A stretch of DNA of 59,501 nt, the filler included, from Porpidia crustulata (lineage: Eukaryota), in NCBI GenBank assembly GCA_964255105.1. It is 5 parts of 5 records of this genome, joined end to end, with 100 filler letters (N's around TTAATTAATTAA, not from the genome) between each part and the next. Parts side by side here need not be neighbours in the genome. Positions count along the whole stretch, not along the records: positions 11,935 to 23,763 come from CAXUWE010000594.1; 4 more parts are not named here. One strand, given 5' to 3'. Below the pieces are notes generated by a model that was not told where the DNA came from, searched no databases, and saw nothing but the letters and a program-made list of their open reading frames with translations. Of this stretch, positions 1 to 59,501 are shown in pieces. How positions within the stretch are numbered: the stretch's first letter is position 1; every line of letters starts with the position of its first letter. The translations under genes and the position numbers were made by a program.

Positions 1-2040
1 AGCTTGGAGGGCGATTCGGTTCTTGCTCTCCCAACATCTCTCTAGTAGTAATATCATGTCTTCTCTCTTCTTGATAGGTTTGAAAGCATATGAGGCAATT
101 GCTTTGGCAAGTTGGACCATTGTGAACCCTTGATAATTCGGCATTCCTTCTGGTAAGGGTTTAGTCGCAGCGACTTCAGGAGTGGGGTTGCTCTTGGCCT
201 TCTTGACTGGAGAGCGGCTTTTCCGAGGGGCTTTGAGTGATCCTTTATTTGCATATTCAGGCGCACGCAATTTAGTATTAGCCATGTGTTTCTCTACCAA
301 CGACGGAGCTCCGACAAGACATTCTCCGATGATAGACTTCACTGGGTCCATGGGGACCATCCACTCTATGTCGGCATCTATGGGAGTTGGAAAAACATTT
401 AATGACACTGATGCTGCAGGTAAGGCTGGATCCTCGATATTACGTATATGTTGAGGCAACGGGGAATCTACAAGGTTGACCACTTCAGCGTGAAGTAATG
501 AGCCAGTTGTATCCCTTGATGCAACTGACCAAAGATTCTTGGAAGCTACATAAGCGGTAACATTCGATATCGTAGTTGACGCTGAGAGCGTGCCCAAGGA
601 TTTCAAAGATTTTGGGCTATCGATGTTGGTATTGATTGTTGTCTCGGAAGCTTCCATTGCCTTCCGCAGGTCTTTGATAAACGTTGGAGAGTCTTCACCC
701 GCAAGCTGGCTGCAGGTGCCAAATACCAGGTCTTGATCCTGAGCTGTCTTTATGGCTGACTCAGGTGATAGAAGGATAGGCACTTTTTCACATGTTTTTT
801 TGGCTTTTTTGGTAGTAGCCTTTGAATTCGTGGCTTTCTTACGCTGTCCTTTCTTGCTTGATATCAAGCCTGTGAGGTCAGGTTCGGCATCTCCATTCTT
901 TGCCGGCGCTGAGGTAGGGAAGTACTGCGACACGGACGCGATATCTTGCGGCGCAGCAGAAGCAAACGGAGCTGTGGCTTTCTCGGTAATCGTTTGAGGC
1001 TTCTTCTTAGGTGAAATACTTTTTTTCGGTTTTGCGGGTTGAGGAGGTAGGCATATAGCTGTGTCGATGAGCTCTAATTTTCGTCTTTTTGTCAGGACTT
1101 CACTGACAGCAATTTGCATAGCTACAGGTGATGTGACCGAATCAGTGCTTGGCCTAAGAAATTCATACCCTCCTAGTAGGTTCGCGAATTGACCAGTAGG
1201 CAGCTCAGTCTTTAAAGGAGATTGGACTGTGTTTGATATATCAAAATCCGTCCCCCGACTCTCCAGCGGTTGCAGACTTGGCAGAGTGTCCTTGGTGGGC
1301 GTCCAGTCTCTTCTCCGTTTCACAGCTTCATCTAAGTTTAGAGGTTTCTTGCTTGCCTTAAAAACCTCTTTAACCCCCAAGTTTTCTCCCTTACTTGTCT
1401 CTTCGTCTTTTTTTAATTTCTGGGGCTTCGCCGTTTTAGTTGCCTTTGTCGCCTTCGACTTCTCACGCGCAGTCCCAGGCTTAGTGACCCTGGCTTTGGT
1501 AATCTTGGTCTGCCCTTCATCCCGATTCTTTCTGCCACGGCCCTTCTTCACTACTGAAATCTCAGCCGTCTCCGTGTGATCACACTTCTGAATCTCGTCA
1601 TCCCTGTTCGGTACATGCCTGGCTGATCCTCCCACTGCAACTTTCTTACGCGGTGCTCTGGGCTTTTTGGGCACTATGCCCTCACCCTCCTGCTTGGCCG
1701 CTGGCCTTTTTCGCTTAGCAGGTGGCTTATCGCAGTTTGATCGATCTCCGTTTACTGCAACCTCTATCTCCTTAGCAAGCGATGGCGATTGTGGTCGCTC
1801 ATCGATATCTGCGTGGCGTAAAAGACTTGATGCGCTTGTGAATTTCGCCACAGCTCCCTTGGGCACCTGACTTGCTCTACTGCCTTCGAACAAACAAGGG
1901 ATGATCTTCGGAAATAGCTGAGAAGGTGATGGCAATCCAGGCGAAGAGGACATTGCGGCATTTAAGGCGCGTGTTGGAGTCGTCGAGATGATAGAGTGCG
2001 AGGGCGATGACGAGAGAATGATTGGATCCATGGCTGCCAT
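1..2040 (-). CDS. SLX4: Structure-specific endonuclease scaffold subunit SLX4, 5' part (runs off the window start)
   Basis: Manual minus-strand translation from ATG at 2040 gives MAAMDPIILSSSP...MSSSPGLPSPSQLF...KKPQTITEKATAPFA...QDLVFGTCSQLAGEDSPTFIKDL...LWSVASRD, motifs typical of Pezizomycotina Slx4. It is absent from the ORF track, consistent with an open frame that leaves the window without a stop. Confidence 0.8.
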   Translation of the reverse strand, partial: MAAMDPIILSSSPSHSIISTTPTRALNAAMSSSPGLPSPSQLFPKIIPCLFEGSRASQVPKGAVAKFTSASSLLRHADIDERPQSPSLAKEIEVAVNGDRSNCDKPPAKRKRPAAKQEGEGIVPKKPRAPRKKVAVGGSARHVPNRDDEIQKCDHTETAEISVVKKGRGRKNRDEGQTKITKARVTKPGTAREKSKATKATKTAKPQKLKKDEETSKGENLGVKEVFKASKKPLNLDEAVKRRRDWTPTKDTLPSLQPLESRGTDFDISNTVQSPLKTELPTGQFANLLGGYEFLRPSTDSVTSPVAMQIAVSEVLTKRRKLELIDTAICLPPQPAKPKKSISPKKKPQTITEKATAPFASAAPQDIASVSQYFPTSAPAKNGDAEPDLTGLISSKKGQRKKATNSKATTKKAKKTCEKVPILLSPESAIKTAQDQDLVFGTCSQLAGEDSPTFIKDLRKAMEASETTINTNIDSPKSLKSLGTLSASTTISNVTAYVASKNLWSVASRDTTGSLLHAEVVNLVDSPLPQHIRNIEDPALPAASVSLNVFPTPIDADIEWMVPMDPVKSIIGECLVGAPSLVEKHMANTKLRAPEYANKGSLKAPRKSRSPVKKAKSNPTPEVAATKPLPEGMPNYQGFTMVQLAKAIASYAFKPIKKREDMILLLERCWESKNRIALQA

Positions 2041-2721
2041 GATGGTCGAGCGCAGAATGCGCGGTAGGTAGAAAAGGTACGACAGACTTGAGCTTCTGTA
2101 TCTCCAATTGCTGCTCCAGAGTCTGCGTAAATATCCTAGGACAAGTTATTGATTATGGTGATGCCGAGGTTGTTGCTATGCCGCATTGTTTACTACGCCG
2201 ACTCGTCTTCATACCTCATTTTCTCACCCTTTAATTCATATATAAACATATAGCACAGCCCAAAGACCACTACTCGCAGACTTGAAGTAAAACTATTGTA
2301 GAAAAAGCTTCATCCATGTGGTCGCAGCACAAGGATCAAAACAGTCCTTTCCTATCTAACGGACCGCGCAGGCATCACTGACGGTGTCAGGAGTCCCCAA
2401 CCAGCAAGCTAAGTAAAAGTAATTTGGATTTTTCTGTTTATATGTGATGTGGGAATACTCGGTTCCATCGATTTGTCTCTGTCCAAGACATCTTAAGGGT
2501 CTGTGATGAAAATCTGCAACTCAAGGCTAAGAGGATATGCTGTAATTGTGCAGATTGTCTGATTCCTCTACTTTAGTGTAGACAATCACCCATTCCATAT
2601 CATAAGTTTCATTCGCACAAGCTTCCCCCTAAGCTGTAAATGCAAAAGTATCGCCAAACGTAAACACCCAAAACCAACGTAAATGAAACCATGAGTCTAC
2701 GGACTCTTTTCCCTAGCGTCA

Positions 2722-5630
2722 TCAACCCCTATCGCCCGAGCCGGCGACAGTTTGAAAGCTAACTCTGTTTACAAACTTCTGCATTGCTCCGCTTTCGAGC
2801 CATTTGTTCAAATTTTTACACTGGCTGACATCAAACGAGGTAAGCTTGTGGCAGCCATCCACAATGGCCTCTACACCGACTCCAGTGACTCTGACGCAGC
2901 CTCTGACCGACAGTTCACGGAGTTCGAGTAGATGAAGACCGATACTTCGTAATGACGAATCTGATACAGCACTACCGCAGAAAGAAAGGTTCAAATTTCG
3001 TAGTTGTGGGCAACCAAGCGCCAAGACCTCGGTGGCAGTATCTGATAGAGCGCAGCAGAAGGACTGTAGTGGTGTTAGAGAGAAAAATTGAAGAGTATGG
3101 GAGTAGCCCTTACCAAGTCGAGATCCCGTAGCCCTTTAGCAGCGTTCGTCAGATATACAATAGCATTGTCTGTTAGGTATGTGCAGTCGGCCAAGCAGAG
3201 CTTGGTCAGTTTCGAGAATTGGAATTGGCCCCAATGCTGAAAACCCTGATCCGTTATAGTTGTACATCGCGTAAGGTCAATCTGCTCCAACCTTGATGCG
3301 GCATGATAAGCCATATGGGCCATTGACCGATCAGTTACATGCTTGCAGTATGACAGTGTAAGCCTTTTCAGCTTCGGGCATCCGAAGACCGTCCCCGGTG
3401 GCGGCTGTGGTGGCACTGGCGCACCAACGGATCTTGCAGCTGCATGACGACCGTGCAAATTTTGATGAGCGGTATTCCCGGGAGATCCCTGGACAATCCA
3501 GCCAACCACACGGGCCAGCAGATTGTCGCTGACCTTGCGGCAGTTGCTCAGATCAACTTCCTCGAGGCTCTTAGCTTTGTTTGCCATCTCCAAAACTGCC
3601 TGTGCTGTGATATCCCAAACGCTTTTCATTCTCCAAGATACCACGTTAGGGCCACACGTTGTTGCCAGCGCCGCAAAACCTTCATCTGTGATATGGAAAC
3701 AATTACTTAGGTCAATGACTCGTGGTCGAGACCCAACGAAAGGACATATTCGGTTTATAAGGACCTCGTCTGTAACAATGCGATTATACATTGCTAGGTT
3801 CAAAGTTTTTAATAGTTCAGACGAAGTTTTCAAGATCTTAGACCAATGTAGTGAGACTAGGCGTAGGCGCATTAGGTGGTGCAGTTCAAGATGCTTGAAG
3901 ATAGAGATTAGTATATTGTCTGGAAGTGAGCCTTGACTGAATTCACTCGGCCGACGTTGTAGAGTCTTTGGACGCTTGGATTTCCCTCGAAAGTTGGGGG
4001 TATTGAAGACCGGCTTTGCTTTTGAGGATAATGTAGTCCCTAATCGAGTGTTTGGTGAAGAAGAACGTCTCTCCTGAGCTTCTGTACCGTTGGGTTGCGA
4101 GACTTCCGGCGTTGGAGGTGCAAGGGATCCTCGTCGAGACCTCGAGCGGATGTTATCCAGATCTACATTTAAGAAAGGGTCCGGATCTGCAGGCTGTATG
4201 ATAGGCCGATCCTCAATACGGCTGGGTTTGTGAGGGCTCTCTGGCTTGGTACGTGTGAGTGTTACTTTGGGGATTGATTTCTTTCGTCCATGTTTGGGTG
4301 ACCGGTCTGCAATTGCAAGTTCGTCGATGGGCGGAGTGGAATCTCCCGCATCTGTCATGATAGTATCATTATCTGATTTTGACTGAAGTCGTTGCTTCGC
4401 GGTCATTTCGACTTGTTTTCTAAGAGATGGAGGACACCTCATCCAGAAATTCGCAAGCACATCGCCAGTTATCATCAGGCACTCAACGGACGTCACAGAT
4501 CGAACCGTAGCGGTGCGACGGGGTGCAAGCGAGAGACTAGCAACTTCTCCGAAGTACTGTCCAGATTTAAGGCGGGCTTTTACTTGTAGACCACGCTTCG
4601 AATTCCTTCCAGCTCCGTTGGAAAGGACTCGCAAATTTTGAGACGGTGCCTTCTCATCTATGACTTCGACTTCTCCACGAACAATGAAGAACACCTCGCG
4701 GCCTTGCGAATCCTGCTGTATGATGTCTGTAAATGGCGGATAATTACATGGCTGGGCGTTCAATCCAAGGAAGTGCAGAATATCATTCGGTAGACCGGAG
4801 AAAAGAGGAAGTTCCCTGAGCAATTGCCTCACGTTTACTAGCCCATCACCTAAAGCACTAGACGCCGCAGCTTCGACTAAACCGGGGGAAGGCGACTTGC
4901 GCTTTTTGTTGATCTGTGGTGCGTTTGAGTATGTTCCATTGCCATCTGCCATTACAATGTCGCCATCTTCACCATCCTCTCCATCCCGAGCTCTTTTACC
5001 ACGGCCCGTTGCTACCGAGCCCCCAGTTTGACTTGAGGCTAGCTTTTCTCGCTTCTTCCTCTGCAGTATTGACAACCTTTCCGAAGCTTCATCCCTGATA
5101 GCTCGTTCGACGTCCGGGAATCGAGGGAGCTCTTTGGTAAGATCCTCCTTTTTTAGAACTACGAGCATACACCTTGTCCGTGCAATAATGGTGGCAGTTC
5201 GAGGAATGTCCATTAAAATTCCTATCTCTCCAAAGAACGCTCCAGGCTTCAACTCAGCATATGTGCTCTCTCCATCTCGTGAAGTCACAGCGACTGCACC
5301 ACGAACTAACCAATACATGGCTTTGGCATCGTCGCCCTCGGTCAGAATATAGTCGTGTGCAACATGCAGTTGAGGCCGTAAGTGTTTCCCGATGGCGGCG
5401 AGGAAAGTGTCCGGAGCGGAGAGGAAGAGCGGGAAGTTTCTGATGCGGTCAAGCATATCCAAGGGCATGCCATGTATAGTAGACGCTGTCAATGGTGATG
5501 GCCGGATTGGCCTTGAGGGGTTTGTCGCTGAGTCGAATGTTCTGATCAATGACAAGGCATCTGGGATTGGAGCTGCGTTTGCCTTGGTGGCAAACGCGGT
5601 GGACCCAGCGCTGGACCTATGGCGCCGCAT
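2722..5630 (-). CDS. Cyclic-nucleotide-binding (2x CNB) F-box / leucine-rich-repeat protein; exons 5630-3114 and 3063-2722
   Basis: Two CNB domains (FFGEIGIL..PRTATI; YFGEVASL..RRTATV), an F-box (LPDNILISIFKHL...LRLVSLHWSKI) and cysteine-containing LRRs (LSNCFHITD, LSYCKHVTD, LTRCTTITD). A 50-nt GTAAGG..CAG intron (3113-3064) joins the two ORFs in frame. Confidence 0.9.
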
Positions 5631-8211
5631 GGTTGAACAGTGACTAGAAACAGAAAAACGTGGGAGGTCAAAGCTGCCTAAAAGTAAACGGGAGACTACC
5701 GATAACTCGGTAGCATCTCTTGGAATATGCGCATCAACGGCCTTTCCCTTTATTATAATCTCGGATAGTTTGCTTGGAGATATCAAACAGCGTTCGCGTT
5801 AGCGAGCGAAAATTTTTTATCAACTCGCAAACGCTATAAGGCTTGAAGCACCATTAGCTTCTTCCTCGTATATTCATCCAGCTATGGTACGTGCCTTCCA
5901 TATATTCCACGTCTATATTCCATAAGTCACAGGACGTGTTATTAACTGTGGGACCCTGTGTCCACTCTTGAGTTCCGGGGACAGAGAAGTCCCCGAAGTG
6001 GAGCTGGCTAAACACACAACGATAATTTGTCTTGTAGGCGCGCGATTGAGAGGTCAGGTTGTAGGAGAGCTAGTGGCCACTTTATCCTGCACGACAGGAA
6101 ATCTGTCATGCACGAGAAGACGCAAGAAGCTGCGGAAGCTTTTTAGGCCAGCCCTGAAGGCAGCGCATTGTTTCTTCGTGGGTAAGTTTCAAGTGATCCG
6201 TTGCGACAGTGGGCTCGGTAGCCGGGTAGATAACGGATGACGATGAAACAGGACCTAAAGTGCGTAGAGTGCCTAGAATTGAGATTAGATAGAGGAAGAT
6301 CGTCAACTGATAATTCAGCCGCTTAATGGGAGACAGGGAGGCTGAAGAACGGCCGTGCCCCGAATGTGAGACAACTTTCTGAGTATTCGAGTGTAGTTTT
6401 GCCTACTATGTACACGTCTGTCGGCAGTCGCTGCAGATCAGAAGCTGCTAGGCATGACGGACTTGACAGCCCCCCATTTGTCGATCCTGTGGGGTCAAGG
6501 TATCTAGGTGCGAGTGGGTGCTAGCCAAGAAGACAGTCTGAGCCAACCAAACCGAGCGGAGCCTGCGAGCTATGATTGGCGCATATATACGAACCATATT
6601 GCGTGACATGACTACCTCTGGTAACATGGTGCATGGGTATTTTGGCAATAAATGCCAACAATTGTCGATAATCAACACACCAGCCTTGCCATGGTCGGCC
6701 TGTCAATACTGCCTGCCTGCCCTCAGACCTTGCGAATTTTCGATTGTCACCATGAGCAAGAGCTTGTGTAGGCTCTCTTGTGCCTCTTTATACTGACACG
6801 GCCCGGGTAGTAATGCTATTCGAAGGCCAATTGGACTCATTCGGTAAGAATCAATTTTGAGGAACGCAATGTACGAGAATAGCCAGTGACGGTGGAAGTA
6901 TTTATGGTTTGCGGAAATTTGGCATTTACTAACCAAGCGCTTCCTTCCTACCTTTCGTCACAGCAATGCTTCAATTTCTATATACCAAGAAAATGCGGAA
7001 TACGTAGCCTGATCTCGGGTTTTGAAGTGAATTGGTCGAGACGTTTAATGATAACTTAAGAATTTTCTAAATAATCTAACTTCTAATAAGACCGCTGAGA
7101 ACCTTTCTTAAGGCACATAGACCTTCAGGTGTCTGTGGCGGTATGCAATGGTGTAAGATAGCCTCTGAACATCAACGGGGACTTCCTAAAAAGCCGGTGC
7201 ATTATTAGAGCTAATTAGTCTTATGTGACTTGTCTGCATGTTATCAGAGGGATCTTGTCCGAGCTGGTCTTATCAATGGAAGTTTGCACTTCACAAAACA
7301 GAGACTGTCCGAAAAACATCCTCTCTGCCGTAAATCTGGGGAAGGACGTCTATTACAAATTCGATCATGCTATTTCGCTTCGATGGAGGGAGTCTCTACA
7401 CTAGATCCGATAGGCAATTTACTTATAGAGCATTCTTTTAGGACGAAGTCAAGGTCCATCTCATCGTCACTCCCAAAGATCCAGGTCCTGTGTAGCTCAA
7501 GCGTTCACTATATTCTTTCCAATAAGACCAGATTGCACTCGTGGATTACTCTTCTATGCGTCAGGTAGGACGAATCCTAGCCCTTCCTCTAATTCAGCTG
7601 CAAGTAGCGCTTAATCGGCCGTCTCCCTCCCAGACATGGCATCACTGGCCGGTTATTCCACCTATATTTCAGGAGAGCACTAAGCCTAACTGGCTCACTG
7701 TATACAGAGACCAGGAGACAGCAATCTTAGCCTCACATTTACACAGAGCAAGGTTTGTGTGAGGGCTTTGGTCTTTCTAGATTTGGCTAATGTATTCCAT
7801 ATTCTCAAGATCCGAACAGCTCGAATGCGTCACTCCAGCGTGGTTTTCACGCGAAACCTGCCATGTCCACATCACTTGATCTAGCACTGCCTAGTCTGCC
7901 ATGAGGAGGATCTGACTCCAGGACCAACGCGAGAAACGACATTACGCAGAAAAGTTATTGCGAGCTGGAATACATGGATCGCCATGCAATATGGCTACTT
8001 AAGATAGCAAGATGGACGAAATAGCACGATTATGTAAATATGTGATAGATTGCGGGTAAGTAGCATGGGGTGAATGAAAATACGGCAGAGACCTTGGAGC
8101 AGTTTTGTATGTGCGTGGCAGCCTCTTCGGTAAGAAAGTGGCTGTTGGACTACTCGAGCTGAAATAATAAACCTCGGACTAGGTAAATAATGTCCGTGGT
8201 CCCAGTATCGC

Positions 8212-8945
8212 TCAACTCAAGCCTCTCAACGCCATGAGCCCTAATATATTGACTTCGAGCTCCTTCTTCTGAGCCTCTTCGCTCATGGATCCCCTTTCCT
8301 TCGTCGTTTTCCCTAGTCTCTGAGGTTGTGCATTAAGTTTGTAGAATTTTCTCACCCTTGCCATATCAGTGAGTTCTCTCAGCGCACCATCCGAAAATTC
8401 GATCGCACTTCCCTCGACAATACTCTGAAGGTGCTGCTGCACGCTTTGATTGGTGATCTCATGCGATGTAGACAACTTGATAACAAGAAGTTCTGATGTT
8501 GTATCGGTAATGCCGAATCTACGAAACGATTCTGCAATCTATGGTAGAGTCAAAAATTAGGCAGATTTTAGTCGTGCAAGAACAACTTCGGAAAACCAGC
8601 ACGTAATCTTACATTATTGTTTGGACTCAACGAGAAGACAATCTCTGAGTGAACATTCCGCGATTTGAGACACTTCTGAGTGAAGTCACTTGCAGCCCTG
8701 AATACAGCTGCGAGGATATGTGTAGTTGATATGATCTAGAGAGAAAATTAGCACAAACATATTCAATATCTATTTCCTATACTTACTACACTGGCATTTA
8801 TAAAGGCATACTCATACTCGCTATTACCATCAAGAAGCTGCTGACGAAGAAAAGGGGCATTTTTGAGATCTTGATACAGTGCAATGTGGACTAGGAGGTC
8901 TGGGGGCAAATGAGCCAACTGAAAAGTTTGGATATTTACGATCAT
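8212..8945 (-). CDS. CGI121: EKC/KEOPS complex subunit CGI121; exons 8945-8787, 8735-8613, 8538-8212
   Basis: The spliced product reads [22 protein letters not shown]...[29 protein letters not shown]...ILGLMALRG, the CGI121/TPRKB signature. Both introns are canonical GT-AG. Confidence 0.92.
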
Positions 8946-9324
8946 TTGGGATGATTCAATTGCAGTTGCAATCTACTGTTCCGCACAGCCAACAATGATC
9001 AACGTCGTTTGGAGCCGTATCACACAACCCCTAAACCTCTATATAGTACATGTATGAGGTGTGAGGTGACCATAGTAGGCGCCACAGCCGCAGTACGGTG
9101 ACCGTGCCAGTAGGCGAGCGCAACACCATCAGCCCAAAGGGTGAATGACAGGTAGAGGTATCTAATCGTCTGGTCGCGGTTCATGACACGAATTCTTTAT
9201 GGCTAGCCAGATGTTACAGCTACACAGATACCGGCGTTACCAGGAGTGCATCCTACCGACCGGCCATCAAATCAATCCCCAGAGTCCCTGATACTAGAGT
9301 ACCCGTCGGCAAGCTCCTCGGAAG

Positions 9325-11834
9325 ATGCCTATCAAACGGCAAGCCCCGGCCACCGGCCAGCCTCTGAATAGCATCAAACCGTCCAAAATCAAAGGGGACA
9401 GTTCGACGGCAGACTACAGCAACGATGTTAAGAAGAAGCTTTCGGCGTCGAACCGTACGGGGCAGGCATGTGATCGATGCAGGGTAAGCGGCTGTGATTG
9501 CTGTGGTCAATTTTCGATATCGTATACTCACAACGTTATAGATTCGTAAGATGCGCTGCGATGACCTTCCTGAGGGCTGTTCACCCTGTATGCAAAACCA
9601 ATCGCCGTGTAGGACTACCGATCGAATCACGGGTGTTGCGACTACTCGAGGATACGTGCAAAGCCTTGAGCGACGTGTTCATGAATTGGATGCCCACAAT
9701 CGTGAGCTTCAGACCCGTCTGATGTCAATGGGAGCAGATATAAAGCCTTCTGGTACACTGCTTGACTCCGCTGCTGCACCTCTAGCACAATGGAATCAAG
9801 TCCAGAGCAATGGCAAAAACCATCAGCGTTGGGGAAGCAATAGCCACCTCAACAATCCAACGGAAAGCGGCGCAGCACAGTATGGCGCTATGCCACACGA
9901 AGCTTCTTCTACGCCTGAGTCTGATCCAAACCCATTCCGCCTGCCGGAATTTCGTGGCGGCCTTACCGGAGACAATTATTTAGGTGTATCGTCGGGCAAC
10001 TCCTTTCTAAGTTCTATCCGTGGAACTGCGCTCAACGTACTAGGAATGGAGATAGACCTTGCAGACTATATGTCCGCTGATCTTGATGACCCGGACCCAT
10101 CAATACCACAGGATGAGCCTATCTATAACAAGTCCTACCACGCCTTCGTCCGTACAGCCTATGGAGCGAATCCTAAGCCACGAGCACCCGCATTGCCGCC
10201 CAGGGAGGATGGCATTAAGTACGCTCAATGGTACTTCAAAGTTATAAACCCGTACCTACCGTTCTTGCATAAGCCATCGTTCATGTCAATGGTAAGCTCA
10301 TGATCCAAAGTCCAGTCATACGATGAAAGAGATCATCGTTACTAACCTTTCATAGCTAAAACGATATTACGATCCGAAAGATCAGTACAAACCGTCTGCA
10401 GCGGATACTGTCTTGGTCCACATGATGTTCGCTATCATGTTCTATCAGACCGCAGCCCGGAATTGGGACTATGCTAAACAACAGACCGAGCTGAATGATT
10501 CATCGAATCTCCATTATCACTACGCTTTAGCGCATTTTCCTCAGCTTATGGCCAGTCATTCTATGCATGATGTTCAAGCATTGAGTATGATATCTTTGCA
10601 CCTTCGAAGTTTTCCAAAACCTGGTGCCTGCTGGATAATGACAACAACTACCTTCAATTTGGCTATTGAGCTGGGACTGCATAGATCGGCCAGGAGGTGG
10701 GCACCTACGACACCTAAGAGAAGCGTTCTAGAAATTGAGATGCGCAAGCGTATCTTTTGGTCGATACTTGTCATCCATATCATCATCTCCGGTAAGCTTG
10801 GACGTCCCATGGCTATTGGTGTCGACGACTACGACGTTGAGCTCCCCGAGGCAATCGACGACGAGCTGCTGAGCGAGAATGGAATCGATACGTCAAGGCC
10901 CGGGAAGTGTAGTTTCCTTGTTGGAATCGAGGTCTTCAAGATCGAGCCAATCTTCATGGACTTGTATAACAATGTGTACGCCGTGAAGAGATCGCCGCAT
11001 TCATATCGCCAGACCGTCTTACGATTGGAGAATCGAATACGTCAGTGCTGTGACCAGTGGCCCCGCGAGCTGATCTCACGTTCAGCCTCCAACAACGAGG
11101 AAGGTCGAGTACATGCTCAGTATATGATGGTCTGGGAGCTTGAATTTCGTCTACTACTCCGTCATCCGTCTTTGTCCCTCACTGCAGACCCCGAGTTCAA
11201 CAACGAGAACCTCGATGTGTGCATGGATGTTTCCAAAAAGATGCTGCAGCACGTCAAAAAAATCCAAGCTTTTAGAAGTCTAGATACCAACTGGCAAACC
11301 GGAGCACTGTACGTCCTCGCGATCTCAACAACTTTGTTTGGCTATTGGGAGCGTAGAGACCAGATTACTTCTGCGGACTTCCTCGCATTGAAGGCTGACA
11401 TGAAGTCTTGGTTGAGTATCATGGGTGATCTTGGTAGGCTGATAGGTACATGGAACCCCTTCCCTACCGCTATCACGATAGGTAATGACAGCGTTGCAGG
11501 TTCTGGCAGTCGCCTCCAGGAGTCGGTCCGTGTTACCGTCGACAATACAATGGACAATATTTCGCAACATCTTGCATCTAAGACCGCATCTTCCGCGCTC
11601 TCTACCAGCGAACATAGAACTTCTCCTCGCATCTCCCCAAACCAACCCCTCGCCTCCAGCTTGGAGACCTACAACCACCAGAACACCTACGCAACCTACA
11701 CGGAGCCAGTAGATCCCATAGCCCCCACGAACCCCCTTGTCGACGCCAACCATCCCCAAACAACATACAACACCTCGGCTGACCCCAGCATGGGACCTCA
11801 GTCCTCGGACGCCTACCCCAACTCCCAACAATAC
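9325..11834 (+). CDS. Zn(II)2Cys6 transcription factor with fungal-specific TF domain; exons 9325-9483, 9542-10291, 10356-11445, 11500-11834 (3' end cut by contig end)
   Basis: The zinc cluster ACDRCR|IRKMRCDDLPEGCSPCMQNQSPC spans intron 1. The middle homology region (AIELGLHR, EMRKRIFWS, LGRP) is present, and splice sites are canonical and frame-restoring. Confidence 0.9.
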
Positions 11835-11934
11835 NNNNNNNNNNNNNNNNNNNNNNNNNNNNNNNNNNNNNNNNNNNNTTAATTAATTAANNNNNNNNNN
11901 NNNNNNNNNNNNNNNNNNNNNNNNNNNNNNNNNN
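11835..11934. other. Artificial contig spacer (44 N + TTAATTAATTAA + 44 N)
   Basis: Exactly 100 nt. The palindromic 12-mer puts TAA stops in all six frames. Four identical copies occur in the window. Confidence 0.98.
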
Positions 11935-12620
11935 CCCTCCTCCCCCTCTCCAAATTTCTTCATCCCCCCCCTCTCACTTCAAATCCCGATCAGCTGGCAC
12001 ACAGCGCTGTTAGTGAGATCGGGTTTTTTGGTATATAAATGCGGAAGCGATCGTCCATACGGCCTCTTTCATTACTCGCCTATCCTCGCTAAATATTTCG
12101 ATTTTGGAATTTTGAAATTTTGCAGAACAAAGTTGGATGATATTAATAGTCAGCGATAGTGGACATGCAACTCGGCGGTTCGCGGTTCGCGGTTGGCGCC
12201 TACATATATTACAAACGCTCATTTAGACTGCTGGCCTACCTCCTACTCAAGTGAAACGTCTGTACGGAGTAGTGGAGCTAGGAGACTGACTGGGGGTGTT
12301 TATTCATGCAAGGAAATGATGAGGGGAAACGTTGAACGTACGCGGAAAGCAGTTTCCTCGATAAAAAAGATGGAAGCCCGGAATTTCCCTTTGTACATCC
12401 ACATTGATACAGGCCTTGCAATCAACAACGAAAACCCCATACTTGTGCGCGTTGAGCAGCACTTGTATCGATACTACAGCGTAACGAACCCTGAATCTAC
12501 ATTGCTCCACAGCCAACAACCCATTTTCTGCCGCCGCTGCAAACAAAAAGCCTGCCGGGTTCCCCCAATCATGCTGATACCCATCAGAACGCCACGCTAT
12601 GCCTTGTTTCCCTCAATCCT

Positions 12621-15093
12621 TCATATCTCCGCCAAGGGCCGGGAATTCCTCCTAGCTCCACTGGAGCTTCCCTCTCCCGGCCCACTATCGCCGGAACTTA
12701 CCCTAGCGCTATTTCCTGCATCGGCCGTGGGCCCTCCACTCACCGTTTCCCGTCCCTCACCCTCATTACCGGTGGACCCCGATTGCTCTATCCTCGGCCC
12801 CTCCTGTTCCCTCCGCTCGAGCCTCTCCCGTTCCTCCCTGTCGTGCTCCTCGGCCGCTTCCCTCAATCCCCGCTCGTGCCTCGCTAGAGTCTCTGCCGCG
12901 CCACGCGCCGCCATGTGGCGTTCGCCTACCCCGGGGACCAAGCTGGCGATGAAGAGCGCAATGGCACGCTCGACGCGACGGAGCATGCTACGGAAGGGTG
13001 TTTCGGTGGCTCGGATGCGCTGTTCAAGCTCCAGGATTCTTCGCTGCGCATTTTCCACCGTAGGTTCCTGCTCTGGTGGGATGCGGTAGCCCACCTGGTC
13101 ATTTCGCAGTATCCGCTCTAATTGGTCGTTTGTCCCGATCGGTAAGAGACCTACGGCATGACGGCGGAGAGGTTCCCAAACGTGCTGGAGGACGGGGCGA
13201 AAAATGCCTGTTTGAGCAATGAAGACTAGGAAGGCGCAGAGGCCCAGAAGGATGGCACGGCGATAAGAGCCACCGGCTGTGAAGAAGTAGACAAAGCCAA
13301 AGAGACGAATGAAAAGCCAGAGATGGCCACCCAAGGGGATAAGGATGCGGAGAAGCTCGCGAGCTTGGTTCGCTTGTTGTTGCTGTTGCTGCTGATGTTG
13401 TACTTGTTGGTCTTGTGCTGGGTCAGGGTTATTTATTAATGGTTGCCCAGCATTGGCTTCGTCAGGTTGAACGGTGGGAAGTGGTGGATTTGTCGTAGGT
13501 ATTGGAATTTGAGGGACCATTGTTGGAAGTGAACCGTGGCCCATCGCTGGCATTCCTGGCTGGAGCCAAGGTGTACCGTATAAGCCTGAAGGCGAGACTA
13601 GAAGAGCCTGTGGGCCATTTGGAGAGGATAGTACGTAGACTGTAGATGAGGGAGCTTCTTGCGGTCTTTGTACAGGTGCCGGCCGCCGCTGATCAGCGAC
13701 AACTCTCATCAACAGGCCAGTGAGACTGGTACGGAGTTGGTCGGCTTGCGTAGATAGATTATCAAGTCGAGTTCGGAGGGACGCCTCAATGCCAGGTGGC
13801 ATATTTCCCTGTTGATTTGCCATAGAGGTCAAGTGTGCTTGTGCCTGCTGGAAAATGGATTCAGCCGGCGCAGTGCCGCTTGCCAGGGTCGACTCCAGAG
13901 CTGAAAGATGCTGTTGAAAGTCTGGGACTGTATTGGGTAGCGAGCTACCATTCGCAGATGGCTGATTACTTAGGAATACCCCAGGAGCTGCTGTTTGAGG
14001 AAGCCGGGATCTCTCGTTACTGCTTGCCGGAGATGCACGAGCGCTCGGTTCAGGTAGACTAGGATTTGAGTGCTCATTATTACTTCTAATGTTATGATTA
14101 TTGGTTATCGTGGACGTAGTCTCCACCACCACGCGCCATTCGCCATTTGGCCCCTGGTTTTCGCGGACAGTTCTGTTGGTATCCGTGGGGGCAGAGTTAT
14201 GGTTTGTGGTGTTTGACGTTGCCCCGTGCATCCCAGGAGGCATATGAGATTGTGAGTTTCCCTGCATTCCGTTTCTTGGTAAACCTCCGAGACCATGAAG
14301 CCCAGCTGCAGCTCTCGCTTGCTGCTGTTGCGCTATTATCTGAGGAAAGCTAGATTGTTGCCATTGACGTGCTTGATTTGAATTCGGAGTCGTATCTGGT
14401 GGCAGGAGTTGTCCAGCTACAGCACTTTGAGCTGCTTGTATTTGTTGCTGGACTAAGGCCTGGATTTGAGAATTGATTACTTGTTGGATTTGTGGTGGTA
14501 GTTGGCCTGGCGGAAAGTGGACGTGGCCTACATGCGGCTGTGCTTGATTCGGTTGTGGAGTGCTTCCCATCCGAGCTGTTTGTGCGGGCTCAGGAGCTTG
14601 CTGGCCTTCTTGCTGTTGCGCTGGAGACCCTGTTCTAGCATGGAGATTGTGCGGGAAATTGGGTGGGTGACTGTGGACGGCGTTCGCTGGCGGTGCAGAA
14701 GAGCCAGCATGTGGTCCGACAGTTGGGGGTAGGACGAGATGCAGTGATAAAGATTCTGAATTATCTATCTACACGTGTGTTAGCTCATGTGATAAAGTCA
14801 ACAGCGAGGATTTAAACCGTTTCTTGAGTGAAAACCTCTCTCAAAGTGCGTCTCTCCTGGACCAAGGCTTTGCCTCTGTAGATCAATCGCTGGCGCTCAG
14901 GTCCCGGTCTGCTCGCGACTTTGTCACGGATTTCATATTTGAGTTCACCAATCGTCATAGCTACAGGCATAACGGGGAAGGTGATTTTGTTTGGGACTTC
15001 CACCGAAGGTGAAAGTACGTGAAGTACAACGGTCTGACGATGAGGCCTGGGTTCCTTCGATGAAGCATCATTACTTGAGCTTGATCCCTCCAT
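12621..15093 (-). CDS. Ubiquitin-like-domain ER membrane protein, HERP/Usa1-like (ERAD scaffold candidate); exons 15093-14818 and 14768-12621
   Basis: N-terminal UBL (TIGELKYEI...PERQRLIYRGKAL...SLHLVLPP after splicing), a long Q/P-rich region, a hydrophobic hairpin (HLWLFIRLFGFVYFF...AILLGLCAFLVFIAQTG) and a C-terminal LFIASLVPG motif. Confidence 0.75.
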
Positions 15094-15421
15094 GCTGAGA
15101 CGAGGAGAGCCCTGACGAGGGTTCCCTAATGCCCATGAGCCATGTGACGGTTTTGATAGGCTGTATTATATTCTCAAAGGGTAGTTGTGAGGCATCTTTG
15201 AAAGTCGCAGAGTTATGTATATTCTATGTGATAGCGTTTGTTGACTTGCAGTACCTAGTGATCTGGCATGTATCAAACGGCAAGTGCCGGCTTCCCTGCT
15301 CAGTCATGATCGCCGCATCGCACTCCGCACTGGTTCCGCTAAAGCTAACACGGCTGGATGAGATGGGCTCACAAGCTTGATAACACTAAATCAATGGTAT
15401 AAATGCAACTTCTTGTCAAGC

Positions 15422-17202
15422 ATGGCGATTCCAGCAGCTAAGGCAGTCTCTCTGTATTGCAGGCTCAATCCTCTCAAACTACCTTCAAGACCTCGGGGCT
15501 ATACTTGCATTTTCTGCCAGCAAAAACAACCAACCCGACGCCGCTTCGCAACTACGGCCAAGAGACTGAGCGCAGAAACAAAGAAAAGTAACCGGGGGCC
15601 CTTTGCTTCGAGGCTTCGTACCGCACTTCGCGATACCAAAGTCGAATGGCGTCCCATCCCCATTGGATTAGGGATCGCCTTTCTTGGAGCTGCGCAATTC
15701 TACAGGGTTCGGCAGCGCGAAAAAGGGCGGCAGCAGGAGGGTGAAGAACAGGAGTACGAAAAGGGTGAAAGCAACGGGGAGAGTACGGAAAGGCCCATAA
15801 AACGAAAACGTGTGCGGCCTAGTGGGCCATGGTAATATAATGATGATTTGAAGAATGCCAAGTAGTTGAATGTCTGACGAATTTATATAGGCAGGTCCAG
15901 GTCATGTCTACTCTGCCTCTGAAGGCAGTATCAAGGCTGTGGGGACGATTCAATGAGCTTCAAATCCCATACTATCTCCGTGTACCAGGTTTCAAGCTGT
16001 ACTCTTGGGTATTCGGGGTAAAGTGAGGCATTCAGAAGATTGTGCTTGCTTAAGCAATGGCTGATGGAGTCAGTTTGGCTGAAGTATCAGAGCCCGATCT
16101 TCACATCTATCCCAACCTTGCTTCGTTTTTCTATCGGACCCTAAAACCGGGAGTTCGTCCACTTGATGACAAACCCTCCGCGTTATTGTCGCCTGCTGAT
16201 GGACGTATACTGCAATTCGGGATGATTGAGAATGGAGAGGTGGAACAAGTTAAAGGTATGACATACACTCTAGAAGCTTTACTAGGCACTACACCCCCAG
16301 AACCATCGCAGTCGCCTACCGCAGCAGACAGAAGCCCGAAACGTGGATCAACGATCGCCAAAATTGGGAGCGAGGATATTATCAGAGCCGATGAGGAATT
16401 TGCAAATGTAAACGGCATATCTTATACCTTACCTAATATGTTCTCTGGCCCGCAAAGCCAAGAAGAGAGTCCTGCAATGGATGCTTCTACGACGCCGAAA
16501 TCGTCCTCTGAAGCTGAGGTTCGTGCGGACCTTGCCTTGGGTGATGGAACCCGAGCATCATGGTTCTCACCAGTATCTACGAAAGTTCCAACGGCATTGT
16601 ATTATCTGGTTGTGTACCTAGCTCCAGGTGATTATCATCGGTTTCATTCGCCCACGTCGTGGGTTGTGGAAAAGCGCCGGCACTTTGCCGGCGAACTCTA
16701 CAGCGTTTCTCCCTACCTACAGCGAACGCTTCCCGGGCTTTTCACTCTGAATGAGCGGGTCGTGCTGTTAGGTCGCTGGCGGTGGGGCTTTTTCAGCTTC
16801 ACTCCCGTTGGGGCCACGAATGTCGGCTCGATCAAGGTCAACTTCGACCGCGAGCTGCGCACGAACAGCCTAACGACAGACACAGCAGCGGATCGGGCAG
16901 CCGAAGAAGCCGCTAAGCGTGGCGAGCCATTCTCCGGCTTCGCAGAAGCTACGTATGCAGAGGCCAGTAAGCTCTTGGGGGGGCACGCGTTGCGAAAGGG
17001 AGAAGAGATGGGGGGCTTTCAGTTGGGAAGCTCAATCGTGATGGTTTTTGAGGCCCCGAAAGGGCGCCGCGAAAGCTTTGATGAAGGTTGGAAAGAGGGA
17101 AGCAGGAAGGGTGGCTGGCAGTGGAGCGTTGAGAAAGGTCAAAAGGTCAAGTATGGTCAAGCTATCGGATGGGTGGAAGAACCGTCTTCAGATCTCCGAT
17201 GA
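15422..17202 (+). CDS. PSD1: Mitochondrial phosphatidylserine decarboxylase proenzyme; exons 15422-15831, 15891-16022, 16074-17202
   Basis: R-rich presequence and a TM segment, then [48 protein letters not shown] and the autocleavage motif FQLGSSIV. Confidence 0.95.
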
Positions 17203-19917
17203 GAATCGGCTGATGCAATTCTCGACCGGTGATAGGAGCTTTTGGCCCCTTTGAGACATTTTTGGATGCCCCCAATTTCCGAATTTACATCAATTTCATA
17301 TGCAGGAACCAATAATCTCTCATTCCCGATCGCCTTCGCTCCTCTCTACCATATGAAGTGTGCAGATTTTTCTCTCATTCTAAGTTTCCCGGCATTAATA
17401 TTCGCCAACTCAGCGGCAAGCTGCGTGACGGGGTGGGTATGTCTCAAGATCAATGATGAACTCATTTCACTCGCGCCTGACTTAGGTACCCAAGCAAGAA
17501 TTAAGGTATGATCAATGGTCTAGGGAACGGTGGTAGTACGTTTCTATCACCGCGCTCTTTCTCCACTAACGGGCCCTGTAATGCCCAGACTCCAACTGAC
17601 GTTAGCATCCAAGTATACTCTATCTAAGGCCGGTAAACATGGAAGGAGCCGACTAAATAGAATATTTTTCACCTTAGTATAAGACTTATAGCAAAGCCAT
17701 CGGCTTTTTCTTCAAAACACTAGAAGATCGAAAAGGTAGGGTCGGCCTTGGAGTATTTGTTTCGCTTTGCCCCTTGTACTGGATTTGATGATAGTGTACG
17801 TCAATACTAACGTATGAAATATATCCATATTTCTCGAATGGATCGAAGCTACGGAACTTAAGCTGGCCCTCGCTATCTACATGGACTAGTCGTAATCATT
17901 AAAGGGTTTGAGGGTGCATGGTATCTTAATGGCCGAGCGAAAAACCATTGTGTAAGCAATGTTGATACAACTTATCAAGCTTCAGATGTCCAGCAGGACC
18001 GCTATGTGCCCCTGTAAATTAAGGTGAGTAAGATTAGAGGCAAAAAATATGACACCGAAGCTGGCTTGCAGAATAGCCAGCTCGAAATTCGAAACGATGC
18101 TGGTCGTCTTCGACCTTTGACCGTAGGATACGCCTCAGACTCCCTCGCATGGCAACTATTTCATGATATCTCATTTCTCTCTTAAGCTTTCTGACGCTGC
18201 TACCTAATTACCAAGATGATATGTGCAGCATGCAATTAAGAAAAGATGTTACGATATCGAAGAAACAATTGATTATCGTATAGGTTCGATCGCACAATTA
18301 GAGTTCTTTATGTGCATGGCAGTAACGTACTGGTAACGAGAACTTCAATGTCTCGAAAGAAGGATATCCGGTGTACACGATAAATACTATAGAGAGAATC
18401 CTCCTTGCGGAAAGTACCATGCGTACACACATTGAAGCATCTATAATCTTCATTGATAAGTGTCGAATCGGTCTATGTTGCTACGGCCAATAGGAAGCCC
18501 CATACGGTGAAAATCGCGTTCAATACCTGGGGAGAGAAGGCGCTCACTTCGTATATTTTGCAGACTTTGTCCGGGACGAAAAGCTTCCCCCATGAGAGTA
18601 AGTCGGCAGCGATCGGAGCAGGACCGTTAGATGTAGCCAAGGCTTTCCCAAAGAGTAGCAATTTGACCCATTCAAAGGTCCTGGCAACTCGACTGTGGTC
18701 CTTTGCGTCACTCTAGGAAGTGGACTGACCGAGAGAAGACCCACAAAGCTGTGCAGAACGATTTACGGCTGATTTAAGTTTATTGTACAGCTGTAACCTT
18801 TGCTATAAGTCAGGCATTATTTTACTGCATATCCCAGATAGACGATTGGATTATCTGTAGTGATGAGGTTTTGTTGACGAATACTACGTTTGTACATACT
18901 CTTATTGCTTAGCAGTCGTGGCAGTAGCTATGGCTACGCTACGAGCTACGATACCAAATGGGGTGGTTGACCTATAATATGGATCATATGTATATATTTG
19001 TGGTTGTCGATTGGTGCCTACCTTGCTTTGTTTACCACCATTTTAGCAAACAACACTTCTCATGCTCATCCTTCCCCCTTCTAAACACCGTAGATACTCT
19101 TCTCGTCGTTCTTCTCTCTCTCACTATTTCCCCTTTCACCAAAGCTACTTTCATATCTCCGACACCTTTCTCATTGCTAAGTACCGGTCCTGCATCATTT
19201 TCCCCATATTGTTTCGGCAATTTCACTCCTGCGTCCACCGCCTCTTCTGCCGGTGGCCGTCTCACCCAGTGTTGCACGCATACTTTGTTACTATAAGATA
19301 CTTCAATTTCCAGCTCATTGTCTTCTTCTTTCTTTCATCACTGAAAATCCTGTGAGAAGGCCGCTTCTCAGTATTGGAGTGGCCGTCACACAGGAGTTCC
19401 TAGTCTTGACTTCACTTTCAAAAGTTCAGGTCACCTGAGACAGGAGGACTGATCAGTTTTGGATCTCGATAATTTTCTCAGCCACTCGCGGTGCAGTCAA
19501 TTGGTATGTTGTACTTTGTCAGACATTTCTCCCTCTTGGTCCATCATGTATCACTTGCCCCACCACATTGGTGGCACAAAGCGCGTGCCCCGCCAACAGC
19601 ACAATTCCCCCATTCTTCTATTCGGCAGACTGCCACCTCACTAGCCTTTTGTTAGCTTCTCTCCGATCTTGTCGAATATATTTCGTGTTAGAACTCAAAG
19701 GAATTTTTAACTAACGCTTTAGTTTTGGCCGCCAGCTTGAAATCCCATATCTCGGCGATCTCGTACAGCCCAACCAATTGCACACGATATATCGGTGTAT
19801 CCAAGGCTACATCACTCACGATATCTTCTCTATTGTGCCTAGAACCAGATTCTAATAAGCAAGGATCGTATCTCCAACGTTCTCTTACTTCACCCTTTGA
19901 CCAATTTTCGCGCAACC

Positions 19918-20090
19918 ATGACAGGAAGAGGCCAAGGCCGTAATCGTGGCGACCGTGGTGGTGGTAACCGTGGCACCGGCGGTAGCCGTGGTGGAGGTGG
20001 TGGAAGTGGTGGTGGATATCGTGACGACCGTGGCGGAGGATTCCGTGGCGACCGTGGTGGAGGTGGCCGAGGCCGCGGTGGCTTCGATGG
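19918..20090 (+). repeat. RGG/GRG low-complexity coding repeat in Argonaute exon 1
   Basis: Recurrent CGTGGC/CGTGGT/GACCGTGG units encoding GRGQGRNRGDRGGGNRG...FRGDRGGGGRGRGGF. Confidence 0.85.
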
Positions 20091-23000
20091 ACCCGTTCCC
20101 CTTTACAGGTAATCCTCATACTTCCTATCCCATATCTTTCTGATACCCTGACCTAGTCTCGTTGACAGCCCAAATGAAGATCTTGAACAGCCGGACCCAC
20201 AGGTTCAGAAACGAGAAGATAATATCGTTACAGCCCAAAAGAGCTTGTCTTTGAAATCTTTGTCAATTTCTAGATCCAACTTACCGGACAGACCGGGCTA
20301 TGGATCTTCTGGTCGCTCAATCATCCTACGCACGAACTACTTCCGTCTTTTGCCCAAGTCCGATCAGAAACTCTTCAAATACAAGGTCGCGATCACGCAA
20401 AAAGTCAAGGATACAGATGGCAAAGAAAAGGAAGAAGCGGTAACAGCTGCCTACAAGCTACGCCGTGCTTTCACGCTGTTGCTTCAAAATACAGGATCTT
20501 TCCAGGAGCTCGGCAGCGGAGTGGCAACTGATTACAATGCTATGATTGTCACGTCCAAAGAGCTAGATCTAGGGGATGATGGCCGAAAAGCATTCCCAAT
20601 CGTCTTCTTCGACAAGGAAGGTATTCTACCAGGTCATACGCTTCAAGCGGGGGCTCCGCGCACCAGAGACTATATTGTGAGGATAGAAGCCAACGGGTAC
20701 GTTGCAATTCCAGAGCTCCTGGACTATTTAGACGCCCATCCAGCCAGCCAAAGCTCGAACTTCGAGGGCAAGTTAAAAACACTCCAATCCCTTAACGCTA
20801 TCATGGCACAGACCCCAAACGAAAGTAGTAACCTTGTCACCAGTAGTGGCAATAAGTTCTTTCCTTATCCAGCGTCTTATCCTAATCGAAGGGATCGAGA
20901 AGGCAGACTTCTGCTCGAGAACAACCTCGGTGCCGGTCTAGTTGCTCTACAGGGGTACTACAGCAGTGTTCGCACATCGACCTTGCATGTTCTGCTCAAC
21001 GTCAATGTTTGCACTTCGGGTTTCTATCCTGCTATAAATTTATTGGACCTCTTCCGTTTGCGCATGGAAGCAATTACGAAATATCTAGATTATGGAAAGA
21101 TAGAACCGTTCATCAAGCTACTTCGCGTATCAATAGCTCACAGCAAAAACGCTGGTGTCACTGTCACGCAAGTCAAGACCATTCGTGGATGTTCACGACC
21201 CCCACGCGCTCGAGGCCTACACAGCAATGCGGAACAGATCAGATTCAAGGCTCAGGGCTGGCAGGCGTCCCAGGAAGACCGAGATTACCGTAGAGGAATA
21301 CTACCGAAGAAAGTACAACATATGACTTGAACACCCAGATGTCGCTCTGATAGATGTCAGCGCCGGAGATAAACCGCCTACCTACCTACCGCCTGAGCTC
21401 TGCCAAATTCTTCCTGGGCAAATATACAGAAAGAAGCTGAGTAATGATGAGACGTCTCAGATGCTCAAATATGCGGCTAGACCACCGACAGGCGATGCAT
21501 TGCTTATCATGAACAAGGGGCTAGACGTTGTCGGCGTATATGGCAGCAAGAACAAAACAAATCCGATCCATGCCGCATTTAGGTTGTCAATCAAGCCAAA
21601 GATGATAACAGTCAACGGAAGGATCTTGCCCGCACCTAGAATACTGTATAAGACTGCCAAGATGGAAACTTCGCCTCGAGACGGTAGCTGGAACATGTCC
21701 AATCTCCAATTCACAGTACCCATGGTCATCAACAACTGGTCGTACATCGAATTCAACCTCCCAGATATTCAAGAAATAAGATCGGAAGAGGAATTTCGAC
21801 AAGACCTTCGAGTCTTCCAGGAGACTCTTCGTGAATGCGGAATATCCGCCGGGCGCCCGGTTTATTCTCCAACTCATCATATAAACTTGTTTGCGGATAA
21901 GCAAGGGAACATGAATGAGGATAAGAACGATCAGGTCATCAGAGCTTACTTCAAGGAAATAGCGGAGACGACGGCGGCTAGGATCTTGCTCGTCATTTTA
22001 CCAACTAAACATGCAGGAACATATGCTCGCATCAAATATTGGGCCGATGTGATTTACGGTATACACACCGTATGCGTAAATGGAAATTATAGAAAATTCT
22101 ACAATAACCAAGGAAGGTCGCAACAACAGTACTGCGTAAACGTCGCGCTGAAGTTCAACCTGAAGGCAGGAGGTGTCAATCAGTCTTTGCCCGCGAATAA
22201 CATGGGATTGCTTCAGGATGATAAGACGATGGTCGTCGGTATCGACGTGACGCATCCTTCTCCGGGAAGCCTCGACGAGACGCCGAGTATCGCAGGCGTC
22301 GTTGCTAGTATTGACAAGCGGTACGCTCAGTGGCCAGCCAGTATTCGCCCTCAGACGAGCAAGCAGGAGATGATGGATAGTCTGGATCAAATGGTCACTG
22401 AGAGACTACAGTTATGGAGAAAGAACAATGGCGGCAAATTACCTGAGAAAATCATCGTGTACCGCGATGGGGTTTCCGAAGGGCAGTACGAGACCGTGCT
22501 TCAGATCGAACTGCCTGGATTTCAAACGGCATGCGAGAAACTCTACGGTAAACTACCACGGCCTAAGATATCGATCATCATTGTCGGCAAGAGGCATCAC
22601 ACTCGATTCTACCCAACTTCAACGAACGACGGCGATCGTAACGGTAACACCAAAAACGGCACCGTGGTGGATCGCGGCGTAACAATGGAAAATGGCTGGG
22701 ACTTCTTCTTACAAGCCCACCACTGCCTCAAAGGGACCGCCAAACCGGCCCATTACGTTGTGATTCGCGACGAAATCGGTCTAGGAGCAGACGTCCTCGA
22801 GCAGATGGTGAGTCATCCGCTCTATCTTTCCGACACCGAGTGCTAACACGTGAACTTCTTCTAGACCCATAACCTCTGCTACCTCTTCGGCCGCGCCACT
22901 AAAGCCGTCTCTATTTTCCCGCCAGCTTACTACGCCGACCTCTTGTGCGAACGCGGACGCTGCTACCTGCAGAAATCGCTGGCTGCGGATACCGGAAGCG

Positions 23001-23095
23001 TCAAACCCGGACGGAAGTTTGATTGGAAACAATCGGAATGGCAGCGCGAAGGCGGCGTGCATGAAAGGCTGAAGGATTCCATGTTCTACATTTAG
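19918..23095 (+). pseudogene. Argonaute (QDE-2/Ago family) disrupted within PAZ by a frameshift (~21255-21280) and an in-frame TGA (21323-21325); exons 19918-20108, 20169-22807, 22865-23095
   Basis: RGG-rich N-terminus, RPGYG..G..I.LRTNYF (N domain) and GYYSSVR..LNVNV (L1). The PAZ core EITVEEYYRRKYNI*LEHP...YLPPELC lies in a different frame from the upstream ORF. PIWI motifs VGIDVTHP, QE, YRDGVSEGQ, GKRHHTRF, GTAKPAHY, PAYYADL and the terminal MFYI are present. The Argonaute identity is secure; pseudogene versus assembly error is unresolved. Confidence 0.8.
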
Positions 23096-23763
23096 ATTTC
23101 TGGATCCTGATCTCGACGACTTTCCTTTGGGTTTCCGGTCTCCCCATTTTGAGCTTCGTTTCCGGTTTAGCGCTTTGAGCGCTATGCTGCGGTCCATGTG
23201 GACCTTAGATGACGACGACCAAGAAGCTACGAAGATTCCATGAACTTCGGAAACGATACCAAAGGCCAACACCGGCTTACGAGTTCACTCGCTTTTCTTC
23301 TCCAGACCACTTTTTCATAATAGCCCCAAAATCCAACACAGAAGCGACCACCTTGAACAATGATCCATGCAGCTCTCATCCAACTACACTAACATTTCAG
23401 ACACGAGAGCGGCTAGCCTATTGCTCACGATGACTGCACAGCCGGTAGATGTTTCGTTATTCGGCCTCCCTCTTTCGATCAATAGACAGCCAGTGGTGCG
23501 GTCTCCGCGTAGGATAGATAGCTATGAATGATTATGGATAATTTTCCATCCCGATTCTTTGAGTGTGCTGTGTGTGAGGCTATGAAAGAGATTCGCGTCG
23601 AGAGAATTGGGGTTGATTGATCGATTATTTCCCACGCGTATAGTCTTCTACCGGTATTCGCATACACGAACCTCCATGGACCTCCTTTTCCACTTTCAAC
23701 GTTCTCTCCGCACTCCCCTCCAACACTTTTTTATATCATGTCCCTGCCCCCCTAGCCCCATTC

Positions 23764-23863
23764 NNNNNNNNNNNNNNNNNNNNNNNNNNNNNNNNNNNNN
23801 NNNNNNNTTAATTAATTAANNNNNNNNNNNNNNNNNNNNNNNNNNNNNNNNNNNNNNNNNNNN
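23764..23863. other. Artificial contig spacer (44 N + TTAATTAATTAA + 44 N)
   Basis: Same 100-nt structure as at 11835. Confidence 0.98.
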
Positions 23864-24194
23864 GGGCGATGGGACGAGGGTGTACTTTTTCGATGAAGAG
23901 GAACTGCGAGAGATGTGGGGAGGGGACATGTGGCAGAGGTTGGAAGATAGGCAAGTCGTGTCGGCAAGTAACCAGACCCAATCTCGCGCTGCGAACAACG
24001 ACATCTCTTTGGCCCAAGAAACCTCTGTTGACATGTCCCCATCTTTTGAAATCGTGAGCCTGGGTGTGGATAGGAGATTGCTGATCAATCGCCAAAGCAA
24101 AGTGAAGATGTACCGGTGCTGGATGCAAGGCCGGTTCCGGAAACACGATCCATCGGGACTAAAATTACTGGGGCCAGCGAAGCTCACGACGTAA
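23864..24194 (+). CDS. ABP140: 3' end of tRNA m3C methyltransferase (Abp140/Trm140, METTL2/6 family); 5' part missing at the contig start
   Basis: The frame from 23865 reads GDGTRVYFFDEEEL...LGVDRRLLINRQSKVKMYRCWMQGRFRK, the conserved C-terminal motifs of this family. Confidence 0.85.
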
Positions 24195-24299
24195 TGGTCG
24201 TTGTTCATTAAATCTCATTCTATATACAAATCTTTGGCCACCGCCCCATGGCTTGCAAACCGACTTTTGCCTCCGGAAATGTCGAGGGAATGTCGCTCT

Positions 24300-26121
24300 T
24301 CACCTCACTCTGACCGGCATAGCCTTGTAGCCGTTTGGCATGGCCGCATATGCTTTAGGCAGAGCCGCTGGAGCCCTTTTAACCTTCATATTCGCCTTCG
24401 TCTTGCCCACTATATCCACCAACTCTGTCTTGGGGACTATGTACGGTTGTACCTGTTTTCGCACCATCGTCCTCTGCTCATAGGCATAGGCGAAGCCGAT
24501 CAGACTGGCTTCGCTGAATGCAGGGCCGAGGAAGGAGAGGCCGAATCTGTCAAGATTTGGAGTATGAGTGATCAATCAAGATTAGGGTTTGGGGGGATTT
24601 CGGGCGCAAGAGAACTTACGGGATGTTTGGACCGATTTCTACCAGAGATCCGCGTTGGTTCTTTACGACAGTCGTGTTGGCGGGGAAGAAACCCATGGGC
24701 ACGGTGACGACTGGGGTACCGACAAATGCTGGAAGACCCGGAGAGAAGTACGTCGGCAGGATCAGAGCATCCAGACTGTAGTTCGTCAAAAGACCTAGGA
24801 TACCCTGCGGGCCTGCGGTCTGCAGGTTGATTTGATATGCAGCCCAAAATTGTGGACTAAGGTTGTCAAATCCAAGGCCGAGCGATTGGTCAAAAACGGC
24901 AGTGTCTCGGTCGGGGTATTCTTCCGGTGGGAAAGCGTGCGTGAAGTTGTTCACGTCGGCGAGGTTGTGCACGTTTTGAGGGTTGTAGATTAATTTGGAA
25001 AGATAATTGTCAGGAAGGTCCCTGATGAAATCGGCTTCCAAGACTATCGTTGAAGCATTGCCATTGAGGTACTGGTCCAGAGCGTAGGCGGTGATGTTCG
25101 TATTATCCACAATAGTGGCACCAGCTCGTTTGATGGTTTGGATGGCTTTCTCAAACGCGGCTAGACCGGGCGCATCGCCTGGCTGGTCGTATATTGTATT
25201 ACGCGGAATTCCTATTCGCTTGCCCTTAAGGCTGGAGAAGTTGCAGGCCGCGACATAATCCGGAATAGGGTCGGGTTGAACAAGAGTATAGTTGTCGTTG
25301 GGGTCTTTGCCAGCTATTGCCTGGAGAATGTAGGCTGCGTCTTTGACAGTGCGCGCCATTGGCCCTACGGTATCCTGACGCTGGCTGATGGGTATGACCA
25401 GAGCTCGAGATGTAAGGCCAACAGTGGGCTTGATACCGACTAAGTTATTCACCTCACTCGGACTGAGGATACTGCCGTCCGTCTCGGTACCAAGGGCAGC
25501 AAGCGCGAGTCCGAGCGATGAAGCCACACCACTGCCACTGGAGCTGCCGCTTGGATCCTGCAATGGATAGTAGGCAGCATAACATTGTCCACCGTATGCA
25601 CTCCACCCGTTTGTGCTGTTGTTGGATCTGAAATTGGCCCACTGGCTCAAATTTGTCTTTCCTAGTATCACAACGCCCGCGGCTCTTAGCTTCGCAGCGA
25701 TGCCAGAGTCTCGAGGGACCTTTGCCCCCAATAAAGCAAACGATCCTGCTGTAGTGCTCATCTTGTCAAAAGTTGCAATATTACCCTTGATGAGCAATGG
25801 GATACCATGCAGGGGCCCTCTGGTAGTGCCATTGGCTCGCTCAGCATCGAGTTCCTGGGCAATTGCTAATGCATCGGGGTTGAGCTCCGTGACGACGTTG
25901 AGAGTAGAGTTAACCTCTAGAATCCTGGCAATGTAGACATTGACAAGGTCAACGCTTGTGAAGAGGCCGCTTTCAAGGCCTGTCTCAAGCTCCTCAGTTG
26001 TGGCATCAATCAAGCTTGGGTAGGGACTCGTGGTAGTTTGATTAGGGCATGACAACTGGCCATTCACAAAAACAAGAAATAGGAAGCACAGCAAAGAAGC
26101 AATGCGAAGGCGTAGAGACAT
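24300..26121 (-). CDS. Secreted amidase-signature family enzyme; exons 26121-24620 and 24546-24300
   Basis: Signal peptide, [11 protein letters not shown] (catalytic Lys), [17 protein letters not shown] and [12 protein letters not shown] (Ser-cisSer-Lys triad). A 73-nt intron restores P|FGLSFLG...AYAYEQ. Confidence 0.92.
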
Positions 26122-27288
26122 ATCCGCAAACGCAATTGAGCTGAGCTGGATATGAGAGATAGTGTGAACGAAGGTTCAATAACGTGAGGGGTAGCCATAC
26201 TTATACTCTAAGAAATTTCACATCAAGCCTTCGAAGCTCGAAAATCGAGGCTGACTGAATCAGGGACGATAACGACTGCAAGCCATTGATTAATAGCCGT
26301 TAGTCGTGGCATTACCACGACGGGAAGCTTAGAAAACAAGGAATCAACCGTTCGGCAGTAGTTTGACAAGGGCTGCAGTCGGAATGGTAACATAGAGGGC
26401 CAGTAGTGATCGAGTCACGTCGCAGTGAGGAGTAAACATTGACTGACGGAGGCTTGTTTACTTTTTTCTTCCACGCAAGCCGTTAAGATGGTCGTCATCA
26501 TCTGTCCCAATCAGGAAGGTCGACGATTCACCGACATTCCGAGATCCCTCGAAGGCTTCTCTTCAGGCCTGGGAAGCACATTATCCAAGACAGTACTTGC
26601 GTGGCCTGGTCATCCGTTGTAGAAACCAGCAGCCACGACTGCTCAAAGCGAACATCTCCACCAATCTATTCTGGAACTGTGACGCGGCGACTTCGAGCAG
26701 CGTACGAGCAGTATCATCTCAAGACCACTTAAGCCCTAGTACAGGGATGAGGGGATAATTTAGCTTGGATAAGGTATCGCGGCTCTCACGCTCTGTATAA
26801 TGCTCGTCATTATGGGACCTGGACATAGCAATAGATGCGTAGGTTAATAGCGCTAGAACCCTATAGGCTTAGAGCCTCCGGGCGGAATGAAATCTACTAC
26901 TACTACTAATGCTCGTCGAGGATCTTAGGCTCGTAGCAGTCATGTCAAAGGTCACGATACACTCTCACCATTTCATGATTACTTGTCTGTCACGATGATT
27001 AGACCCCATGACAAACATGTTTAACACATGAGTTGACCGTCTCGAAAGCTATCGCGACCATGAACGGCCTGAGAAGTGGGGATGGAAATAATTCCGTTTC
27101 CTGACTCAGGTTCCCTACCTACTCACAATTAAAATCCCAATGAGTGGGCCACGTGACCGTATGGAGGAGGCTCTGAAGGATACAGTCAGCCCCATAGGGC
27201 GAAGTTTTCTTTGGCGTGCATTAAGCTGAGTGTTCGCGTTCGTTTAAGCCCTACTTCTTCAATCCACAACTACGTGGTACCTGCATCA

Positions 27289-29194
27289 ATGGAAGATAGG
27301 CAAACACATTCAGAGGGCTCAAATATGGCTCCGAGCCATGTTAACAGCGACCCAAGCTCCGGCCAGCTGGGCGCGGTCTCGGTCAAGAAACAGCCACCCC
27401 CTGAGACGCTGGAAAGCATACGTATTCGTAAATTGGTGATTGGCTCCTTCTGGGTGATTGTCATATTCCTTGGACTTCCAATGTGGTGGTGGACCACCTC
27501 GATCTACCGTGCATCGCTGCCTTTGCAGGAGATGCTAGAATGGGCTGACGGCAAGGTATGAGTGTTTGAATTTGTTGGCCAAAACTTTGTACTCCTACTG
27601 ATTGGAGATCTTGGAGGCATGCAAACCGTCCTTTCCCCTACAGATTATCATCGATGCACCGTTGTTACTAGGAAGCGAGGCGCAGCATCTGGTTCGAACT
27701 ACTCAGCATGCCCTCGATGATTTGAACGAATTTTCCGCCCACCACCTACGTCTGCGTCTATCCAAGATAGACACACCTCCGAATAACACAACCCCATTGC
27801 CCACAAGCCTGGAAAGCTCCGACGATGATATATTTCGGACGAAGAAGAGTAAACAAGAGGACGTTGCTCTGACTGTTAGACTACTTCCACGTGAAGCTAT
27901 AACAGCAGCCCAGGCAGAGCTACAAAGTCATTCCACTGTGCTGAACGTCTTTTATCCGCCAATCCATGCGCCTTCAACATCGTCAAGCTCCTCTACCCTA
28001 GCCAGCTTCATAGCTACAAACCTCCAGGTCCTCTTTGCCGAGGAACAAGCAACCATCGCCCATATCTTGACGTCGAATCATCCTCCTTCGACTAGCCACC
28101 CATCGTCAACTGGCTCAGGGTCAGCACCTCACAATTCCCAACCGATCTCATCTGTGTCCCGAGATTATAGGTCTGGCTCGAATCGATCGCTTCCACCAGA
28201 ACTGGCAGCGCGCCTCGCAAGTCGTATGACGAGGTCTTTAAAGTATGCGCCTACCTACCATATCACTTTCTCTCTTTTCACACCGACCGCGATACCGTCG
28301 TCTTGGGACATTGAGTTGGCACTCGATGAATTTTTTGTACCCCTACTGGATTCGATATCAGCAATCAGCAATTTTACAGTTGACACCCAGATTCAACTTT
28401 ACGCGACGTTGTCACCTTCAGTGCAAACCCCGGAGCATGACGTGACAATCCAGGCTTGGACAATACGTGAGGAAGACCTCAGTGGATTTATTAACGCGGC
28501 CGAGTGGCCTTTGAATCCTAGTATAGGTGCTGGGCCAACATTGAATTTTGTGCTCTACGTTCCGGATCCTGCCCATACACCTCTTGTGGTCAAAGAAAGC
28601 CAAGCTTCCAGCTGGCTGATTCCTCAATGGGGTGGGGTCGTCATACTCAATCAATTGGTAATGAAAAAAGAAGCACAGTCGATTTCGACAACACTATCGA
28701 AAGAGGCAATTCAACCAGCCATGTTAGCCTTTTCCCATCAACTATTGTCGTTCCTAGGAGCCCCTCAATCACCCCCCTCACTCCCATTACAACTTCAAAC
28801 ATTGACTCGAATTCAGGCCGCATCACTGCTTCTGTCGGCATCTTCGACTATGGGCTCTTTAGCGCGGCTTACCGTTGCTCTTCCCTCTATTGCAATCCCA
28901 GAGACTGTCTTAGCTGCTGTGGACACCACTTTGACCCATCTTCGAGGATCTTGTAGCGCATTGAGAGACGGCAGATTCAACAACGCGCTTGAACTGGCTA
29001 GAGTCGCCGAAGCCGAGGCGGAAAAAGGTTTCTTCGAGAAGAGCATGGTTGGCCAAGTTTATTTTCCGGATGAACACAAAGTCGCAGTATACTTACCGTT
29101 ACTAGGGCCCATTGGCGTTCCTCTTGTGATGAGCGCCATAAAGGAGCTGAAAAGCCTACGAGCGTCGTGGTCCGGGCTTCGTGGCGTTCGATGA
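27289..29194 (+). CDS. GPI17: GPI transamidase subunit PIG-S/Gpi17; exons 27289-27555 and ~27617-29194
   Basis: N-terminal TM LGLPMWWWTTSIYRASLP, LSGFINAAEWPL, LNFVLYVP, WLIPQWGGVVI and the C-terminal AEKGFFEKSMVGQVYFPDEHKVAVYLPLLGP. Confidence 0.93.
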
Positions 29195-32117
29195 GCTTCA
29201 CCTATTTTGCTGATCTGGACCCTTGGAATATGATCATTTTACTGATACTACCGAGGTGACCTTACTCTAGGGATGTATAGATCTAACTCCCCGACCATGC
29301 ATCAGGTACATACAATCCGTATAGATTGTGAGCTTTCACCGAGCTCGCTTTGCCAAATCAGGTACACGTCCGTCTGTACTAAGGCTCTATGAGCACCAAC
29401 ACAATACACAGTGCGGATCAGGCCACAAGGGTCGATCCGAGGCAACCTCAAGTCTGGAACGTGAGGATGAGATCTATTGCGAAGGTGGATTTTAGGTTTT
29501 CCATTGACGATGCACAGGTCTGTCGCTGGATAATTGATGGCGTGCGGCACGGCTTGATGTTCGGTAATGCAAAAGATCATGGGAAGCACGGATTTGAGAG
29601 CTTTGCATTGTTGTATGCAACGATACTGTCTTAACCTACCCGCACGACCGTACGGAGTCTAATGGCTGAAACTCCAAGGACAGAAGACACAAAGGCGGAC
29701 GCGAGCACACCGCAAGTTCACCACCTAGCTACCTACGGAGAACTAGTCAGGAACTCGGTTAAGAGAGAAGCAATAACTCCGCTGATCTTCCAGAAAAAGG
29801 CCTTGTGGCCAGGTCGTGCGGGAAGTCGATCCAGGCTATTTTGAAAGATGGAAACGAAACATCGAGGGGTCGAGTGGCGAACAGTGGTGCTTTAGATGCG
29901 AGCTCAGCTTATTCCATCACTCCATCTCATGAGAGGGTGTTGTCGTGCGGAAAACCCCCAATCGAGTGTTGGCGTTGCGTTTCTGCGAAACGACACTAGA
30001 GCTCTCAGGTGCTAGTGCCTCAGCAACTCTTATTATCATGAAAAGCCATGGTCAGCAGTCGGTGCCGCATCTATTCGTGATCGCTGCCAGTAAACATGTT
30101 GCGGCACAGCAAAGATGGACGGATGGCATACGGCTACTTGTGTGCATGGCAGCCTCGTGGTCATCAGAGCTCAGTGGTCGCGATGCCCGTATGCCTATCA
30201 AAGAAGCTTAATTATCAGTTTCGAGTATGGTGTTGGAATTTCGAGAGAAACCGAAGGATTTAGTAACTGGCGATGACGGAAGGCTTGATATACGCCATCG
30301 GCTAACTATATCGACTTGCTGTCAGCCTTTCACGCTCCTGCCACTGCTCGATCTCTTAGACTCATTCATACCCTTGGAACTTATCACTACCAAATACTTT
30401 TACTGTACTGCCGTACTAAAGTATTTCAACATTAGCAGTACAATGGTGCTGCAGCCAGCGCGGATTCTGCGACCTACCTTAGTATCGCTTGGCTTTTCGT
30501 GGGGTACATTTGCATGTTGCGGGAAGGGACCCATTATGATCGTAATTAGGATGTATGCGTGGCACACTGACACCTGACGAATTTATGGACCGATTCAAGA
30601 TGGTTTCCATGGTGTGACAAGCCTTTCGTGGTACGGGTTTTCCTCAATGCAGTCTCATGGCACGGCAGCTGCCAAACTCTTTCCTCTCCCATTCAGGTCA
30701 GCGGCATGGAAGCGGAAGAAAGGGTTGTGTACAAAGTATAGACACGCAACAGTGTGTAATACTTATTTGACTGTCTGGTAGAAGTAGTGGAGGCCGATGC
30801 ATGCGTACATGCGACGGCAAAGTGAAGGCATTTCCATCTGCCAGGGCAAGTGACATGTGAGACGGCCAGCGGTGGGGACGGGAAGAACTGTGTTGGAGCG
30901 CTTCGCCGTCGCTTTGCTTTAGTTGCATTAGGGCAGGTACAGGTCAGCATACGTAGTGGTGGTATTATTTACGTTAGCTGTACGTTCATCTTACACGGTC
31001 GTGGATTGTACTCTGTGTGTCTGTCAATGGCAATAGTCTGTGAGTGTGGAAAGGATCTGTCATGTGTGCGAAGACTACTTGGAGCAGTAACGGTATCAAA
31101 TCCTCTTGCTTGCTAGGAATTCCGGACTAGTATGTGTACACTTCCAACTTGAGTGTTTAATTACCATGTAGCGTTCCCATTCGCAAGCTCAGGCTTCCTG
31201 CCGATCGAGTCGGAGCTTTTACCACTTAGATTATCAGGCGTGAAACAGGATCCATGTTGATCGCTCCTCTTACTCGATCCAAAGTCGTAAAACATTGATT
31301 TTCGGCATCATGGGACCACTACCTACCGCCGTCCCCAACTTCCAGCGCTTTTTGCTTTCGCGCGTCGGGTGAGCGTCAGTCCTACTTTAGTCGTATGTAG
31401 GTACATGCATATTCCAGAGAGATACGCTGGGGACGACGTGCTTCGTCCTAACAAAATAGTAGCAGTAATAACAAATAAGGTACCCTCTAGTCATCATAAT
31501 TGTGATACCGAGATTGACCACCGGCTGTCTGCATGCCACCACCTGCCCACTCCTCCCACCATTTCACCATCCCATCAAGATACCTCATGTTGCCCTCACC
31601 CTGCAATACCGTTGCATGCACAACTACTCAAATAATAGTAGAGGCACCCCCTTAGGTAGTTGTCCAATTCCTACCACTGTGATCACAACTGTCTCCGACT
31701 TATCTCAATCATGCTTGGGGGGCTCACGTCCATTCTCGACATCTCCGAGCTACTCTAATCACACACCCATGATGCTTAATTGTTGCTGCGCACACTGAGA
31801 TACCCACTAATCAAGCGTGCTATCATCTCAACTGGCAACGATACTCCGCATACTCCCACCTTCGGCCGGTCTTAAACTTTTGAGCAAGGTCGTTGTACAT
31901 CGTCCGATCTTGCTGGCGCTAGTCGAACACGGCTGGTTGACGTCAAATCGCTCTGACATTACACCTGGCAATTCAAAGGTTTTTACGTTCAACACAAATT
32001 TTGCTCGGGAATCGGAAAATCAACCATATCCTCCCATGGTCACGCACAACGTCTACCCAATTGTGCTCCTACACATTTATCCTTAAGTTATAGCTTCGGC
32101 CCAGCAATTGTTCAACA

Positions 32118-35031
32118 ATGTCGGGCAGGAGCGCCTTTGTGCGCGTGAAGAATACAGAGCAGGCGGACAAGAGGGCTCATCGAGCGTACTCAGACTATGG
32201 CAAGGAAGATCACTTCGTCTATGGCTACTCCGGTGCGCCACTCTCGATGTCAAGACCAGCGATCTCCGCCGACCCATCCCACATCTCTTCCCCACGTCCG
32301 CGGCGTCGTCAATCGATTTCGTCCGCCGGTAGCACCTACGGGTATCCTCCTCCCTCGATGCGCAAACCTCGTCCCATCATTGTTGCTTCTGCGATCGAGA
32401 AGAGCGATTTCCGGACCCATCTGGATGGCATGAGCGCTAGTCTACGGGGGAAGCTTGGCAGATTGATGAAGGGTGGGGACGACCATACGCCTCTTGGTCG
32501 CCGGCGAACCGGCCCCGTCACCGTCAGCTCGGATACGGAATCACGCAGCACTGACTTTACACCTTCCATCAACGCAGTGCCATCGTTGACGGCGAGCACA
32601 TCTCCCTCGGAAGGTCCGCCAACCTATCCGTCTTTTGGTCCATCTACATCGCATGTGATAAGGGCAAAGCAGCAACAGCAACAAGAGTCGGTGCTCCATA
32701 AGATTAGAAGGTTTGAAGGGGGCGGGAAGCTGCCTCAGCTCGGATGGAAATCATTAGCAAGTGTTAGTGATGTACCTCTGTCAACCTCTTCTGGAGTATG
32801 TGCTGACCAATGCAATACAGAACCCCGAGCTATGGGACGAGAATGGAGATACGTTTGTGTACATGTATATGCGAGGTTCCCGAACGAAGCCTCCACCATC
32901 GTTTCGGATCAATTCCAACGTCATAGTACAATCAGGCTCAAAAGCATTTATTGACAAGCTCTATAACCCCGATGAACCCGAAGGCTGGCCACGGTTTTAC
33001 CCCTATGAACCACGGGACTCTGGATTTGTGTCGCGAGGAGATCCGTCAGAATCTTTTACCAACTACGCACATGGGATGAACCTGAACGGCGATGATGACG
33101 ACATCGATGCAATCTGCCCTTTGGACGATCCCAGGAGGTATACAGCAAAGGCTCCTAGAGGCATCCAGCATGAGATCTACGTTCCATGGCCAGGCGCGGA
33201 AGTTGGTACCCATTCAACCATATGGCACATCACTACTCGAAACTTCTTCGCCGTCATGTACGATGCAAGTGCTTTGGTCGGGACTACACTACACGAGGCC
33301 ATGTTCAAGTTGTTCGAACGCATTAGCATCTATCCGGATTATTTGGAGTCGAATATTGGCAAAGTGGATTGGCTTACTGATTACCTAGTCCGGCACAAAT
33401 TCGACGACGTTCGCAATAATCCTTCTTACGCCGCGTCGATACTTGCTTTCAGCGAAAGAGTGCAATGGAGGGAAGGCTACATCGAAGCGTTTGTGCACTG
33501 CGTGGGAATGTTGAACTTCGGTCTCACAACCGTACCTGAATGGCGCTTCATATCCGAACAAACAAAGATCTTCATCAATAACGCGAATTTGGAATTCGAG
33601 GAGCGCATTCACCGAGCACAGAAATGGCTTCTCTCCTTTGAGTTCAACGACATGTGGGTAGCCACTAGCGTAGCACCGACCCCGGCTCGTCAATGCTATG
33701 ACAGGTTGAGGAAGTGGCTTTGCAAATACTACGAGAATGCTTTCCTCCATTGGCCACCAACCAACGACCAGACATGGCTGACACGCGATATGGTGTTGCG
33801 GTTGAAGAATGATTTTCATGGGCTATACGACTACCTCGTGGACCGCGACGTAATATTCGATGGCTCCGAATATCGTGCTGATCAGAAGTGGGCAATCAGT
33901 AGCTCGTCCGGGCGTTCCTTCAAAGCAGATTCGTCCGAGCTGCCTCTAACAGACATCCTCGCCGGCTTCGACACGCGCAACCACTTCCCTCACATTCCGC
34001 ACCCTTACCCGGTGTGTCCGGCTTCCGTCCCGGTACAAATGAAGCCAAAGTCTTCATTCATGCTCAAAAAGCCTTCCTCTCCAAGTGATACCACCTCCCA
34101 GTCCCGTCGCAAAGTCCTCTCCTACTCCGAAGCCACCAATGTCTACATACTTCGCGATCACACCATGCACACCGATCTTGTCAGCAACTTCATCAAGTTT
34201 GAACAACAAGACATGATCGACTCGTACGACCCTTACGAGGCTCGTCGTGGCCGCTGGGTTCTCATCTATGGCATTCTCCAAGTCTTGGCCACGGTATCCG
34301 TCGACAGCCCAAATCTTCGTTATAAAGACAATGTACAGTACCACCTGAGCCCTCAGATGAAAGGTATCGTACCATGGTCTACCCCAGGTTCTCCGCCAGA
34401 AGACGAAGCAGAACATACACGCTCCCACTGCTGGACTATCCCCGCCACTTGGGGACCATCGATTCCCAAAGCCCGTCCAGGCGCGCACAAACCAATTCTC
34501 TGGGGCCAATTCGGCGACGGGCGCGTCCGAGGCGAGAGTGTCGAAGGAGAATGTGTCATGACTCCGCCCGCGAATCGTGACCGTGTCGCGACCCCGCCAG
34601 GGAAAAGCGAACGTATCGTCACCCCACCGTTGAACCGCGAACGTGTCATGAACCTGACGTTCGACCGCAATCTGTCCTTCGACCGGAACCAATTCCCGTC
34701 GCCTTTGGACCGCGACCGCGTCATCACCCCTTCCCTCGACCGCGTCATCACGCCCCAGAAATCCAGTGAGCTCAGTATCGGCCGCAAGCGCGCGGAAGAG
34801 TGGGTGGCAGGGCAACATATGGATATCCGCAGCGACGCGGGCGTGAGCGCTCCACCTGTAGATACGGAAACGATCATGAGCGAGAGCCCGCCGAAAGCGA
34901 GGAAAAACAGCGGCGTGACGGTCGACAGGGTTAGTGGCAGTAGTGGGGATTGTTCGAGTGAGAGTGCGGCGAGGAGGCGGAGAGCCTTGATCCATGGGTT
35001 TACGGATTTTCAAGTGCCAGACGAGTGGTGA
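32118..35031 (+). CDS. Conserved fungal hypothetical protein (globular central domain, disordered termini); exons 32118-32762 and 32821-35031
   Basis: A 58-nt GTTAGT..GCTGAC..CAG intron joins two long ORFs in frame. The motifs ELWDENGD, PSFRI, TTRNFFA, WREGYIEAFVHCVGM and ARRGRWVLIYGILQVL recur in an uncharacterised ascomycete family. Confidence 0.8.
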
Positions 35032-35681
35032 TTGGTGATACGAATGAAAGTCACAGCCAGTCATTGACTCGGTTTCGTTCCCTCGGCACTAAACCAGGCG
35101 AGACCAAGTAGTATCGGCGATATTTGACCGTTTTCTCGCATATCACAATTCCTTCCCTTTCCTTTCCTTTTTCGTTTTTCTTCAAAACGAGATTCCCCCT
35201 TCTTCTTTCCTTGTCTGCCGCAACGACGGAAAATTTCGTCGATACGTCGGGGAGCGCGCTGCGCCCCCCCCAAAATTTTAACAAGCTGGACCTAATGATC
35301 TTGGCGCATACGATGGTGGTGTTGGTGGATATGGATCCGGCGGGCAACCTGAGCCCATGAAGCGATATCAGGAGAGGGACTTCGGAGAATCGCGCTTTTT
35401 CAAAATTGTGGAATTGATGGAGGGAGAGGGCGGGAGATTCTGCCTATGTGTTACCGTCACGAGAGGGGACCCCGGGGGGGGAAGGTGCGCGCAGGATGTC
35501 GTGGCATCTCTCGGGATTTTCTTGGAGGGATGGGTTGCTGGCATAGCTGGCATATGTGGAGATGGTGAGACATGTCGAGGTGTTCACGCGAGATATCCAT
35601 CATCATCGGTGTGAATGTTGGAGATGGTGGAGATGTTGCGGATGGCGACGGATGTACGTATCTAAACAAGAGCAAACAGGA

Positions 35682-35781
35682 NNNNNNNNNNNNNNNNNNN
35701 NNNNNNNNNNNNNNNNNNNNNNNNNTTAATTAATTAANNNNNNNNNNNNNNNNNNNNNNNNNNNNNNNNNNNNNNNNNNNN
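35682..35781. other. Artificial contig spacer (44 N + TTAATTAATTAA + 44 N)
   Basis: Same 100-nt structure as the other spacers. Confidence 0.98.
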
Positions 35782-35974
35782 GTCCTGGAAGATGGTCGAG
35801 AGAGATGTGATGGACTGAAGATTTGATGCAAGAGACTTGACCGTTGAAATCGGTAGAAGGCTTGCACCAAGAAACATGAGAGACTAGAACTGGTGCTGGC
35901 TAATGCTTGTGTAAAGGGGTGAATAAAATCCAACCTGGAGCGATATTTTAGCAACCGAGAGAAGATCCACTCAC

Positions 35975-38205
35975 AATTGATACTCCCAAATACTAGACTC
36001 GAATGTCTCCTGCGGATCAGAAGTCAAAGAACAGCCACCCAGGGAAGGGCTGCAAAGAATCGGATCCTGGTATCCCCATGTCTGGTTGAGATACTTTGGC
36101 TGGAAGAAGCCTGTGAATCCCGAATCACTGCCATTAATCACAGACTTCTGGTCGGCCTTGAAGATATTCTGCCAATTCTGCGACCTCTTGGCATATTTCT
36201 CGGCATCTGCAATTTTGCCCAAGCCTTTGGCCATGGTAGATATGCAAAAATCATCGTAAGAATATTCTACTGTTCTGGATATACTCCTGGAGTTGGTACC
36301 GAAACCGAGATAATCGTAATCCTCTGCCGGAATGTAGTTATGGCTCTTCCAACTCTGCAAGCCACCCCTTCCCTCGACCGACCAATCGATCGGCTCGTTT
36401 TCGGCGTCATTGACCACCGCTGCGTACGCCGAGTTCCAGTCGATTCCGGGAAGTTTCTTGACGTACGCGTCGGTGAGTACCACGTCGGCGTTGGAACCTC
36501 CTTGGGTGAATCCCTTGCACAAGCTCATGCGACAGTCTGGGAGCCAACCAAGGTGCTTGTAGGTGTCGATCAAGCTGCGTACCATTCTGGACTGAGCTTC
36601 TGGATCGATTAATGTGAGAAGGGGATGCTGTGCTCGAAATGAATCCCATATACTAGTCATCGTCAGCTCAATAATTGAATGATGGACACTGACAAGCTAA
36701 AAGAATGAAGAGACGATAGCGAGCAAATGGTACGTTAAAGACTGTAAAATATTGAACCTAGAAATGAATGACACAACTGAGATTTGGTATTGAGTGATTG
36801 TGTAATTAGATGTGACAAGCTATAATTCGACCTTAAAAGCTCCTTCAGAGACAATTGAAGTGATGCCACCTACCAATAAAAGGAATCAAAGTACGGCTCC
36901 GTACTCTGCCAAAGAGAATTTTCACCAGTATAATCTTGAGGCGATTGGAAGTTCCTGTAGATACCGCTGTAGAAAATGGTCTGGAGTTCTTCACTCGCTC
37001 CACCAGGCTGAATGGTGACCGGACTGAGCTTCTTCCTCCAAGCATCCTCGGCAGTTCGCTTCACCTTGTCAAACCCAAAGTCTGGTATCTCGTCCTCAGT
37101 ATTGCGACAAGCTTGGGCTGAACTAATGAAGCTGACACCGACTCTAGCTGTGATCGTATTATTGACAGTAGGGGGTTTGAACCTAGCCCACCCTCCACCA
37201 ATCAGATTGAAAAGGTTGACTCCACGGGTGATAAAAATATTCTTGGGCTCCGAGCCTGCTCTATCGTTTACAAAGATACCTGTGTCACGAACCGGAGCAC
37301 CTGAGAAATCGGCACAAAAGTGCAAGACATAATAGCCGCTTCCGAAGCTCGGAAGAAAGGTACCATTGCCTGTCATTCTGGCCGTGTCCGGGTCGACTGT
37401 GATGGTCGCATTCTGACGCGATTCCCAGAGATCGCTCAGATCTAGCAGGATCAAAGGACTCAGGGGGATACCCTCGGCGGGCTCAGGGGGGAACTCGAAG
37501 CGATAAAGGGCAGTATGATTCGAGGCTGTCATCTCGGTTCGTATAGAGCTGTTGAGCGTAATAGCAAAATATCCTGGGCTTGCTCTGAGAGTGCCATTGA
37601 TCGGTTGTATTGCCCTGCGTGCCTTGGGAAAGGCGCAATTGTTGATATCATCATCTCGACACCCAGCCTGGGGGAATATAGGAAAATTTCCTAGCGAAGG
37701 TTGCTCAATACACGAAAGTTATCAGTAATTCTTGAGGTCAAATTGACTGTGCAGTGGATTGTATTCATTTACTGGACACCACATACGGAACCTGTCCCAC
37801 TATCATGCATTGAACTGAAACCAGTAATATTCGATCCGTCTGTACCAAATCCACCAGTGTTTTCGCCGTCGACGTCGGCAACGGCTTTGGCCATCCCTGT
37901 GGAAAATCTCCATCAGCGTGGATGCTTCGTTGATGACTTGACTACCGACATCATACCATAAGGCAAAGATGCACCAGCAAATACATTTCCTAGCCGTCAG
38001 TCAGTCACCTGACGGCCACTGAGCTCTATTTTAATCCAAGATCCTGCTCACCTCCATTATCCGTTCCGATAAGTTGGTTCACGTACGTGAAGACATCAAA
38101 AGCACTGCTATCAGTAGTGACATTGACGCATGCAGTCATTCGACTCAAATCCAGCAGGATGAGTAGGGACCTGGACAGCATCCACAGCGATTTCTTGTTG
38201 AACAT
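35975..38205 (-). CDS. Glycoside hydrolase family 92 alpha-mannosidase, 3' end missing; exons 38205-38052, 37989-37957, 37896-37787, 37703-36874, 36652-35975
   Basis: The spliced product reads YVNQLIGTDNG|GNVFAGASLPY|GMAK...GFSSMHDSGTGS|QPSLGNF...YFDSFYC|IWDSFR...GWLPDCRMS..GFTQGGSNAD...SRTVEYSYDDF...FESSIWEY, all GH92 motifs. Confidence 0.9.
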
Positions 38206-39522
38206 TTTTTATACTTTAGAATTTCTATCCTCGAGCTTCCTGGAGAAACTGATTTGCGGGAATAATGAGAGTGAAAGGTAGGAAAGATTGAATAACAACA
38301 GAGCTGCAGCAGCGGCCATGTGCGTTCCATGTCTCCTGATGTCCTCAATACACTTTACAACCATGTACCTAGCCATGTCAGAATGCGCACAATCGGCACG
38401 CTGAGCGGACATAGTAACAGTAACGACTGCTGGACTGACATCCTTCCTTTCTTCATCTAGCTCTGAAGAGAATACGGAAGGTACAACTTGTAATACTGAA
38501 AGCAAGTTGACTCAGAGGGCTTGATTGCGATGGAATTGAGGGGCTAGGTAGGTAACGTGAGCTGCGTCGTGTAACCGTGACCTCAGCCTGCAGGACAACT
38601 TCGAAATTCTGTTACGATCTCTGTCTTCCCGATTCGAATGAGAGATGGTCAGACTCGGACATGTCTAGATAAGATGATTGTTGTTATAATTATTGCAATC
38701 CATATATAGCAGTCGGAATTGTTTCATGATCAGAGGCCGTTGACGATAATTCGAGTGGAATAAACGGACCGATAGCAAGGCCCGGTTGTGTCTGCCGAAC
38801 CCAAGAGATTTCCCACTGCATCACATCATCAAGATTCGGCTTGGCGTGGTCCGTAGTATCTATCATTGATCATCTACCTTATTAATTTATTATTATTTCA
38901 TTCGTACAATTCCAGGCCTTGTTCTTTACACTCGAACACCACTCACTCAGCGTGTGAGCGTCAAGATGGCGACGGTCGCTTGTACAGGCAGTGAGCCTCG
39001 TGAAGAGTCTGAAGAGCCCGAAGATAATAATATCCCCGGAAATTGATGATCCTGTCTCTCGCTTGCTTCCCACTGTCCCACTGAGCCTTCTAGCGGCTCT
39101 TTAGTACGAATGGACAAACGGGATGGCAGATTTATCAGAAGTCGGGGAACAACGCAATTGGCAGGATTAGTCGGCTTAAACGTCGTTCGGTACCTTCCTG
39201 CATCTTTTATGCCCCATCTCGACCAGCCCATTAGTGATCTAGGGCTGGGTGGTGGTGCGTCTTACCCCGAATGAGACACAATGCGGGGAAATAGTGTTCA
39301 TCTGGCGGTTTCCCAGGCTCGTCAGGCACTTAAGCTCCTGGCTAGCAAGAGACCAATCTCTCCTCGAGGGCGATGACGAGATGGGAGCTCTGGGTAGCTT
39401 CCCGTGTGGAGGTCGTGGAGATGGTTGTTAGGTAAAAAAGTACATAAACAAGGCTCTTTCCTCTCGGGCAAGAGCCTCTATTTCACTTTCCAGCTCCGGT
39501 ACTGTAATTGTCACAAGTCAAG

Positions 39523-41431
39523 ATGTTCTTCCAATCTTTGGCTTTGGCAGCTTTTGCCCTCGTGTCCACCGCTACAGCTCAGACCGCCGCCTCTTCATAT
39601 GTTGAACCTGATGTCCCTACTGGCAAACCTATCGCCGGAGACTACTCCGGCCCTCTCCGTCCACAGATTCATTATAGTCCACCCAAAGATTTTATGGTAA
39701 ATTGAGAGTTCTTCTATGTTAACCCAAGATATCTGTGAGGACATGATGTCAGCCATTGAAAGTTTCTATGTTTTTTGTCAAGCGTCGTTGAAGAGAAATA
39801 TAAAGTACTAAGATTCTGGCTTAGAACGATCCCAATGGACTTTTCTTGGACGCCAATGGAACTTACCATCTCTACTACCAATGTAATTACTGCCCTTTCT
39901 CAAAGCATACATGGGACTAAGACCAATGGCCAGACAACCCTACCGATATAGTGGCCGGGAACCAACATTGGGGGCATGCCACTTCTAAAGATTTGTACCA
40001 TTGGGAAAATCAGCAGATAGCCATCTTTCCTGGCGCGAAAGGCGAAGGGATCTTCTCCGGTTCTGCTGTCATTGACGTGAACAACACGAGCGGCTTCTTC
40101 CCCAATCAGAAGGACGGCGTCGTTGCCATTTACACCCTGAACACCGATAAAGAGGAAGTGCAAGATATTGCATATTCCAAAGATGGTGGTTACACCTTTA
40201 CCAAGTATGACAAGAATCCCGTCATCTCGATCAATTCAACTCAATTCAGAGATCCCAAGGTATTTGTTCATACTATGCAATCGCTTGAAAAAACCCGCTG
40301 ACGATTTAGGTGATCTGGTATGCCCCGACCCAGAAGTGGGTGATGGTCGTTTCCTACGCCCAAGAATTCGTCATTGGCATCTACACCTCCCCCAATCTCA
40401 AAGAGTGGACCCACGCATCCAACTTTAGCCATCACGGTCTCCTGGGTCTGCAATACGAATGTCCTAATCTCCTCGCGATGCCGATGATCAAGAACGCCTC
40501 CATCGCCTCGCCCTTGGACGCGTCTAACTTCGCCTCGACCGACTCCATGTATGTCCTGAGTATCAGCATCAACCCGGGGGCTCCCCTCGGCGGCTCCATT
40601 ACGCAGTATTTCCCCGGTACCTTCAACGGCACCCACTTCACCACGGTCGACGCGGCCACGCGCCTTACCGACTTCGCCAAAGACAATTACGCCGGCCAGT
40701 TCTTTTACAACATCCCGATCACCAAACCTCAGGTCTCTATCGCCTGGGCCTCGAACTGGGAATACTCTCAGCAGGTCCCTACAGGCCCCCTCGAAAACTA
40801 CCGATCCTCCATGACCCTACCGCGCCTCAACGTCCTCGCTAACACCACCCGCGGTCCTTACACCCTCCTTCAACTCCCCTACGACCTCTCTCCCCTCGCG
40901 CCTCCCCTCGCCCACACCGATGCCCTCGCAAATTCGTCCGTGCTGCTCGACTACACCCACACCGTGCCCTCCCGCGCCCTTAGCTTCAACCTAACCGTCT
41001 CCAATATTCCCCTCGCCAACACCACTGGCACGGCCAATTTCACCTTCTCTTCCTCGTACACCGGCGAGTCCGTCCGTGGCGGCTTCTTCCTTGGCGGTGA
41101 CGCGCCTTTCTTCCTGAATCGCGGTAATGTCAATGGCTTCGACAAGACCAACCCTTTCTTCACCGACAAGTTCAGTGTCACAAATCTCGTCAACACCGAT
41201 ACCCGCGCCTTTCATCTGACCGTCGTGTTCGACCGCAGCATTCTCGAGGTTTTTGTTGACAATGGGTTGCGGTGCGGTACCATGACCTTTTTCCCGGAGG
41301 GCGAGCTGGATACATTGACAGTGGCAACGGCAGGGCTAAACCCGGGGGTGGCGGCGAGTGTGGATGTGTATGGGTTGAAGAGTACGTGGGGGGCGACGAA
41401 CGGGACGATGGGCGCGATGAGGATGTTTTAG
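39523..41431 (+). CDS. Secreted GH32 beta-fructofuranosidase (invertase/inulinase); exons 39523-39696, 39825-39882, 39934-40259, 40310-41431
   Basis: Signal peptide and the catalytic motifs [25 protein letters not shown] and YECP, followed by a C-terminal beta-sandwich with DRSILEVF. Confidence 0.95.
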
Positions 41432-42317
41432 GTGATGAGCAATGATAATGTTGGATATGTGAGGTCCTAGGTGATTGACGATACGTGTACATAAGGAAGA
41501 AAAATAGAAAAATGTGTCTATCTGCAAGACCACATCTCACAAGTCACGCATAGACGGGCTTAAATTTTAATATTATTTGGAGAAGTCATATTATGACTCT
41601 ATTAAGGAATTTCGGGGTAGGTGATTTGCTTGTTTCTATCAAACGTCACGTGGAAGAGCTTGCCTGTGAGGTATGCTTCGGGACTTCGTTCAGGGGCGAG
41701 AATCAAATGACAAAAGCCAACAGGCGCCGTAGGTCTATTCCGTGTCGAATTGCTAGATGAACAGGGTATAGATATGCCGGAATATAAGGCTGATGGGTCC
41801 ATAGCCTGAAAGGTGAGAGGGTGCAGATGTCAGGAAAGGGTTGTGAATTTGGCAAACGCGATGGTCATGATGGTTTATGTCTCTACTTTCAAATCCACGA
41901 TATCAATGTAGTCACTTCTTGCAGCCTTTTTGATCAGCAGTATGCGTGCTCCGTCTGCTAATGTAAAGACCTCCATTCTGTCTTCATTACTTGATGGAAC
42001 AGAAATGCTCGTTGCGGAGAGAGGGCCGCAACCTCCCCGCCGGTTGAAGCTACTCCGAAATCTGTCTAGCGCGAGCCGTGCCCGTTGAGGACTTGTGAAG
42101 TGGCCTGAACTTGACGCAGTATTTTGTTGCGTTAATATTTAATAGTTCCAGGAGAATTGTCGTCTCAATGTCGTCAACCTTGTACCCCACACTCCTTGCC
42201 ATTGCATAGCATCTGTCTGAACGTTGAAAACGCTCAGCGAGCGAAGCGCACTTTCACAGTAACACGGAGTATCCAGTCCGTGGACTGCATTGCTACACAT
42301 CTGCTGCCTCTACCATT

Positions 42318-43801
42318 ATGCCTGCAAAATCTCGGTTCATTCGGTTGGATGCTTTTACAAAAACTGTAGAAGATGCGCGGGTACGGACTACGTCCGGGGG
42401 AGTTGTTACGATAGCTTCACTGCTGATTGTACTATATCTGGTATGGGGAGAATGGTCAGATTATCGGCGGGTGGTTGTTCACCCAGAACTGATAGTCGAC
42501 AAAGGGAGAGGTAGATTGTAGGGATGAATTGTGTAAAGGGAACAAATGCTGATGGTTCTACAGGCGAGAAAATGGAAATCCACCTGAACATCTCTTTCCC
42601 TCGAGTACCATGCGAGCTGCTGACATTGGATGTGATGGATGTGTCTGGCGAGCAGCAGACAGGGGTCAAACATGGAATAAGAAAGGTCCAACTGGCCCCG
42701 GTGAAGGATGGCGGTGGAGTTCTTGACGCCAGCGCCATGCAGCTGTAAGTATAATGTCTGCAGTCACCTTTGACAGGTTTCTTATGTCTCTCAGGCACGG
42801 GGAAGAATCTGCCCACCATTTAGACCCCACATATTGTGGTGGATGTTACGGTGCCATAGCGCCAGCCACCGCTCAAAAAGAAGGCTGCTGTAATACTTGT
42901 GACGAAGTACGCGAAGCATACGCTGCAAAATCATGGGCTTTCGGACGAGGAGAAAACGTGGAACAATGCGAATGGGAACATTACTCGGAAAAGCTGGATC
43001 AGCAGCGGGAGCAAGGTTGTCGGATAGAAGGTGGTTTCAGGGTGAACAAAGTGATTGGCAATTTTCATATTGCGCCAGGACGAAGTTTCAGCAACGGCCA
43101 CATGCATGTACATGATCTGAACAATTATCTCGATACCCCCGCTGAACATGCCCATACCTTTTCGCACAAGATACACTCTTTGAGATTTGGACCACAGTTA
43201 CCAGAAGGCATGGCCAAAAAGCTTGTTGGCAAGGCTACGCCCTTGGACAATCACCATCTCAACCCTCTCGACGAGACGGATCAATACACCGACGATCCAG
43301 CGTTCAACTACATGTACTTTGTCAAAGTGGTTTCCACGTCCTATTTGCCGCTTGGGCGAAAACCAAAATCGATTAATAAAGGTGGCCAAGAATCGCTGCC
43401 AGACGACGGGGTCTTCATCGGTGGATATGGTCTAGGCAAGGATGGGAGTCTAGAAACGCATCAATACTCAGTAACAAGCCACAAGAGAAGCTTGAACGGA
43501 GGATCGGATTCGGCAGAGGGGCACAAGGAGAGATTACACGCAAGGTGAGAATGATCGTGGAGCTGTGATGAAACCGAAAGCTGACAACTCGACCCAAATT
43601 AGTGGCGGGATCCCAGGTGTCTTTTTTAGTTACGATATATCGCCAATGAAGGTGATCAACAAAGAGGAGCGAACGAAGACGTTCTCCGGCTTCCTAACCG
43701 GGGTTTGCGCCGTAATAGGGGGAACCTTAACCGTCGCGGCCGCCATTGATCGAGGGGTGTACGAAGGGGCGACGAGGCTGAAGAAACTACATCAGCGATG
43801 A
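42318..43801 (+). CDS. ERV46: ER-Golgi vesicle protein Erv46/ERGIC3; exons 42318-42510, 42564-42744, 42795-43544, 43603-43801
   Basis: LDAFTKTVED, CGGCYGA, CCNTCDEVREAY, VNKVIGNFHIAPG and PGVFFSYDISPM, with two TM segments. Confidence 0.95.
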
Positions 43802-43978
43802 AACCTGGTTCTTCTGTAATATATTCGGGCCCTTTTTCAAAATCTCCAAGCAATCTCACATGCATAGTTGGATTCAGACTTTCAGATAAGCTGTACAATT
43901 TGGACACGCAATGGGTAAGGTATGATTATTTCTATTTCCCTGTAATATCTGCTCGCGCTTCGGCATTTTCGTCTTTCA

Positions 43979-45061
43979 TCAAGCATTCCCTGCTGCACTG
44001 ATTACCGAACTTGAGTGTTTCTCAAGATCAGCCCCAACCGCACGCTCAAGCACCCGCACAAAGACTTTGCGCTTTTTCTCTTCCTCGTCTTTTGCCTCGA
44101 TGCCTTTAGCATCAAGCTGGTCCCAGTGTTCATCCAGCAGTTGCTTCAGTCCATGCTGGTCATTCGGAAGTCCAAGCTCCTTCAGGGCGGAAAGGGTCCG
44201 CTTATCCGCAAAGGGGTACGATGCGGGCCAGACTCCCTGTATTCTTCGAAAGAAGATGTCGAGGCCGGTATCGCCGAGCCCTTTGATGTTCTTTTTGAGC
44301 ATTTGCCTCTCCTGTTTAGGAATTAGCGGCAGGGTGCTATTGAACTTCATCAGAAGAGCAACTCTTACCTTGTCGACGTCGTGATTCGACTCCCTCCTCA
44401 CTTTCTCTAGACTCACATCTTCAGCATCGTCCCCCAGTGTCTCTGCAACAGCTTCCGCCATCATGACCAACTCGTCCGCCGTCTTCTGCCTATGTTGCGT
44501 CTTCGCCTCATCCAACGCCAATCTGCACTCTTCCTTACCCATATCCAGGATCCGCTTCGGCGTCGACATATTCCACGGCTCATTGAGAATTGTCCTGATC
44601 GACCGCAACCCCAGCGCATGACTGATCGGACGGCTCAGAATCACGGCGCAAAGCAATTCTTCGAAAGGGCTGAAGTCGGAGGACGAGTAGGTTCGCGTGT
44701 CGGGGCCGCGGGTCTTGAGATCCTCGATTTCGTCTTTTGGCCGGCATAGGTCGAGCGAGGCCGGAGAGAGAAGGAATTGAAGCATTTTCAAAGGGCCGGC
44801 GGAGGGTTGCTGAGCGCCGCGGGCGGAACGGCGTGGCGCTTTCGAGGGCTCATCGCTGGTCTGGGCTTTTCGCTTCGAAGGGACTTTGGATGGAGGATTC
44901 TTGGCTTTTTCGGCAGTCTTGGACGTGCTTATTTTCACTGGCGCATCCTTGGGTTCAGGAGCTTTGGTTTCGGCCTCTTGCTTTGTTGGCTTGGACTTTG
45001 CGCCCGGATCGGTTGCGCCAGCAGGATGCGATTTAGTGGTCGCAGATTTCTTCGGAGGCAT
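43979..45061 (-). CDS. Hypothetical protein with basic disordered N-terminus and helix-hairpin-helix (EndoIII/HhH-GPD-like) core; probable intron 44368-44312
   Basis: 360-codon ORF with PFEELLCAVILSRPIS, TP, the HhH-like IKGLGDTGLDIFFRRIQGVWP and YPFADKRTL..LGLP. It contains an internal 57-nt GTAAGA..GCTAAT..CAG segment. Confidence 0.7.
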   Translation of the reverse strand: MPPKKSATTKSHPAGATDPGAKSKPTKQEAETKAPEPKDAPVKISTSKTAEKAKNPPSKVPSKRKAQTSDEPSKAPRRSARGAQQPSAGPLKMLQFLLSPASLDLCRPKDEIEDLKTRGPDTRTYSSSDFSPFEELLCAVILSRPISHALGLRSIRTILNEPWNMSTPKRILDMGKEECRLALDEAKTQHRQKTADELVMMAEAVAETLGDDAEDVSLEKVRRESNHDVDKVRVALLMKFNSTLPLIPKQERQMLKKNIKGLGDTGLDIFFRRIQGVWPASYPFADKRTLSALKELGLPNDQHGLKQLLDEHWDQLDAKGIEAKDEEEKKRKVFVRVLERAVGADLEKHSSSVISAAGNA

Positions 45062-45486
45062 TTCGCGCGGCAGGGCTAGTGATGTAGATATATTCGTTGT
45101 TGTGAGAGATCAGGAAGCGATATGGCCAGTACGGCCATTTTCTCCTTGATCATGGTTCCTGACGTGCCTGACATGAGATCATCGTCACGTCGATCTCCCG
45201 TGCGTCGGACCAACTTTATAGCTCGTTGCGGATGTTTCGCGTCAATTGGCTTCAGCTTCCCCACAACGACTCCAAGAGCAGCCCTCTCTGGGACCAGATA
45301 GCCTCTCCTGTCTCGACTTCTCATATTTACTTCTACAACGTACGAGTCTCTCATCACTCATAGGTATATTCCAGGAGAAGTTATCGACAGCGGTAATTTG
45401 CGTATACAAATACCCGTCTCGTTAAATATAAAAGCGTCAACGTTAAGATTGTGTCACTGCACCTTTGCAGGTACCCGCACCCAAAA

Positions 45487-46985
45487 ATGACAACCTCACC
45501 GACTAAGCATGTTCCGCATCTCCCTCCCCCTGCTTCAAATGCTCCGGCTCATCATTTGAGTTCACCGCGGAGTACCCCAAGGCTTCGGAAGCTACAGTCA
45601 GCACATTCACTCTCGTCCAACTACGCAGCTATGAATGGGCCGTCTTTGATATCACAGCAACGTCAACAGCAGCAACGTAACGTCAGCACGTCACATCATT
45701 CAAACCATACAGCATCGTCGCAGACACCGCAAATACCTCCGCTACCATTGTCACACTCCCACATCCGTGCTCGATCGAACAGCGATTTACTCAATTCTTC
45801 AAATTTTGTGGCGACGGCGAAACGAAACCCGCCCATAAAGAAGATGAGTTCTTTCGCTCCTCCGGTGGACGCGCATGAGATAGATACAATTGTACGCCAA
45901 GGTCCTCGGGGAGACCTCTCAGGCAAGCTCAATCGCCTTCGGCATCTTATCCTTGTGGATGGGCTAGAATCAGACGGTGATGGAATGGTGAGATTTTTGC
46001 TTCGAGATTTATCACTATCACTAACGGCTGCATAGTCTCAGCTGCGGATCTATATTTGGCTGATACTACTCAATGCCCCACCACTCTCGACCGACACCTA
46101 CCTGGATCTCATCCATCGTGGACCTTCACCTGCCTACTCGAAAATTCGCAACGATACTTTCCGCACCCTGGCCACAGATCCTCTCTTTAAGCGCCGAGTC
46201 AGCGAAGCCTCTTTAATCCGGCTCCTAAATGCCGTAGCGTGGCGGCTTCACGACGCAAAGATGGAACGGATGACCGAGTCGGGTAGAATCACAAACGCAG
46301 CCACGGAGCTTGGCAGTCCGGAGCTACAACATGCTTCACCCGTCATCAAACACGCGCAGGGGCCTCCGACGACAACGACCGAGGGCTCCGAAGCAGGCGG
46401 GTCGGGGCCAGGAATCTACGTCCAGGGCATGAATGTACTTTGCGCTCCCTTCCTGTACGCTGCCCGAAGCGAAGCCGAAGCGTTCGTTGCATTCCACCGT
46501 TTCATCACCAAAGAATGCCCTGGATACGTTCGAGGGGCCATGGATGGTGTCCATAAAGGCCTAGGCATGGTCGACAAATGCCTAGCCATTGTGGATCCGA
46601 GGCTTTCTGGATACCTGCATTCGAAAGGTATGACGGCGGAGATTTATGCCTTTGCGTCGGTGCTGACCATGTGCGCTTGTACGCCTCCGCTGCCGGAAGT
46701 TCTTGTGCTTTGGGATTTCCTGTTTGCGTATGGTCCTCATCTCAATATCTTATGTATCTGCGCTCAACTATTGATCATGAAAGACACTCTGTTAGCGAGT
46801 CCCAGGTAAGTCTCTTGAATCCGATACATTGCACTACTAAGATATGATAATGCTACAATAGTCCCACTAAGATTCTGAGATCATTCCCTCCTCTACAGGC
46901 AAAGAGAGTCATTGAACTGGCCGTCGGTATGGTCAGAAGGATCCCTGTCGATCTCTACGAGGAGCTTGTGCACCACGCGGATTGA
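45487..46985 (+). CDS. BUB2: Mitotic exit/septation GAP Bub2/Cdc16 (TBC domain); exons 45487-45987, 46036-46805, 46862-46985
   Basis: LRIYIWLILL, KIRNDTFRT (IxxDxxR arginine finger), YVQGMN (glutamine finger), YAFASVLTMCACTPPL, LWDFLFAYGPHLN and LRSFPPL. Confidence 0.93.
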
Positions 46986-47542
46986 AAGTTCTTGCCTGGC
47001 AAAGATCGTTTCGACCATCCATCTATTGCGATCCTTCGAATGTTTCGGCAGCTCTTGGAAAGCGCTTTGCAAAAGTCCAAAGGTAAAGTCAACTTACTCC
47101 ACAATCGGCACATTTTATTGCTCACTTCGATAGCCATATCTGGAACGGCCAAGAATCTGAAATCAATTCGCAAGCCTCGACACGTAAGAATTGCCCAAAA
47201 GCTCCAACGAAGCTCGCCCATCTTCAAACTACACTTCCAAGCATCCAACGCAGGCAGCCGTACCTCCAACACCCGTTCTGGAAACTCAGCATATCCCAAA
47301 ATCCTCATGCCCAACATCGACACCACACCAGAAACCTAACGCCCAACATCCAAAACCCACCCCACCCTCCAACTCCTCCGCGAACACGTCCATATCTCAA
47401 CCGTGCTCAGACCGTCTGCTCGATACCTTCTCCTTCCGCTTAAGAAGAATCATGCGTACTCACGACCAGCCACCAAACACCTAACTATTTCCTACCATAC
47501 AAAAACCGGGAAGCATCTAAGAATAAAACCTTATCTCTCTTT

Positions 47543-47543
<1 letters not shown>

Positions 47544-47590
<47 letters not shown>

Positions 47591-47598
47591 CGGGGGGG
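47544..47598. repeat. Poly-G tract at contig end (probably an assembly or sequencing artefact)
   Basis: About 55 nt of G with a single C, directly abutting the N spacer. Confidence 0.8.
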
Positions 47599-47698
47599 NN
47601 NNNNNNNNNNNNNNNNNNNNNNNNNNNNNNNNNNNNNNNNNNTTAATTAATTAANNNNNNNNNNNNNNNNNNNNNNNNNNNNNNNNNNNNNNNNNNNN
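47599..47698. other. Artificial contig spacer (44 N + TTAATTAATTAA + 44 N)
   Basis: Same 100-nt structure as the other spacers. Confidence 0.98.
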
Positions 47699-49296
47699 TC
47701 CCACACCCGCACCCGCCGGTGATATCCCCCGTACCCGCCGTACCCGCCAAAGCCGCTACCGCCCGCGTAGCACATCCATAGCTCAGGCTTCTTGCTCTGC
47801 TCGTTACGGGCGAGGGCGCAGTAGTCGTTCACGTGATCGTGGCCGCACGAGACGGCGAGGACGCCTTCTTGCACCAGGGCGGCGGCGAAGCCGGAGTTGA
47901 AGCCGGGGGCAGTGGGGGCTTCGGTGTAGGTGCCTGTTGTCTCGGAGATGGTGTCGATGTTGCGGTATTCGGGGAGGGGGATGTGGATGAAAGCGAGATC
48001 CATGCGGGTATGGGTGTACTGTTGGTGGGACGGGGAGTGCCAGAGGCGCTGGGCAGTGGTGTGGAACCAGTCGATTTGGCTTTTCTTGAGCCAGTCGTAG
48101 CCGCGGAACTGGCGCTCATCGGGGGAGTAGCCGTGCGTATCGAGGAGATAGAGCGTCATGGCGGAGTGGGAGGAGGTGCTGCGCGCGAGTACTTCGAGGT
48201 GGTAGTTGCCAACGCCTTCAATCTCGGAAGGTCCGGGCTGGGAGAGAGAGTAGGGAAGGGATTGGACAAGCTGCATGAGGGCTGGCCGGGAGAGGGACCC
48301 CTCGTCATCGTGATTACCGAAGATCAGAGCGTAGGGGATCGAGCGGCGGATGAAGAGCTCGGCAAATTTGAAAACAGCGGATTGGGCGTCGGGCGCAGTT
48401 TCGCCGTTCACTTGGTCGCCGGAGAGGACTACGAGGTCGGGTTTCTCGCTGTCGAGGACGAGGCCGATGAAGTCAAGGGTACGAGGATCAGCGTCGCATT
48501 TGCCGCCGTTGTGGTTAGCAGGCTCTGGTTCACGACAAATACCAAGACCAGTGGAAAGGTGTAGGTCAGAGACTTGAAGAATTTTGAACTTTCCATCTTT
48601 ATTGACGCGGAGGACAGGGGCTTCGGTGGGTGGAGGATTTCCACGGCGGATGCTGAGACGGGCTTCCTGTTTGTTGTTCGGACCCTGGGGGAGGAGAGCT
48701 TGATCACGGATCTCCCAGCCTGGGCGAGGTTCTACGGCATCGGCGCCGAAGAGAACATCCACTGCTGTGATTGCCTTTTGGGAATCGGAAGCATGCCGTT
48801 TGGCCGAGCGCTTGAGCCAGATGCCTCCAGGGCGAGATTCCCAACGCTCGGCACCTTGGTCCTTTTCCGCAGTGACTGGGTCGAGACGACCAACACGGAC
48901 GTCAATTATGACTCGGTCAGTTTCTCTCAGCTCGGCCTCTTGTTTCCTTTCAATGTGTACGTAGGCGTGATTCAACAACCGACTGGAGAGGTAAAGATCT
49001 TTCTCTATGCGGTGCCATTTCTTTGTATCTAGAGTGCAGCTTGAAAGAAAATTGAGGCTTGAGCAGGTTGCTAAGGTTATGTCGGTAATAACAAGCCCAG
49101 GGTGATGAGCAGGAAGGGCGTTGTGTATCGCGTCCGGAAGGACTCGGAAGCGGTTGTCAAGTAGGAAGACAAGGAGGAGGATGATAAAGGTCAGGGCTCC
49201 AAGCTGGATACTGGTGCGTACCTAGTTAAGACACGGCTCAATGATCAGAGTGTTTCAATGTCGTTGGGAACATGCACCTACAATCCTGCGAGTCAT
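47699..49296 (-). CDS. DCR2: Calcineurin-like metallophosphoesterase, Dcr2-like; exons 49296-49282 (15 nt) and 49221-47699 (3' end cut by contig edge)
   Basis: MTRRI|VRTSIQLG plus a signal anchor, then the metallophosphoesterase motifs SDLH, SGDQ, FGNHD, FIHIP, CGHDHVND and GGSGFGGYG. Confidence 0.85.
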
Positions 49297-50409
49297 GATA
49301 TGTCAAAATTGAAAGGCTCGCTTCGACTCATCCAAGATGGTCTTCCGACCACTGTCTGCATGGGTGAAAACGTCGACGACAATTGCAAATGTGGTGGAAG
49401 CAGAAGCATCATCCTACTACATAATGGAGCAAGAAGTAGGCAGCTTGACAATTATGTTCCTTTTGTTATTGGGTTCCTGCTAGAGCTAAGAATACAGGAT
49501 TGGATGACAAGGTTACGCTTTTGGGCTCCAATCAGCCGGCTATTGCGTTTATGGCGGCTAATGTGATATAAACCTGAGTTATCAGGTACCAATTCCAAAT
49601 CTGAAAGTAGTTGTATGTGATCTTGCAAGAACAAAAGCTATGGCTTTCTCCAGGATACATGACCATATCGAAGGAGACACGCATCGTTAAGCAAACACGA
49701 TGTATGCGTGGATTTTTTTTACGAGCCACCGATACCATAGTGCCACGATGATCCCTATTCTTTTTGCACGACTATAGGAAACGAGACTGTACCCGACTCG
49801 GTGTCGTTATTGCGTATGGAAAGATCTATAGACTCCACAGACAACAACATCTACCTATCTTCTATAATGCAAGTGGGTATTCGACCATCTCTCAGTCGTT
49901 ATTTTCACTCACTTTCCACACGATAGATTCTTCGTTAATTACGGTGGAGGCGTACGTACGGTCGTCCCTTCCGCTCCATCGAAGGGAATGGCTAGAAGCA
50001 GTCTTCATATGTATTCACTGTGATTTTCATTGATGGATATGGCAATTTTTCCAATAAAGTGTATTCAATTGCTCCCAAATCTCCTACAGCTATCTTAGGC
50101 TGCAAACCGTTATGTAGAAACCCGTGTTAAAGCCGCCTAGATGTTGATCAGAAAACATACAGGATTGATATGGTAAGAATTTGCGTTAGAACTTGGTCAA
50201 GTTCCTCAGCCTTTATTGACTCCTAGTTGCTATCATACCTCGCAAAATCGTGGCCCCTTTACATGCTGAAAGCTCAGGCTTCCCTTTCGCGTGGCCTTTC
50301 CTTTTTCTTTTCAACTTTTTTCCCCAACAAATCTCTTACGTAGGTATTCCAACGCTTACTACAATACTCGAGCCATAATTCCGTTGTCAGTCTCTCCATT
50401 ACCCGTAGC

Positions 50410-50763
50410 TCTACGAAACGGAAGAGGGAGAGGAAGCGCAATCCGGGACAGAGGAGACAAAGCTAGTTGCTATAACTTGTTCCAAGATCGCTGCCATTAT
50501 AACTCTGACAATTGCAATCATCCGCACGATCTATCTTCCCGTCCTAAAACCTCATCAAGTCAGCTACATGATAGAGCCGAGCCACGGCTGAGGATCTAGC
50601 TGTGAAGAGAGATAACGCTGTCTTGAAAAGAATACCGAAGGCACCGCCGCAGGATAACGACCTTCGTACTATTTGATCACTGTGGACCCAAGCTATAGTC
50701 ATTCTGAACCACGGCGACAGAGACTGTAAGCAGATGCGACCCAAAGACCTTGGCCAAAATTGA
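50410..50763 (+). pseudogene. Decayed 5' fragment of a CCCH-zinc-finger gene, resembling the N-terminus of fungal NFX1-type zinc finger (ZNFX1-like) helicases
   Basis: RNGRGRG followed by C-x7-C-x6-C-x3-H (50468-50527). After a frameshift near 50575 it reads ATAEDLAVKRDNAVLKRIPKAPPQDNDLRTI*SLWTQAIVILNHGDRDCKQMRPKDL, with TGA at 50674. No ATG and no continuation were found. The family assignment is from memory. Confidence 0.5.
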
Positions 50764-50837
50764 TCGAATAATGCCAACCGGCCTCATCACCGGCAATATT
50801 TAGAATAAGAACTATATACCAACCCGCTTAGTTTCCA

Positions 50838-52074
50838 TCACCGCCTAATTATACGGCTGCGGAACGCCCTCTTCGACGCCGCCCCAAACTTTCCCGCCAC
50901 GCACGCCGTCATCAAAGGCACATCCGTCCAATTACTCCCCATCCTCGTCGGCGTCAACGCCAACGGATACGTCGCATCGAAACTCCCTGCTGCCCACGCC
51001 GTCCACCCCAGAAAAACATCTGGATTCGTATCCATGAACCCAAACGCACCGCACAGATTCATCAGACACGATCCATCCGAGCTCCCGCCGCCGGTCTCGG
51101 ACAGCAGGGCTTGGCGGTTGGCTGAGCGCAGGTATGTGGCCAAGGGCCTGAAGGCGCTGTCAACGGCGTTGGTGACGCAGGTGGGGTGGGTGCCGCTGTA
51201 GTCGGAGTCGAGGTATTGGTGGACGTCGTAGATGAGGTTAGTGGTGGAGTTGTCAGGGTTGGTGATGGTGGCGAGGAATGGGGCGGATTGGGTTGCGAAG
51301 GCGCCCGCGGAGGTGTAGTCGGTGCCTGGGAGGAGGATGATTTGGGTGATGGCGCCGGCGTTACGGATGGCGGTGACTGCGGATTGGAGGGTGATGGCCC
51401 ATGTAGTCATGTCGACTGTTGGGGGAAATTAGTTGAGGTTGGGAGGGTGAAAGGNNNNNNNNNNTTGGGCGACATGCGTGCCGGGGGGGCGCGGCAACGC
51501 TCGCTATTAATTTACGATCGTGGGGTTCGTTCATGAGGCCCATGACGACTTTATTGTTGCCGGCGTATTTCCCGGCGAGCTGGCTCCAGAGACTCGCAAA
51601 TTGCTCGTTCGAGGGTCCGCCTTGACCGATGATCTGTCCGTTCCAGCGGGCGTAATTATGGATGTCGATAATGCAGTGGGCGCCGGTCGACAGGCATGCT
51701 TGCACCAGCGCGTCGTATTTGCCGCTGTTTGTTGGGTCGAGAGGACCTGCTTGGTTGTCGTTGACGAGGTATTGCCATCCGACTGGTAGCCTGTACATGT
51801 TCAACCTGTCGTCGTTGGAGAAGTGGCTCATCTGGCCGGCTCCGTCGACTTGCTGGTTGCTGTATTGGAGAAGTGGTGGGTAGGCGGAGGAGACGGTGCA
51901 AGTGCCCTAGACCGTGGATCAATGAAGGGTTTAGTTGTAAGTATGGTGATGAAATACATCGGTGCCACAACCAAAATCGAATCCTGCAATATTGACTCCA
52001 GCGAATTGAAGCCCAGCGAGGGCCCTGCCGAAGCACAATACGATGCTTGCTGTTGCAAGTAATTTTAAGAACAT
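50838..52074 (-). CDS. Secreted GH5 (subfamily 5-like) endo-beta-1,4-glucanase without CBM1; exons 52074-51958, 51906-51516, 51415-50838
   Basis: Signal peptide MFLKLLATASIVLCFGRALA, AGVNIAGFDFGC, RLPVGWQYL, IDIHNYARW, acid/base MNEPHD, DVHQYLDSD, nucleophile SETGGG and WAAGSF. A 10-N gap (51455-51464) lies inside intron 2. Confidence 0.93.
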
Positions 52075-53591
52075 GATTAGTCAAGTAAAATTATAAATGA
52101 GAAGTATGGACGTCAATCAGAACAATCAACAGTAGGAAGTAGGAAATAAAAAGTCAACTATTCATGACTCTTGCCATAATCACGGACGGCGAGTAGCAAA
52201 CATGTTAGAGCAATGGAATGTATGATCCACATTCAATACGTAGACGCATGAGCAGGCCCATCTCAAAGAAAGGAGCTTGAGCACACATTAAAAGACTAAG
52301 GGAGACGGCATCCGGCTCACCTGCATTAGCAGGGCCCGTCTGACAGTTCTTCGTGACACAAGAGCCTGATGAACCATCATTATCGTGCAGAGAGCATCTC
52401 GTCCCGGCCGACGATCAACCGGGCATTTGGCAAATGTATAAAACCCTTTCTAGATCGTGTCGCTGATGCCTCGTTCTAGTTTGAGGTCAGAGATCGATTG
52501 TGGGGACGGAGCAGAATAGTCCATGTTATCGAGGTCAGGTTCGGGAGATGGCTGACACGTTGTGGGCGAGCGGGTACTGTAGGAGTAGTAGATGGTCAGG
52601 CAAGGATATATTCGGGGGCATTATACAGGTCAGATCGCACTGTTCTGGGGGTCCTTAGTTTAGATTTGAGAGAATTGATAAAGGAAATGCGTGCATATGG
52701 AGGCGTGCAGGTGTAGAGGTGTAGCCAAGCAGAAACCGTCGACCACTGCTGACGAAGAGATATACTTACCTTATTTGATTCCGATTATCTCGAACCTTTA
52801 CCGTTTGCTATTAAACTTCTCCGAGATGCCACACAACATTTAAGTCACTTTTAAGTATCCATTGCCTATCGTCGACTATCGTATTCCTTCCTGCAGGTCA
52901 GTGGGGGGTACATGCAACTTGTGTAACCCTACCTCTCCTCTCTGCCCATCTCCTCCAATCCCACTCGCACCATCACTCATATGTTATTCCAGGCTACAAA
53001 TAGCTATCCCGAAAGGAAAGTCTGGCTCTATGCCCGTCTGCATCAATCTCAAAATTGAGTTTATTCAATCTCACAGCCCGCGTATAGTCGGCATCAGTCG
53101 ACAACCAGGAAACTCTGATGAAGATGATGGCATATGCAGGTGATAAACCGAGGTGACCACCCGTAATCTGGAAGATATAGGAGCGGCAATGATTGTTGGT
53201 TGCGGATGGCAGGATCTGTTGTGCGATTCCTCCGACTCACCCGTTCATTGCTATTTCAGTTATGTGGAATACTTCCCTCGAAACTCGTCAGTACAGTACT
53301 TCGATTGGCAGTCTGCAGAATAATTGCGAGCAAGCAAATATACTAGAATACTTGAGTATGCCTTCCGCGTTGCATTGAAAAGACTGGTGGTGAGATGGGT
53401 CGGAGACTCTGTCCTTGACTCTCCCATTTGTCTACTCGTCAACCCCTGGCTAACTTATTGTGGGTATCTTGCATCTGGAAAGGAAAGCAGGTAAGCAGGC
53501 CAAATTAATACGATTACAGCGTTCAGTCGAAAAGACTCGCAAACCCCAACGCCATGCTCGCTGATACTTAAGAATCGCATTACTTAATCAC

Positions 53592-55240
53592 TCAACGCCT
53601 CTCATGAACAACATCATCGTCTGCCTTGTCCAATCCTGATGACAGCGCACTCTTCGAATCGAGCATTGGTATTCTGTCGATGCTCTTGCTCCGGCCACGT
53701 GCATCGTGATCAAGTGCTTCCCCAACGCTCGGCGGTTGTGGTGTTGCAGCATCTACTCCCCCTTTCGGAGTCAGCACAGGGCTTGTTGTCATTTCCGGAC
53801 TGGTCTGCCACTTCGAGACGTCTTTCTTTAGCTGTTCGAGTTCGGTTTGAAATCTCTTCGAGTAGACGTCGATGTAAAACGTCGCGCCATTGTAGATACT
53901 CCAAACAAACACGGAAATCAAAAATATTGCACTGGCCCAACGGTACCAGAACCATATTGGACAAGGGATCATGGTGCCAAGGGCGTATGAATATTGTACG
54001 AGCATAAAGGCAGATTCATGCAGATTCTCCGGAAGCGATAGGACTAGTCGGCCAATCCAAGAATTGGCGTATGACTTTCTGAGCCACGTGAAGCTTGTCG
54101 GCCGGCCAGCAGCAATCTTTTCCCGTCGCCGGACTGTAATGAGGAAATGGTATGACAACTGCCACAGTGCATAAGGTACGGTCGCCCAGATCATCATGGC
54201 CCAAAGAGAGTAATGCTCTTTGCTGTCCGGAAGGCTATACCTGATGGCATAGATGGCTGGAAACCGTTCCTTTTGCCATTCTGCGGTAGAAAGGTGGACG
54301 AGGCAATGTAACGTGACCGGTGGCATGAGATGTATGAACAGACTTCATGGAGTTAGCCATGTCGAGAACTAGGAATAGGCAAATATGACCTAGTCATTTT
54401 ATCCAGAGAATGAAACACCATCGAGTTTCTCCACATGGCGATTGCTACTGCATTATTCCCATACGCTAAACAATAAGTGCTGATGAACAATCTTTTCGAG
54501 CGTGGAGCGACCCATATCGATAATAATAGGAGCGCATTGACGAAATAGCACAGGTCAGCCAAGAAGTAATGATAGCCTCGTTTGTGATACGTGTAAAATC
54601 GTATTGGCATAAAGTAGCAAAGCTGCACTGTAAACCAGTAATAGAAAAGTTCAGGATGTGCTCCAATCAAGTATCCGCTGATGAAGATGTTTAAAACTCC
54701 AGCAATGAAAGAAAGCTTCTCCCGGGCTGTTATAGCTTTGGTATCATGCCACCTAGTACCGAGACGATCAACAGACTGTTTCATACGCTTCCGGTACTTC
54801 TCAAGCTGTTCATCTGGTGGGGGTAGACGCCGCCGCCATTCTTCCACGACACGCTCTTTGGCATTTAGACCTGATGATTTTAATTTCTCACGCTGTCGAC
54901 GCATTTTATCTGTCTGTGCTGATAGCTTGGTCTGCCATCTTTCCAAGCGCTGGGGTAATGCGAGGTTATCTAGGATATCGAAAATTGTAAGGGTGTCCAA
55001 AGGAGGGAAGACCTCCCAGTCCTCTTGAAAAGAACTGGCGGTAGAGAACGAAGGGTTTCTCGAGAGTGAATCAGGACTTGGAGGTATGGATAACTTGTTT
55101 GGTGCCCCAACACCTAAAGTAGGCGAGCCGCTTTGATTGGACGAATTCGAGGAGGGAGTCCTCGCCATGGCTGCAGACAGTCTATCATTAGAGATATTGG
55201 ACTCTGATTCGGTTCTGGGCACTCCTGATGGATCAGACAT
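53592..55240 (-). CDS. GPC1: Glycerophosphocholine acyltransferase Gpc1 (DUF2838); exons 55240-54390 and 54342-53592
   Basis: YHYFLADLCYFVN, AIAMWRNSMVFHSLDKMT|SLFIHLMPP, GRPTSFTWL and YNGATFYIDV, with multiple TM segments. Confidence 0.88.
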
Positions 55241-55714
55241 GTTGCGAATGTGCTCCCGAAATACGACGAGCTCGTGATGTCTTGACTGAAAGGATTTGGA
55301 CCGTGTCCCGAATCGCTGAAGAGCGAGTACTACCATGATATTTTGTGAGTGATATTAAAGGCCCTGAAGGGAGCAAAATAATGCTGAATTTTACAAAGGC
55401 TGCTGAATACGAAGGAGAATGTGATAAACTTACTTTACCTGATTTAACTGACAATACCACGAATAGGCCTTGTGATACCCCACATATCAATCACGGTATG
55501 TCTGTGTATCAGCAGTACACTCAGGGATAGGAGAGATGAAGGAGGCAGTTTCTTGAGTGTTTGGAGGATCGTGTCTGAAATGCGAAAGTTGACTGGCTGC
55601 ATTTTGTCTGAAAGCTACAAATAAGGTTTGGTCACGCACGCCGGATTTACGCTATCGCCGTTTTATACCACTAACCTTATCTAGCCGATATCAAAGTCGC
55701 CCTGAGTGTATTTA

Positions 55715-55728
55715 TCGCGTTGACGCGA
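55715..55728. promoter_or_regulatory. Inverted pair of MCB-like elements (TCGCGT-TG-ACGCGA) upstream of SMC1
   Basis: Perfect 6-bp inverted repeat with a 2-nt spacer, about 190 nt before the SMC1 ATG. ACGCG cores are the MBF-type G1/S element, and cohesin genes are known MBF targets in yeasts. Confidence 0.45.
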
Positions 55729-55918
55729 CAGGGCACAGTCTCACAGTCTAGCATTCTGTTCCAAAACGCTGCCAATGTCCAGGTTTATGAGTGAGACATG
55801 AATCAATGACAAGTCTTACTATTTAAATTACCAGAGGATATACTTGTTAACAACACATACTTCATACTATCGTGAAGATAAACGCCCCTCCTACTTTACG
55901 TAGATCGATCCCGCCATT

Positions 55919-58900
55919 ATGGGCAAACTCATTCGCCTTGAGCTGTATAGTGAGTATTAAGGCTTGAATATTATCGCTACAATGTGCTGAATACCTTCAA
56001 GACTTCAAATCCTACAAAGGCCATCATGCATTATTACTTGGGGATTCGTACTTCACATCAGTCATTGGTCCCAATGGCTCAGGAAAGTCCAATTCGTACG
56101 GTAGCAGATAAATCAGGCGATAGAACTAGCTAATCACATATTACAGCATGGATGCGATTTCTTTCGTACTAGGCATCAAGTCCTCCCACCTACGCTCGGC
56201 ACATCTTCGTGACTTGGTCTTCCGTGGCCGCGTACTCAGGACATCTAAAATCAACGGAGATGGGTCTGTGACCGCAAATGGTGCAAACGGTCACGCAAAC
56301 GAAGCTGCGGGCTCCGGGGACGAAGGTACTCAGAATGGCACACAGGAGCGTAATGACCCGAAGAGCGCTTGGGTCATGGCAGTTTACGAAGACGATGCTG
56401 GGGATGAGCAGCTTTGGAAGCGAACAATTACCAACCAAGGCGTTAGCGAATATCGAATCAATGAACGTGTGGTAACTGCACAACAGTATAACGAGGCGCT
56501 AGAAGCAGAAAATATTCTGATCAAAGCGCGCAACTTTCTCGTTTTTCAGGGAGATGTAGAAGCAATCGCTTCTCAATCACCACGTGATCTAACACGTCTC
56601 ATAGAACAAATTTCTGGATCTCTCGAGTACAAAGCCGATTATGAGAGGCTAAAAGACGTCCAGGATGATGCATTGGAAAATCAAAATGTGAATCTCCACA
56701 AGCGGAGAGGCATCAATTCGGAAGTCAAGCAGTACCAAGAGCAGAAACAGGAGGCCGATAGTTACACAAAAAGGGCCGACGAGAGAGATCAGGCCATTGT
56801 CACCCACATTCTATGGAAATTGTATCACTTTCAGCGCGTCATCGAGGAGTCCGGCGCGGAGATCCAAAAGCACCAAGAAGAGTTAAAAGAGCAACGGCGA
56901 GGCATCGAGAAGTATGACAAAGCCTTGGAAGAAGCTAGAAAAGATCAGGCGAAAACTAGTAGAGAGGTCAACAAGGTGGAGCGAAATATGAAGATCAAGG
57001 AAAAGGAAATCGAAGCAAAGGAAAACGGCCTCGTCCCAATAGCTGAGAAGATTGGCATTACGAATAAAAACCTTAAGAAGTACAACTCTCGCATTGCAGA
57101 AATATCAAAGGAACGAGATAGCCACTCTTCGAGTATCAAGCAATCCACCAAAGATCTCAAAGTAGTGGAAAAGGCTCAAGCGCAATGGGAAGCTAGCTGG
57201 AAGAAGCTTGCGGAGCAGGAAGGTCGAGAGTTGAGCGAAGCAGATATTCAAGAGTACAATCGTCTGAAAGAGGACGTTAATAAGCGCACTTCCGCCAATC
57301 AGATCAACGCTGATAGCCTTACCCGCCAACAGAAAGCCGACGAAGAGACCGTCAACAGCTTGAAGAGTAAGGTAGATTCAGCCGAATGGCAAAGCCAGAA
57401 AGTAGAGAGCGAAATCGGCGAGATTGGTGAAAACAAGAATAGTGTCAACGATCAGATCAAACAAACCTCTAAAGATATAAATGCAAAGAAGAGAGCCTTC
57501 AACGAACAGACTTCTGAACGACTTCGTCTCGCTCAAATCAGAACCGAAAAGGATGAACAGCTTCAGCAAGTTCTTACCAAGCTCTTAGAAGCAGAGGATG
57601 GGAAAAAGCAGAATGAAAAAGAGCTTCGTCTTAAGGCTACTATTGCCGATTTGAAACGCATTTTCCCTGGGGTCAAGGGTCGAGTGAGTGAGCTTTGCAA
57701 GCCTATGGAAAAAAGGTATGGTGTAGCTGTTAGTACGGTGCTTGGTCGCAACTTTGATGCCGTCATTGTCGAGAATGAAAAGACTGCTATAGACTGTATC
57801 CAGTACTTGCGAGATCAACGGCGTGGTCAAGCTACGTTCATTCCACTTGATACTATTCAGTGGACAGCGATCAACTCGAATCTAAAAGGAATGCATAGGG
57901 GTTGCCGGTTGGCCATAGACGCTATCAACTATGACAAAAGCCTTGAACGCGCGATGTCTTATGTCTGTGGTAACACAATTGTATGCGACGATTTAGCCAT
58001 CGCCAAATACATATGCTGGGAGAAACGTAACGATGTAAAGGCCGTCACTCTGGATGGATCAATTATTCATAAAGGTGGAAACATGACGGGTGGTCAATTG
58101 GGCAAAGGGGATGCAAGGCGATGGGAGGATACTGAAGTGGAAAATCTTCGGAAACTCAAAGACAGACTGCTAGCGGAGCTGAATGCGCTTCCAGAAACAC
58201 GTCGTGGTGCATCCGAAGAAGAGGTTCTGCAAGGGGAATTGACAGGGCTTGAGCAGAAACTGGCTTATGCCAAGGACGAAGCGAAATCGCATGAGCGAAA
58301 CCTAGCCAGCAAGCAGAAGGAGCTTTCGCATGTGCGGCAGGAACTAACTGCAGCGAGACCAAAATATGAAGAAAAATCGCGCGAGCTGCAGCACCTACAG
58401 GACAACCTCAAGGACCTCAAGTATGCTATTAGCGAGATCGAGGACAATGTTTTTGCGGAATTCTGCGAACGTCTCCAATACGAGAACATTCGGAACTACG
58501 AAGCTCAGCAAGGAGCATTGCAGCAAGAGGCGGCTCAGAAGAAATTAGAATTCAGTACGCAAAAAAGCCGCCTTCAGAGCAGAATTGGCTACGAGCAACA
58601 GCAATTGCAAGAAACAGAGAATCGCATCAAGGTGCTGAGGGATCGTGCCCGCCAAGACGAGGATCTGGTCAAAGAGCTTGAAACTGAGCAGGAGTCAACG
58701 CAGAAAGAGCTCGACACCCTCAATACAGAGCTCGATCAATTGGCCGAGGAGTTAGAGCAACAGAAAGGCAAGTCCGAGAAGAAGGCAGATAAAGTTGCTG
58801 ACGCGCGGCGAGAAGTGCAGAAGAGAAGTAAGGGCGTCGATGGGACCCTGAAAGCAATATCTGGGTTAGAATCTGAGAGGCAGCTAAACGCTACCAATCG

Positions 58901-59501
58901 ATATACACTCTTACGACATTGCAAGCTGGAGGATATTAACATACCATTGGAAGATGAATCAAATGGGCTGGATCAACTTCCTATCGACGATGTCCTTCAA
59001 GGAGATTCTGATGCAATGGACATTGACGAGGATCAGGATGCAAGTTCCCTACGCCCGTCGGCTGTCCAGGATTACGGTATACAAATCGACTATGATGATC
59101 TTGACGAGGACCTACGGGAGGTAAGAGTGATTGTCCGATAGGCCCTCGCAGGGCAATTTCGTATACTTGCAGTACGCTGACATGAGTTACAGGGTAATGA
59201 CGACAAACTAGACGAGGAACTACAAAACCGTGTGAAAACGCTGAACGGCGAGCTTGAACACATGGCGCCCAACATGCGAGCCATCGAACGACTCGAAGGT
59301 GTGCAAGACCGCCTCAAAACGACGGACAAAGCATTCGAAGACGCCAGAAAGCGCGCCAAGAAAGCCAAAGACGACTTCCAAGAAGTTAAGGAAAAGCGCT
59401 TCGAGCTCTTCAGCAAAGCCTTCTCCCACATCTCCGAACAAATCGGCCCCATCTACCGTGACCTCACCCGAGACGCCAACCTCCCCATGGGCGGTCAAGC
59501 G
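55919..59501 (+). CDS. SMC1: Cohesin subunit SMC1, 3' end outside the window; exons 55919-55949, 56002-56095, 56147-59120, 59193-end
   Basis: MGKLIRLELY|NFKSYKG, Walker A GPNGSGKSN|SMDAISFVLG, NFLVFQGDVE, coiled coils, hinge (PGVKGRV, ATFIPLD, VTLDG..IHKGGNMTGG) and the C-terminal APNMRA...FELFSKAF. Confidence 0.97.

Follow-up and report, generated by a model that had tools for sequence, protein, structure and literature searches.

An Argonaute gene in the 59,501-base window, the whole stretch of DNA analysed here, has its reading frame broken and a stop codon introduced within about 70 nt of the PAZ-coding region, and the remainder of its 3 kb holds no other stop or frame change. Most likely, a QDE-2-type Argonaute is seen here as a null allele or as a copy inactivated very recently, either fixed or segregating. 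The gene lies on the second of the contigs that make up the window (11935-23763, 11,829 nt), and its parts and lesions are as follows.

19918-23095, + strand: Argonaute gene of three exons, from ORFs, Pfam and translation
19918..20108, + strand: exon 1, with the ATG, a 63-residue tail and 2 bases of a split codon, from ORF and translation
20109..20168, + strand: intron 1, 60 nt, GTAATC ... CTGAC/TTGAC ... ACAG
20169..22807, + strand: exon 2, encoding N, L1, PAZ, L2, MID and most of PIWI, with the lesions inside, from Pfam
22808..22864, + strand: intron 2, 57 nt, GTGAGT ... GCTAAC ... CTAG
22865..23095, + strand: exon 3, encoding the end of PIWI (...DSMFYI), with the TAG stop at 23093-23095
21256..21289, + strand: frame A gives way to frame C, a net shift of -2 or +1 bases, from ORFs and frameshift-aware alignments
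21323..21325, + strand: TGA in the ancestral frame C of PAZ, where the relatives P0001 and P0121 have Arg and Lys, respectively
21328..21330, + strand: TGA ending frame A translation of the DNA as it is (ORF 20152..21330)

Exon 1 encodes a Gly/Arg-rich N-terminal tail of the RGG type; intron 1, a phase 2 intron, connects it to exon 2 in frame A. Exon 3, which reads THNLCYLFGRATK in agreement with the relatives, holds Piwi profile positions 267-301. The three exons, of 191, 2639 and 231 nt, total 3061 nt (1 mod 3); the CDS is therefore +1 or -2 from a whole number of codons and fails to give a single uninterrupted frame after removal of the introns. Pfam places ArgoN (E 1.3e-14) and ArgoL1 (E 1.6e-11) in the upstream frame A; PAZ is matched at profile positions 62-122 by frame C, read from 21281 and with the TGA entered as X (E 7.7e-15, 55.4 bits); and the downstream frame yields ArgoL2 (E 4.1e-11), then ArgoMid and then Piwi (E 9e-68). 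The ArgoMid match (E 7.9e-06, 26.5 bits) falls just below the cut-off of 27.5. The six-domain order ArgoN-L1-PAZ-L2-Mid-Piwi appears only when both frames are read, and the match to the PAZ profile in frame C points to homology and not to chance.

Among solved structures, the best matches are to human AGO1-4, at about 228 bits, and the MID-PIWI chain of Neurospora QDE-2, 2yhb_A, is matched with 222.6 bits over query residues 222-500 (279 residues). The motifs GIDVTHP, KQEMM, YRDGVSEGQ and PAHY align with GADVTHP, RQEII, YRDGVSEGQ and PSHY of human AGO2/AGO3 chains, at AGO2 positions that we take to be those of the slicer catalytic tetrad (D-E-D-H). Judged from its sequence, the gene is a eukaryotic Argonaute of the AGO clade and putatively of the fungal QDE-2 type, as opposed to the SMS-2 type of meiotic silencing, the QDE-2 label being drawn only from the names that matches carry in their source and from the 2yhb match. 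Sequence, ORFs, Pfam and the structure alignment all bear out the statement of an earlier note on this DNA that both introns and the rest of the gene are intact.

The same note had described an N-L1-PAZ frame that runs open until the PAZ core shifts to another frame from 21281 and meets a TGA at 21323-21325, and the sequence and its stop-to-stop ORFs agree. Frame A (codon starts at 1 mod 3) has no stop between 20152 and 21327, reading ...NAEQIRFKAQGWQASQEDRDYRRGILPKKVQHMT, and is closed by the TGA at 21328-21330. Frame C (2 mod 3) reads ...KTEITVEEYYRRKYNI, the TGA at 21323-21325 and LEHPDVALIDVSAGDKPPTYLPPELCQILPGQ..., and is then open to 22846; from 21281 onwards, the conserved PAZ in this frame is EITVEEYYRRKYNI-TGA-LEHPDVALID.... 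It is only in the ancestral frame that the TGA at 21323-21325 counts as a lesion, and the actual stop is that at 21328-21330. The out-of-frame tail after ...AQG comprises 23 residues if the shift is at the earliest site, about 21257, and fewer if it is later.

Relatives were sought in a collection of 5.8 billion proteins, with the C part and the N part as queries and also among proteins of near length. A 509-residue query from 21281, compared with longer proteins, gave 2043 matches at E <= 0.001 among 7966 candidates. P0001 was the best of these at 69% identity, with all others at or below 50%; the top named matches (45-50%) come mostly from lichen-forming ascomycetes with a few Geoglossomycetes, and matches named QDE-2 stand lower in the list at about 44%. 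The N-terminal query gave 18 matches at E <= 1e-30, adding P0121 (61%) to P0001 (62%), and the search among near-length proteins retrieved 234 proteins at E <= 1e-100, including the window's own 461-residue call, P0126. Partial calls from the same clade are P0127 (66%) and, over the Piwi part, P0134 (79%) and P0181 (84%); these begin inside the gene, likely because callers of the prokaryote style stop at introns, and they were set aside as evidence.

Alignment to relatives, recommended in the earlier note, is informative at the site of the lesions. P0001 and P0121, whose PAZ domains score 59.4 and 61.3 bits, are both open through the broken zone. Each has 13 residues between an anchor F and ITV, a spacing that would take 39 nt, and the window has 37 nt, two bases fewer. 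Frameshift-aware protein-to-DNA alignments with a penalty of -10 were made against the two proteins. One 2-nt deletion scored 173 against P0001 and 194 against P0121, two 1-nt deletions scored 171 and 193, and one 1-nt insertion scored 167 and 186, so the window more probably lacks two bases than carries an additional one. The placement of the events varies with the model and the relative used (21257 with 21271/21274, or 21274/21286, or 21277/21289). These scores do not separate one 2-nt deletion from two 1-nt deletions, and they accord with the proposal already made that a single indel or two single-base losses could explain the shift.

By simple arithmetic, the chance that two lesions fall within 70 nt of a 3061-nt CDS is about 5%, and for three, it is about 0.2%. 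Such clustering is unlike that of independent neutral hits and would be better explained by one complex mutation, by an artefact or by a segment that is bypassed. A search of 21100-21500 for hairpins and slippage sites found no inverted repeat and only two trivial direct repeats.

How long the gene has been without constraint can be gauged from its other residues. In the 257 columns with at least 80% agreement among 13 outgroups, the window keeps 230 residues and P0001 keeps 234. Depending on the outgroup, unique residues number 47-63 on the window's lineage and 36-51 on that of P0001, a difference with a chi-square above 3.84 in only 3 of the 13 cases. The mean numbers of unique changes, window against P0001, are 21.8 and 15.5 in the N part and 35.4 and 25.2 in the C part, a modest excess of about 1.3-1.4 fold, and the two intact relatives differ likewise between themselves (23.2 against 16.7 in the N part, 1.4 fold). 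This excess could reflect constraint relaxed for longer than 'very recent' would suggest. Overall, the slight decay and the otherwise unbroken 3 kb of the gene argue that it was constrained for nearly all of the time since its split from these relatives, and we infer that, measured against that span, the lesions are recent.

The course of events that we favour is therefore one of recent inactivation. In an uncultured ascomycete, a QDE-2-type Argonaute would have been disabled very recently within about 70 nt of PAZ, by a net loss of two bases in 21256-21289 (one 2-nt or two 1-nt deletions), to which the nonsense TGA at 21323-21325 adds. Translation of the mRNA would yield N-L1, approximately the first half of PAZ and a short out-of-frame tail of at most 23 residues, stopping at 21328-21330. 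As this stop is about 1.5 kb upstream of the last intron, we infer that the transcript is probably a target of NMD; the disabled copy would give no guide-binding, slicing-competent protein.

The principal competing explanation is that the gene is intact in the organism, the missing bases and the T at 21323 stemming from the reads or from a low-depth patch of the assembly. We regard this as unlikely. The sequence depth is indeed low, with a word depth of about 9, the tight cluster of lesions resembles a local error patch, and short runs (GGG, CCC/GG/AA) offer places for the missing bases. These runs are nevertheless only 2-3 bases long and are not typical places of systematic miscalls, and a substitution together with at least one indel in most of about nine reads is improbable as random error.

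Public data bear on the same question. The stretch occurs in a single public run, X1, in which its share of sampled words is 1.00, and no RNA run was listed for it. An X1 contig of 10,927 nt with a word depth of 9.32 covers 19800-22866 with 0 differing letters and 0 gaps, so that two separate assemblies agree base by base over 3067 nt; separate X1 contigs also cover 22840-23700, again with 0 differing letters and 0 gaps. An assembler slip is unlikely given that separately built contigs are identical over this length. X1 may itself be the run from which the window was assembled, and minority variants are lost from contigs; the agreement thus argues against an assembler slip and leaves room for an error at the level of the reads or for a mixture of alleles. 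Two related runs, X2 and X3, gave pieces of 34-46 nt only, all less than 90% alike, and are uninformative on orthologues, and the exact 44-nt stretch just 3' of the TGA had 0 matches in JGI metagenome contigs. The X1 contig set breaks at 22840-22866, at the start of the conserved exon 3, with the depth passing from 9.3 to 7.7; this may mark a word held in common with a paralogue, or a strain variant.

As a control on the general quality of the assembly, the 146 ORFs that extend over 90 residues or more from stop to stop were all compared with Pfam, and 22 have a family. Eight other frame junctions were inspected (GH32, RabGAP-TBC, F-box/LRR, PIG-S, ERV, ERGIC_N to ERV, GH5 and GH92). Seven of them are a plain GT...CTRAY...YAG intron; the eighth, GH92 at 36697-36872, starts GTAGGT and appears intron-like from its 5' site. 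Long ORFs of 500-1003 residues in the window are unbroken. From these junctions and ORFs, the assembly is not generally indel-prone, and the break in the Argonaute gene is the sole unexplained one among the junctions inspected. Of the three readings offered in the earlier note, an assembler error is accordingly disfavoured, by the identity with X1 and by the intron-like junctions, and a recent loss and a segregating null allele both stand.

A second alternative is that the broken segment is bypassed by splicing, with removal of a cryptic intron restoring the frame and eliminating the TGA to give a full-length Argonaute whose PAZ is without the ITVEEYY...LEHP region. The candidate is speculative.

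21290..21338, + strand: candidate cryptic intron, 49 nt, GTAGAG...CCCAG, with no CTRAY

A GT...AG unit of length 1 mod 3 would remove the TGA and offset the shift exactly, its 5' site resembles the GTAGAT and GTAGGT of real introns in the window, and splicing here would account both for the cluster of lesions and for the little decay elsewhere. Set against this is the number of such units: a survey of GT/GC-AG pairs 40-200 nt apart that take frame A to frame C past the TGA gave 44 formal solutions in the zone, so that one like this is expected by chance. The candidate is, moreover, without the CTRAY branch motif that real introns here carry, and the segment that it would remove is the best-matching part of the PAZ profile. 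With 10 of 16 residues identical to P0001 and 11 of 16 to P0121, this segment is no less conserved than the gene as a whole and was thus coding until recently. We consider splicing of this kind very improbable. Were it to occur, it would represent the birth of an intron from a nonsense-bearing coding segment, caught in progress. The fungus would produce an Argonaute whose PAZ 3'-end pocket is gutted, a natural case in eukaryotes of this protein working with no canonical PAZ core. An intron as part of the ancestral gene structure was rejected: every one of the 44 formal solutions deletes the conserved PAZ core, and the contention that no intron could clear both lesions and spare that core holds in full.

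Recoding, in which the ribosome would shift near 21256-21289 and read through the TGA at 21323 to make the full-length protein, can be virtually dismissed: the otherwise intact gene is the sole point in its favour, whereas two or three separate recoding events would be needed within 70 nt, no slippery heptamer is seen by eye in the zone nor any inverted repeat in 21100-21500, the relatives encode the stretch in one frame, and we know of no such mechanism for fungal Argonautes. Two further processes were considered and rejected. RIP introduces many transitions and no indels; as the main cause here, it is at odds with the presence of indels and with the retention of 230 of the 257 conserved columns. 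A-to-I stop-loss editing occurs in some Sordariomycetes, where an A preceded by G is in a disfavoured context; the frame change is beyond repair by editing, and the A of the UGA follows a G.

Returning to recent inactivation, the nearest known system is QDE-2, the quelling Argonaute of Neurospora crassa, with its orthologues in filamentous ascomycetes. The window gene has the same N-L1-PAZ-L2-MID-PIWI order and likewise a Gly/Arg-rich N-terminal tail, and among its closer matches are proteins named 'QDE2 protein' and 'post-transcriptional gene silencing protein QDE-2'. It differs from QDE-2 in that its PAZ frame is broken, with a stop inside, and no full-length protein is encoded; its identity to named fungi is, moreover, only 43-50%. 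P0001 and P0121, gene calls that come from metagenomes or genomes, are 61-69% identical and have the same architecture and the 13-residue spacing, and they are unlike the window in being open through PAZ.

According to PMC7763443, QDE-2 acts in quelling and in the control of transposons, and the loss of RNAi in fungi has been linked to viruses, transposons and centromeres. Loss or inactivation of RNAi genes is described, in PMC7763443 and PMC4778953, for Saccharomyces cerevisiae, Ustilago maydis and Cryptococcus deuterogattii. In those fungi, the whole pathway has gone or decayed across a species, whereas the present case is of one gene copy bearing two or three fresh lesions. Expression of RNAi genes has been described for at least one lichen fungus (bioRxiv 10.1101/2024.08.16.608140), and our search for literature joining Argonaute, RNA interference and lichen-forming fungi found none beyond that report.

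The earlier note had spoken of the loss of an RNAi effector, which is apt for this gene copy and not for the organism. Another X1 contig, of 12,961 nt and with a depth of 10 compared with 9.3, matches 22220-22267 (- strand, coding for GIDVTHPSPG) at 40 of 48 bases, and it may carry a second Piwi-domain gene, from the same organism or from another in the sample. With a Piwi-like contig of similar depth in X1, loss of RNAi in the organism is not to be inferred from the broken copy. If our reading is right, the gene would provide an early-stage example of the recurring loss of RNAi in fungi, with an Argonaute only just broken and in an ascomycete lineage that has been little sampled. Inactivation is an ordinary kind of event, which would here concern one gene copy of one low-depth, metagenome-style assembly, and it opens no new question. 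Its practical use is as a flag for annotation, in that the gene should not be modelled as intact, nor the loss of RNAi deduced from this gene alone.

Several minor features of the gene family and of the window were also recorded. The calls for relatives end or start around ...YG|IHTVC... (the C-terminus of P0121 and the N-termini of P0134 and P0181), where the window reads through. P0121 ends ...YGKSN, which, going by residues and not DNA, is consistent with an intron starting GTAAGT, and the relatives may thus have a PIWI intron that has no counterpart in the window gene.

The window itself consists of five contigs, each of about 11.8 kb, and as these are joined by spacers, gene neighbourhood across the spacers is without meaning.

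11835-11934, 23764-23863, 35682-35781 and 47599-47698: N-run spacers, N44-TTAATTAATTAA-N44

These spacers put a stop in all six frames. Three long ORFs, at 12624-14768 (-), 32758-35028 (+) and 1-2145 (-), have 715, 757 and 715 residues, respectively, and no Pfam family was found for them at E <= 0.001. Finally, a GH5 cellulase gene on the - strand contains a 10-N gap at 51455-51464, which is flanked by Pfam Cellulase profile positions 17-134 and 142-271 and apparently lies inside an intron.
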